Shown: piece by piece, positions 1-34,362 of the stretch | Layout of the letters: every line of letters starts with the position of its first letter | Numbering within the stretch: position 1 is the first letter of the stretch | Assembly: GCA_964640425.1 (NCBI GenBank) | Contig: CAZXFC010000002.1 | Span: 1-34,362 of the forward strand | DNA: 34,362 nt | From: an uncultured Candidatus Saccharibacteria bacterium | GTDB taxonomy: Bacteria > Patescibacteriota > Minisyncoccia > UBA11713 > 2-01-FULL-45-33 | Direction of reading: 5' to 3' | Position numbers and translations under genes: made by a program | Notes under the pieces: generated by a model | What the model was told of the DNA's origin: nothing | Database searches by the model: none | What the model saw: the letters and a program-made list of their open reading frames with translations, nothing else

Positions 1-2
1 GG

Positions 3-350
3 GGCATCGGCATTACGCCCTACCGAAGCATGATTAAATATCTTATTGATACAAACGAAAAGCGCGACATCGTGCTGTTTTATTCGAACAAAACAGATTC
101 CGAGATTGCCTATAGAGAACTTTTTGAAGAAGCGCGGCAGAAGATCGATTTGCATTTATTCTATATCAACAACGACAAAGACGGTTTTTTGGACGGGCAA
201 AAAATAAAAGAAGTAGTTCCGGATTTCAGGGAACGCGACTTTTATATTTCCGGTCCGCATTCGATGGTGGAAGCATTTGAACGCATTCTCCGCAATATGG
301 GCGTTCCACGCGCCCGCATCAAAACCGATTTCTTCCCCGGCTACGCTTAA
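3..350 (+). CDS. FAD/NAD(P)-binding oxidoreductase, ferredoxin-NADP reductase-like, C-terminal part (5' truncated by window)
   Basis: Frame reads GIGITPYRSM...FYISGPHSMV...TDFFPGY. The GxGITP and YxxGP motifs are typical of the FNR NAD-binding domain. Confidence 0.85.
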   Translation, partial: GIGITPYRSMIKYLIDTNEKRDIVLFYSNKTDSEIAYRELFEEARQKIDLHLFYINNDKDGFLDGQKIKEVVPDFRERDFYISGPHSMVEAFERILRNMGVPRARIKTDFFPGYA

Positions 351-375
351 TTGACCGAAACTAAGTTTCGGACAA
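351..375. repeat. 25-bp REP-like imperfect palindrome TTGACCGAAACTAAGTTTCGGACAA, copy 1
   Basis: TTG-A-CCGAAACT-A-AGTTTCGG-A-CAA; identical copy at 1019-1043. Confidence 0.9.
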
Positions 376-384
376 TAATACGAT

Positions 385-1032
385 ATGCGCAAGGAACCAT
401 TTATTGAAGGGGAGTTTTATCATGTTTATTCACATTCCATAGGCGACATGGTCCTATTCAAAACCGACAGCGATTATGAAAGATTTTTGTCAGTCTTATT
501 CGCGGCTAACGGAAAACGGGATGTATCCCACCTTGATCGCTTTAATGGCCTAAACTTAGTTTCGGACATAAGGGACGGCAAAATAGATATTGGAGATAAA
601 ATGCTGGATATTGCCGGTTTTTGCCTCATGCCAAACCATTTTCATTTGGTTCTTCGGGAAGGGAAAGATGGAAATATTTCATTATTTATGCACAAAATTC
701 TGGTTAGTTTCGCAAAATATTTCAATATCAAAAATGAAAGGCGCGGGCATGTATTTGAGAGAACTTTTGATGCCAAGCATTTATTGAACGATAATTATCT
801 TATGCGCGCGCTGGCTTATATTCATCTCAACCCAAAAGATCTTAATGGCTGGAATAGGAAAGAATCACAATATCCTTGGTCTAGTTTTCAGGATTATGTC
901 GGAGAAAACAGGTGGGGTAAATTGATAAGTATCGACTTTGCGATAGATTTTTTAACTAGGGACAAAAATGAATTCAGGAGTTTTACCGATAGCGCGCGAA
1001 ATGACGACTATACGATATTTGACCGAAACTAA
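385..1032 (+). CDS. REP-associated tyrosine transposase (RAYT, HUH Y1 family)
   Basis: MPNHFHL (HUH), RRGHVF, YIHLNP (catalytic Tyr) and YPWSS motifs; flanked by palindromic repeats. Confidence 0.9.
   Translation: MRKEPFIEGEFYHVYSHSIGDMVLFKTDSDYERFLSVLFAANGKRDVSHLDRFNGLNLVSDIRDGKIDIGDKMLDIAGFCLMPNHFHLVLREGKDGNISLFMHKILVSFAKYFNIKNERRGHVFERTFDAKHLLNDNYLMRALAYIHLNPKDLNGWNRKESQYPWSSFQDYVGENRWGKLISIDFAIDFLTRDKNEFRSFTDSARNDDYTIFDRN
545..569. repeat. Degenerate in-gene copy of the 25-bp palindrome (ATGGCCTAAACTTAGTTTCGGACAT)
   Basis: Same 25-nt architecture, read in frame as NGLNLVSDI within RAYT. Confidence 0.75.
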
Positions 1033-1043
1033 GTTTCGGACAA
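1019..1043. repeat. 25-bp REP-like palindrome, copy 2, containing the RAYT stop codon
   Basis: Exact match to 351-375. Confidence 0.9.
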
Positions 1044-1049
1044 AATTGC

Positions 1050-1517
1050 TTATTTCCCTTCAGAACTCTCCGAATATTCCAAATCTTTGCTCCATCGGTC
1101 AAAGCGGTTGTAAAAAAAGAAATGTCCCGGAGATTTAAAAGGGACTTCCAACGATCTTCCTTTTTGGAACATCGGGAAAGAGCCTGTTTTTTTTCCTCCT
1201 TTTTTCCAAACCTCAAATAATCTTTTTGGCGTGAATGTCAGCGGGTCTTTTATACCGCGCCTTATGAATGAACGCGTGTGCTCTGTATCCAATGGTGAGC
1301 CATTGAGAAGCGCGATGCCTTCGGCCAGAGCCGCTTTCATTTTTAATTTTTTCTCGGCATCGGTATCCTTCGGGATATTTTTTTCTTCCTGCAGCCTCTC
1401 AGTGAACGGACCTCCCAACTTCATCAGATTTTTCATTGTGTCGTCGAAGATCATCCTCGAAATCGCCTCTCCCATGCGATTCAACTTTTGGCTCTGAATC
1501 CATGGCCGATTGTTCAA
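1050..1517 (-). CDS. Hypothetical protein
   Basis: 155-aa ORF filling the gap between RAYT and dedA; no recognised motif. Confidence 0.55.
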   Translation of the reverse strand: MNNRPWIQSQKLNRMGEAISRMIFDDTMKNLMKLGGPFTERLQEEKNIPKDTDAEKKLKMKAALAEGIALLNGSPLDTEHTRSFIRRGIKDPLTFTPKRLFEVWKKGGKKTGSFPMFQKGRSLEVPFKSPGHFFFYNRFDRWSKDLEYSESSEGK

Positions 1518-1562
1518 AATTCATGCATTTATCGTATATCCGATAAAGTATATAATCAATTC

Positions 1563-2176
1563 ATGCTGGGAATTACGGAAGCGGGAATCGCCAACCTCAT
1601 ACTCCAATACGGATATTGGATAATTTTCTTTATCTCAATTCCCGAAGGTCCGATCGTCGGAATAATCGCCGGGTTTTTGGCGGGACAAGGATATCTGGAT
1701 CCGATCTTGGTTTTTGTGATATTATTCCTAGGCGATATTTTCGGGGACATTGTACACTACGCAATAGGTCGGTGGGCGAGGCATGGATTCTTGGACCGCT
1801 GGGGCAAATATCTGGGCGCTCCGCCAGAAAAAATGCAGAAAATAGAACAATATTTTCTGAACAATCAATTTAAGATACTCGCTTTCGCCAAGACACAGAC
1901 AATCGGCTCGGTTTTTTTTTTTTTTGCCAAAGCCGTAAAACCTCCATCATGACAATTCGTCTGGTAAACTATGACTGGTACAATATCATCGGCACAATAC
2001 CCAAAGTTTTGATATTGGAAGCGATGGGTTTTTATTTCGGGCAGGGTATCAGAAGCGCCGGCAAATACGTGGATTATTTCGGAATTCTGTCCTTTGCTCT
2101 CGGTATTGCGGCGGTAATCGCATATATCATTTATTATAAATATTCAAAGAAACAAACTCCGGACTATCTGGAATAA
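1563..2176 (+). pseudogene. dedA: DedA/VTT family membrane protein, split by a frameshift near 1912-1970
   Basis: YGYWIIF..PEGP...GDIFGDIVHYAIGRW in one frame, then WYNIIGTIPK...GFYFG in another; T14 tract at 1912-1925. Confidence 0.75.
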
Positions 2177-2180
2177 AACC

Positions 2181-3197
2181 ATGAGAAAAATACTTATCGC
2201 GACCGACTCCTGGCGCCCGCATATGGACGGTGTGGTCAGGCATATTGACGCGCTTATAAAGGAGATCAAAAAAATAGGGGTGGAGTCCGTCATTCTGCAC
2301 CCCCGTCTATTTTTTAGTTTTTCCCTGCCGTTCTATCAGGATTACCGTTTTACGGCACATGTAAGATCAAAAGCAAAACAAATTATTAAAAAAGAAAAAC
2401 CTGATCACGTCCATATTATGACATCCGGCCCCGTAGGAATGGCTGTACGGCGAATTTGTCTGGAAAATAACATTCATTTTACGACAACGTATTCAACGCA
2501 TTTTCCTAATTACGCAAAAGAATACATCTTAAAATCGAATGTTGTATTTAATATGATATATTCGTATTTGAAGTGGTTCCATAATGCCGGAGCCAAAACT
2601 ATGGTAAGCACAATGAGCTTAAAGGAAGAAGTTGAAAAAAAAGGCTTTAAAAATGTAGTCGTGTGCCCGCTGGGAGTTGACACCGAAATTTTTAAGTCCG
2701 GATCAAATAAACCCGATCTCCTACAAAAAGTAAAACGGCCGGTCTTCGTTTATTTGGGACGGATCGCAAAAGAAAAAAATGTTGAAGAATTTCTTAAGTG
2801 CCGCCTGCCGGGCACCAAATTGATAATAGGAAGCGGCCCGCTAAAGGCAAATTTTGAAATAAAATATAGCGATGCCATTTTTGCGGGTGAAAAAAGAGGA
2901 CAAGAATTAACGGACCTTTTGAGCGCCTCGGATGTCTTCGTGTTCCCGTCGGTTACTGAAACTTTCGGACTTGTAATATTAGAGGCATTGTCATGCGGCA
3001 TACCGGTGGCGGCGCATAATGTAATGGGGCCTAAAGACATAATATCGCAGGGAATAGACGGGTACATGGATGATAATCTGGCAAAAGCAGCGCTAAAATG
3101 CCTGGACATACCCCGGGAAAATTGCCGCAAAAAAGCCTTAAAATTTTCCTGGAAACGCTCCGCGGATATTTTTATAAAAAATCTAAGTCAAGTCTGA
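2181..3197 (+). CDS. Glycosyltransferase family 4 (GT-B, glycolipid synthase-like)
   Basis: KILIATDSWRPHMDGVV, GRIAKEKN and FPSVTETFGLVILEALSCG (EX7E motif). Confidence 0.9.
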   Translation: MRKILIATDSWRPHMDGVVRHIDALIKEIKKIGVESVILHPRLFFSFSLPFYQDYRFTAHVRSKAKQIIKKEKPDHVHIMTSGPVGMAVRRICLENNIHFTTTYSTHFPNYAKEYILKSNVVFNMIYSYLKWFHNAGAKTMVSTMSLKEEVEKKGFKNVVVCPLGVDTEIFKSGSNKPDLLQKVKRPVFVYLGRIAKEKNVEEFLKCRLPGTKLIIGSGPLKANFEIKYSDAIFAGEKRGQELTDLLSASDVFVFPSVTETFGLVILEALSCGIPVAAHNVMGPKDIISQGIDGYMDDNLAKAALKCLDIPRENCRKKALKFSWKRSADIFIKNLSQV

Positions 3198-3737
3198 AGA
3201 TTCGAGATTATCAATGATCTTGTAAAGAGGATTTACGAGCATCAGATATATGTTAGCAATGATAAAACAAATTGTATAAATCCAAACAGAGGTCAAGACA
3301 TTTGAGGTTAATGTAAAATAAAGAGTAATAGCGGAAGCCGCCGCTCCCGATAGATCCACTAATATTTTTCTGCGAAGAAGTAATAGATGAGGAATTCTGC
3401 CAAGTAAAATAGCATATTTTATCGTGGCGAATATAAAAAGAAATAACACCCAGACAATAAACTTAGTCGGGTTATTGAGATAATAAGCTAAAACAGACAT
3501 TATAATAACCAGGGAAACATCGATAGCATGCTGGCTCATTATTACGTGTGGAGTTATTGAAGAAAACAACCGAATTGAAAAGTATGTGTTAATAATGAGT
3601 ACAAAATAAAATAAAAATAAGGGGGCTGATTGCGTCAGACTATCTAGTCGAAAAAAATAAAATATCATTGCAAAGGCAACAAATAGCATCGTGGTATAGG
3701 TAGCTTTTTTCTGTGGTTTAAGGAAAAATTTTAGCAT
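3183..3737 (-). CDS. Hypothetical multi-pass membrane protein
   Basis: About six hydrophobic segments; directly downstream of the GT2 gene on the same strand. Confidence 0.75.
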   Translation of the reverse strand: MLKFFLKPQKKATYTTMLFVAFAMIFYFFRLDSLTQSAPLFLFYFVLIINTYFSIRLFSSITPHVIMSQHAIDVSLVIIMSVLAYYLNNPTKFIVWVLFLFIFATIKYAILLGRIPHLLLLRRKILVDLSGAAASAITLYFTLTSNVLTSVWIYTICFIIANIYLMLVNPLYKIIDNLESSDLT

Positions 3738-3745
3738 ATTTTTGT

Positions 3746-4450
3746 TTATCGGGTGTTCGCTTTAACCATGCGAGTCATTGTCCAAATTTGTCGGATAACG
3801 GTGCGGATTTTCATCAGGCGGATTATCTGTAGAAACATTTTTGAATCTCCCAAAAGGCCGGACCAACGCCCGACTTTGCCCGCCTTCGTAGTCTGAACAA
3901 CGCCGCTCCAGAGGACGGATACCAAGCGCAATTTTCCGTCTATTATTAATTCATTAATATAAGATTCAAGTCCGTACGAAGGAAGCATGGATATCTTTTC
4001 AAGATGCCCTTCCAATAGCGATTTTTGAAAAACCCTTTCCCCGGAAATATAGTCTATTCCAAACCATTTGTATATAAATAAGCTGTTTCTGCGCAGAGAA
4101 ATAGCAACATCGGCTTTACCCGAAAGCACCGGCTCAGCAAGGCCTTCAAGAGCGGTATTTGATAGTCCCACAAGATCCGCATCCAGCATCATAATAAATT
4201 CGCCGGTGGCGACGGACACGCCCGTAACAAATGCCTTGCTCTTGCCCCGGTTCACTCCGTGCCTTATGAGCTTAACATTTTTATATTTTTCCACGACTTC
4301 CGCCGTCTTGTCTTTAGAGCCGTCATCTACAACGATGACTTCGGCAAAAAGAGGGCTTGAGGCGACGACATCCAGCACATTTTTAATGCGCGGTTCCTCA
4401 TTGTACGCGCAAATAACGCATGATATGCCTGAAACAGGTTCATTTGCCAT
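3746..4450 (-). CDS. Glycosyltransferase family 2
   Basis: ISCVICAYNEE, VVDDGSKD, NRGK and LDAD (DxD) motifs. Confidence 0.9.
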   Translation of the reverse strand: MANEPVSGISCVICAYNEEPRIKNVLDVVASSPLFAEVIVVDDGSKDKTAEVVEKYKNVKLIRHGVNRGKSKAFVTGVSVATGEFIMMLDADLVGLSNTALEGLAEPVLSGKADVAISLRRNSLFIYKWFGIDYISGERVFQKSLLEGHLEKISMLPSYGLESYINELIIDGKLRLVSVLWSGVVQTTKAGKVGRWSGLLGDSKMFLQIIRLMKIRTVIRQIWTMTRMVKANTR

Positions 4451-4485
4451 ATTCAGATTATAATCTAAAATTAAATAATAAGCTT

Positions 4486-5124
4486 ATGAACGCCTTATGC
4501 AAAAAATATAAGGATTATTTTTTACAGCGCGATTTTAGGAGGGACGTAATAAGATCGGGTCTGCTATTGCTCGTCAGCCTTGTAGTCAACTTTTACGCCG
4601 GCATCTACGCCACGGGGCGCGCTTCCAACCACGTGACCGATATCATACTGGACAATATACCCACATATAATATTGACGGTACTTTTGTTTGGGCGACTTT
4701 CGGATTCTGGACATTCATTATTTTTTTGGCGCTAAAAGAACCCAAAAGAATTCCGTATCTTATGAACGCAGTAGCAACTTTTACCATTATCCGCTCGGGA
4801 TTCATCAGTCTCACTCACATAGGACCTTACCCTTCGCAAATTGAAATCGACTCTTATATCTTAAGTTACTTTATATTCGGTGCAGATCTATTTTTCTCCG
4901 GGCATACGGGTCTTCCGTTCTTATTTGCGCTTATCTTTTGGGAAGAAAGAGTTCTCCGATACTTGTTCATCGCAATGGCTCTGGCTTTCGGCACAATCGT
5001 TCTTATCGCGCATGTCCATTACTCCATTGACGTCGCCTCAGCATTTTTCATCACTTACTCCATCTGGCATGTGGTCCAGTATTTGTTCAAAAAAGATAAA
5101 GAACTTTTTGAAAGGGTCGCATAA
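4486..5124 (+). CDS. PAP2-superfamily phosphotransferase (sphingomyelin/IPC-synthase-like membrane protein)
   Basis: DLFFSGHT and HVHYSIDV catalytic motifs plus about six TM helices; ATG 4486 chosen to avoid overlap with the GT2 gene. Confidence 0.8.
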   Translation: MNALCKKYKDYFLQRDFRRDVIRSGLLLLVSLVVNFYAGIYATGRASNHVTDIILDNIPTYNIDGTFVWATFGFWTFIIFLALKEPKRIPYLMNAVATFTIIRSGFISLTHIGPYPSQIEIDSYILSYFIFGADLFFSGHTGLPFLFALIFWEERVLRYLFIAMALAFGTIVLIAHVHYSIDVASAFFITYSIWHVVQYLFKKDKELFERVA

Positions 5125-5253
5125 ACTCGAAAAACAAAACGATCCAGATGACCCGGGTTTTTTCCTGCTGGAAAAACCCTGAAAACTCGCGCCAGCCCGC
5201 GCTCCGTACGTCATCTGGCTCGTCTGTTTTTCAGTTTATGGTAAACTTGACTC

Positions 5254-5733
5254 ATGGACCAATACTTCAGCCTCATTAAAAATCCGCCATGGGACTTTGC
5301 GCTTATTCTGACTCTTGCCGCAGGCGCTTTTTTTTGGGGAGCGTCCAACGGCAAAAAAGCTCTCGACTTTATCATAGTCAACATGTACATAATGCTGGCA
5401 TTGTGGCCGTTCGTACCTTTGAGTCTTTTAACCGACGGCAGAGATAATTTGGAATTATGGAGTTTTAAAGCGGGAGTTTTTACGCTCCTTTTAATATTGC
5501 TTTTGCTGTTTATGTCGCGTACTTTCAGCTGGACGGGCAAGGAGGGGGTCTGGTGGGAGATTCTGATACTTGCCTTGCTGGTAAGCGGTTTTTTTCTGTC
5601 GATAATACTTTCTTTCGCTCCTGCCAATAAGGACTTTTTGTATTTGCACCCTTTAATACTGCAATTTTTCGCCGATCCGGAATTCGCGCGCTGGTGGAGT
5701 ATATTTCCGATATTAGGCGTTTTGTTTATTTAG
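5254..5733 (+). CDS. Hypothetical membrane protein
   Basis: Hydrophobic 159-aa ORF; extended -10 TGgTAAACT 6 nt upstream of the ATG. Confidence 0.75.
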   Translation: MDQYFSLIKNPPWDFALILTLAAGAFFWGASNGKKALDFIIVNMYIMLALWPFVPLSLLTDGRDNLELWSFKAGVFTLLLILLLLFMSRTFSWTGKEGVWWEILILALLVSGFFLSIILSFAPANKDFLYLHPLILQFFADPEFARWWSIFPILGVLFI

Positions 5734-5773
5734 TTTTCATAACCGCTTCATCTTCATTGTTTTAAATGCCAGC

Positions 5774-5896
5774 ATGGCAAAAAATAAAAAATCCGAAGAC
5801 GAAAATAAAGAAGTTGCAAAAAAAGAAGACATAAAAGATGAGCCGGAAGTCTTGGACGCACCGGAAGAAGAAAAGGAAGAGAATGAAAACGAATAA
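5774..5896 (+). CDS. Small highly charged protein (40 aa, not in ORF track)
   Basis: MAKNKKSEDENKEVAKKEDIKDEPEVLDAPEEEKEENENE*; protein-like GAA/AAA codon periodicity. Confidence 0.6.
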   Translation: MAKNKKSEDENKEVAKKEDIKDEPEVLDAPEEEKEENENE

Positions 5897-5931
5897 ATAG
5901 ATATACGGAAGCGGTACTGTACTTGCCGATC

Positions 5932-5960
5932 TTGACAGAGGACACTATATATATTATGCT
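5932..5960 (+). promoter_or_regulatory. Sigma70-type promoter
   Basis: TTGACA-17-TATGCT, followed by the palindrome ATCAAGCTA-TAT-TAGCTTGAT (5976-5996). Confidence 0.7.
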
Positions 5961-6029
5961 TAAAACAGCGTAGTAATCAAGCTATATTAGCTTGATCGCA
6001 CATTCCAAACCAAAAGGAAGGATAAGGCC

Positions 6030-6296
6030 ATGAGACATATTCTTACGGTGTGTGTAGTTCTTGCTCTTTTCACTATCGGATGCGAGAAGTCGGAAGCGGT
6101 TCGTGCGCAGGAGTGGAATCAGCGAATGCAGGTCATAGTGAACGATGTGGTAAGTAGAATTCAGTACATCAAGGACACGCGTACCGGTCAGTGCTTCGCC
6201 TACTATTGGGGTGGCTTGGGCGATGGTGGACCTGCCCTCGCGACGGTTCCTTGCGAGGCGATTCCGTCTCAGTTGCTCACGATAGCGATCCACTAA
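6030..6296 (+). CDS. Small predicted lipoprotein
   Basis: Signal peptide ending FTIG-C, purine-rich SD-like leader, two additional Cys. Confidence 0.75.
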   Translation: MRHILTVCVVLALFTIGCEKSEAVRAQEWNQRMQVIVNDVVSRIQYIKDTRTGQCFAYYWGGLGDGGPALATVPCEAIPSQLLTIAIH

Positions 6297-6325
6297 CACA
6301 AAGGGATTAATCAAGCCTACTGCCT

Positions 6326-6364
6326 ACCGCTATGTCTTCGGACATAGCGGTTTTTCTTTTTTTT
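6326..6364 (+). terminator. Intrinsic terminator
   Basis: ACCGCTATGTC-TTCG-GACATAGCGGT (11-bp stem, UUCG loop) plus T tract. Confidence 0.9.
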
Positions 6365-6471
6365 CTCTAAATGATTTATCATTAGTGCCGCTCATTATAA
6401 GGAAATCGCCCCTCTGAGCAAAACGGCTCTTTTTTGTAATAAAAAAGTGCGAAATTATCGCACTATGGAAA

Positions 6472-6954
6472 TTATATGCCGGGAAAGTAAAAAGACTGAA
6501 CCTGTTGTGGCATTCTATGAACAAATGCCACCGACCATGCAGGTAAAATATTCTTTGTTTTTTCTTTCAGTAAATCCAACCCAGAAATTCTGATAAACCC
6601 TCTAAAATCAGCAAGTAGAGAGCTAATGGTGCCACAACTATTAGCCTGTATAAGTAATTCTTTGGTGAAATAATGGTCACCATTATAATCTCTCCAGGTG
6701 CAGGTTCTTAAGTTTTGAATTTTGGCCACTTTGCCGCCAAAAACAGATGTAATTTCAGTTGTTCTTCGGACGGTTCTATTTGGCAGAATATCAATCAAAA
6801 TATCGGCAGTCATTAGGAGATGGTCAACCCAAGCCTCAAAACATCCATCTAGTAGAGTCATTAATACACGCCTGTCCTCTTCTTGATTTAAAAGACCTAA
6901 TTCAGTTAAATCTCGCTTTAAATTATCAGAATCATAATACATTATTATTGCCAT
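6472..6954 (-). CDS. Hypothetical protein (AT-rich)
   Basis: 160-aa ORF with GGAGG SD 5 nt upstream of the ATG. Confidence 0.65.
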   Translation of the reverse strand: MAIIMYYDSDNLKRDLTELGLLNQEEDRRVLMTLLDGCFEAWVDHLLMTADILIDILPNRTVRRTTEITSVFGGKVAKIQNLRTCTWRDYNGDHYFTKELLIQANSCGTISSLLADFRGFIRISGLDLLKEKTKNILPAWSVAFVHRMPQQVQSFYFPGI

Positions 6955-7088
6955 AAATACCTCCGTATACAGTAATAAACTGGCTAGATATTAGCATTTT
7001 AGAGTTTCTAAATCAATGTCCAGGAGTGGCTGGCTATCTCCACCGTTCACATATACAGTATAACGGTTCGCACTATCTCAAAAATACT

Positions 7089-7135
7089 GGACAAAAATTA
7101 AACACACCCTAAGAGGATGTATTTAATTTTTGTCC
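7089..7135 (-). terminator. Long hairpin at the tRNA-Lys 3' end
   Basis: GGACAAAAATTAAACACA...TGTATTTAATTTTTGTCC, 17/18 complementary. Confidence 0.6.
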
Positions 7136-7205
7136 GCCCGGCAGGAATCGAACCTGCGACCATCTCCTTAAAAGGGAGCTGCTCTACCGACTGAGCTACG
7201 GGCGG
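7133..7205 (-). tRNA. tRNA-Lys(UUU)
   Basis: CCGCCCG TA GCTCAGTCGGTAGAGC...CT-TTT-AA...GCAGG TTCGATT CCTGC CGGGCGG A; full cloverleaf, CCA not encoded. Confidence 0.95.
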
Positions 7206-7289
7206 ATAATCGTATTTTATTGTAAACAATATTGTCCACTTCGGCAAGTTGGCTTTTAATGAAATGGAGGGATAAGCTTATAATAGAGT

Positions 7290-8120
7290 TTGGTTAACAA
7301 CGTGTTTAAAACTTACTCGAAAAAAGTGCTGATGTGCGGGCCTCCGGACCATTTTTTCCCAAGCGGACAAATCGAATACGAGATCAACGCCCACATGAAA
7401 AAAGGCACGCCCATAGATTTATCTGAAGCAAGAAAACAGTGGATAACATTAAAAGACGCGCTTTTGGATGCCGGGGCATGCTTAAGCATAATGAAACAGG
7501 CGGCAGGATTGCCGGACATGGTTTTCTCCGCAAACTTTGGGCTGGTAAAAAACCACAGAGCATTTATAAGTCGGTTCAGGCATAAAGAAAGATCCGGCGA
7601 AGCATTGTATTTCCGGGATTGGTGCATTGAGACCAATTATGTTTATGCGGCTGCGCCTAAAGGCTCGTTTTTCGAAGGAGAAGGGGACGCGCTATGGTGC
7701 GGTGAAAAACTGGTTTGCGGGTATGGATTCCGTTCCGATGAAACTGGGGTGCGGCTTGCGGGAGATTTCTTTGAAAACGAGACTGTACTTTTACATTTGA
7801 TCGACCCGTATTTTTATCATTTAGACACGTGCTTTTCATGGATAAAACGCAATCTGATGCTTGTATATCTTTCGGCCTTCGATGCAAGGTCCCAGGATGA
7901 GCTCGAGCGCTTAGGCGAACTTATTCCGGTTTCTTCCTATGACGCGCACAATTTCGTATGTAACACTATTCCAATCGGCAAGACATTGATAACCAGCCAT
8001 ATGAGCGCGCACCTAAAGACTCTGCTCGAAAACAAATACGGTTTCAAAGTTGTCACATTAGATTTTTCGATATTCAAGAAAGCCGGCGGCGCGGCCAAAT
8101 GCCTGATAGTATTCATATAA
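7290..8120 (+). CDS. Amidinotransferase / dimethylargininase (pentein) family protein
   Basis: LPDMVF.AN, FEGEGD, FYHLDT and C-terminal GGAAKC (Asp/His/Cys catalytic set); start may be ATG 7332. Confidence 0.85.
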   Translation: MVNNVFKTYSKKVLMCGPPDHFFPSGQIEYEINAHMKKGTPIDLSEARKQWITLKDALLDAGACLSIMKQAAGLPDMVFSANFGLVKNHRAFISRFRHKERSGEALYFRDWCIETNYVYAAAPKGSFFEGEGDALWCGEKLVCGYGFRSDETGVRLAGDFFENETVLLHLIDPYFYHLDTCFSWIKRNLMLVYLSAFDARSQDELERLGELIPVSSYDAHNFVCNTIPIGKTLITSHMSAHLKTLLENKYGFKVVTLDFSIFKKAGGAAKCLIVFI

Positions 8121-8168
8121 GATTACAAAAAAACCTTTAAAAATAAGGTTTTTTTATGTTGTAGTAAC

Positions 8169-8211
8169 TTGACAATTGTTTATTGACAATGCATAATATT
8201 TATGCTAACAT
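8169..8211 (+). promoter_or_regulatory. Tandem sigma70 promoters
   Basis: TTGACA(8169)-17-CATAAT and TTGACA(8183)-17-TAACAT with an extended TG; ATG 8219 lies 7 nt after the second -10. Confidence 0.65.
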
Positions 8212-8218
8212 GAAATAT

Positions 8219-8881
8219 ATGAAATTATGGTATTTTTTTATTCAGAATTTTCTAAGGCTTGTTTCGGTTCCCGTGCTGAAATTAATCTACGACATAGAAA
8301 TATACGGAAAAGAAAATATTCGATCATTGCCGAATAATTTGATAATTGCTTCAAATCATATAAGCCTGGCGGATTCTTTTTTTATCGCCATGCCGCTCCC
8401 GGCGTTTTCAAATTCGTTTCCGTTAAGATTTATGACCGAAGACGTTAAACTTGATAATAAGCTTGTAAAGTTTTTGCACAAATGCCGTATTTTAAAGGTC
8501 ATATATGCTTTTGGCGGAGCTTTTCCTTCTCGGCGTGGCAGGGGAATTGATGAGGCCATCAAATACCCAATTTCACTGCTTAAATCCGGCGCGACAATTG
8601 TAATGTTCCCGGAGGGGGGAATTTCGAATTCGGGGAATTTTTTGATGTTCCGCCGCGGCACGGCCGCTCTCTCAATAAAATCAAATTGCCAGATCCTGCC
8701 GATATATCTGGAAAAGCACGGCAGAACAATAAAAATCGTCATCGGCAAATTATTTTATCCGGTCTCAAGCGACTTCGATAAGGCTACGGCTCAGCTTAAA
8801 GAAAATGTCGAAACTCTTAAAAATATGCTAGTCTCTGTAATAGATAATAAAGTCTCGCAACATGGCCAAGCTCTTCTATGA
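8219..8881 (+). CDS. plsC: 1-acyl-sn-glycerol-3-phosphate acyltransferase family
   Basis: NHISLAD (HX4D) and FPEG motifs; start placed by the promoter. Confidence 0.85.
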   Translation: MKLWYFFIQNFLRLVSVPVLKLIYDIEIYGKENIRSLPNNLIIASNHISLADSFFIAMPLPAFSNSFPLRFMTEDVKLDNKLVKFLHKCRILKVIYAFGGAFPSRRGRGIDEAIKYPISLLKSGATIVMFPEGGISNSGNFLMFRRGTAALSIKSNCQILPIYLEKHGRTIKIVIGKLFYPVSSDFDKATAQLKENVETLKNMLVSVIDNKVSQHGQALL

Positions 8882-10031
8882 GGTTTTAAGAGACTATTGT
8901 GTGGCAAAACTACCATGCGCCTTGCTTCGCATGAGAAGCAAAAGAGGCGCTTTTGCGTTTATCGTGCATCCGCGAGACGCCGAGGATGTTTATAAAAAAT
9001 TTCCGATGGCTCGCCCTTTATCCAAAAGCTTGCTGTTTGGATTCTTACGGCATTTTTGGCCCATAGTAGTATCGGAGGTTACCGGGCTGAAAAAATACGA
9101 TTCAGATATTCCAATCAGAGGGTGGATAATTACCATTCCTTTGACGGCGCATCAGATTATGGAAAATCGCGCAAAAGCCACGCGATTGATAAAACGCTCT
9201 TTGAAAATTGCAGCCTGGAATGGCGCGGATATTGTCGGATTAGGAGCATTGACTGCATCTGTTACAATGCGCGGATTTTTGATGCGTAGTTATTTGAAAA
9301 AAATGAATATGAAATTAACTACCGGCGCCGCTTTTACATCGGCGAATATCGTAGAAAATGTTTTAGGGTTGATGAAAGAACTGGATCGGCCGCTAGACAA
9401 GACTTTCATAAGCATTGTCGGCGCGGCGGGAGCCATAGGTTCGATAACAGCCGAATGTCTCGCTCATAATGGAGCAAGAAATTTTTTATTAATCGATGTC
9501 GACAGAAAAGATCTAAGACTCTCAAAGATAGCCGCGCGTCTTAAAAAAATCGGCAACGACATCAACGTGGAAGTCTCGCACAAAGTCGGGGATGTTAAAA
9601 GGACAAATTTTATCGTAACCGCAACCAATGCTCCGGAAGCGCTGGTTTTAAGCGATGACGTAAACCCGGGCTCTGTTATAGTGGACGACGCACAGCCGTC
9701 CGATGTCCATCCGGAAATCATTCTGGCAAGAGATGACGTCATAGCCGTCGAGGGCGGTTCAACGCACGCCCAAGATATCAATCCGAATGTTAGCTTCGGC
9801 TTAAAGCACAAAAACGATATATTTTCGTGCTTAGCCGAAACAATGATACTCGCGTCATTCGGTTACAACGAAGACGTAAACGCGTATCCCATGAAAGTCA
9901 GTACTGTTAACTGGATATATGAATGTGGCGGCAAACTCGGCTTTCGCAGGGCAGAATATCAAAATTTCAGCAAAGTTTACGGCAAGAATGAGCTTCTACA
10001 ATTCAAACAACGATTTAGCCGGATAACATAA
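8862..10031 (+). CDS. Acyl-ACP-reductase-like / COG5322-type NAD(P)-dependent dehydrogenase
   Basis: FAFIVHP, GADIVGLGALT, LTTG, Rossmann VGAAGAIG, DDAQP and FSCLAETMIL motifs. Confidence 0.75.
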   Translation: MAKLFYEVLRDYCVAKLPCALLRMRSKRGAFAFIVHPRDAEDVYKKFPMARPLSKSLLFGFLRHFWPIVVSEVTGLKKYDSDIPIRGWIITIPLTAHQIMENRAKATRLIKRSLKIAAWNGADIVGLGALTASVTMRGFLMRSYLKKMNMKLTTGAAFTSANIVENVLGLMKELDRPLDKTFISIVGAAGAIGSITAECLAHNGARNFLLIDVDRKDLRLSKIAARLKKIGNDINVEVSHKVGDVKRTNFIVTATNAPEALVLSDDVNPGSVIVDDAQPSDVHPEIILARDDVIAVEGGSTHAQDINPNVSFGLKHKNDIFSCLAETMILASFGYNEDVNAYPMKVSTVNWIYECGGKLGFRRAEYQNFSKVYGKNELLQFKQRFSRIT

Positions 10032-10060
10032 AAAGGCTTTCCAGAGCGAAAGCCTTTTTT
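10030..10060 (+). terminator. Intrinsic (bidirectional-type) terminator
   Basis: AAAAAGGCTTTC-CAGAGC-GAAAGCCTTTTT. Confidence 0.8.
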
Positions 10061-10097
10061 ATTTTGTAAAGCTCCGGTAAATTGATATAATATTCGC

Positions 10098-11762
10098 ATG
10101 CTCTTCAGGACAGAAATCATCAATATCATTCTTTTGTTGGTGGCGGTTATAAATACTATGCTGGGCATAATGATATATGCCAGGAATCGTTCTGCCGCGG
10201 TTAACAGGATTTATTTTATAAATATAGCGATGATCGTCTGGTGGATAGCCGGCATGATTCTATACAGATCCGTTGAAACAGATTTTATTTATTGGACAAA
10301 ATTTTTATATATCGCCTCAACCTGCGTCGCAAGCACTTTTTTATATTTTAGCTATTATTTCCCTAAAGCGCCCGGACCCGTATCGGCATGGATAACAACT
10401 GCTATTTTTAGCGTTAACGCGTTAATTATTTTACTGATCATAAACGGCGAATATATCATCAAAAATATTGTTTTGGAAAACGGCCGAATCGCCGCGATAA
10501 TTTTCGGTCCTTATTATTGGTTTTTTTCGCTTTATATAATCGGTTTTATGGGAACCGGCTTGGGAAGATTGCTTTTAAAAATGCGCGTTTCAAATGATGC
10601 TCTTGAAAGAAGGCAAATAAGCTATTTGCTTTTCGGCTACATGATTGCGGCGAATTTGGCAATAATAACGAATTTGATCATGCCTTGGGCGGGTTATTTT
10701 CTCTTCTTTTCTATCGGACAAATATTCACTCTATTTATGGTAGTGCCGGTAACCTATGCCATCCTGAGCTACAATCTTTTCAACATCAAGGTCATCGCGG
10801 CGGAAGTATTGGTGACTAGCATTATAATAGCGCTTTCGATCGAATTATTTTTTTCTCAGAGTCTAACGGAGGCGGCGCTTCGCAGCGGATTGCTTTTATT
10901 GGTAATGGTGTTCGGATATTTTCTTATTGAAAGCGTCTATCAGGAAATTCGATCCAAAGAAAAAATAGAAAATCTGGCAAACGCGCTGGAAGCCGCGAAC
11001 ATCGAGTTAAAAAGGCTCGACCGCGCGAAATCGGAATTCATTTCCATCGCGTCCCACCAGCTGCGCACCCCGCTCACAATAATCAAGGGCTATCTTTCCA
11101 TGATCCGGGAGGAAAGCTTCGGCAAAGTTTCCGCCGGTTTATCTTCAACCGTAAATAAAATGTATCTTTCGAACGAGCGCCTTATAAAATTGGTCAACGA
11201 CTTGCTTGACCTCTCGCGCATGGAATCTGGCCGCATGAAATACGAATTCGCCGAAATGGACCTGGAAGAGGTCATTGATTCCACGGTTGATGAGTTTCAG
11301 CTTCCGGCTAAAGACAAAGGCATCAAATTGGTCTGGAAAAATAACCAGAAAGAATATCCTAAAATTTGGGGTGATGCATGGAAATTGCGGCAGGTTGTTT
11401 TTAATCTTATTGATAATGCATTAAAATATACAAGTTCCGGCCATATTGAAATAAAGCTCGAAAAAGAAGATGATGGTCTTACGCTAACGGTCCGCGACGA
11501 GGGGATTGGCATGACCTCGGAAACTCTTGGCGCGATATTCCAAAAATTCGTGCGGGGACGCGAAGGCGAAGTGGCAAAAGTTAACGCCGTCGGCGTGGGA
11601 CTCGGGCTCTTTATCGCAAAACGTATCGTCGATGATCACAACGGCAAAATCTGGGTAAAATCCGAAGGAGAAGGAAAAGGCAGCATGTTTTTTGTAAAAT
11701 TGCCGCTCGCATCGTTCCGCAAAAAAAATACGCAATTAGTTGAATTTATTAATACAACATGA
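10098..11762 (+). CDS. Membrane sensor histidine kinase (multi-TM N-terminus, HisKA + HATPase_c)
   Basis: H-box ASHQLRTPLT, N-box NLIDNALKY, DEGIG and GVGLGL; no response regulator in the window. Confidence 0.92.
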   Translation: MLFRTEIINIILLLVAVINTMLGIMIYARNRSAAVNRIYFINIAMIVWWIAGMILYRSVETDFIYWTKFLYIASTCVASTFLYFSYYFPKAPGPVSAWITTAIFSVNALIILLIINGEYIIKNIVLENGRIAAIIFGPYYWFFSLYIIGFMGTGLGRLLLKMRVSNDALERRQISYLLFGYMIAANLAIITNLIMPWAGYFLFFSIGQIFTLFMVVPVTYAILSYNLFNIKVIAAEVLVTSIIIALSIELFFSQSLTEAALRSGLLLLVMVFGYFLIESVYQEIRSKEKIENLANALEAANIELKRLDRAKSEFISIASHQLRTPLTIIKGYLSMIREESFGKVSAGLSSTVNKMYLSNERLIKLVNDLLDLSRMESGRMKYEFAEMDLEEVIDSTVDEFQLPAKDKGIKLVWKNNQKEYPKIWGDAWKLRQVVFNLIDNALKYTSSGHIEIKLEKEDDGLTLTVRDEGIGMTSETLGAIFQKFVRGREGEVAKVNAVGVGLGLFIAKRIVDDHNGKIWVKSEGEGKGSMFFVKLPLASFRKKNTQLVEFINTT

Positions 11763-13195
11763 ACCCCGGGGTAAAAAAAATAGATCTGATAAAGACCCAT
11801 GAATATTTAGATAAAGAAATCCAGCTTATGGGCTGGATAGATGCCAGGCGCGATCACGGTAAGCTTATTTTTTTTGACCTGAGAGACCGTTCCGGAAAAA
11901 TACAACTGGTCGTACCGCCCGCAGACAAAGCGGTTCACGCGCTCGCCGACACTTTGCGCTCCGAATGGGTTGTAAAAATTTGGGGAGCCGTAAAAAGCCG
12001 CCCTGAAGGAATGATAAATCCAAAAGAAGGAGAAGCGGGTAAAATTGAAGTTAAAGTTTCCAAGATAGAAATTTTATCGGAGTCGCGTACTCCGCCGTTT
12101 GACGTCACATTCGGAGGATTGGAATTGGGCGAAGAAATAAGAATGAAATACCGCTATATAGACCTCCGTCGCGAACGCATGAGAAATAATCTTATCAATC
12201 GCGCGCGCGTCACAAAATTCATCAGAGATTTTCTTACCGATAAAGAATTTATCGAAGTGGAAACTCCGCATCTTTCAAAATCTACGCCCGAAGGAGCCCG
12301 GGATTATTTGGTGCCTTCGCGCATCGAGCCGGGAAAATTTTATGCGCTTCCGCAGTCCCCTCAGCAATACAAGCAGCTTTTAATGATAGGCGGAGTCGAG
12401 AAGTATTTTCAAATCGCGCGCTGCTTCCGCGATGAGGACACCAGGGGCGACCGCCAGCCTGAATTTACGCAACTTGATCTTGAAATGAGCTTTGTGGAAG
12501 CGGAGGACATTATCGCATTAAACGAAGATTTATTGATAAATATCGCAGAACAACTTTATCCGGAGAAAAAAATACAAGAGAAGCCCTTTCCGCGCCTTAC
12601 ATACAATGAAGCAATGGAAAAATTCGGCACCGACAGGCCGGACCTCCGCAAAAATAAGGATGACGAAAATTCGCTTGCGTTTTGCTGGATTACGGATTTC
12701 CCGTTTTTTGAAAAAATTGAAGCGGGTGCCGCGCACTCCGAAGCCTCGGCGAAGGAGTGGACTTTTACCCACAACCCTTTCTCGGCGCCGAAACAAGAAC
12801 ACATGCCGTGGCTTATGAAAAAAGAGCATATCGGCCAAATATTGACCACGCAATACGATATCGTGTTGAACGGTTTTGAGATTGGAGGAGGAAGCATGCG
12901 AAACCACAAGCCGGAAGCGTTAAAAAAAGTTTTTGAAATAATGGGATTCTCCGATAGCCGGATTTCGGAAAATTTTGGACATATGCTCGAAGCACTGTCC
13001 TACGGCGCGCCTCCTCACGGAGGCATCGCCTGGGGCTTTGACCGGCTAATGATGCTTTTACAAAATGAACCGAATATTCGCGAGGTCATGGCGTTCCCGA
13101 AAACGGGCGAGGGCCACGACCCGATGATGGATGCCCCTTCCATTGTAGAAAAAAAGCAGCTCAAAGAGCTGCATATTAAGATTGAGGAAAAATAA
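11759..13195 (+). CDS. aspS: Aspartate-tRNA ligase, short form lacking the GAD domain, probably non-discriminating
   Basis: RRDHGKLIFFDLRD, STPEGARDY, LPQSPQQYKQLL, RCFRDED and PPHGGIAWGFDR. Confidence 0.95.
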   Translation: MNPGVKKIDLIKTHEYLDKEIQLMGWIDARRDHGKLIFFDLRDRSGKIQLVVPPADKAVHALADTLRSEWVVKIWGAVKSRPEGMINPKEGEAGKIEVKVSKIEILSESRTPPFDVTFGGLELGEEIRMKYRYIDLRRERMRNNLINRARVTKFIRDFLTDKEFIEVETPHLSKSTPEGARDYLVPSRIEPGKFYALPQSPQQYKQLLMIGGVEKYFQIARCFRDEDTRGDRQPEFTQLDLEMSFVEAEDIIALNEDLLINIAEQLYPEKKIQEKPFPRLTYNEAMEKFGTDRPDLRKNKDDENSLAFCWITDFPFFEKIEAGAAHSEASAKEWTFTHNPFSAPKQEHMPWLMKKEHIGQILTTQYDIVLNGFEIGGGSMRNHKPEALKKVFEIMGFSDSRISENFGHMLEALSYGAPPHGGIAWGFDRLMMLLQNEPNIREVMAFPKTGEGHDPMMDAPSIVEKKQLKELHIKIEEK

Positions 13196-13220
13196 AAAGC
13201 GGTTTATTTGCCGCTTTTTT
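13195..13220. terminator. Bidirectional terminator between convergent genes
   Basis: AAAAAGCGG-TTTATTTG-CCGCTTTTT. Confidence 0.75.
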
Positions 13221-13227
13221 GATTTTT

Positions 13228-13764
13228 TTATTCGGCGAAAATGCGCTTGGACATGCAATCAGACTCCTGAAAACCCAATATCTCGCAGCCATGCTCATAA
13301 AACCTTATGACATTGTCAAAATCAAGTTGCATCAGTGATACCGCAAATTGAATTGCCGCCTGTTCATTGCCTGTTTGCAGAAGCAGATGACCCATCTCGT
13401 GCGCCAGTATAAATTTTAATTCTTCATCATCAAAATTTTTGAGAGCCGTGCTTGCGACAATAATATAATTACCTTTGAGATTAGCTCCGGCTAAGGCCTT
13501 ACCCCACCATAAACGTACGCTGAATGCGGTTACATTGATATCAAAACCCAAGCACTTCTCTTCATCTCCGAGGTCCGGAAGCTTTCGGCAAACTTCCCGG
13601 CGCAAGCCGTCTAATCTGTGTTCATATTTTTGTATTTTGAAATAATTCAGCAAATACAGCGGATCGTCACGGCCGGAAAAAAAGATTATCAAGCCGGACA
13701 AAATAAAATATGCTGAAACCAACAAAATCAATGCATTGAGCGCAAAAACGAAAGATTTTTTCAA
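13228..13764 (-). CDS. Membrane-anchored M48-like zinc metallopeptidase
   Basis: N-terminal TM segment; EELKFILAHEMGH (HExxH). Confidence 0.7.
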   Translation of the reverse strand: MKKSFVFALNALILLVSAYFILSGLIIFFSGRDDPLYLLNYFKIQKYEHRLDGLRREVCRKLPDLGDEEKCLGFDINVTAFSVRLWWGKALAGANLKGNYIIVASTALKNFDDEELKFILAHEMGHLLLQTGNEQAAIQFAVSLMQLDFDNVIRFYEHGCEILGFQESDCMSKRIFAE

Positions 13765-13889
13765 GCTAAAACTCCTTCCAAAATTTCTATTACAAATAAA
13801 GCATATTTACTCTATATCTGTCAAGTTTAGTGCCGGACATTTCAGTTCCATGGCTCCGGTCAAACCCGTGGCACCAGCCTTAAATACAG

Positions 13890-13929
13890 ATAGTACCTAT
13901 CTTGCACGACCGATAATTTTAGGTACTAT
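13890..13929 (-). repeat. 40-bp site, left copy (overlaps promoter TTGCAC-16-TACTAT)
   Basis: ATAGTACCTA...TAGGTACTAT arms; its reverse complement matches 14630-14669 at 27/40 positions without gaps. Confidence 0.75.
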
Positions 13930-13935
13930 AGGCCC

Positions 13936-14595
13936 ATGCCGAAACATACGCCAATTTACTTTAAAGACCCTAAATTCTCTGAAGCCGATAAAAATAAATT
14001 GCGGCAATTCATGGAAAAACACCCGAAAGCCGCTTCAACCACAAAAGTTCTGCTTGCTTTAGCGGTATTAGGCGGCGTTCTAACCATAGCAGCGGCAGTA
14101 CCGGGATTAACCAGATTTGCCGGACCGCTTAACAAATCGCGTAAATCCTACGACCATGAAAGATACAGAAAATTATGGGAGCGGTTCAATGCCTTAAAAA
14201 AGCGTAATCTTTTTGAGTTGAATGGTGAAAGCGCAGATGGCGGAATGATCTATCAATTTACAAAAAATGGACGAACTATGGCAAAAAAATTCTTATTGGA
14301 TACCTTGGAGATCCAATCTCCAAATAAATGGGATGGAAAATGGCGCGTCATAATTTTCGACATTCCGGAAAAATATAAAAAGGCAAGGTTTGCGCTTTAT
14401 CATAAATTAAAGGATCTGGGTTTTTATCAGTTGCAAAAAAGCGTTTGGGTCCATCCTTTTCCGTGCTTGGCCGAGATCAATTTTCTTAAAGACGTATTTG
14501 ATATACAGCCTTTCGTTGAAATTTTTACCGCGGATGACATTGCGAACGGCAAAATAATGCATTACTTTCAGGATTTACTGAAAAATCGTTTGTGA
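13936..14595 (+). CDS. PaaX-like protein (wHTH-like region plus Cas2-like ferredoxin-fold domain)
   Basis: KWDGKWRVIIFDIPE...LKDLGFYQLQKSVWVHP. Confidence 0.8.
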   Translation: MPKHTPIYFKDPKFSEADKNKLRQFMEKHPKAASTTKVLLALAVLGGVLTIAAAVPGLTRFAGPLNKSRKSYDHERYRKLWERFNALKKRNLFELNGESADGGMIYQFTKNGRTMAKKFLLDTLEIQSPNKWDGKWRVIIFDIPEKYKKARFALYHKLKDLGFYQLQKSVWVHPFPCLAEINFLKDVFDIQPFVEIFTADDIANGKIMHYFQDLLKNRL

Positions 14596-14629
14596 CCTCA
14601 TCGCACTCCATTATTTCCCTATTATTCCC

Positions 14630-14669
14630 ATAGTGCCTAAAATACACGGTCGTAGTTTTTACACACTAT
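14630..14669 (+). repeat. 40-bp site, right copy (inverted relative to the left)
   Basis: ATAGTGCCTAAAATACACGGTCGTAGTTTTTACACACTAT. Confidence 0.7.
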
Positions 14670-14716
14670 GTCTTTAATGAATAAAAAATCGCTGACACCA
14701 AATAAAAACCAGCTGC

Positions 14717-15292
14717 TTATTTTTGCCGCTGGTATTTGGTCCAAATTTTTTGGAAATCTTCTTTGAATACTGCGATTAATATTTCATCGTGGTATTTACC
14801 ATTTCTGAAGCTTTGCTTTTTTCTTATGCCTTCGGATTGATATCCGCATTTTTTATTGTACGATAAACTTTTTTTGTTGTCGGATAAAACTGTGGCTGTA
14901 ATTTTGCGGAGATTAAGCGAATTAAAAGCATAGTTTAGCAGTATCATTTTTGCATCAGCGCCATATCCTTTATTTTGATATTCTTTTTTCCCTATCAGCG
15001 TCCCTGTTTCAGCGGTTCTATTAACCCAATCGATGCTAAAAAGACCGATTGTGCCTATGGATTTTGCGTCCAACGTTTCTATAATTAAGAAACAATTCCC
15101 TGTGCCTGAAGTTAAGGGTTCTAGTTCATCAGCTTCTGTTTTTAAAGTATGCGGAAATTGCATAAAAGTAGGGAAGTAGCGCCTGATCTCTGGATCACTA
15201 ACCCACCGCAAGCAATTTTTTAAATCCTTCTCCTTATCGTATGGCCGCAAATTTACCTTTTGGCCGGAAAGAAAAACAATGTTATTTTCCAT
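14717..15292 (-). CDS. GNAT N-acetyltransferase, RimJ/RimL family
   Basis: VNLRP, IGTIGL..IDW.NR.AE.G, YQNKGYG and AFNSLNLRKI. Confidence 0.9.
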   Translation of the reverse strand: MENNIVFLSGQKVNLRPYDKEKDLKNCLRWVSDPEIRRYFPTFMQFPHTLKTEADELEPLTSGTGNCFLIIETLDAKSIGTIGLFSIDWVNRTAETGTLIGKKEYQNKGYGADAKMILLNYAFNSLNLRKITATVLSDNKKSLSYNKKCGYQSEGIRKKQSFRNGKYHDEILIAVFKEDFQKIWTKYQRQK

Positions 15293-16661
15293 TTTTCGCC
15301 TCTACCGGCTTAAATCTCGAAGTAAAGTGCCGGAGTTGCTGTGCCTCAAATTCAAACTTGAAGCCTTTTATCTGCTCCCGTTTTTCCAGAATGGCTTTGA
15401 ATGTATCGGCTACATAATCAAAATGGCTGTTGTCGTATGTGCGATGGGGAATTGCAAGGCGCAAAAGCTCCATTGCCGCCCGGCGCTCTTTTTTTGTTGT
15501 CGGATCTCTTCCTTCCAGGAGCGAACCTACTTCCACGCTGCGTATTCCGCCTTTCAAATAAAGCGCGCAAGCCAGGGCGTGGCCCGGGAATTGATGCCAG
15601 GGAATATGCGGCAAACATTTGCCGGCGTCCACAAAAATAGCATGCCCGCCTATCGGTCGAATAAAAGGCACTCCTATTTCGTGCAATTTTTTACCCAAAT
15701 ATCTTACTTGGGAAATTCTATACGCCAAATAATTTTCTTCGATTCCTTCCTTGATACCGATGGCGAACGCTTCCATAGTGGCGCCGGTCATTCCGCCGTA
15801 TTCCATCCCGCCCACAAATGCGATTGAATACGGAAGCATTCTGTAAAACAATTTTTTGTCCCGCAGGGCGATAAAACCTCCGCCGGGAGATAAACAATCT
15901 TTTTTACCGCTCATCAGCATGCCGTCCGCCAAATCAGACATATGCCGCGCAGTCAGGATGATATCCATACGCAAAAACTCCGGCTCACGCTCCCTGATAA
16001 AAAATGCATTCTCCGCAAACCTTGCGCCGTCCAGAAAAAAAAGTATTCCATGCTTTTTACAAAGCCGCGATACTTCAGAAATATTTTCCAGCGATGCCGG
16101 CTGCCCTCCGACCTGATTGCAAGTTATTGTGTGAAGCACGTACGGAATTCGCCTATGATATTTTTTGAAAGCCCATTCAAGCTTGGCAATGTCCATATTT
16201 CCTTTAAAAGGGTGGTTTGAAGCGTTGTCATATGCCTCATCAATCGTGCAATTAAGCGCGCTGCCTCCCATTATCTCAATATTTGTTTTGGTGGTGTCAA
16301 AATGCGCGTTGCCCGGCACAATAGAACCTTTCTTTACCATCGTAAAATCAACAACATGTTCAGCGCCCCGTCCTTGCTGCACCGGAATAATATGCGGAAA
16401 ACCGAATACATCCACAATAGTTTCTTTTAACCGGCGAAAGCTTGGCGATCCGCAATAAGCCCGGCTCGCTTTATTCATTGCCGAACACTGCGCCGCGGAC
16501 AATGCGCCTGTCCCTGAATCGGTTAAGAGGTCGATCGTCACGTCTTCCTCCGCGAGAGGGAATGGGTTGTATCCGGCTCCTTGCAAATTAGCAAGTCTCT
16601 TTTCCCGTGTTGTCATCATTATAGGTTCAACCGTTTTGACTTTATAAGGCATGATGGCCAT
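15282..16661 (-). CDS. tnaA: Tryptophanase (PLP-dependent beta-eliminating lyase)
   Basis: IDLLTDSGT, QQGRGAE, HFDTT, MSGKKD (PLP Lys), GGHAIFVDA. RSVEVG and LRHFT favour tryptophanase over tyrosine phenol-lyase (ERG, LRFFT). Confidence 0.85.
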   Translation of the reverse strand: MAIMPYKVKTVEPIMMTTREKRLANLQGAGYNPFPLAEEDVTIDLLTDSGTGALSAAQCSAMNKASRAYCGSPSFRRLKETIVDVFGFPHIIPVQQGRGAEHVVDFTMVKKGSIVPGNAHFDTTKTNIEIMGGSALNCTIDEAYDNASNHPFKGNMDIAKLEWAFKKYHRRIPYVLHTITCNQVGGQPASLENISEVSRLCKKHGILFFLDGARFAENAFFIREREPEFLRMDIILTARHMSDLADGMLMSGKKDCLSPGGGFIALRDKKLFYRMLPYSIAFVGGMEYGGMTGATMEAFAIGIKEGIEENYLAYRISQVRYLGKKLHEIGVPFIRPIGGHAIFVDAGKCLPHIPWHQFPGHALACALYLKGGIRSVEVGSLLEGRDPTTKKERRAAMELLRLAIPHRTYDNSHFDYVADTFKAILEKREQIKGFKFEFEAQQLRHFTSRFKPVEAKNGK

Positions 16662-16710
16662 ATCAAAAAACTCCTCAAAATCTGCCCTTTATGCTAGACT
16701 ATTTGTGAAT

Positions 16711-17430
16711 ATGTATCAATTCAACCTGGAAAAATTTTCCGGCCCTTTGGACCTTCTGCTCTCCCTTGTTGAAGAAGAGAGACTTTCTATAAATGAAATA
16801 TCCCTATCCAAAGTTGCCGATGAATATATTGCGTACCTAAAATCTTTGGAGGAAATGCCCAAAGAGGAGCTAGCGGCGTTTTTGGTCATTTCCTCAACTC
16901 TTATGCTTATCAAATCGCGCTCTTTGATACCAAACCTCAAACTCTCAAATGAAGAGGAAATAGACATCAAAGATCTTGAACGGCGCCTCAAAACTTATAA
17001 ATTCTTTAAAAAGCTGGGAGAATCACTCCGGGGCCTTAAAAAACAAGGGAGGCATCTGTTCGGCCGCGAAGCTTATGTGGGAATGCGGGCTGTATTTTTT
17101 CCGCCGAAAGATCTCACGAAAGAAACTCTCGCTAAAACAGTGGAAGAACTTTTGACGGCAATTCCCGCAAAAGAATCTTTGCCGGAAGATACGCTAAAAA
17201 AAGCAATATCACTCGAAGAAAAAATGGAAGAGCTTAGAAGCCGCCTCGAAAACATGATGGCAGTGAATTTTTCCGCAATAGGCGGATCCGCTTTGGGCGG
17301 AGAAGGAAAAATTGATAAAGTCGAAGTCATCGTAAGCTTCCTGGCGCTTTTGGAACTCGTCCGCCAAGGATTCGCCATATTTGAACAAAAAGGAACATTT
17401 GCTAATATCGAAATGAAAAAAAATGGATGA
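16711..17430 (+). CDS. scpA: Segregation and condensation protein A
   Basis: FSGPLDLLLSLV...IKSRSL...FLALLELVRQG. Confidence 0.93.
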   Translation: MYQFNLEKFSGPLDLLLSLVEEERLSINEISLSKVADEYIAYLKSLEEMPKEELAAFLVISSTLMLIKSRSLIPNLKLSNEEEIDIKDLERRLKTYKFFKKLGESLRGLKKQGRHLFGREAYVGMRAVFFPPKDLTKETLAKTVEELLTAIPAKESLPEDTLKKAISLEEKMEELRSRLENMMAVNFSAIGGSALGGEGKIDKVEVIVSFLALLELVRQGFAIFEQKGTFANIEMKKNG

Positions 17431-17974
17431 ATTAAGCAAAAAAATTGAGGCGCTGCTTTTCGTTGCGGGGGAAGGAATGACTGTCCCGCGGCTTGCTTCG
17501 ATTTTGAAAAAGAACGACGACGAAATCCAAAAGGCGCTCGCCGAATTAGAAGCGCACTTGGCGAATTCGCACGCTCTCTCGCTTCTCCGCGACGGCGACC
17601 ATGTTGCGCTGGTTACGGCCAATGAGGTTTCCAAAATCGTTGAAGATTTCGCGAAAGAAGAATTTACTGAAGAATTGACGCGGGCGGGCCTGGAGACTCT
17701 GGCTATAGTCGCTTACAAAGAACCTGTCAAACGCTCGGAAATCGATTATATAAGAGGAGTCAATTCGTCTTTTATGGTGAGAAATTTACTTATGCGCGGG
17801 TTACTGGAGCGCGTGCGCGATCAAAAAGACGCGCGCGCTTATTTTTACAGGATATCTTCCGACTTCCTTAAGTTCCTGGGCCTTTCCTCCCGCGCGGAAC
17901 TTCCCGAATATGGAAATTTTGCCGCAAAACTCGAGGAATTTCTGAAAGAAGATGCGGGCAATGAAGAAAAATAA
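17423..17974 (+). CDS. scpB: Segregation and condensation protein B
   Basis: IEALLF, LETLAIVAYKEPV.RSEIDYIRGVNS and FLKFLGL. Confidence 0.95.
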   Translation: MDELSKKIEALLFVAGEGMTVPRLASILKKNDDEIQKALAELEAHLANSHALSLLRDGDHVALVTANEVSKIVEDFAKEEFTEELTRAGLETLAIVAYKEPVKRSEIDYIRGVNSSFMVRNLLMRGLLERVRDQKDARAYFYRISSDFLKFLGLSSRAELPEYGNFAAKLEEFLKEDAGNEEK

Positions 17975-18869
17975 TCTTATTATTCTGGGGCTTGCGATGC
18001 TCCTGGCAGCACTCTCGCTCCTACCGAGCGGCGAGGAAACTATCAATACAAAGCTAATTGCTTCCGGGGTTTCGCCGGAAATTCCGGTAACATTGTCTCC
18101 GCCGCCGCAAATCGAAGCTAAGAGCGCATATGCATACGACCTTTCATCAGAAAAAATAATTTTTGAAAAAAACAGCGGAGAAATCCTTCCGCTGGCAAGC
18201 ATCACGAAAATAGTGAGCGCCCTTGCTTTGCTTGTGCGCTTGGACGCCGATGAAGAAGTTGAAATAACAAAGCGCTCGGTGATGACTGAAGGGGCAAGCC
18301 CTTTTGCGGCAGGGGAGCATTTCAAAGTCCGCGACCTGATGGCTTTCGTGATGGTTGAATCGTCCAACGACGCCGTTGAAGCTTTGGTGGAACATCTCGC
18401 GCGCAAGAACGGAGTCCTGCCCGCGGAGGCCGACCTGTGGTTTTTGAGTTTAATGAGGAATGAAGCCGCCGCTCTCGGCGCTCCGACAATGATGTTCTAC
18501 AATCCGACCGGCCTCGACGCTTCGTACATTCAGGCGGGGGCTTATGGCTCGGCGCAAGATCTTATGAAAATTATAAAAGCGACGCAGAGTTCCGAACTCT
18601 GGCAATTCGGCAATATGACTGAAGTGACTTCGATCAAAGGCAGGACTTATAAACTGAAACCGACGAACCTCTTAGAAAGCGAACTCAATCTATTGGTCGG
18701 GGGAAAGACAGGTTTTACCGATCTCGCGGGCGGCAATCTTTTGGTTATTATCCAATATCCTCTCGACCATCCAATCGGCATTGTTGTTCTGGGCTCCACA
18801 GCCGACGGCCGCTTCTCTGATGTCAAAGCCATTTTCGACTGGTATAAGGAAAAAACACCCGTAAAATAA
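17961..18869 (+). CDS. D-alanyl-D-alanine carboxypeptidase (peptidase S11)
   Basis: PLASITK (SxxK), SSN (SxN), NPTGL and GKTG. Confidence 0.9.
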   Translation: MKKNNLIILGLAMLLAALSLLPSGEETINTKLIASGVSPEIPVTLSPPPQIEAKSAYAYDLSSEKIIFEKNSGEILPLASITKIVSALALLVRLDADEEVEITKRSVMTEGASPFAAGEHFKVRDLMAFVMVESSNDAVEALVEHLARKNGVLPAEADLWFLSLMRNEAAALGAPTMMFYNPTGLDASYIQAGAYGSAQDLMKIIKATQSSELWQFGNMTEVTSIKGRTYKLKPTNLLESELNLLVGGKTGFTDLAGGNLLVIIQYPLDHPIGIVVLGSTADGRFSDVKAIFDWYKEKTPVK

Positions 18870-18884
18870 GCTTATTTTTAGCTA

Positions 18885-18913
18885 TTGACATAGCGTGTGT
18901 TATATGCTAAACT
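18885..18913 (+). promoter_or_regulatory. Sigma70-type promoter
   Basis: TTGACA-17-TAAACT with an extended TG. Confidence 0.7.
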
Positions 18914-19001
18914 TTAGCTAGAAAGTTGGGTCCATCTGTAAACCAGGCCGGAGGCTCCTGAATTTAATGCAAGAGCAGGCCACAAATAGGAGGGATGAAA
19001 G

Positions 19002-19190
19002 ATGGAAATAAAAATAAGTGCGAAAAACATCGTGTCTCGTGGAAAAAGAAGTGGGAAAAAAACGGTAATGGTCGTTCTTGTCTCAAGAGACAAGAACGGG
19101 AGGAAAACCTCTGAAACCCGCCATTTGCGATTGCACGGTGGAGAGTGGAGAGACGTTTACGAGAACGTCTATGTTATATCCACTGAGTAA
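19002..19190 (+). CDS. Small basic hypothetical protein (62 aa)
   Basis: Has its own promoter, an AGGAGG SD and a terminator. Confidence 0.7.
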   Translation: MEIKISAKNIVSRGKRSGKKTVMVVLVSRDKNGRKTSETRHLRLHGGEWRDVYENVYVISTE

Positions 19191-19205
19191 AACTGGGGAA
19201 ATCAA

Positions 19206-19240
19206 GAGGGAGACGAAAATCGTCTCCCTCGTTTGTTTTT
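19206..19240 (+). terminator. Intrinsic terminator
   Basis: GAGGGAGACGA-AAA-TCGTCTCCCTC followed by GTTTGTTTTT. Confidence 0.85.
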
Positions 19241-19269
19241 ATGTAAATTTTTGCTAAACTTAAAATATT

Positions 19270-20334
19270 ATGCGTTCCGAATTATTATTGAATGTATACA
19301 AGGTTTTGGGGGCGGCGGGAGCCGCGTTTTTTTTGGGGATAATATTGACACCGATATTAACGCACTATCTTTATAAATATAAAATGTGGAGGAAAGATGT
19401 GCGGACGCACGCGGCTGACGGCGCGCCTAGTCCGATATTTAACAAACTGGACGCGCCGCGCGCATTGCGCGCTCCCCGGATGGGCGGAATTTTGATATGG
19501 GGTACAACTTTTATCGTCGCGCTTTTATTTTGGTTCTTGGGTTTTTATTATGACGGGCTTTTCACGAAATTAAATTTCCTTTCGCGCGGGCAAACATGGG
19601 TGCCCCTCGGTATTTTAATAGCCGGCTCGCTTGTCGGCCTATTGGATGATTTGCTTTTGGTATTTCAAAAGGGAGGATATGTAGGGGGCGGTTTAACTTT
19701 TACGCGGCGAATTTTTTTAATTATCTTGATAGCAGCGCTCGGCGCATTCTGGTTCTATTTTAAATTGGATAAAAGCGCGGTGTTCGTGCCCGGCAACGGA
19801 CCTTTTGAGCTCGGGATTTTATTTCCGGTGTTTTATATTTTGGTCACGCTCGCGGTTTTTTCCGGCGGAGTTATCGACGGCTTGGATGGCCTTTCGGGAG
19901 GCGTTTTTGCGAATATTTTTGCCGCCTATGCGGGCATCGCATTTTTCCAGGACCAGATGGATATCGCCGCTTTTTGCGCGGTCATTGCGGGCGCCATACT
20001 CGCGTTTTTGTGGTTTAATATTCCGCCCGCGCGTTTTTATATGTCTGAAACTGGAATCATGGGCCTTACCACAACTTTGGCTGCCGTCGCTTTTTTGACG
20101 GACGCGGTTTTTGTGCTTCCGATAATCGCCCTGCCTCTCGTTATTGAATCGCTTTCCGTGATCATCCAACTCATATCCAAGCGTTTTTTTGGGCGAAAAG
20201 TATTCTTGGTGGCTCCCATCCATCATCACTTCGAAGCCATCGGCTGGCCTGCCGAAAAAGTCGTCATGCGCTTTTGGGTATTTTCCGGAGTTTTCGCTGC
20301 ATTCGGAATGATAGTGCAGCTTGTAAGCCATTGA
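19270..20334 (+). CDS. mraY: Phospho-N-acetylmuramoyl-pentapeptide transferase
   Basis: PRMGG, GLLDD, IDGLDGL, WFNIPPARFYM and APIHHHFE. Confidence 0.92.
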   Translation: MRSELLLNVYKVLGAAGAAFFLGIILTPILTHYLYKYKMWRKDVRTHAADGAPSPIFNKLDAPRALRAPRMGGILIWGTTFIVALLFWFLGFYYDGLFTKLNFLSRGQTWVPLGILIAGSLVGLLDDLLLVFQKGGYVGGGLTFTRRIFLIILIAALGAFWFYFKLDKSAVFVPGNGPFELGILFPVFYILVTLAVFSGGVIDGLDGLSGGVFANIFAAYAGIAFFQDQMDIAAFCAVIAGAILAFLWFNIPPARFYMSETGIMGLTTTLAAVAFLTDAVFVLPIIALPLVIESLSVIIQLISKRFFGRKVFLVAPIHHHFEAIGWPAEKVVMRFWVFSGVFAAFGMIVQLVSH

Positions 20335-20365
20335 CATCAAAGCTTTAAAAATTTAGGATTAAAAT

Positions 20366-20638
20366 ATGCCGAAGAAAAAATCGCTTTCGGGACCGGTTAC
20401 CAAGGAATATCTAGGAGAATACACCGAACAGGTTATTTTGCCCGGAGTTGAGGCTATTCTTGAAAAACGTGTTGGTCCATTAGAAAAAAAAATCGATGAG
20501 GGGTTTGCGGAAATGCGCAAAGGATTTGCGGGCATCGAGAGATCCATTCAAGTTTTAGGAGGCGATATTGCCGAATTAAAAGAACAAAAATTGGATGAAC
20601 GCGTAAGAGTTTTGGAACGAAAAGCCGGAGTTAGATGA
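20366..20638 (+). CDS. Hypothetical coiled-coil protein
   Basis: Heptad-like 90-aa ORF; promoter TTGACA-17-TAGGAT 6 nt before the ATG. Confidence 0.75.
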   Translation: MPKKKSLSGPVTKEYLGEYTEQVILPGVEAILEKRVGPLEKKIDEGFAEMRKGFAGIERSIQVLGGDIAELKEQKLDERVRVLERKAGVR

Positions 20639-20659
20639 CCTAAACTAAGTTTGGGGCAA
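20635..20659. repeat. Distant copy of the RAYT-associated 25-bp palindrome
   Basis: ATGACCTAAACTAAGTTTGGGGCAA, 21/25 identical to 351-375. Confidence 0.7.
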
Positions 20660-20714
20660 TTTTGGTTGATGAGCTTTTTTGTTTTTACGATAACATCGCG
20701 CTATAATAAGCTTA

Positions 20715-22274
20715 ATGTCTTATTCGATATTGATTAAAAATGGAACAGTTATCGACGGAAGCGGTGAGGCTCCGCGAAAAGCCGATGTCGCGGTAACGGG
20801 AAACCACATCAGCGATGTCGGCGACCTTACCGGGAAGACCGCCGCAAGGGTGATTAACGCTGAAGGAAAGTATGTCACGCCGGGCTTCATCGACCTGACC
20901 AATCACTCGGATACTTACGGAACTATTTTTACAAATCCGACTCAGGCCAGCATGCTTGCGCAGGGTGTAACCACATCGCTTTTCGGCAACTGCGGTGAAT
21001 CTTTAGCGCCTATTGTAAAAATTGACGCAATGGAAGGACTTGGCAGGTGGCTTTCGGAGTCGGCCATAAATACGGATTGGAACTCGACCGCCGAATATTA
21101 CGACGCGCTTTCCGAGCTGCGCTCCGGCGTAAATATAGCAACGCTCATCGGACAAAACTCGCTCAAACGGAGCGCCAACGATCCCGATGAAATGGCACTG
21201 CTCCTGGAAGCGGCAATGCGCGACGGGGCATGGGGACTTTCCAGTAATTTTTCTTTCACCACAGAAGGCCAGTATCTTTCCGCTGAAACTCTGAAACTTT
21301 TGGAAATTGTGAAATCTTTCGACGGCCTTTATAAGATACACTTGCAGGATGAGGGCAAGAATTTTCTTCCGTCGCTTGTCAGCGTGGTGGATTTCGCGAG
21401 GCGCAGCGGCGTCCGTACGGTCGTTTCGCATTTCAAAGCTCTCGGTAAAGGCGCTTGGAAAGATTTTGCAAAAGCCATAAAAATAATAAAAACCGCAAGG
21501 GAAGACGGCGTGGAAATATATTTTGATTTTTTTCCATATGCCAGTGCCGGCTCCATGCTTTTGAATATTTTACCTTCTTGGACAAGGGAAGGCAACGATA
21601 AAGACGTGCTAAACAAACTTTTTGACCGCGGCTTAGCGGCGCAGATGATTGCTCAGCTCCAACAGCAAACAATCCATCCGGAGCGCATACTGATCGTATC
21701 AGCTAAAAAAGATAAAAAAATCGTCGGCAAAACTTTGAAAGAAATCGCTTCCCATGTTTCCATGGCGCCCGAAGAAACCATAATCGAAATATTAAAATTA
21801 AACGACCTTAACGTAACCTTCCTCGGAAAGACCATCTCGCCGAAAAATATTGTTTTCGCGGCGCGCTATAAAGAATCGATAGTCGCTTCCGACGGCGCGG
21901 GCTACGACCTGGATTTTGAAAAATTTGGCGATCTGGTACATCCGCGTTCTTTCGGGGCATATCCGCGCTTTTGGCGAAAAATCGCTTCTAAAGCTGGCAT
22001 AAGCCCGGAAAAAGCAATATATAAGATGACGAATCTCCCCGCAAAAATTTTGGGACTCACTGACCGCGGCATAATACGCAGAAATTTTGTGGCGGATATT
22101 GCCGTATTCGACATGGACGGCTTCAAAGACCGCTCCACATATAAAAATCCGTTCCGTTTTCCCGACGGCATGCGCTATGTGCTTGTAAACGGGCAGATAG
22201 CAAAAGCAGACGATGGAGCGCTGGGAACCGTTCCGTTCACCAGAAATGGTACAGTGCTCAAGAAAAAAACTTAA
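20715..22274 (+). CDS. N-acyl-D-amino-acid deacylase family amidohydrolase
   Basis: IKNGTVIDGSG, PGFID...HSD, GNCG, SHFK, ASDG and HPRSFGAYPR. Confidence 0.88.
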   Translation: MSYSILIKNGTVIDGSGEAPRKADVAVTGNHISDVGDLTGKTAARVINAEGKYVTPGFIDLTNHSDTYGTIFTNPTQASMLAQGVTTSLFGNCGESLAPIVKIDAMEGLGRWLSESAINTDWNSTAEYYDALSELRSGVNIATLIGQNSLKRSANDPDEMALLLEAAMRDGAWGLSSNFSFTTEGQYLSAETLKLLEIVKSFDGLYKIHLQDEGKNFLPSLVSVVDFARRSGVRTVVSHFKALGKGAWKDFAKAIKIIKTAREDGVEIYFDFFPYASAGSMLLNILPSWTREGNDKDVLNKLFDRGLAAQMIAQLQQQTIHPERILIVSAKKDKKIVGKTLKEIASHVSMAPEETIIEILKLNDLNVTFLGKTISPKNIVFAARYKESIVASDGAGYDLDFEKFGDLVHPRSFGAYPRFWRKIASKAGISPEKAIYKMTNLPAKILGLTDRGIIRRNFVADIAVFDMDGFKDRSTYKNPFRFPDGMRYVLVNGQIAKADDGALGTVPFTRNGTVLKKKT

Positions 22275-22276
22275 AT

Positions 22277-23371
22277 ATGCGCATTAAGGATTACGACAGG
22301 ATATTTTTTTTGCTCACATCGGCGATCGTTGTTTTGGGGCTTTTTATTCTTGCTTCGGCTTCGCTTTCGATTTCAACGGAACGCTTCGGCCACTCTTATT
22401 ACTTCCTTTTGCATCAAATAATTTTCGGATTGCTTCCCGGATTATTACTGTTTTATCTGGCATTGAAAATACCTTACCGTTACCTTAGAAACATAGCCCT
22501 GCCCTTGCTGCTCTTCGCAATCTTTTTGATGTTCCTGGTTTTCCTGCCAAAGATAGGAATGTATCATGGCGGAGCGCGCCGCTGGATAGTCTTGGGCCCG
22601 TTAACTTTTCAGCCTTCGGAATTTTTGAAATTCGCCTACATAGTTTATTTATCCGCGTGGCTCGAATCAAAATCAAAACAACTGAATACTTTCAAATTCG
22701 GCCTGCTTCCTTTCGCCATCATGACGGCGTTCATCGCTTCTTTTTTGGTTATGCAGCCGGATATCGGAACGCTCGGAGTGCTTATTGCATCCATATTCGC
22801 GCTTTTTTATCTAAGCGGAGTAAAAATGAAACAACTCGGCATTTTAGCGGGTGCCGGAGCGGTCATTCTCTTGATATTGATCATAGCGGAGCCCTACAGA
22901 ATGGACCGGATTACCACATTTTTTTCACCTAACGCTAGCCCGCAAGGTTCCGGTTACCAGATCAACCAGGCGCTGATAGCCACGGGCTCCGGAGGCTTGC
23001 TTGGAAGGGGTTTCGGTATGAGCCGTCAAAAATTCAGTTATTTGCCTGAACCGATCGGGGACTCTATTTTCGCGGTGTATGCCGAAGAAATGGGGTTTTT
23101 AGGGAGCATAACGCTATTGTCTTTATTTTTGCTCTTTTTCGTAAGAGGCATTAATATAACAAAGATGGCGCCGGATTCATTCGGTAGATATTTGGGAGCC
23201 GGGCTGCTTTTTTTAATAACATTCCAGATTATAATCAATATCGCGGCAATAACCGGCATGATACCGCTCACGGGAATACCTCTATCTTTAGTAAGTTACG
23301 GCGGATCAGCCATGATGGTAACAATGCTCGAGGTCGGAGTGATATTCAATATTTCTAAACAAAAAAATTAA
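22277..23371 (+). CDS. ftsW: SEDS peptidoglycan polymerase FtsW
   Basis: GARRW, FQPSEFLK, QPDIGT, YLPEP..DSIF and PLTGIPL..VSYGGS; lies directly before murG. Confidence 0.92.
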   Translation: MRIKDYDRIFFLLTSAIVVLGLFILASASLSISTERFGHSYYFLLHQIIFGLLPGLLLFYLALKIPYRYLRNIALPLLLFAIFLMFLVFLPKIGMYHGGARRWIVLGPLTFQPSEFLKFAYIVYLSAWLESKSKQLNTFKFGLLPFAIMTAFIASFLVMQPDIGTLGVLIASIFALFYLSGVKMKQLGILAGAGAVILLILIIAEPYRMDRITTFFSPNASPQGSGYQINQALIATGSGGLLGRGFGMSRQKFSYLPEPIGDSIFAVYAEEMGFLGSITLLSLFLLFFVRGINITKMAPDSFGRYLGAGLLFLITFQIIINIAAITGMIPLTGIPLSLVSYGGSAMMVTMLEVGVIFNISKQKN

Positions 23372-23479
23372 ATGAACCCCGTAAAAAAATTTTCAATAAA
23401 ATATTTTGGCAATATTTTTTCTATACCAGTAGAAGTCGCTGCTGGACTATTATCTTATAAAAATTTTCTAACGGGGTGA
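23372..23479 (+). CDS. 35-aa element-encoded coupling uORF
   Basis: MNPVKKFSIKYFGNIFSIPVEVAAGLLSYKNFLTG*; starts right after the ftsW TAA and its stop overlaps the murG GTG (GTGA). Confidence 0.6.
   Translation: MNPVKKFSIKYFGNIFSIPVEVAAGLLSYKNFLTG
23377..23476 (+). mobile_element. 100-bp MITE-like element at the murG start codon (TGAA duplication at 23373-23376 and 23477-23480)
   Basis: CCCCGT...ACGGGG terminal inverted repeats; 79/100 gapless identity to the reverse complement of 31067-31166. Confidence 0.85.
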
Positions 23480-24609
23480 AAATACTATTTGCAGGCGGAG
23501 GTACGGGCGGACACTTTTATCCGCTCATTGCGGTCGCCCGCGCCATAAGAAAAATAGCCGAAGAAGAAAACATTGCGCGCATTGATCTTTTCATGATGTC
23601 CGATGATCCGATGGATATCGACATCCTGATGGAGGAGCGGATAAATTTCATCATGATCCCGGCCGGTAAAATGCGCAGGTATTTTTCATTCAGATATTTC
23701 GGCGATTCGCTGAAAACTCTTACGGGACTTTTTACGGCTTTTTGGCGTCTCTATTTCCTGGTGCCTGACGTTATTTTTTCCAAAGGAGGGTACGCGAGCT
23801 TTCCCGTGCTCGCCGCCGCACGCATTTTGAGCATTCCGGTTATGATACATGAATCAGATTCTGTTCCCGGCATAGTCAACGCATGGGCAGGGAAGTGGGC
23901 CTCGCGCATCGGAGTATCATTTGAAGAAAGCCTGAAATATTTTGAAGGGAAAAATGCGGCGCTCGTCGGAAACCCTATCCGTCCGCAAATAATCGGCGGC
24001 AATCTTATGGAAGCAGCAGATTATTTCAAGCTTGAAGAAGGAGAACTCACTCCGCCGGTACTTTTGGTGCTCGGAGGCTCACAGGGTTCGCAACGCATCA
24101 ACGAAACGATCCTCGATATACTCGCCGAGGCTCTCACGAAATATCAAATAATCCATCAAACCGGTAAGGCGCATTATATCGACATATCCGGAAGAGCAAG
24201 CGTCGCACTGGAAAAAAATCAATGGAAGCAACGCTACCATCCTTATGCTTTTCTGGAAGAAGGGGAATTGCGCAACGCATCAAAAGCCGCTTCACTCATA
24301 ATTTCTCGCGCAGGGGCAGGTTCAATTTTCGAAATATCCACCTGGGGAGTGCCTTCTATTTTAATCCCGCTGCCGAGTGCCGCGCAGGACCACCAAAGAG
24401 AAAATGCCTACGCTTACGCCCGTTTCGGCGCCTGCGAGATAATTGAAGAAACCAATCTTACTCCGCATTTGCTCCTGGCACAGATAGACAAAATATTAGC
24501 TGATAAAGCGCGCACTTCCAAAATGCAGCGCTCCGCTCAAGCTTTTTCGCGCATTGACGCCGCCGATAAGATCGCGCGTGAACTGATCAAGGTCGGACTA
24601 CACGATTAG
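23476..24609 (+). CDS. murG: Lipid II GlcNAc transferase MurG
   Basis: GGGTGGH, KGGY, IHESD, GNPIR, GGSQG, SRAG and QDHQ..NA. Confidence 0.96.
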   Translation: MKILFAGGGTGGHFYPLIAVARAIRKIAEEENIARIDLFMMSDDPMDIDILMEERINFIMIPAGKMRRYFSFRYFGDSLKTLTGLFTAFWRLYFLVPDVIFSKGGYASFPVLAAARILSIPVMIHESDSVPGIVNAWAGKWASRIGVSFEESLKYFEGKNAALVGNPIRPQIIGGNLMEAADYFKLEEGELTPPVLLVLGGSQGSQRINETILDILAEALTKYQIIHQTGKAHYIDISGRASVALEKNQWKQRYHPYAFLEEGELRNASKAASLIISRAGAGSIFEISTWGVPSILIPLPSAAQDHQRENAYAYARFGACEIIEETNLTPHLLLAQIDKILADKARTSKMQRSAQAFSRIDAADKIARELIKVGLHD

Positions 24610-24634
24610 CCGCATTTTTGCTAAATTCAATTAT

Positions 24635-26062
24635 ATGCGAGTTAAGACACGAATGGCGCCGAGCCCGACCGGAGCCTTGCATGTGGGAACGGCGCGAACA
24701 ACCATATACAATTTCCTTTTCGCCCGGCACATGGGCGGTGAATTTATTCTGCGCATAGAAGATACGGATCTCGAACGCTCAGATAAAAAATTTGAGGGAG
24801 ATATAATATCGGGGCTGCAATGGCTCGGTATTTCATGGGACGGCGCGATAACGCGGCAAAGCGAGAGAATAGACGTATATGAAAAATATATCCGTAAACT
24901 TCTTGATGATGGCAAAGCATTTCATTGTCCGCATACTGAAGAAGAGCTTGAAAAAGAAAGGAAAAGCCAGCTTTGGGACAAAGAATCTCCAAGGCACGTC
25001 TGCGACGCCAGAGACATACCTGCGCGGGCCGGCTCAAAAGGACTTATTCGATTCAAGAATGACTCATCTGAAGATATAAAATTCAAAGACGAGATACGCG
25101 GAGAACTTAGATTTGACCCGCAACTTTTAGGCGACTTTTCCCTGGCAAAAGACCTGAGAATACCGCTTTATAATTTCGCCGTAGTAGTAGATGATCAAGA
25201 AATGGAAATTACGCACGTCATCCGAGGTGAAGATCATATTTCGAACACCCCGAAGCAAATATTACTGGAAGACGCGTTGGGATTTTCCCGCCCGGTTTTC
25301 GCGCATCTGCCTTTGCTTCTTGGGCCGGACAGATCAAAACTTTCCAAAAGGCACGGCGAAATCTCGATCAACGAATACAGGAACCGCGGATATCTTCCCG
25401 ATGCCATGTTCAATTTTTTGACCCTTCTGGGTTGGCATCTTTCCGAGGCGGGAGAAATGGGAACAGAGCAGGAAATTTTTTCAAAAGAAGAACTTATCAA
25501 AATTTTTGAGCTCGAGCGAGTGCAAAAATCCGGAGCCATATTTGACATTACAAAACTGGACTGGATGAACGGTGAATATATCCGCCGTAAATCACCAGGC
25601 GAGCTATCAGAGCTGGTAAAACCTTTTCTTCAGGAAGCTGACCTTTCACTTGGAAGCTTAGCTTCCAAGTCCGAAAAACTCGAACAAATTATCGCTCTCG
25701 AACAACCGCGCCTGAAAAAACTTTCCGAACTTCCGGAAAAAATTGATTATTTTTTCAACGAACCGAAATACGACCCCGAACTGCTAAATTGGAAAAAAAT
25801 GTCTAAAGAAGAAATTAAAAATTCCTTAAAGCTTTCAATGGAATTATTGAATATGGTTGGCACAAATGATTTTACAAAAGAAAATCTTGAAAAAATCTTG
25901 ATGAAAAAAGCTGAAGAAACTGGAGACAGGGGAGCGCTGCTATGGCCTCTTCGCGTTGCCCTCTCCGGCAAAAAAGCCTCTCCGGGACCCTTTGAAATAA
26001 TGCCCGTATTAGGGAAGGATACCTCAATAACTCGCCTCGAAAAGGCACTAAAACTGTTGTAA
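24635..26062 (+). CDS. gltX: Glutamate-tRNA ligase
   Basis: APSPTG.LHVG, LRIEDTD, ITHVIRGEDHISNTPKQ and KLSKR. Confidence 0.96.
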   Translation: MRVKTRMAPSPTGALHVGTARTTIYNFLFARHMGGEFILRIEDTDLERSDKKFEGDIISGLQWLGISWDGAITRQSERIDVYEKYIRKLLDDGKAFHCPHTEEELEKERKSQLWDKESPRHVCDARDIPARAGSKGLIRFKNDSSEDIKFKDEIRGELRFDPQLLGDFSLAKDLRIPLYNFAVVVDDQEMEITHVIRGEDHISNTPKQILLEDALGFSRPVFAHLPLLLGPDRSKLSKRHGEISINEYRNRGYLPDAMFNFLTLLGWHLSEAGEMGTEQEIFSKEELIKIFELERVQKSGAIFDITKLDWMNGEYIRRKSPGELSELVKPFLQEADLSLGSLASKSEKLEQIIALEQPRLKKLSELPEKIDYFFNEPKYDPELLNWKKMSKEEIKNSLKLSMELLNMVGTNDFTKENLEKILMKKAEETGDRGALLWPLRVALSGKKASPGPFEIMPVLGKDTSITRLEKALKLL

Positions 26063-26071
26063 TATAAAGAT

Positions 26072-27343
26072 ATGTTAAGGCGGAACATGAAGAGCGTCGT
26101 GTTTGGGTTATTAATGCTTTTTATACTTGGATTTTTTATCAAAACACCGTTGTTCCGGGACGCCCGGGCGGCTTCAGTCGACGATTTAAAAAAACAAATC
26201 GCCGGCAAGAACGCCGAGATTCAAAAACTTGAAGAAGAAATAAAACAATTTCAAGGTACTATAGCAGAGACACAGGCCAACGCAAAAACTTTAAAAAGCG
26301 CCATCGCCGGCCTTGATAACCAGATAAAAGCGCTGAACGCCAGTATAAATCTCACTAATAAAAAAATATCAACGAAAACACTGGAAATAACCGAGCTCGG
26401 AGAGAATATCAGTAAAACCGAAACATTAATGCAAGAACGCCAAAGAGCGATGGGAGAAATTTTAGCGGCATTGGGAACATCCGAAGAATACTCATTACTC
26501 GAAACATTTCTGAAATACGGAAGCATTTCCGACTTTTTTTCCGAACTCGACAATATCAGTTCGTTAAATATAAAAATGCGCCAAAATCATGATGAGCTGA
26601 TAAGTATTAAGATGAATTTGCAAGCGAAAAAATCTAATGCCGAGACAGCCAGCAAAGATCTAAAAAACTTAAAAGGAGATCTAATGGACCAAAAACAGAT
26701 CGAAACTGAAGGGAAAAAAGAAAAATCTACATTGCTCGCACAAACAAAAAACCAGGAAGCGGCTTATCAAAAATTACTGGTGAGCAGGGAAGAGAAGCGC
26801 GCCGAAATTTATGCCGAGATACGCGCCATAGAATCACAGCTTGTAAAACTCATCGATCTTTCCGCGTTACCGCCGTTCGGCAGCGGAGTTTTATTGAAAC
26901 CGATAGCAGGAGCAAAGTTAACCCAGCTTTTTGGCAATACGGCTTTTGCGAAAATAACCGACGTTTACGCCAACGGCTTTCATAACGGCATCGACTTTTC
27001 AACGCCCATTGGAACTCCGGTGCTTTCAGCCGATCCGGGAGTTGTCAAGGCAACCGGGGATTCCGATATCTCTTGCTACAAAGGTTCTTATGGGAAATGG
27101 ATATTGGTGGAGCACCCGAACAAACTTGCAACTCTTTACGCGCACCTTTCATTGATAAAAGTAGCCAAGGGACAACAAGTTGCCAGAGGTGATATAATAG
27201 CAAGTAGCGGAAACACCGGCTACACAACGGGCCCGCACCTCCATTTTACGGTATATGACGCGCACACGGTCGAATTCAGGCCTTCGCGGGTATGTGGGAT
27301 ATTGCCATACGGTGGCTATTTAGACCCGATGCTTTATATATAA
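26072..27343 (+). CDS. Coiled-coil M23 family peptidase / murein hydrolase activator
   Basis: Signal/TM segment, long coiled coil, HNGID, LYAHL and TGPHLHF. Confidence 0.9.
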   Translation: MLRRNMKSVVFGLLMLFILGFFIKTPLFRDARAASVDDLKKQIAGKNAEIQKLEEEIKQFQGTIAETQANAKTLKSAIAGLDNQIKALNASINLTNKKISTKTLEITELGENISKTETLMQERQRAMGEILAALGTSEEYSLLETFLKYGSISDFFSELDNISSLNIKMRQNHDELISIKMNLQAKKSNAETASKDLKNLKGDLMDQKQIETEGKKEKSTLLAQTKNQEAAYQKLLVSREEKRAEIYAEIRAIESQLVKLIDLSALPPFGSGVLLKPIAGAKLTQLFGNTAFAKITDVYANGFHNGIDFSTPIGTPVLSADPGVVKATGDSDISCYKGSYGKWILVEHPNKLATLYAHLSLIKVAKGQQVARGDIIASSGNTGYTTGPHLHFTVYDAHTVEFRPSRVCGILPYGGYLDPMLYI

Positions 27344-27344
27344 A

Positions 27345-27602
27345 ATGCGCATGAACCATCAAAAACAAGGCTTTATACAAATAATCATAATAATCGTGCT
27401 TTTGGTCATTATTTTAAGCCTTTTGGGAGTATCACTCAGCTCGTTATTTTCCAATCCGATCCTCAAAGATAATTTTGGATTTCTATTTGACTGGATATCG
27501 CACATTTGGACTGCTTATTTAAGTCCAATTTTTCATCAGTACGCAAAAATATTTATGGATTTTATCTGGAAACCGTTCGCATACGGTTTGAAAGAATCAT
27601 AG
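27345..27602 (+). CDS. Small membrane protein with a prepilin-like N-terminus
   Basis: QKQGF followed by a hydrophobic helix; lacks Glu+5. Confidence 0.65.
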   Translation: MRMNHQKQGFIQIIIIIVLLVIILSLLGVSLSSLFSNPILKDNFGFLFDWISHIWTAYLSPIFHQYAKIFMDFIWKPFAYGLKES

Positions 27603-27611
27603 CTTTATATA

Positions 27612-27661
27612 GTCGCAAAAGGCTATTATACAAAACGTCGCAAAATCGACATTGTGCGCAC
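27612..27661. repeat. Two degenerate copies of a GTCGCAnAAT-N3/4-ATTrTrCGAC pseudo-palindrome
   Basis: GTCGCAAAAG-GCT-ATTATACAAA and GTCGCAAAAT-CGAC-ATTGTGCGCAC. Confidence 0.6.
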
Positions 27662-27669
27662 ATTTGTAT

Positions 27670-28191
27670 TTAAAAAAGAAACCGCTTGCCCTCCCATTTA
27701 TGTGGCTTGGTAATCTTCCTAAGCACTACTAAATTTTTTTGAATTTCTTCTAAACGCGCCAGGTTTTCCGGCTCCCAAACAGTTTTAATAAATCCAAAAA
27801 CTCCAGGGCGAACATTGATTTTTTTTCTTTTTGTTTTTAGTATAATCGCAACCGCTTCCTTCCATAGAACAAAATCAAAGCGTTTTTTAGCCTGCAGGTG
27901 ATTTTTTTCAAAAAAAGGCACTACTTTGTTATTTAGATCAGCAACATCAGCTACTTGATATCTGGCAAATCCTCTTTTCGCCACGCTGACAGTACCGCAT
28001 TCCATGGTTTCTTTAATCCTTTTTAGTATATCTATATCATCTTCGCGTAGTACAATACTAAATTGAATTTTCCATAAAAAATATGTCGGTTTATTTTTGC
28101 GCTCATGGCGAACATCACGCCTAAAATGTAAAGCGAAGCAACCTTCTCCGTCTACAAATCCTGCCACGTATTCACCAGAAAGTTTTTCCAC
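27670..28191 (-). CDS. Stand-alone single-motif LAGLIDADG endonuclease
   Basis: YVAGFVDGEGCF, CGTV, PFFEKNHL..KK..DF..W; GTG 28191 preferred over TTG 28257. Confidence 0.88.
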   Translation of the reverse strand: MEKLSGEYVAGFVDGEGCFALHFRRDVRHERKNKPTYFLWKIQFSIVLREDDIDILKRIKETMECGTVSVAKRGFARYQVADVADLNNKVVPFFEKNHLQAKKRFDFVLWKEAVAIILKTKRKKINVRPGVFGFIKTVWEPENLARLEEIQKNLVVLRKITKPHKWEGKRFLF

Positions 28192-28215
28192 AAAAAACAA
28201 ATTATTTTTAATAAT

Positions 28216-28238
28216 GTCGCACAATGCAATTATACGAC
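28216..28238. repeat. 23-bp pseudo-palindrome upstream of the LAGLIDADG gene
   Basis: GTCGCACAAT-GCA-ATTATACGAC. Confidence 0.65.
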
Positions 28239-28278
28239 AACTTCTTTTTAGTTTCAATAAGACGAGTTAAAATAAGGT

Positions 28279-29460
28279 ATGCGAACTTCTTATTCTGCGC
28301 TCGATACTTTCAAACAGTGTCCGCAAAAATTCAAATTCCAAGTCATAGATAAAATAAAAGCGCCGAAATCGATTGAGGCGGTTTTTGGCACCGTCGTACA
28401 CTCTTCGCTCAAGTTCATGTTTTCGCACGATCCGATATTCCCCGCCTTAGACGAGATACTGGCCAACTTTGCCGAATCCTGGCAAGTGTCGTCAAAAAAA
28501 GTTGTACCTGTCTTGGATAAAAATTTAAGCGCGACTTACGAAGAAAGCGGCAAGGGCCTGCTTAAAAATTTTTACAAAAAAAATCAGCCTTGGAATTTTT
28601 CGGTAGTCGATACCGAGTCCAAATTCGAGGTCTTGCTTCCGGCCGAAGACGGCAAAACCCATGTGTTGGCAGGCATCATCGACCGCATCGACAAGCTCGC
28701 CGACGGAGAGTACGAGATAATCGACTACAAGACCAACCGCAAGCTTCCCTCTCAGGCCGCGGTGGATGCGAATACACAGATGTCCATTTATCACATGGCG
28801 CTCACGAAAAGATGGCCCAATATCGATCCGTCAAAAATAAAATTATCTTTATATTTTCTTAAACACGGGGAAAAGCTCTCGTCGTTCCGGCCCGAGGATT
28901 CTTTGAAAGTAGTTGCCGAATCCGTCCTCGCGACAATCCGCGAAATAGAAAAGAGAACTGCGGATAATAAATTTCCGCCCATTACCTCGCCTCTCTGTGA
29001 TTATTGCGCTTACAAGCCGATGTGCCCGGCGTGGAAACATCTGTATAAAAAAGATGCTCTGCCCGCACCGGACGATGTGGAATTGCAATCGGCGCTACAC
29101 GAATACTTTGCGATTAAAGAAAGCGAAAATAAAAATGATAAGCGCATCAAAGAATTGCAAAGTATTGTAAAAGCATACATGGACGCCAACGGAGTCGAGC
29201 GCGTATTTGACGGGCGGGGGTATTATATTTCAAAGAAGCTCCAACAGCGTTTCAAATACGATCTGGATAAAGTAAAAGCGATTTTGCTGGGCGCAAACCT
29301 GCGGGACAAATGGGAGGCATTGCTTGAAGCCGATGAGAAAAAATTAAAAGTTGTCATGGATACTCTCCCCTCCCCCATACAGGCTGAAATTGCGAATCTC
29401 AAAACCCTCTCCAAAGAATTTACGGTTCTTTACGCCTCCACGAAACCGGTGAAGAAATAG
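28279..29460 (+). CDS. PD-(D/E)XK nuclease, RecB/AddB-like with Fe-S cysteines
   Basis: SYS....F.QCP, GIIDRID, IIDYKT, QMSIY and CDYC.....C. Confidence 0.88.
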   Translation: MRTSYSALDTFKQCPQKFKFQVIDKIKAPKSIEAVFGTVVHSSLKFMFSHDPIFPALDEILANFAESWQVSSKKVVPVLDKNLSATYEESGKGLLKNFYKKNQPWNFSVVDTESKFEVLLPAEDGKTHVLAGIIDRIDKLADGEYEIIDYKTNRKLPSQAAVDANTQMSIYHMALTKRWPNIDPSKIKLSLYFLKHGEKLSSFRPEDSLKVVAESVLATIREIEKRTADNKFPPITSPLCDYCAYKPMCPAWKHLYKKDALPAPDDVELQSALHEYFAIKESENKNDKRIKELQSIVKAYMDANGVERVFDGRGYYISKKLQQRFKYDLDKVKAILLGANLRDKWEALLEADEKKLKVVMDTLPSPIQAEIANLKTLSKEFTVLYASTKPVKK

Positions 29461-29498
29461 AAAAGCGGATTTCACTCCGCTTCTTTTTCTCATTCTAA

Positions 29499-29942
29499 CT
29501 AGCGTATTGCCGCAATAATTTTCTTAGCCAAAACGTCAACATTCGTGTTAAATGACGGAAAATAAATGATCTTATCGCAGATCCGCAGCATCGCGTTCAA
29601 ACCCCCGTCCTCCGAAACACGAAAATCCGTCCTTACGCCGATAACCGGCAATTTTTTATTGCGTCCTTTTCTGAAGCCTATTTCAATACATGTGCCCGAG
29701 TCGGCGTCGGCGCCGTCGAGTATTGCGATTGCTATTGGCATTGATTTGGCATTATTCAGGCAGCTTTGCACGATTCCGCCGATATCTATTTTGTCCTTCT
29801 TAATAAATTTATCCGCTTCTTCTTGCGGCAAGACAACTTTAAATTTACCGCGGCCGGCTCTCTCTATCGCGTCTTTCAGCAATTTATTCCAAATTCTTTC
29901 CGCTTGTGTAAAAAGCGGCCCGAACATAATGATCTTCTGCAT
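29499..29942 (-). CDS. Nucleoside 2-deoxyribosyltransferase family protein
   Basis: GPLFTQAER, LPQE, DGADADSGTCIEIG, RTDFR and NAML. Confidence 0.85.
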   Translation of the reverse strand: MQKIIMFGPLFTQAERIWNKLLKDAIERAGRGKFKVVLPQEEADKFIKKDKIDIGGIVQSCLNNAKSMPIAIAILDGADADSGTCIEIGFRKGRNKKLPVIGVRTDFRVSEDGGLNAMLRICDKIIYFPSFNTNVDVLAKKIIAAIR

Positions 29943-29986
29943 ATCGCCACCATAAGAACCCTGAAAAAAGCATAACACGCCGGTCC

Positions 29987-30148
29987 TTATCGTTCTATGG
30001 TCATAGTCGTTTTGGGGGGTGTAATACTTTTAAGCCTCCAGATGCCCAAAATGCCTATTATTGCGAGTAAAACCAGCAAAAACAGGGCTATATCCCAATA
30101 ATGCTTCTCAATCCATGACTTGACCGTATTTATGTATTTTGCTAACAT
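29987..30148 (-). CDS. Small single-TM protein (53 aa, not in ORF track)
   Basis: MLAKYINTVKSWIEKHYWDIALFLLVLLAIIGILGIWRLKSITPPKTTMTIER*. Confidence 0.65.
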   Translation of the reverse strand: MLAKYINTVKSWIEKHYWDIALFLLVLLAIIGILGIWRLKSITPPKTTMTIER

Positions 30149-30150
30149 TG

Positions 30151-30190
30151 TAACTATTAAACTATTTAACTATTCAACGATTTAACTAAT
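30151..30190. repeat. Five tandem 8-mers (consensus TAACTATT)
   Basis: TAACTATT AAACTATT TAACTATT CAACGATT TAACTAAT. Confidence 0.7.
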
Positions 30191-30192
30191 TT

Positions 30193-30465
30193 ATGGCGCA
30201 TACTAAGGCAGGAGGATCGACGCAGAATAATCGTGACTCCCAAGCAAAATATTTAGGTATAAAGCTCTATGCCGGCGAGAAAGCCAAATCCGGCGTAATT
30301 TTGGTCCGTCAGCGCGGGACTAAATTTGTTCCGGGAGCAGGCGTCCGTTTGGGCTCCGACGACACTATTTACGCAATTCGCGAGGGCACTGTCAAATACG
30401 AAACCAAAAGAAAAACTGCATTCGACGGACAGAAAAAATCAGTCAACCTTGTTTCGGTGGTTTAA
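30193..30465 (+). CDS. rpmA: 50S ribosomal protein L27
   Basis: MAHTKAGGSTQNNRDSQAKYLGIK...ILVRQRGTK...DDTIYA. Confidence 0.97.
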   Translation: MAHTKAGGSTQNNRDSQAKYLGIKLYAGEKAKSGVILVRQRGTKFVPGAGVRLGSDDTIYAIREGTVKYETKRKTAFDGQKKSVNLVSVV

Positions 30466-30564
30466 AACGCTAAGAATATAATATTTTTCTTTCCTCGCCT
30501 CGCTTCTGCTCGCTCAGGGTCGCTTGCTAGCGAAACCCGCAAAATATCATATTCTTAGCGTTTT
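30464..30564 (-). repeat. Inverted-repeat element with conserved structured core, copy 1
   Basis: 24-bp arms (23/24 complementary); core related to 31861-31920. Confidence 0.8.
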
Positions 30565-30581
30565 CAATTTTATTATTTTTA

Positions 30582-31067
30582 TTATTGTTTTTTTAATTCC
30601 CTAACTTCAATTTTAACAACCGTCGCCTCAGCGCCGATTTTTATTTTTGCCTCGTGGAGTCCCAACGTTTTAATGGGCGTCTCTATCACAACCATTGATT
30701 CATCCATATTTTCAGGCAAAGGAAATTTAAGGACGTTTAGAGCCTCCAATATTTCTCTTGGGGAAACGGCGGCGTAAAGCGAGACTTCCTGCCCCGCTCC
30801 TTTTTGCGAAATCTCATTGCCTTTCTTTTTTATGACTATCCCCCGCTCCATAAGCGCGGCGCGCAAAGCATGCATAATCTCATGAATGCGTTTTTTTTCG
30901 GCGGTTTGGCTTTTTGATTGCTCTTCAACTTTTTTGATGGCGTCCTCGGTAGCGAGCTCGGCAAGCTTATTGCGAATAAGCATATTTCGGCCGAACCCGT
31001 CGGCTACATCTTTGATCTCCCCGCGCTTTCCCAGCTTGGGTACCTCTTTTAATAAGATTACTTTCAC
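30582..31067 (-). CDS. rplI: 50S ribosomal protein L9
   Basis: MKVILLKEVPKLGKRGEIKDVADGFGRNML...PIKTLG.H. Confidence 0.95.
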   Translation of the reverse strand: MKVILLKEVPKLGKRGEIKDVADGFGRNMLIRNKLAELATEDAIKKVEEQSKSQTAEKKRIHEIMHALRAALMERGIVIKKKGNEISQKGAGQEVSLYAAVSPREILEALNVLKFPLPENMDESMVVIETPIKTLGLHEAKIKIGAEATVVKIEVRELKKQ

Positions 31068-31171
31068 CCCGTTAAAAAATTTACATTATATAATATACCA
31101 ATAGCGACTACTACCGGCAAAGAAACATTATTGCCAACAAAGTTTATTTTAAATTTTTCTACGGGGTTCAT
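31064..31171 (-). CDS. 35-aa element-encoded coupling uORF
   Basis: MNPVEKFKINFVGNNVSLPVVVAIGILYNVNFLTG*; its stop overlaps the rplI GTG. Confidence 0.6.
   Translation of the reverse strand: MNPVEKFKINFVGNNVSLPVVVAIGILYNVNFLTG
31067..31166 (-). mobile_element. 100-bp MITE-like element at the rplI start codon (TGAA duplication)
   Basis: Same length, TIRs and TGAA flanks as 23377-23476. Confidence 0.85.
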
Positions 31172-31178
31172 GGTTTAT

Positions 31179-31207
31179 ATGGTAGCTAAAAAGTCCTAAT
31201 TTTGCAA
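31179..31207 (-). promoter_or_regulatory. Promoter for uORF-rplI (leaderless geometry)
   Basis: TTGCAA-17-TACCAT-7-ATG. Confidence 0.6.
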
Positions 31208-31377
31208 TGAAATTCGGTCCTAAAAATTTAATTCAATATTTAAGGCTAAAATTAAGTAATAAAAATTGTCAAACGCTCATTATACGGCTCTATTACTAGG
31301 TTTTTTAGCTCTTTATTTATAAAAAACTTGATTTTAAAAAAACCTTATTTAGAGCCGTTTTTTTAGATATCATCTAG

Positions 31378-31386
31378 TTATCCACA
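31378..31386 (+). promoter_or_regulatory. DnaA box
   Basis: Perfect TTATCCACA 8 nt upstream of a -35 element. Confidence 0.55.
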
Positions 31387-31394
31387 GCCTTTCA

Positions 31395-31441
31395 TTGACA
31401 ACTCACACATGGAAGAATACACTGGAGTATTAGTTCTTTGA
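31395..31441 (+). promoter_or_regulatory. Sigma70 promoter followed by a boxA-like motif
   Basis: TTGACA-17-TACACT, then AGTTCTTTGA at 31432-31441. Confidence 0.7.
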
Positions 31442-31827
31442 TAGGCGGGTAATAAAGAAAAAAACAACAAGTTGTAATCAACAACTCCCAACACACAATT
31501 AAATACGCACAACCCCAGACAAACCAAACAACCACCAAACAACAGACAAACCACAAACACCCAAAAACTCCAACAACACCAAAACAACCCAAATAAACAC
31601 CAACACAATCAACCCCACAACTTACAACAACCCAAAACATCAACACCCACACCCCAACACTATCCAAACCGCAATCCAACTTATTACCAACAATCCAACA
31701 ACAACCGCCACCAAACCAAACTTCAACTTCCCATAACCAACACGACAAAAAAAACAACCACAAACTCTAAACCATAAATCCAACTCGCCCCGACCACCCA
31801 TGGACCTCTCGCAGGTCCTCTTTTTTT
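31430..31827 (+). ncRNA. Candidate A/C-rich non-coding RNA (unknown family)
   Basis: Bounded by a promoter and a terminator; no ATG-initiated ORF in the tract; GGCGGGT/ACTCGCC closing stem around 332 nt with only 9 G. Confidence 0.5.
31802..31827 (+). terminator. Intrinsic terminator
   Basis: GGACCT-CTCGC-AGGTCC followed by TCTTTTTTT. Confidence 0.7.
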
Positions 31828-31839
31828 GGTTTTTTTAAG

Positions 31840-31942
31840 AACTAAGCAATAAGCCTCTAAGCGGGTTATGCAGCAGCATCCCCGAGCGAGTCCGTCAGCT
31901 GGCGGACGAGGCGAGGAAAGTGAAGAGGCTTATTGCTTAGTT
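31840..31942 (+). repeat. Inverted-repeat element with conserved structured core, copy 2
   Basis: Perfect 19-bp arms AACTAAGCAATAAGCCTCT / AGAGGCTTATTGCTTAGTT; overlaps the S41 protease stop. Confidence 0.8.
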
Positions 31943-33214
31943 AATAGCCTTCAGTACTTCAATGGCTTTCTCCATTTGCGGGTCTTTTTCGGCTTCGGCG
32001 TCTTCCTTTTTGAATTCCACAATAATATCCGGTTCAAGTCCCTTTTCGGATATAGAATCGCCGTTAGGCGTCAGCCATTTTGCAATTGTGATCTTTACGG
32101 CCGTATCCGCAGTTATCGGTACCAATTCCTGCACCGAGCCTTTGCCGAATGTTTTTGCGCCAATGAGTTTTGCCATGCCGTTGTCACGCAAAGCGCCGGC
32201 CAATATTTCTGACGCCGATGCGGAACCCTCATTAACCAAAATTACCATCGGTAAATTCTCGAATATATCGTATCCCCTGCTCCTGTGCGTCTGGATATTA
32301 CCCTTTCCGAAGTCTTCCTGCACGACAACTTTCTCTATTGGCAAAAACCAACTGGCCATATCCACGGCCGCCTCCAAATAACCTCCAGGATTGTTGCGCA
32401 AATCGAGTATCAGCTTGCTTTTACCGCTTGTCACAAAATTGCGCAGAGCATTCCTGAATTGGTCCGGGGAAGTTTCAGAGAAATTATAAAGCCGGATCAG
32501 ATATATGCCATATTGCGCCGCGATATCTTTATATTTATCACCGGGCGCGGGCTTGCCGTCTTCTCCGACTGAAGATTTTTCGGAAGAAGTATCTATAACT
32601 GGAACATTAATAACCGCCCGCTCTATTTCTATGGTCCGCGAGGAATCCTCCCCGTTCCTAACAATGATAAGTTTAACTTTTGTTCCTTTCGGACCCCTGA
32701 TGTAACCTATCGCTTCTTCCAAAGTAATATCCGCGGTCTGATGGTCATCTATTTTCAGAATTTTGTCACCGGCTTTTACGCCCGCTCTTTCTGCCGGAGT
32801 ATCCTTAAGAGGAGCAACCACCGTGAGAATATCCTTTTTCATCCCTACCTCCATACCTACCCCCTCAAAAGCACCCTTTACTTCGCTCTGGAAGGCGGCA
32901 TTTTCTTTAGGTGGAAAAAATACGGTATATGGATCCTCCAACGACTTAAGAAGCCCCTTCATCGCGCCATAAACCATATCCTGGCGCTTCACTTTGTCAA
33001 TATCAACATATTTCTGCTCAATGAGGTCCCAAGCCTGCCAAAATGGCCCGAAATCAGTATTTTCCTGAAACGGTATCGTGGGTCGTTTTCCGATAACCTG
33101 GACCACTTTGTTCTCGCCCGGCAATTTCACGCCGACATACAATCCAAATGAAAATATCAGAACTACGAATACAGCCGCACCGAGCAGCGGCATAAGTTTT
33201 CTCCAAGTCCACAT
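31937..33214 (-). CDS. ctpA: Carboxyl-terminal processing protease (S41A, PDZ domain)
   Basis: DPYT, FEGVG, LDLRNNPGG, SASASEI and TFGKGSVQ. Confidence 0.93.
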   Translation of the reverse strand: MWTWRKLMPLLGAAVFVVLIFSFGLYVGVKLPGENKVVQVIGKRPTIPFQENTDFGPFWQAWDLIEQKYVDIDKVKRQDMVYGAMKGLLKSLEDPYTVFFPPKENAAFQSEVKGAFEGVGMEVGMKKDILTVVAPLKDTPAERAGVKAGDKILKIDDHQTADITLEEAIGYIRGPKGTKVKLIIVRNGEDSSRTIEIERAVINVPVIDTSSEKSSVGEDGKPAPGDKYKDIAAQYGIYLIRLYNFSETSPDQFRNALRNFVTSGKSKLILDLRNNPGGYLEAAVDMASWFLPIEKVVVQEDFGKGNIQTHRSRGYDIFENLPMVILVNEGSASASEILAGALRDNGMAKLIGAKTFGKGSVQELVPITADTAVKITIAKWLTPNGDSISEKGLEPDIIVEFKKEDAEAEKDPQMEKAIEVLKAIN

Positions 33215-33277
33215 GTAACCTATTATCCCAAGAATCTTTTTGTATTACAATAGTATTGTCATCTAAAGAACAGAAAC

Positions 33278-34362
33278 ATGAACGATATTTTCATACAGTT
33301 AAGCTCTCTCCTGGCGGTTACGGTAGGAGTTGCTTTTTTTATAAGAATGCTCCGTCAGCCGCTGATCATTGCATACATTTTTGCCGGCATTATCGGCGGT
33401 CCTTTTATTCTCAATCTTTTTAGCGGAAACCGCGAGATGTACGGGGCGTTCGCGCAATTCGGCGTTGTTCTGCTTTTATTTATTATCGGGCTCAATCTTA
33501 ACTTCAATTACTTAAAATCTGTCGGAAAAGTTTCCCTGATCACAGGTCTCGGCCAGATCATATTTACAGCGGGCATCGGCGCGGCTTTGCTCCTCGCCAT
33601 GAATACGGAACTTAAAGCGGCGCTATACCTGGCTGTGGCCATCACTTTCTCGAGCACCATTATCATAATGAAACTTCTGTCGGACAAGAAAGACACCGAT
33701 ACCGTCTACGGCCGCCATACCATCGGTTTAATGCTGGTGCAGGACGTAATCGCGGTCATACTGGTAATATCTCTCGGGATAGCGGCAAACGAAAATATAG
33801 CCGGACCGGAAGCGGTCGGTTTGTTCGCCGCCAAACTTGCGCTTGCCGCCGCCGGCCTGTATCTTATCCAAAAATTCATATTGCACAAAATACTCGACAA
33901 GATTGCCGATTCGGGAGAGCTCCTGTTTCTCTTTACGCTCACCTGGTGCTTCGGCGCGGCAAGCTTCCTGTATTCGCTCGGCTTCTCCCTTGAGATAGGG
34001 GCTATCGCAGCCGGTATCGCGCTGAGCTCTTCAGCATATCAGCCGGAGATAGGAAGCCGCATCAAGCCATTGAGAGATTTTTTTCTGATTCTTTTCTTTA
34101 TAGTGCTAGGCAGTGAAATGGGGTTAAGTTCGCTTGAGGCGATATTTGTGCCGGCCGCAGTTCTTTCGGTTTTTATCCTCATTGGAAATCCATTCATTCT
34201 ATACATTCTCTTTCGCCGCCTGAAATTCACAAGGCGCAACAGCTTTCTTGCCGGCCTAACCGCGGCGCAGGTCAGCGAATTCGGCTTCGTCCTGTTGTTC
34301 GCAGGCCGCCGTGCAGGACACCTTGAAAGCAACGAAGTGGCCATTTTCACCGCCGTAGCAAT
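33278..34362 (+). CDS. CPA2/Kef-type cation:proton antiporter (3' truncated, not in ORF track)
   Basis: MNDIFIQL...LRQPLIIAYIFAGII.GP, GVVLLLFIIGL, FSST, LVQD, PLRDFF and QVSEF. Confidence 0.9.
   Translation, partial: MNDIFIQLSSLLAVTVGVAFFIRMLRQPLIIAYIFAGIIGGPFILNLFSGNREMYGAFAQFGVVLLLFIIGLNLNFNYLKSVGKVSLITGLGQIIFTAGIGAALLLAMNTELKAALYLAVAITFSSTIIIMKLLSDKKDTDTVYGRHTIGLMLVQDVIAVILVISLGIAANENIAGPEAVGLFAAKLALAAAGLYLIQKFILHKILDKIADSGELLFLFTLTWCFGAASFLYSLGFSLEIGAIAAGIALSSSAYQPEIGSRIKPLRDFFLILFFIVLGSEMGLSSLEAIFVPAAVLSVFILIGNPFILYILFRRLKFTRRNSFLAGLTAAQVSEFGFVLLFAGRRAGHLESNEVAIFTAVA

What the first reader, a model, noticed from the sequence alone, without database searches (positions are those of the whole stretch)
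23372..23480. Start-codon-targeting 100-bp MITE with a built-in translational relay ORF (murG copy)
Seen: A-TGAA-[CCCCGT...ACGGGG]-TGAA-A. Removing the 100 bp plus one TGAA restores a normal ATG AAA ATA murG start. The element's last G plus the duplicated TGAA creates both a new in-frame GTG start and an overlapping TGA. The host ATG opens an uninterrupted 35-codon ORF that ends exactly at that GTGA. A second copy at rplI has the same length and geometry, 21 substitutions, no indels and no stop codons (peptides 21/35 identical). Inference: the element inserts at ATGAA starts and neutralises its damage by termination-reinitiation coupling, so it can sit in front of essential genes. Keeping an open frame in AT-rich DNA despite ~21% divergence suggests selection on the relay.
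Basis: partly seen in the sequence, partly recalled or inferred. Interest (0 to 1): 0.92.

Follow-up and report, generated by a model that had tools for sequence, protein, structure and literature searches.

The report
Start-codon mini-transposon with nuclease parent
A 100-base mobile element sits exactly on the start codon of murG and rebuilds that start codon, and it belongs to a very large, apparently undescribed family whose full-length members carry only a tiny GIY-YIG nuclease gene.

Summary
Window 23377-23476 is a 100-bp element with inverted ends, flanked by a duplicated TGAA, on the murG start codon. A second copy sits on the rplI start. Same-genus genomes have the empty sites (ATGAAAATA...).

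It is one of about 32 copies in this 1.15-Mb genome, and 27 of them lie on gene starts. The element's last base (G or A) plus the duplicated TG rebuilds a GTG or ATG.

The family (ends YCCCGTTAGA...TCTAACGGGR) occurs in 132 of 401 sampled genomes of the class and in other phyla. I also found full-length members of about 280 bp, in 44 of 401 genomes. They carry the same ends and a single 86-aa GIY-YIG (UPF0213-type) nuclease ORF. Its stop is usually the TGA of the duplication, overlapping the host's rebuilt ATG.

In the short copies it is only partly kept: 11 of 26 in this genome, and 13 of 54 in the wider sample. There is no codon-position signal.

No known transposase was found. Insertion orientation is fixed relative to the gene. 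Eight literature searches found no description of such elements.

The parts
22277..23371 (+). ftsW-like gene. Its TAA stop (23369-23371) abuts the original murG ATG.
   Evidence: ORF; Pfam PF01098, E 6e-96.
23372..23374 (+). Original murG start codon ATG, now the start of the 35-codon upstream ORF.
   Evidence: The empty-site orthologues in G002 and G003 start ATGAAAATA at this point.
23373..23376 (+). Left copy of the 4-bp target duplication, TGAA.
   Evidence: The empty sites carry one TGAA.
23377..23476 (+). 100-bp non-autonomous element (subfamily A). Its inverted ends are about 23377-23394 and 23459-23476 (CCCCGTAAAAAAATTTTC / AAAAATTTTCTAACGGGG).
   Evidence: In the RNA fold the two ends pair.
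23477..23480 (+). Right copy of the duplication, TGAA. Its TGA is the stop of the upstream ORF. Its TG, with the element's last G (23476), forms the new GTG start.
23372..23479 (+). Upstream ORF of 35 codons plus stop (MNPVKKF...NFLTG*). It has no protein family.
23476..24609 (+). murG, 377 aa, now starting at the rebuilt GTG. The N-terminus (VKILFAGGGTGGH) matches orthologues (MKILFAGGGSGGH), and no later start precedes the G-loop.
31067..31166 (-). Second 100-bp copy of the same subfamily: 21 substitutions and no indels against the murG copy.
31064..31171 (-). Upstream ORF of the second copy (MNPVEKF...NFLTG*). It runs from the original rplI ATG (31171-31169) to the TGA (31066-31064). The duplicated TGAA lies at 31170-31167 and 31066-31063.
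   Evidence: Empty sites in G002 and G003.
30582..31067 (-). rplI (ribosomal protein L9), 161 aa, starting at the rebuilt GTG (31067-31065).

Best explanation
The 100 bp at 23377-23476, and its twin at 31067-31166, are non-autonomous members of a very large family of mini mobile elements. The family has ends YCCCGTTAGA...TCTAACGGGR and a 4-bp target duplication, mostly TGAA, TGGA or TGAG.

The full-length form is about 275-285 bp. It carries only one gene, an 86-aa stand-alone GIY-YIG nuclease of the UPF0213 type.

The elements lie on start codons. The host ATG stays on the left. The duplicated TG, together with the element's last base (A or G), rebuilds ATG or GTG for the host gene on the right.

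In full-length copies the nuclease ORF starts at, or a few codons after, the host's own ATG. It ends at the TGA of the duplication (ATGA overlap), or at a TAA inside the right end 4 nt before the new start. The element thus borrows the host's initiation region and hands ribosomes back by termination-reinitiation.

The short copies keep the two ends and, in part, this frame. The murG and rplI copies still have the full geometry.

Shown here: insertion, duplication, inverted ends, copy number, start-codon position, fixed orientation, and the nuclease ORF in full-length copies.

Inferred: that the GIY-YIG nuclease moves both forms; that translation is coupled; and why start codons are occupied (target choice for (A)TGRR, plus survival only where the duplication rebuilds a needed signal).
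For: Insertion and duplication:
- Empty sites in congeners for murG, rplI and a full-length copy at frr (G004 filled; G019 and G015 empty).

Family size:
- About 32 copies in this genome.
- 132 of 401 class genomes have short copies, with 0 hits for the reversed-pattern control.
- At least 119 stretches in other genomes, spanning Patescibacteria, Omnitrophota, Planctomycetota and Deltaproteobacteria-labelled MAGs.

Start codons:
- 27 of 32 copies in this genome, 102 of 207 in all, and 26 of 37 full-length copies lie on starts.
- Pfam domains of the downstream proteins begin at residues 1-12.
- With a crude gene call, ATGRR sites number 377 at starts, 926 non-genic and 8250 genic. All 21 copies with an intact ATGRR left flank are at starts. 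My arithmetic from these counts gives about 5e-12; the script gave 2.9e-15 for 27 of 27.
- 73 of 79 TGRR duplications are preceded by A, against 32% of non-genic sites.

Parent element:
- Found in 44 of 401 genomes, control 0.
- Pfam GIY-YIG, E 3.4e-17. The nearest solved structure is UPF0213 BH0048.
- Catalytic-type residues are kept in at least 90% of 37 copies.
- The ORF stop is the duplication's TGA in 27 of 37.
- Of the top 120 of 5058 homologue clusters, 104 end in LTG and 36 begin M[NSDE]PV, that is, at a host ATG read through the left end.
- Two copies in G233 are 89.6% identical, lie at different sites and have different duplications.
- Co-occurrence: 33 of 44 genomes with the full-length form also have short copies, against 99 of 357 without it (odds ratio 7.8).

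Orientation:
- 55 of 56 similar pairs of copies in this genome are co-oriented with their genes.
- 5 of 5 pairs with TAAA duplications are co-oriented.

Other:
- No IS1380 or DDE_Tnp_1 transposase in this genome.
- The inverted ends pair in the RNA fold and enclose the new start's G.
Against: - GIY-YIG nucleases are not known to carry out transposition (my recall). No biochemical evidence exists here.
- Similarity between the short copies and this genome's full-length copy stops after about 12-20 terminal bases. Descent by deletion is therefore not shown; only shared ends are.
- The same ends also enclose tRNA genes, so the nuclease gene could be cargo.
- Only two transposase families were searched in this 89%-complete, 88-contig genome.
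- Relay: 7 of 26 short start-codon copies here have early stops behind an intact ATG, and 6 have lost the ATG. Only 13 of 54 in the wider sample show the overlap geometry.
- There is no third-position excess.
- Fold z-scores are modest (-1.6 and -1.9).
- The co-occurrence test ignores relatedness and uses the same end motif for both forms.
- 11 of 37 full-length copies and about half of all short copies are not on starts. They sit at TAAA, TTGA and other sites.
- My gene calls are crude: longest ORFs of at least 70 aa.
Confidence: 0.7

Rival explanations
1. Same mobile element, but the upstream ORF does nothing. Ribosomes start directly at the rebuilt GTG or ATG. The open 35-codon frame is inherited from the source copy, or from the parent's nuclease frame, and has simply not yet decayed.
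For: - In this genome 7 of 26 short start-codon copies have stops 48-92 nt before the new start. Six have no upstream ATG. All sit in front of conserved genes such as RF, L13, S6, L2 and FtsX.
- 13 of 54 copies show the overlap geometry in the wider sample.
- Variable sites are even over codon positions.
- Lengths of subfamily B range from 116 to 123 bp.
- Native leaders show no Shine-Dalgarno motif, so initiation here may not need one.
Against: - The five 100-bp copies are all open, with P about 0.02-0.04 under a star tree.
- Element lengths of 1 mod 3 are the commonest class among start-codon copies (23, against 18 and 13) but the rarest among non-start copies (6 of 43).
- Three of the four ACG-headed frames are still open up to the relay stop.
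- The new start's first base lies inside the predicted end-to-end stem.
- In 27 of 37 full-length copies the ORF ends exactly on the duplication's stop.
Confidence: 0.3
2. An ordinary MITE moved by a conventional (DDE-type) transposase that was not assembled or lives elsewhere. The GIY-YIG gene, like the tRNA genes, is cargo caught between two ends.
For: - Inverted ends plus a short duplication are the classic mark of DDE transposons (recall).
- tRNA genes are also enclosed by the same ends.
- IS elements often fail to assemble in MAGs.
- The ends (CCC..TAGAAA, 4-bp duplication) recall piggyBac and IS1380 (recall only).
Against: - No IS1380 or DDE_Tnp_1 match in this genome.
- IS1380 was found in only 2 of 201 class genomes, and its ends differ.
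- No pair of ends 300-4000 bp apart encloses a transposase in this genome or in the loci held at that point, about 140.
- The 280-bp unit, with a conserved ORF whose last codons are the right end itself, recurs in 44 of 401 genomes.
- Fixed orientation relative to a non-palindromic target is unusual for such transposases (the rule is recalled).
Confidence: 0.15
3. A host-encoded regulatory leader (leader peptide or attenuator hairpin) that belongs to murG and rplI, not mobile DNA.
For: It has a short ORF and a hairpin directly upstream of a gene.
Against: - It is absent from the same genes in congeners, at precisely the predicted empty site.
- The same sequence family precedes unrelated genes and lies in other phyla.
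- There is no Rfam match in the window apart from one tRNA.
Confidence: 0.02

Closest known systems
Bacterial MITEs (for example Correia elements of Neisseria, RUP of pneumococci, Nezha of cyanobacteria; recalled)
   Same: Short, non-coding, with inverted ends, a short target duplication, many copies per genome and co-transcription with neighbouring genes.
   Different: - The target is the start codon itself, and the duplication rebuilds it.
- Orientation is fixed relative to the gene.
- The only element found with the same ends encodes a GIY-YIG nuclease, not a transposase.
Rickettsia palindromic elements (RPE; Ogata et al. 2000, recalled, not read here)
   Same: Palindromic selfish DNA tolerated inside essential genes of small genomes.
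   Different: RPEs are in-frame internal insertions that become part of the protein. Here element plus duplication is 104 bp, not a multiple of 3. It lies before the coding region, which keeps its native N-terminus.
Free-standing GIY-YIG homing endonuclease genes (phage T4 seg genes, I-TevI; recalled)
   Same: A selfish GIY-YIG nuclease gene wedged between host genes.
   Different: Homing enzymes copy themselves into one cognate site by recombination. They carry a DNA-binding domain and have no inverted ends or duplication. Here an 86-aa bare domain sits in a unit with inverted ends and a duplication, at many unrelated genes.
UPF0213 / YhbQ / prokaryotic Slx1-like stand-alone GIY-YIG proteins (PDB 1zg2, 1ywl; PMC1564403, passages read)
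   Same: The nuclease of the full-length element belongs here by sequence (E 3.9e-8). PMC1564403 calls these the minimal GIY-YIG form.
   Different: No function or mobility is stated in the passages I read. Inverted repeats are not mentioned in that paper (0 occurrences).
IS200/IS605 and their palindrome-associated derivatives (recalled)
   Same: Very small elements that insert in a fixed orientation next to a specific 4-5-nt sequence.
   Different: Those have subterminal hairpins, no terminal inverted repeats, no duplication and a HUH transposase. Here copies of one subfamily carry different duplicated tetranucleotides (TGAA, TGGA, TGAG, TGAC), so the duplication is real.
Translationally neutralised inserts (T4 gene 60 bypass; byp elements of yeast mitochondria; recalled; bioRxiv 10.1101/2022.08.31.505936 seen as a search listing only)
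   Same: A mobile insert whose damage to a gene is undone at the level of translation.
   Different: Those are bypassed inside a coding frame. Here the stop and restart overlap, or a start codon is rebuilt.

Membership tests
MITE (non-autonomous transposon with inverted ends) | Short and without a protein-family gene | tested here: met
   100 bp. The 35-aa frames match no Pfam family.
MITE (non-autonomous transposon with inverted ends) | Terminal inverted repeats | tested here: met
   About 15 of 18 bases match between the two ends (read). The ends pair in the folds. Full-length consensus is 13 bp, TCCCGTTAGAGAT.
MITE (non-autonomous transposon with inverted ends) | Target-site duplication shown against an empty site | tested here: met
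   TGAA is present once in G002 and G003 and twice here. 118 of 207 copies have identical 4-bp flanks.
MITE (non-autonomous transposon with inverted ends) | Multiple dispersed copies | tested here: met
   About 32 in this genome and up to 27 exact-ended copies per genome elsewhere.
MITE (non-autonomous transposon with inverted ends) | An autonomous partner with the same ends that encodes a transposase | tested here: inconclusive
   A partner with the same ends exists but encodes a GIY-YIG nuclease. No known transposase was found.
GIY-YIG nucleases, UPF0213 type (protein of the full-length element) | Match to the GIY-YIG domain with the conserved Tyr, Tyr, Arg, His and Glu positions | tested here: met
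   PF01541: E 3.4e-17, 62.9 bits against a cut-off of 22.6. Y, Y.G, KR, H, Y.E and RE are kept in at least 90% of 37 copies. 1zg2 matches at E 3.9e-8.
IS1380 / DDE insertion sequences | A DDE transposase bounded by the element's ends | tested here: not met
   0 matches in this genome. The two IS1380 copies found in 201 class genomes have other ends.
Homing endonuclease gene | One cognate target site, spread by copying into the empty allele of the same gene | tested here: not met
   Copies precede many unrelated genes and carry duplications.
Rickettsia-type in-frame palindromic element | An insertion that keeps the host reading frame and is translated as part of the protein | tested here: not met
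   100 + 4 = 104 bp is not a multiple of 3. The host protein starts after the element.
Termination-reinitiation coupling (overlapping stop and start) | The upstream ORF's stop overlaps or abuts the downstream start | tested here: met
   GTGA at 23476-23479 and at 31067-31064. The same holds in 8 copies in this genome and in 27 of 37 full-length copies.
Termination-reinitiation coupling (overlapping stop and start) | Downstream translation depends on upstream translation | not testable with these tools
   No RNA run is listed for this stretch. Reporters or ribosome profiling are needed.

The most novel reading that the evidence does not exclude
The ~280-bp units are a new class of DNA transposon and the smallest autonomous mobile elements known. 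Their only protein is an 86-aa Slx1-like GIY-YIG nuclease. It would cut at its own inverted ends and at (A)TGRR targets with a 4-nt stagger. The element would then be joined in through the non-palindromic sticky ends. That would explain both the duplication and the fixed orientation.

The element lives by taking over a host gene's initiation region: the host ATG and leader drive the nuclease. It pays the host back through an ATGA stop-start overlap.

This would also give the orphan UPF0213 family a function. It would point to a general rule of self-compensating insertion, seen at start codons, at -35 boxes, and at tRNA genes replaced by an element-borne tRNA.
Probability: 0.4. Interest if true: 0.95.

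Novelty: new variant of a known kind. Interest (0 to 1): 0.88.

Why it matters
- Mobile DNA can settle in front of essential genes of very small genomes without killing them, because the insertion rebuilds the signal it splits.
- About a third of the sampled genomes of a whole class of ultra-small bacteria carry such elements. So do MAGs labelled as other phyla. Gene callers already mis-start many of these genes: the 95-aa "MNPVRD..." proteins and the "excinuclease ABC subunit C" labels.
- If the 86-aa GIY-YIG protein moves the elements, it is a transposition enzyme of a kind not on the usual list. It would also be an answer to what stand-alone UPF0213 nucleases do.
- The system is small enough to test with synthetic DNA.
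- It is a natural set of experiments on how bacteria without clear Shine-Dalgarno use restart translation.

Tried and rejected
- Rfam scan of the window: only one tRNA. A known structured-RNA explanation was dropped.
- IS1380/piggyBac lead, recalled from the CCC..TAGAAA ends and 4-bp duplication: not supported.
- DDE_Tnp_1 in this genome: none.
- Pairs of ends 300-4000 bp apart in the genome and in the loci held at that point: all enclose ordinary genes, none a transposase.
- Deletion descent of subfamily B from this genome's full-length copy: similarity ends after about 12-20 bases, so it is not claimed.
- Extended target motif: none beyond ATGRR, and no Shine-Dalgarno.
- Strict inheritance of the duplicated tetranucleotide within a subfamily: not seen. 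Subfamily B has TGAA, TGGA, TGAG, TGAC and TCAA.
- Empty site for the full-length copy at rfbC in this genome: the gene was not found in congeners with this query. The frr copy of G004 was used instead.
- Sequencing runs: no RNA holder is listed. Contigs of four DNA runs from one study show only the filled allele and no joints. This says nothing on expression or polymorphism.
- Phage records: no match to the 281-bp element.
- Viral contigs: 2 exact-pattern matches. The one I read lies inside a 949-aa ORF and is a chance match. The other was not read.
- Literature: eight searches found no paper describing elements with inverted ends that carry a GIY-YIG gene or sit on start codons. PMC1564403, PMC12455944 and PMC11270868 were read as found passages only. 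Subscription journals and supplements were not searchable.
- Complex and structure prediction were not run, and I claim no binding.
Full report
**1. The observation**

At 23369-23483 the window reads TAA-A-TGAA-[CCCCGT...100 bp...ACGGGG]-TGAA-AATA. The ORF listing gives a 35-codon ORF at 23372..23479 and a 377-aa ORF at 23476..24609 that starts GTG. The stop of the first overlaps the start of the second as GTGA.

Pfam names the upstream gene FtsW. The downstream gene is MurG, with its N-terminal domain starting at residue 3.

A second copy lies at 31067-31166 on the minus strand, before ribosomal protein L9. It has the same length and 21 substitutions, with no indels. Its upstream ORF is also open, and the two peptides are 21 of 35 identical.

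The end-pair pattern occurs twice in the window. The mean over 100 shuffles was 0.03.

**2. It is an insertion**

MurG orthologues in same-genus genomes G002 and G003 (85% and 84% identity) are preceded by ...aatatttctaaacaaacaaattaaATGAAAATACTATTTGC. That is the ftsW stop followed directly by ATGAAAATA, with one TGAA and no element. The rplI orthologues of G002 and G003 read ...ttgtttgatATGAAAATC.

Both copies therefore arose after this lineage split from its congeners. The TGAA is a true 4-bp target duplication.

**3. The family in this genome**

Regex, nhmmer and end-pair searches of the 88-contig, 1.15-Mb genome give about 32 copies (my tally of the table, with five chance pairs dropped). 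They fall into at least three subfamilies:
- A: 100-103 bp, AT-rich.
- B: 116-123 bp.
- C: 114-120 bp.

One copy is 281 bp long. There are also mini forms of 29 and 47 bp.

Twenty-seven of the 32 directly precede an ORF of 70-612 aa, which begins with the rebuilt GTG (element ends in G) or ATG (element ends in A).

The genes include release factor, RmuC, FtsX, an R3H protein, L13, L2, S3, S6, SSB, dUTPase, PolX, Hsp20, a type IV pilus ATPase, sugar enzymes and an ABC-2 permease. Pfam domains start at residues 1-12, so these are native N-termini.

**4. Is the start-codon position more than chance?**

With a crude gene call (1285 ORFs, 90% coding), ATGRR sites number 377 at predicted starts, 926 outside genes and 8250 inside genes. 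Suppose all genic insertions are lethal. A start would still be expected only 29% of the time.

All 21 copies with an intact ATGRR left flank are at starts. My arithmetic gives about 5e-12; the script gave 2.9e-15 for 27 of 27.

Across all genomes, 73 of 79 TGRR duplications are preceded by A. Only 32% of non-genic NTGRR sites in this genome are.

No longer target motif and no Shine-Dalgarno appear around the sites.

Target choice for TGRR plus death of genic insertions is therefore not enough. Two explanations remain. Either starts are truly targeted, or copies persist only where the duplication rebuilds a needed signal and sloppy deletion would be lethal. I cannot separate these two.

**5. 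Beyond this genome**

- The A-type pattern is found in 16 of 61 relatives, with 0 hits for the reversed control.
- Exact ends CCCGTTAGA...TCTAACGGG, 75-105 nt apart, occur in 132 of 401 sampled genomes of the class, up to 27 per genome, control 0.
- They also occur in at least 119 stretches of other species genomes.
- Among 207 copies pooled from this genome and the loci held, 118 have identical 4-bp flanks: TGAA 52, TAAA 20, TGGA 17, TGAG 10, TTGA/TCAA 7, others 12.
- 102 of the 207 are start-codon copies. In the reconstructed empty sites, the in-frame stop lies a median of 6.5 codons upstream.

**6. The parent**

The 281-bp copy (contig C14:12030-12310) lies at ATGAA...TGAA before an RfbC-like gene. 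It holds an 86-aa ORF that is a GIY-YIG domain: PF01541, E 3.4e-17. It is closest to the UPF0213 structural-genomics proteins 1zg2 and 1ywl.

Its last codons, ...CTA ACG GGA TGA, are the right end of the element plus the duplication. The stop thus overlaps the host's ATG.

Exact ends 245-275 nt apart occur in 44 of 401 class genomes, control 0. Nearly all of those I read carry this ORF.

Of the 37 intact copies analysed:
- 26 directly precede a host ORF of at least 60 aa.
- 27 end at the duplication's stop.
- 5 end at the TAA inside the right end.
- Among the 16 with a perfect ATGRR duplication, 10 have the host ATG in frame with the nuclease. This gives a 95-aa MNPVRD... form.

The protein database agrees. 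There are 5058 homologue clusters. Of the best 120, 104 end in LTG and 36 start M[NSDE]PV. Lengths peak at 86 aa (59 clusters) and 95 aa (40 clusters).

Y, Y.G, KR, H, E and RE are kept in at least 90% of the 37 copies.

The full-length form is itself a discrete insertion. G004 carries it on the frr start codon, while congeners G019 and G015 (Frr 91% and 90% identical) have the empty ATGAT site.

G233 holds two copies that are 89.6% identical, at different genes, with duplications TGAG and TGAA.

A Planctomycetota-labelled MAG also has one.

Genomes with the full-length form have short copies in 33 of 44 cases, against 99 of 357 without it (odds ratio 7.8, P 1.5e-9). Relatedness is ignored in this test, and the same end motif defines both forms.

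**7. The relay**

The inverted ends carry stops in two frames. An upstream ORF that escapes internal stops must therefore end in one of three ways:
- at the duplication's TGA, when the element length is 1 mod 3;
- at the TAA 4 nt before the new start, when it is 0 mod 3;
- by running into the host gene in frame, when it is 2 mod 3.

The first two are the two endings of the nuclease ORF in full-length copies.

My tally of the 26 short start-codon copies in this genome:
- 8 with the overlap;
- 3 with the TAA ending;
- 3 open frames headed by ACG instead of ATG;
- 7 with early stops behind an intact ATG;
- 3 with no ATG and a closed frame;
- 2 not evaluated.

In the wider sample, 13 of 54 copies have the overlap. 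Lengths mod 3 are 23, 18 and 13 for 1, 0 and 2. Among non-start copies they are 6, 12 and 25.

For the five 100-bp copies:
- Variable sites are even over codon positions (14/23, 16/23, 16/22).
- The chance that all stay open is 0.02-0.04 under a star tree.

The ends pair in RNA folds and enclose the first base of the new start (z -1.6 and -1.9).

My reading is that coupling is the design of the full-length element and is plausibly still used by the murG and rplI copies. It is not required for a short copy to be tolerated.

**8. Orientation and mechanism**

I oriented the copies of this genome by their genes. Of the 56 pairs with internal similarity above the shuffle range, 55 align forward.

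In the pooled set, 19 of 21 similar pairs agree with the orientation of the duplicated tetranucleotide. This includes 5 of 5 TAAA pairs, which are mostly intergenic. The two exceptions involve one copy whose duplication reads TCAA in element orientation.

By my recall, fixed orientation relative to a non-palindromic target is not what symmetric DDE transposition gives. It fits either selection or a cut-and-join route through non-palindromic 4-nt overhangs.

No DDE transposase was found. That a GIY-YIG nuclease does the moving is inference.

**9. What is known**

Eight full-text searches found no description of elements with inverted ends that carry a GIY-YIG gene or sit on start codons.
- PMC1564403 (passages) treats prokaryotic stand-alone Slx1-like GIY-YIG proteins as the minimal form, without a role.
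[quoted passage not shown] Those may be the same elements.

Subscription journals and supplements were out of reach.

**10. Verdict**

As anatomy it is a MITE, a known kind. Three features are new:
- its target, with the rebuilt start codon;
- its fixed orientation;
- its nuclease-only parent.

I therefore file it as a new variant. There is a substantial chance (about 0.4) that the parent is a new class of transposon.

Noticed in passing
L251-L256 (G004:C42:22426-22533, G020:C16, G169:C1, G041:C1, G056:C10, G397:C15); half-site at G000:C39:6974: The same inverted ends enclose complete tRNA genes (Ala-CGC, Pro-CGG, Gly-CCC, Ser-CGA, Val-TAC). In several cases the flanks look like a broken, decaying tRNA gene. 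In L253 the flanks match the anticodon arm and 3' half of the enclosed tRNA-Gly. An element that splits a tRNA gene may carry a replacement.
   Followed up: partly
G000 contigs C40:10228, C62:13, C44:4862, C19:18377-18532, C2:47225-47308 (outside the window), C5:29862: Other small GIY-YIG genes or fragments, without the inverted ends, lie next to tRNA genes. At C19 a GIY-YIG remnant follows a duplicated 5' part of the tRNA that stands intact just downstream.
   Followed up: partly
G000:C48:2410-2530; L050, L017, L036, L025: Copies with a TTGA duplication mostly sit in TTGACA, followed 16-17 nt later by a TATAAT-like box (6 of 8 have TTGA-CA). The duplication seems to rebuild a promoter -35 box.
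   Followed up: partly
G000:C8:18679 (29 bp), G000:C61:4495 (47 bp), G402:C8:2145 (27 bp): Mini forms that consist of little more than the two inverted ends, flanked by TAAA or TTTA.
   Followed up: no
L054:5898-6279, L057:7673-7896, L197 (left flank): Tandem arrays: one element follows another and they share a TGAA. The rebuilt start codon is hit again.
   Followed up: no
G000: C44:3764, C20:4121, C4:12719, C33:2335; L022: In several start-codon copies the upstream ATG reads ACG while the downstream copy keeps TG. This is a recurrent T-to-C change. Three of the four such frames in this genome are still open to the relay stop.
   Followed up: partly
L185 (G036) and G000:C44:3764-3864: The start codon of the same ABC-2 permease gene (MNWIGLQTF...) carries a full-length nuclease element in G036, a different family. 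It carries a 101-bp short copy, plus an older end fragment, in this genome.
   Followed up: no
window 348-375, 542-569, 1016-1043, 20632-20659: A different palindromic repeat, about 23-28 nt (TGACCGAAACTAAGTTTCGGACA), occurs four times, mostly between genes.
   Followed up: no
window 31511-31602: Three imperfect 27-nt direct repeats rich in A and C (AACCCCAGACAAACCAAACAACCACCA), close to the rplI copy.
   Followed up: no

Follow-up and report, generated by a model that had tools for sequence, protein, structure and literature searches.

The window analysed here is the whole stretch of 34,362 nt from an uncultured Candidatus Saccharibacteria bacterium. Towards its end, on the minus strand, lies rplI, the gene for ribosomal protein L9 (30582..31067, 161 aa, Pfam domains Ribosomal_L9_N and Ribosomal_L9_C), which opens with a GTG at 31067-31065. 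Residues 1-47 of the GTG-started ORF fit positions 1-47 of the Ribosomal_L9_N profile, so this GTG marks the true N-terminus of L9; no start codon is found earlier in the rplI reading frame. The ancestral rplI start, an ATG at 31171-31169, is situated 104 nt before the GTG, a distance that is not a multiple of 3. It begins an upstream frame of 35 codons (uORF, MNPVEKFKINFVGNNVSLPVVVAIGILYNVNFLTG, 31064..31171, minus strand), whose stop, a TGA at 31066-31064, overlaps the start of rplI in the tetranucleotide GTGA (31067-31064). Between the two starts stands a MITE-like palindromic element of 100 nt (31067..31166, minus strand, CCCCGT...ACGGGG), recognised by its nhmmer family and by the stem that its terminal inverted repeats (TIRs) can form. 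It is bordered by two copies of a TGAA target-site duplication (TSD), the left one being part of ATGAA (31167..31170) and the right one lying at 31063..31066. The TGA of the right copy is the uORF stop, and together with the last G of the element it yields the GTG.

Upstream of the ancestral ATG, on the same strand, a -10-like hexamer, TACCAT (31179..31184, a 4/6 match with no TG extension), is separated from the ATG by 7 nt (31178-31172), and a -35-like hexamer, TTGCAA (31202..31207, 4/6 against TTGACA), precedes it by 17 nt. Within the 20 nt located 5' of the rplI GTG, no spaced Shine-Dalgarno (SD) motif was found, and a run of G directly abuts the GTG. An earlier, sequence-only reading had laid out the minus strand as TTGCAA-17-TACCAT-7 nt-ATG and a TGA overlapping the GTG, which proved exact to the base; its remark that no well-spaced SD precedes the internal GTG was borne out as well, the abutting G-run being all that the preceding 20 nt hold. 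The 35-residue uORF peptide had no Pfam match at E<=1, nor did the element region (30950-31300) have one in Rfam 15 at the same threshold, and over the whole window Rfam returned a single tRNA at gathering score. Two other ways of reading the junction were discarded: recoding of the TGA, as the window is filled by long ORFs under table 11 and a TAA follows two codons past the TGA; and ribosome hopping from the AUG to the GUG, which nothing requires and which would make the open frame needless.

The surroundings of rplI have features of their own. Between the convergent rplI and rpmA (L27) genes, positions 30464-30564 form a near-perfect hairpin of 101 nt (MFE -42.8 kcal/mol, z -7.3), which may serve as a bidirectional terminator or represent a further palindromic mobile element. 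On the other side, a low-complexity spacer, C/A-rich on the plus strand and containing 11-nt repeats, extends over ~31400-31800 and separates rplI from an S41 peptidase gene; most members of the family have the two genes as immediate neighbours, with the peptidase gene first.

A sister element is present in the window, on the start codon of murG (23377..23476, plus strand, TGAA copies at 23373-23376 and 23477-23480). The murG and rplI copies are 81% identical over 110 nt, with no indel (23372-23480), and both read A[TGAA]CCCCGT...(100 nt)...ACGGGG[TGAA]A. The uORF of the murG copy (23372-23479, plus strand) follows an ftsW-family gene (22277..23371, plus strand, FTSW_RODA_SPOVE, E 6e-96), and murG itself (23476..24609, plus strand) has a GTG start rebuilt from the element end and the TSD, with the Glyco_transf_28 domain running from residue 3. 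The sequence-only reading had this copy coupled to the ftsW stop; the TAA at 23369-23371 does directly adjoin the ATG of the uORF, and the GTG at 23476 opens MurG.

In the genome as a whole (an assembly of 88 contigs, 1.15 Mb, 88.9% complete), nhmmer identified 13 copies of the element, with ends CCCCGTTAGAAAATTT / AAATTTTCTAACGGGG and a 4-bp target duplication. The 4-nt flanks vary among copies (TGAA, TGAG, CGAA, TGGA, TAAA, TTGA, TCCA) and agree within each copy, as target-site duplications do. A subfamily with ends TCCCGT...ACGGGA gives ATGAA at the right junction. The end motif was present in 14 of the 20 genomes of the family. Palindromes of 30-121 nt with the same ends also occur in the genome; four that end in CCCCGTTAGA and have matching 4-nt flanks lie at C1:10032-10149 (118 nt), C6:6101-6130 (30 nt), C5:19707-19786 (80 nt) and C48:2410-2530 (121 nt), and the 118-nt palindrome occupies the start codon of a release-factor gene (ATGGA...GTGGA).

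If the element was inserted, one would expect relatives to have kept the empty site. Among 29 relatives, in each of which 170 nt were examined, none has the element at rplI; the gene starts with ATGAA in 25 of them and with exactly ATGAAAGTA in 3, which is the empty site that the sequence-only reading had predicted. The same prediction had a promoter 7 nt before this start, and it finds support in a -10-like box, TACTAT, which two same-genus relatives have 8 nt before ATGAAAATC. MAFFT gave no convincing global alignment of the same-genus rplI upstream regions, and the one line of evidence for homology of the -10 boxes is a local 13-nt match between TTTTAGCTACCAT at rplI and TTTTTGCTACTAT in two same-genus relatives (11/13 identical). 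Matches to the element ends in three same-genus genomes were on other contigs or about 23 kb from rplI. When metagenome contigs were searched for closer rplI relatives, the best full-length match had 41% identity, a single partial match reached 60% over 57 residues, and no extra empty site was obtained. For the murG copy, an exact empty site (...aaattaaATGAAAATACTATTTGC) exists at the ftsW-murG junction of the two nearest relatives (L074 and L075, MurG identity 84-85%); the organism, which is ultra-small and from groundwater, is identified by its MurG relatives as a member of Candidatus Giovannonibacteria (Parcubacteria, CPR).

The element thus has the terminal inverted repeats, the copy-variable TSD and the dispersed copies with empty sites in relatives that define a MITE, and an autonomous partner or transposase with the same ends was not found in this 88.9%-complete genome. 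We conclude that the unit at rplI is an inserted mobile element, MITE-like and belonging to a multi-copy family, a conclusion that is well supported.

The distribution of the copies is highly particular. In the genome under study, 11 of the 13 copies sit on start codons, with ATGAA or ATGAG at the left junction and GTGAA or ATGAA at the right one. The genes below the 11 rebuilt starts encode MurG, L9, RmuC, a GT4 glycosyltransferase, dUTPase, an NAD-epimerase, UDP-glucose dehydrogenase, the single-stranded DNA-binding protein SSB, a glycerophosphotransferase and 2 unknown proteins. In four of these products (MurG, L9, the epimerase and SSB), the Pfam domain sets in at residue 1-3 counted from the rebuilt start. 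A 12th copy (C44:3759) has ACGAA on its left and, on its right, the GTG start of an ABC-2 permease gene. In a sample of relatives (45 loci from 12 relatives, comprising 27 distinct copies by nhmmer), 13 copies occupy start codons, and the duplication is exact in every one of them. Own and relatives' copies together make 24 on start codons, not one of which lies in the reverse orientation. The genome contains ~13,000 TGAA sites, compared to only ~180 crude gene starts reading ATGAA (the crude gene set consists of ORFs of at least 120 codons, taken from the first start codon), so the association with start codons is far from random. The element, then, resides on start codons, and in one orientation. 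At C10:2035-3399 (L266), a single glycosyltransferase operon contains two copies; its upstream GT4 gene extends 50 nt into the second one, so that part of an element encodes the C-terminus of the GT4 protein.

In 8 of the 13 own copies, the frame that runs from the old ATG through the element (frame 0) meets no stop before the overlapping one; for the remaining five frames, the numbers of open copies are 0, 0, 0, 2 and 1. With shuffled element centres, the mean was 1.3 open copies and the maximum 5 in 2000 shuffles. Pooling own and relatives' copies, the frame is open in 16 of the 24 start-codon copies compared to 1 of the 16 others (Fisher P = 2e-4), a contrast that may be inflated because the non-start copies have lower nhmmer scores and are perhaps older. 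In the 16 open copies, the uORF stop overlaps the downstream start as it does at rplI, and the element length is invariably 100 or 103 nt. The copies are related by descent and these counts are not independent; as copies share ancestry, neutral drift was simulated from the nearest open neighbour of each copy. Out of 17 comparable copies, 5.6 would be expected to be open at full distance (P = 7e-8) and 8.9 at half distance (P = 1.5e-4), while 16 were observed. Seven copies of odd length or more than 55% divergence fall outside this comparison, and all seven are broken. Differences among five equal-length copies are spread evenly over the three codon positions (97/102/90). A conserved open frame together with even differences between codon positions indicates selection on translatability and not on a peptide: that selection keeps the frame translatable, with no constraint on the peptide, is well supported.

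These data bear on a different view, in which the 35-residue peptide has a function of its own, as a small protein or as a regulatory leader, and the repeats would be a set of paralogous leader cassettes and not selfish DNA. The frame is conserved, and the copies share MNPV.K at the N-terminal and NFLTG at the C-terminal side of a hydrophobic centre, as such a peptide might. However, the conserved residues are those encoded by the inverted-repeat ends, the codon positions differ evenly, and the two window copies have 21 of 35 residues in common despite their 81% DNA identity, with no Pfam family at the threshold given above. Cassettes inherited as leaders are at odds with the target duplications and exact empty sites, which show insertion, and with host genes that are mutually unrelated. 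We hold a functional peptide to be very improbable.

Conserved translatability in the absence of a conserved peptide is the signature expected if ribosomes must cross the element, and it supports a relay, that is, termination-reinitiation at the GTGA. The uORF is nevertheless broken in 8 of the 24 start-codon copies (C8:26602, C32:4691 and C10:2035 in the genome under study), and at the ssb copy the broken frame stops 5 nt before the ATG. Since copies with a broken uORF lie on real genes, a rebuilt start can be used without the full relay, which is therefore not obligatory.

How ribosomes would come to the old ATG depends in part on the promoter. The one at rplI agrees with the consensus at 8 of 12 positions, below the scan threshold of 9/12, and was accordingly unlisted; the chance of finding TTGNNN-16..18-TANNNT in a given 3-nt window is 0.003 genome-wide and 0.007 in AT-rich windows. 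Across 848 crude ATG genes, the 5' end of TANNNT peaks at -12 (121 genes, for a background of about 27); among these 121 genes, a TG extension shows as T at -15 (57%) and G at -14 (56%). SD-like motifs precede only 123 of the 848 crude genes. Taken together, the two proportions indicate that leaderless starts are common in this genome; 16S rRNA, from which the anti-SD sequence could be read, was not found in this assembly. The genomic peak amounts to a spacing of 6 nt between the -10 box and the ATG, and six other start-codon copies stand exactly 6 nt behind a TG-extended -10. At rplI, the box lies 7 nt away (TACCAT at -13, a position where the genome-wide count of 33 is not enriched over about 27), it is weak, and both the TG extension and an SD are missing. 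A perfect TATAAT ~100 nt upstream is a candidate for an alternative transcription start. With these elements in hand, we predict that transcription likely starts at the rplI ATG or 1 nt before. The relay does not hang on this point, because any signal that brought ribosomes to the ancestral ATG now serves the uORF.

The promoter scan also listed a site within the element itself (31092..31120, minus strand), TTGCCG-17-TATATT with a TG extension, at 9/12. The rplI transcript could thus come from an outward promoter of the element (TTGCCG-17-TGgTATATT), with a start near 31085 and an ~18-nt leader, and L9 would then be made independently of the uORF. This site scores better than the TTGCAA/TACCAT promoter and belongs, by its TG-extended -10, to the usual promoter type of the genome; a 2024 review (PMC10969869) describes promoters borne by MITEs, Correia elements among others; and the copies whose uORF is broken still stand on real genes. 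Against this, no more than 2-3 of the 13 own copies have TGGTATATT, the -35 shows no conservation, the leader would have no spaced SD motif, and the open frame, the lengths of 100 or 103 nt and the stop/start overlap are left unexplained. We consider an internal promoter as the source of L9 to be decidedly unlikely.

The stem formed by the element ends comprises 14 consensus pairs, the outermost being C-G in 9 copies and U-A in 4. In the predicted fold of the rplI transcript (MFE -32 kcal/mol, z -3.4), the stem pairs AUGAA with the GU of GUG. A 4-nt stop/start overlap such as that of the uORF and rplI is the commonest same-strand gene junction in the genome (57 cases).

We propose that a non-autonomous palindromic transposable element of 100 nt inserted at T|GAA within the rplI start ATGAAAGTA. 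The ancestral upstream signals, probably the near-leaderless promoter TTGCAA-17-TACCAT-7 nt, would now load ribosomes on the old ATG, which would open the 35-codon frame through the element, to end at the TGA of the right target duplication. The new GTG, made of the last G of the element and the TG that follows, would overlap this TGA as GTGA, and the paired element ends would hold its G and U in an RNA stem. A ribosome translating the uORF would melt the stem and terminate on the GUG, where it would reinitiate, or let another ribosome in, to produce L9. To the whole of this explanation, a MITE insertion on a start codon followed by a uORF relay to L9, we give a probability of about 0.6. Its observed part comprises the insertion, the target duplication, the empty sites, the multi-copy family with its one-way residence on start codons, and selection that keeps the frame open with no constraint on the peptide; that transcription begins at the ATG, that ribosomes are handed over and how far L9 would depend on the relay are what we infer.

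L9 could also be translated independently at the GUG of a long transcript, either by internal initiation without SD or after RNase III has cut the stem, leaving a near-leaderless 5' end at the GUG; the uORF would then be a tolerated by-product. With SD-like motifs in 123 of 848 genes, initiation without SD must be routine in this organism, and the copies with broken uORFs again fit. Correia stems in transcripts are cut by RNase III, as stated in the review cited above (PMC10969869), and another paper (PMC12641178) describes CPR bacteria as having kept this enzyme. Direct entry at the GUG is opposed by the pairing of its G and U in the predicted -32 kcal/mol structure, and independent initiation offers no reason for the openness of the frame or for the single orientation of the copies. 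We think this route unlikely. In the start-codon relay that we prefer, ribosomes are probably handed on from the uORF to L9.

What moves the element was looked for as well. No transposase was seen beside unpaired element ends, the 20 neighbouring ORFs being housekeeping genes. The IS1380 transposase (NF033539) was found in 0 of the 20 family genomes, and a piggyBac-type transposase (PF13843) gave no match in the genome under study, nor did it in the control genomes. Genes of the Y1_Tnp-like (Y1/HUH) type are present in 19 of the 20 family genomes, nine of them, coding for 213-234 aa, in the genome under study. They are mostly bracketed by different ~20-nt palindromes of their own, and none has CCCCGTTAGA ends; as these flanking palindromes differ from the element ends, the Y1/HUH genes were rejected as the mobilising partner. 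One ORF of 215 aa in the window (385-1032, plus strand) has a weak Y1_Tnp (IS200/RAYT-like) match and is bracketed by copies of one perfect palindrome, found at 348-375, 542-569, 1016-1043 and 20632-20659.

The ends themselves extend further. A scan with the 16-mer end, for which ~280 chance matches were expected in the collection, was restricted to matches with an inverted partner. Among the matches listed, any single one of which may be due to chance, are some from MAGs carrying the labels Omnitrophota, Planctomycetes, Deltaproteobacteria, Nitrospirae and others; in these, the 16-nt end faces an inverted partner at a distance of 26-140 nt, and the 4-nt flanks agree (mostly T..A). Distant-phylum loci among these listed matches include L150, L153, L212 (MAG labelled Omnitrophota), L165, L183 and L218, along with others; at L153, a 103-nt copy lies on ATGAG...GTGAG. 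The same ends in distant-phylum MAGs could reflect horizontal spread or binning errors. Their presence in several distant phyla, among the matches listed, points to a widespread transposition system.

A full-text search of the literature revealed no description of a start-codon MITE with translational coupling, nor of a MITE in Patescibacteria, and searches with 10-mers of the element ends returned unrelated matches only. In the 2024 MITE review (PMC10969869), the phrase 'start codon' is absent. Passages on leaderless initiation and the Candidate Phyla Radiation did not address leaderless genes in CPR.

We suggest, tentatively and with slightly less than even confidence, that the copies represent a class of translationally transparent start-codon transposons in ultra-small bacteria, with features evolved for life on start codons, including those of essential genes (ssb, murG, dut, release factor). 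These features would be a length equal to 1 modulo 3, a frame that is free of stops in one of the two orientations, ends whose pairing gates the new start, and a G or A as last base, with which the duplicated TGA(A/G) becomes a stop overlapping a start. Start codons may be the only safe harbour in a genome with almost no spare DNA, and the class would take advantage of leaderless initiation as well as of stop/start coupling. Should the relay prove real, selfish DNA is able to settle on the most sensitive bases of essential genes in minimal genomes while the host survives, and a gene that was monocistronic and leaderless becomes, by the insertion, coupled to a uORF. In organisms still beyond cultivation, the copies would then provide repeated natural tests of leaderless initiation and of termination-reinitiation. 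Annotation is affected too: gene-calling programs will assign wrong starts to such genes or report the 35-codon frames as hypothetical proteins.

Several known systems can be compared with the element. The Correia elements of Neisseria (CREE/NEMIS) resemble it in being ~100 nt long, coding for no transposase, having TIRs and a TSD, existing in many copies, being co-transcribed and forming a hairpin in the mRNA. Correia elements duplicate TA, whereas the rplI-type element duplicates 4 bp (TNNA-like), and its copies lie on start codons in one orientation, with the start rebuilt and a frame that would be translated up to an overlapping stop. The 4-bp T..A duplication and the CCC..TAGAAA ends also recall piggyBac and IS1380, a likeness over ~9 bases that may be due to chance. 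IS1380 is linked to piggyBac, and has 'CC' ends with 4-5-bp repeats. In primers, piggyBac ends are printed as ttaa followed by CCCTAGAAAG... (PMC3078864). The palindromic elements of Rickettsia (RPE) are mobile and persist inside the genes of a reduced genome by staying translatable, as described in passages of the MITE review (PMC10969869). An RPE forms an in-frame part of the host protein, whereas the rplI-type element is out of phase (104 nt), has its own stop and leaves the host protein unchanged: it is not read in frame within L9, which starts at Pfam residue 1. REP and REPIN sequences, with their RAYT (Y1/HUH) transposases, have in common with the element that they are short hairpin repeats, and Y1_Tnp-like genes occur in the genome under study. 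REPINs are not known to make a target duplication.

The last two comparisons concern translation. Stop/start coupling in operons (ATGA, GTGA) shares with the rplI junction the GTGA overlap, the lack of a spaced SD and a start held in a stem that the upstream ribosome would open; the difference is that the upstream cistron is here a frame made by a transposon and not a gene, and its coupling to rplI is putative. Leaderless mRNAs are well documented in Actinobacteria, Deinococcus and archaea. A possible likeness to them lies in a -10 box 6-7 nt before the ATG, the absence of an SD motif and the genome-wide peak at -12; compared to the leaderless norm of this genome, rplI has a spacing of 7 nt instead of 6 and a weak -10.

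What the first reader, a model, noticed from the sequence alone, without database searches (positions are those of the whole stretch)
31395..31827. Candidate novel ncRNA: promoter, boxA-like motif, 7-bp clamp around 332 nt of A/C-rich sequence, terminator
Seen: 31451-31782 has by manual count 9 G and about 32 T (~88% A+C). It is built of non-periodic AAC/CAA/ACC words, so it cannot fold much and has no ATG-started ORF. It is framed by TTGACA-17-TACACT, AGTTCTTTGA (boxA-like, as in rRNA leaders), a closing stem GGCGGGT(31444-50)/ACTCGCC(31783-89) and an intrinsic terminator. Known: C-rich, G-poor unstructured RNA is a Rho substrate that boxA/Nus antitermination protects, and AANAANAA-rich sRNAs such as CrcZ sequester RNA-binding proteins. 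Inference: a deliberately unstructured ~390-nt stable RNA acting as a protein sponge or scaffold. An assembly or base-calling artefact remains possible.
Basis: partly seen in the sequence, partly recalled or inferred. Interest (0 to 1): 0.88.

Follow-up and report, generated by a model that had tools for sequence, protein, structure and literature searches.

The report
Orphan A/C-only transcribed tract
A 349-base stretch made almost only of A and C, set between a promoter and a terminator, is real DNA in one ultra-small groundwater bacterium. It would give an RNA that cannot fold, but no relative has it and its job is unknown.

Summary
Window 31451-31782 has A170, C121, T32 and G9. It is the only such tract in the 1.15-Mb genome, and assemblies of four separate groundwater sequencing runs carry it without a difference.

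It is non-coding and matches no Rfam family. Statistically it behaves like a random string of its own composition. Its predicted folding energy is -4.5 kcal/mol over 340 nt, against -86.7 ± 15.2 for other windows of this genome.

A 10-of-12 sigma-70-type promoter and a strong intrinsic terminator frame it on the A/C strand. The chance rates are about 0.012 and 0.003, so a roughly 400-nt RNA is likely, but I have no expression data.

The "clamp" arises in 11.6% of shuffles. The "boxA" 9-mer occurs 25 times in the genome. Rho was found in 0 of 41 genomes searched. Hfq, CsrA and cold-shock proteins were not found in the own genome. The Rho/boxA and Hfq-sponge reasoning therefore fails.

No relative has a comparable tract: 0 of 29 syntenic loci, 0 of 19 family genomes, and nothing alike among 400 genomes of the class.

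Best reading (about 0.4): an orphan gene for a base-pair-free RNA that acts as a decoy or landing pad for machinery that binds single-stranded RNA. Main rival (about 0.25): functionless filler DNA made by biased, untemplated synthesis.

The parts
31395..31423 (+). Sigma-70-type promoter-like site, TTGACA-17 nt-TACACT (10 of 12). The predicted transcription start is near 31430.
   Evidence: One search found it. One search counted 452 sites of at least 10/12 in 2.3 Mb of both strands, which is 0.012 expected per 60 nt. It is a prediction only; there are no RNA data.
31430..31450 (+). Short leader of ordinary composition. It holds GTTCTTTGA (31433-31441) and GGCGGGT (31444-31450).
   Evidence: Read. 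The 9-mer occurs 25 times in the genome. The clamp partner is within chance at 11.6% of shuffles.
31451..31799 (+). A/C-only body, 349 nt, about 88% A+C. The order is A > C > T > G. It is statistically random, non-coding and cannot form Watson-Crick pairs.
   Evidence: The fold energy is -4.5 kcal/mol for 340 nt, against -86.7 ± 15.2 in 490 genome windows. Four runs carry it with 0 differences.
31802..31836 (+). Intrinsic terminator: a 6-bp stem (4 G-C pairs) with a 5-nt loop at 31802-31818, then TCTTTTTTTGGTTTTTTT. It works on the + strand only, because no T-run follows the hairpin on the - strand.
   Evidence: One search found it. One search counted 170 such sites genome-wide, which is 0.003 expected per 40 nt.

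Best explanation
The tract is real chromosomal DNA of one Patescibacteria-type groundwater bacterium. It forms a self-contained + strand transcription unit: a sigma-70-type promoter, a roughly 20-nt leader, a 349-nt body made almost only of A and C, and a strong intrinsic terminator.

The unit lies in a gap between the S41 (CtpA-like) peptidase gene and rplI. That gap is insertion-prone in this genus; in most relatives the two genes abut.

Inferred: the unit makes an RNA of about 400 nt that stays single-stranded, because A and C cannot pair. No motif stands out above composition, so it would act through composition alone. It could serve as a landing pad or decoy for machinery that binds single-stranded RNA. 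Candidates found in this genome are a four-S1-repeat (S1-like) locus and two MazF/PemK-type endoribonucleases. Rho, Hfq, CsrA and cold-shock proteins were not found, so they are unlikely partners.

Shown: the DNA, its uniqueness, its lack of coding and of structure, and the framing signals. Not shown: transcription, stability, any partner, any phenotype.
For: - Composition and uniqueness.
- Identical sequence in contigs of four runs from four samples of one study, at the depth of the flanks. Between them, the contigs bridge every junction.
- Promoter and terminator on the A/C strand lie exactly at the two ends of the tract. Chance rates are 0.012 and 0.003.
- Fold energy is -4.5 kcal/mol, against a genome mean of -86.7 ± 15.2. 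Of 490 windows, 0 were as weak.
- The order G (3%) < U (10%) << C < A is what selection against base pairing would give. This last point is inference.
- No coding signal and no Rfam family.
- S1-domain and PemK matches in the own genome.
Against: - It is a singleton.
  - 0 of 29 syntenic rplI loci of relatives have a tract.
  - 0 of 19 other family genomes match the A/C pattern.
  - Among 400 class genomes, 17 have a pattern match but none has a long, non-repetitive tract. The matches are coding linkers, simple repeats, contig-end junk, or A-rich spacers of 65-140 nt.
  - 0 of 17 metagenome loci with an S41 relative have a comparable tract; one (L070) has a 62-nt A/C stretch about 2 kb from the S41 match, which I did not inspect.
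- Function without conservation is weak.
- There are no RNA data.
- No binding motif is enriched: AANAANAA 6 against 4.9, ACA 34 against 32.3, YC 60 against 62.
- An unstructured RNA with an unprotected 5' end would normally be short-lived.
- Random-like statistics fit a non-functional origin equally well.
Confidence: 0.4

Rival explanations
1. Functionless filler. The body is the product of a template-independent or strongly biased polymerisation, by an Abi/DRT-class reverse-transcriptase relative or a nucleotidyltransferase. It was captured into the chromosome, perhaps replacing the ORF of a small cassette whose promoter and terminator survive. The few T and G would be later C-to-T and A-to-G mutations.
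For: - The statistics are zero-order: dinucleotides fit independence and repeats are at chance level. An untemplated polymerase with fixed base preferences would give exactly this.
- It is a singleton at a site where two sister species carry a different promoter-ORF-terminator cassette.
- There are more T than G (32 against 9), as expected from the usual GC-to-AT mutation bias.
- Untemplated, biased DNA synthesis exists in bacteria. AbiK makes 'random' DNA (PMC3177184, passages read) and DRT1 makes DNA that is at least 70% A (PMC13275509, passages read).
- The genome has one reverse transcriptase, on contig C18.
Against: - I know of no case of such a product entering a chromosome.
- The genome's RT is of a generic type, below every specific family cut-off, and is not nearby.
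- The exact fit of the tract to the promoter and terminator would then be a coincidence, or require an exact ORF replacement.
- No significant DNA similarity links the flanks to the sister cassette.
- The published texts I read give no A>C>>T>G product.
Confidence: 0.25
2. The relevant strand is the other one, or the DNA itself. The G/T-rich - strand lies in the path of read-through from the S41 gene towards rplI. It could act as a spacer or insulator between the two genes, or as a site for a DNA-binding or single-strand-binding protein.
For: - S41 and rplI lie on the - strand and abut in most relatives, so they are probably co-transcribed there.
- No - strand terminator lies between S41 and the tract.
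- Earlier notes of this scan describe strand-composition blocks next to phage genome ends and origins.
Against: - The framing signals are on the + strand.
- The - strand RNA folds no better than its shuffles (z = +0.69).
- C-runs of 3 or more are too sparse for canonical G-quadruplexes on the - strand (run lengths).
- This is not the replication origin. There is a single DnaA box here and no skew turn; the best box cluster is on contig C11.
Confidence: 0.1
3. A long, start-codon-free, unstructured leader that feeds ribosomes to the first AUG of the transcript (31800). This is a 12-codon ORF, MDLSQVLFFWFF, that runs through the terminator, in the manner of CAA-rich viral leaders.
For: - The only start codons in the predicted transcript are TTG at 31438 and at 31472 (both run into early stops; the second sits directly before TAA), ATG at 31800 and TTG at 31826.
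- (CAA)n and omega-type leaders support scanning-like initiation (PMC3963034, passages read).
Against: - No Shine-Dalgarno sequence precedes the ATG.
- The ORF is 12 codons long and its stop (31836-31838) lies beyond the likely 3' end.
- An ATG soon after an A/C-only stretch ends is not rare by chance.
- No homologue could be sought for so short a peptide.
Confidence: 0.05
4. One reading: a C-rich, G-poor Rho substrate shielded by boxA/Nus antitermination, or an Hfq/Crc-type protein sponge like CrcZ.
For: - The composition is C-rich and G-poor.
- NusB is present.
- GTTCTTTGA lies just after the predicted start.
Against: - Rho_RNA_bind was found in 0 of 41 genomes, while the control search rang in 9 of 14 model genomes.
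- Hfq and CsrA were not found in the own genome.
- No CrcZ or other family appears even at E up to 10.
- The motifs are not enriched.
- The 9-mer is common in the genome.
Confidence: 0.03
5. Assembly or base-calling artefact, or a protein-coding low-complexity region.
For: - A/C-only junk next to N runs and at contig ends occurs in other genomes of the class (G223, G285, G231, G176).
- A/C-only codons would give K, N, T, Q, H and P, and one relative has a coding tract of that kind inside an 831-aa frame (G042).
Against: - Independent contigs of four runs agree letter for letter, at flank depth, and together bridge all junctions. Random noise cannot assemble over 349 nt.
- The tract lies inside a contig, with syntenic genes on both sides.
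- There is no start codon, all frames have stops, there is no codon periodicity, and G and T are lacking at all three codon positions.
Confidence: 0.05

Closest known systems
Rho utilisation (rut) sites, and the G-poor C/A-rich tracts noted earlier in this scan beside phage genome ends
   Same: Strand-specific depletion of G, a high share of C and A, no structure, and conservation (where seen) of composition only.
   Different: This lineage shows no Rho (0 of 41 genomes). The tract is longer (349 nt against about 200-230 nt). It is chromosomal, in a housekeeping neighbourhood. It has its own promoter and terminator. It is also poor in U.
Protein-sequestering sRNAs (CrcZ/CrcY with Hfq/Crc; CsrB/RsmZ with CsrA)
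   Same: A non-coding RNA of a few hundred nt, proposed to act by offering many single-stranded binding sites.
   Different: Those RNAs carry repeated defined motifs in a conserved structure and are conserved across species. Here no motif is enriched, no structure is predicted, no relative has it, and Hfq and CsrA were not found.
CAA-rich, G-poor viral and synthetic leaders (tobacco mosaic virus omega, (CAA)n)
   Same: A- and C-rich RNA free of Watson-Crick pairs that ribosomal particles can load on and move along (PMC3963034, passages read). CAACAA is mildly over-represented here (7 against 3.0, P = 0.024 uncorrected).
   Different: Those leaders are about 70 nt, periodic, and sit before a real ORF. 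Here there are 349 non-periodic nt followed only by a 12-codon frame inside the terminator.
CA-motif GTP aptamer (tandem ACAACA/GCAACA repeats; PMC4156500, abstract and sections 7 and 9 read)
   Same: It shows that C/A-only RNA can adopt non-canonical structure and bind a ligand, so 'cannot fold' means 'no Watson-Crick fold'.
   Different: It needs at least 10 perfect tandem ACAACA units. Here there are 5 scattered copies and no tandem pair, and no period-3 or period-6 array. [quoted passage not shown]
Products of template-independent Abi/DRT-class polymerases (AbiK, DRT1)
   Same: Non-templated, statistically random polymers with a base bias.
   Different: Those are protein-linked single-stranded DNA, not chromosomal sequence. 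DRT1 product is at least 70% A (PMC13275509). No A>C>>T>G product is reported in the text I read. No such enzyme was identified here.

Membership tests
Any Rfam RNA family | Match to a covariance model at the gathering score | tested here: not met
   The only hit in the window is a tRNA at 7133-7205. In 31100-32000 nothing scores better than E = 3.7, and all five matches lie outside the tract body and are far below the gathering score.
Rho-dependent terminator / rut site with boxA-Nus protection | The organism encodes Rho | tested here: not met
   PF07497 was found in 0 of 41 genomes (own genome, 19 of the family, 21 of the class). The control search rang in 9 of 14 model genomes.
Rho-dependent terminator / rut site with boxA-Nus protection | C-rich, G-poor, unstructured RNA of at least about 80 nt | tested here: met
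   C is 36% and G is 3% over 332 nt. Fold energy is -4.5 kcal/mol.
Rho-dependent terminator / rut site with boxA-Nus protection | A boxA element like that of the organism's own rRNA leader | tested here: inconclusive
   No 16S gene is present in the own assembly or in three same-genus assemblies. The 16S leader of family member G005 has no copy within 2 mismatches. The 9-mer occurs 25 times in the genome. NusB is present.
Hfq/Crc-sequestering sRNA (CrcZ type) | Hfq is present, and there are several AANAANAA (A-R-N) motifs above the background rate | tested here: not met
   PF17209 was not found in the own genome, which is 88.9% complete. AANAANAA counts are 6 against 4.9 in shuffles, and (ARN)4 counts are 2 against 1.4.
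CsrA-sequestering sRNA (CsrB type) | CsrA is present, and GGA motifs sit in hairpin loops | tested here: not met
   PF02599 was not found. There are 0 GGA in the tract.
CA-motif GTP aptamer | At least 10 perfect tandem ACAACA units, or at least 6 GCAACA units | tested here: not met
   There are 0 tandem pairs of ACAACA. TRF reports only weak 11-nt periods.
Protein-coding low-complexity (Thr/Pro/Asn/Gln) region | An open frame with a start codon, codon periodicity and varied third positions | tested here: not met
   There is no ATG/GTG/TTG ORF, and all frames have stops. Base use is alike in all three phases. The 123-aa - strand frame has no Pfam family and is open simply because G/T-only DNA cannot spell a stop.
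Hypermutated copy of another sequence (transitions G>A and T>C, or transversions) | A purine/pyrimidine or weak/strong pattern shared with a parent sequence | tested here: not met
   The best 100-nt ungapped match in the whole genome is 76 of 100 in either reduced alphabet, about what chance gives. Against the sister-species ORF it is 68-71 of 100.
Replication origin | A cluster of DnaA boxes and a turn in GC skew | tested here: not met
   There is one perfect box, at 31378-31386. Cumulative skew falls steadily across the site. The densest box cluster is at C11:4571.
Product of a template-independent polymerase | An enzyme with matching base preference, and a route into the chromosome | not testable with these tools
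   Only the zero-order statistics are compatible. The one RT in the genome is generic.

The most novel reading that the evidence does not exclude
The tract is a genomic fossil of template-independent synthesis. A polymer laid down base by base by an enzyme that prefers A and C was captured into a bacterial chromosome exactly between a promoter and a terminator. It is now expressed as a pairing-free RNA that the cell has co-opted as a decoy for machinery that binds single-stranded RNA. This would be a de novo RNA gene born from untemplated sequence.
Probability: 0.1. Interest if true: 0.85.

Novelty: new variant of a known kind. Interest (0 to 1): 0.45.

Why it matters
If it is transcribed and functional, this would be a bacterial RNA gene defined only by what it lacks: G, U and therefore structure. 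It sits in a lineage without Rho, Hfq or CsrA. That would point to an unknown way of using single-stranded RNA in ultra-small symbiotic bacteria.

If it is filler from untemplated synthesis, it would show that such polymers can enter genomes and become raw material for new genes.

If it is neither, it remains a clean example of how a well-framed, striking sequence can be a lineage-specific oddity. It also shows that composition-only elements need composition-aware searches. The shared collections here cannot be scanned that way.

Tried and rejected
- **Hypermutated copy of the sister-species ORF or of any sequence in the genome.** Reduced-alphabet alignments gave nothing.
- **Homology of the flanks to the sister cassette.**
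  - tblastn with the sister ORF gave no significant hit (best E = 0.40).
  - The MAFFT alignments were unconvincing.
  - Local alignment scored below the shuffles.
- **Growth by tandem duplication.** Repeats are at chance level.
- **Origin of replication.** Rejected.
- **Coding on either strand.** Rejected.
- **Expression.** No RNA holder was listed, so expression is untested.
- **Same element elsewhere.**
  - BLAST against 40 relatives gave only short chance-level hits.
  - An exact 24-mer had 0 hits in genome contigs and 0 in viral contigs.
  - blastn 'distant' against phages and plasmids gave no match. Its low-complexity filter may mask the tract itself.
  - 17 JGI loci with an S41 relative, all at or below 62% identity, hold no comparable tract; L070 has one 62-nt A/C stretch, not inspected.
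- **Composition-only scan of the large collections.** It was not possible. I dropped the step. Only 20 family genomes and 400 class genomes were scanned by pattern.
- **Earlier notes of this scan.**
  - No entry exists for this genome or sequence.
  - The word search gave only unrelated Patescibacteria gene notes.
- **Literature.**
  - The two searches found no description of such an RNA.
  - The AbiK product sequences are in figures and supplements that I could not see.
  - The base preference of poly(A) polymerase I is recalled, not checked. One search gave listings only.

Full report
**What is there**

With its tapering ends the tract runs from 31451 to 31799.

A 300-nt window here holds the window-wide minimum of G (6, against a mean of 64 ± 11) and of T, and the maximum of A and C.

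The whole genome is 1.15 Mb in 88 contigs, 88.9% complete. No other stretch in it reaches 82% A+C or G+T over 150 nt, or 90% over 50 nt.

**Is the DNA real?**

Logan contigs of four groundwater metagenome runs (four samples, one study) carry the region with no differing letter. Depth is 2-4x, the same as the flanks. The contigs cover:
- X1: 31087-31525 and 31533-31877
- X2: 31442-31592 and 31595-31821
- X3: 31046-31474
- X4: 31593-31795

Between them they bridge both ends of the tract and its interior. Noise in base calling cannot assemble identically over 349 nt in four libraries, so I put an artefact at a few per cent. All four runs belong to one study, so this is one population, not independent lineages.

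**What the sequence looks like**
- It behaves as a random string drawn from A 0.51, C 0.36, T 0.10, G 0.03.
- Dinucleotides fit independence: AA 86 against 86.8 expected, AC 65/61.8, CA 67/61.8, CC 41/44.
- The three codon phases have the same base use, and the autocorrelation is flat.
- The longest exact internal repeat is 11 nt, against 11.5 ± 1.5 in 1000 shuffles. Repeated 8-mers are slightly raised (47 against 30.6, P = 0.025).
- TRF finds only two weak 11-nt periods.
- No candidate binding motif exceeds composition: AANAANAA 6 against 4.9, ACA 34 against 32.3, YC 60 against 62, GGA 0. CAACAA is mildly high (7 against 3.0, P = 0.024 uncorrected).
- A-runs of length 2-3 look somewhat over-represented in the run-length counts. 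I estimated this by hand and did not test it further.

**Not coding, not a known RNA, not a disguised copy**
- No + strand ORF with ATG, GTG or TTG exists, and each + frame has TAA stops.
- The - strand frames are open only because G/T-only DNA cannot spell a stop. The 123-aa frame has no Pfam family.
- Rfam gives nothing at gathering scores, and nothing in the tract even at E up to 10.
- I tested whether the tract is a hypermutated copy of something. I looked for G-to-A plus T-to-C changes, or the transversion equivalent, by aligning in purine/pyrimidine and weak/strong alphabets. The best 100-nt match anywhere in the genome is 76 of 100, about what chance gives. Against the gene that sister species carry at this site it is 68-71 of 100.

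**Transcription signals**
- The scan finds TTGACA-17-TACACT at 31395-31423.
- It also finds a hairpin at 31802-31818 (6 bp, 4 G-C pairs, loop of 5) followed by two T-runs.
- Genome-wide there are 452 promoter-like sites of that quality and 170 terminator-like sites on both strands. That gives 0.012 expected in the 60 nt before the tract and 0.003 in the 40 nt after it, on the given strand.
- The - strand has no T-run after the hairpin.

So the A/C strand is framed as a transcription unit of about 400 nt. This is the strongest argument that the RNA, not the DNA, is the point. It remains a prediction, because no RNA run was listed for this DNA.

**Structure**
- The 340-nt core folds to -4.5 kcal/mol. 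For 490 random windows of the same genome the mean is -86.7 ± 15.2 and the weakest is -40.8.
- The whole 407-nt transcript folds to -25.5 kcal/mol. This is no better than its shuffles (z = -1.2), and most of the energy comes from the terminator and end pairings.
A partner for GGCGGGT arises in 11.6% of shuffles.
- 'Cannot fold' should be read as 'no Watson-Crick fold'. C/A-only RNAs can adopt non-canonical structures (PMC4156500, abstract and two sections read; PMC3963034, passages). The tandem-repeat requirement of the CA-motif aptamer is not met here.

- Rho's RNA-binding domain was found in 0 of 41 genomes (own genome, 19 of the family, 21 of other families of the class). The same search rang in 9 of 14 model genomes.
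- Hfq, CsrA and cold-shock domain proteins were not found in the own genome. NusB is present.
- The 'boxA-like' GTTCTTTGA could not be compared with the organism's rRNA leader. Neither the own assembly nor three same-genus assemblies hold a 16S gene.
- The leader of family member G005 has no copy within two mismatches.
- The 9-mer occurs 25 times in the genome, against 11.5 expected, and most copies have flanks that look like coding sequence, though I made no gene calls.

The 'Rho substrate protected by boxA' and 'CrcZ-like Hfq sponge' readings are therefore not supported. If the RNA is a sponge, its partner is something else. A locus with four S1 repeats on contig C3 and two PemK/MazF homologues on C11 are present. 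These are candidates only.

**Neighbourhood and relatives**

The flanks are rplI (L9, 30582-31067, - strand) and an S41/PDZ peptidase (31937-33214, - strand). The wider contig is housekeeping DNA.

I mapped the flanking genes in 10 relatives' loci:
- In 8 of them the S41 gene ends within roughly 35 nt of the start of rplI.
- In two same-genus species (G002, G003) a 673-692-nt insert carries a + strand promoter, a 165-aa ORF of no Pfam family and a terminator.
- In the own genome the gap is about 870 nt.

The site thus takes up different cargo within the genus. However, I found no sequence link between the two kinds of insert.

The searches for a comparable tract gave these results:
- 0 of 29 syntenic rplI loci of relatives have an A/C or G/T tract (80% over 80 nt).
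- 0 of 19 other family genomes match a pattern of 60 A/C letters with up to 3 mismatches. The own genome gives 58 matches, all in the tract.
- 17 of 400 genomes sampled from the class match that pattern. I took from the listed matches the eight loci that looked non-repetitive or artefact-like and fetched them. The matches fall into four groups:
  - Pro/Thr-linker coding repeats.
  - (AACC)n or (CAA)n arrays.
  - Poly-C or poly-A junk at contig ends or next to N runs.
  - A-rich non-periodic stretches of 65-140 nt at six of the fetched loci. One lies next to DnaA boxes upstream of a dnaN-like ORF (by recall), one is inside an 831-aa frame, and those in G201 fall inside long open frames.
- None of these has the size or the framing of this one.
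- 17 metagenome loci with an S41 relative (62% identity or less) hold no comparable tract. One, L070, has a 62-nt A/C stretch about 2 kb from the S41 match, which I did not inspect.
- An exact 24-mer of the tract is absent from the genome and viral collections.

**Reading**

Two explanations fit the data about equally well, and I cannot separate them without RNA data or closer strains.

The first is an orphan RNA gene. Its framing signals are too good for chance, and the order G < U << C < A is what selection against pairing predicts.

The second is filler. A zero-order random polymer is what untemplated, base-biased synthesis produces, and a singleton with no enriched motif is what functionless DNA looks like. 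T and G could be later C-to-T and A-to-G mutations of an originally pure A/C polymer. Untemplated polymerases with base bias exist in bacteria (PMC3177184 and PMC13275509, passages read), but capture of their product by a chromosome is not something I have seen described.

I put the RNA gene at about 0.4, filler at about 0.25, and the remaining rivals together at about 0.23, as listed under rival explanations.

**Comparison with what is known**

By composition it resembles rut sites and the G-poor C/A-rich blocks that earlier notes of this scan describe next to phage genome ends. It differs in four ways: the lineage has no detectable Rho, the setting is chromosomal, the tract is longer, and it has its own promoter and terminator.

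It works, if at all, like a sponge sRNA or like a CAA-rich leader. It is a member of neither family: the defining features were tested and not met (see the membership table).

I therefore rate it a new variant of a known kind of sequence, with moderate interest. The lack of conservation and of expression data holds the score down.

Noticed in passing
window 31840-31942: A perfect 19-bp inverted repeat around a 65-nt loop, directly after the S41 stop codon. It is a repeated element, with further copies on contigs C75, C30, C35 and C8.
   Followed up: partly
window 31378-31386: A perfect DnaA-box 9-mer (TTATCCACA) lies 8 nt upstream of the -35 hexamer of the tract's promoter. The genome has 30 perfect boxes, and the densest cluster (the likely oriC) is at C11:4571-4580. 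A regulatory role here is possible but untested.
   Followed up: partly
window 31284-31365: An imperfect hairpin with 24-nt arms followed by T7 on the + strand. It looks like a second + strand terminator upstream of the promoter, inside the 28% GC spacer at 31068-31390. Part of that spacer (31103-31171) resembles C2:23372-23440 and C10:3296-3353.
   Followed up: no
L010 2136-2636 and L011 2091-2588 (same-genus genomes G002, G003): At the same S41-rplI site, two sister species carry a + strand cassette: a promoter, a 165-166-aa ORF with a Cys-rich C-terminus and no Pfam family, and a terminator. It is absent from the own genome by tblastn.
   Followed up: partly
window 31800-31838: The first ATG of the predicted transcript opens a 12-codon frame, MDLSQVLFFWFF. 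It runs through the terminator hairpin and T-runs, and its stop lies beyond the likely RNA 3' end.
   Followed up: no
window 27670-28257 and 28279-29460: A free-standing LAGLIDADG endonuclease gene next to a PD-(D/E)XK (Cas4-like) nuclease gene, about 2-4 kb from the tract.
   Followed up: no
G000:C18:4410-5021 (L074 1297-2259): The only reverse transcriptase found in the genome: 320 aa, next to ruvA, and below the cut-offs of the group II, retron, DRT and Abi models.
   Followed up: partly
G223:C22:6620-6688, G285:C4:14771-14839, G231:C1:1-69, G176:C14:47-115: Other genomes of the class hold C/A-only homopolymer-rich junk next to N runs or at contig ends. These are probably assembly artefacts in those records.
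   Followed up: no
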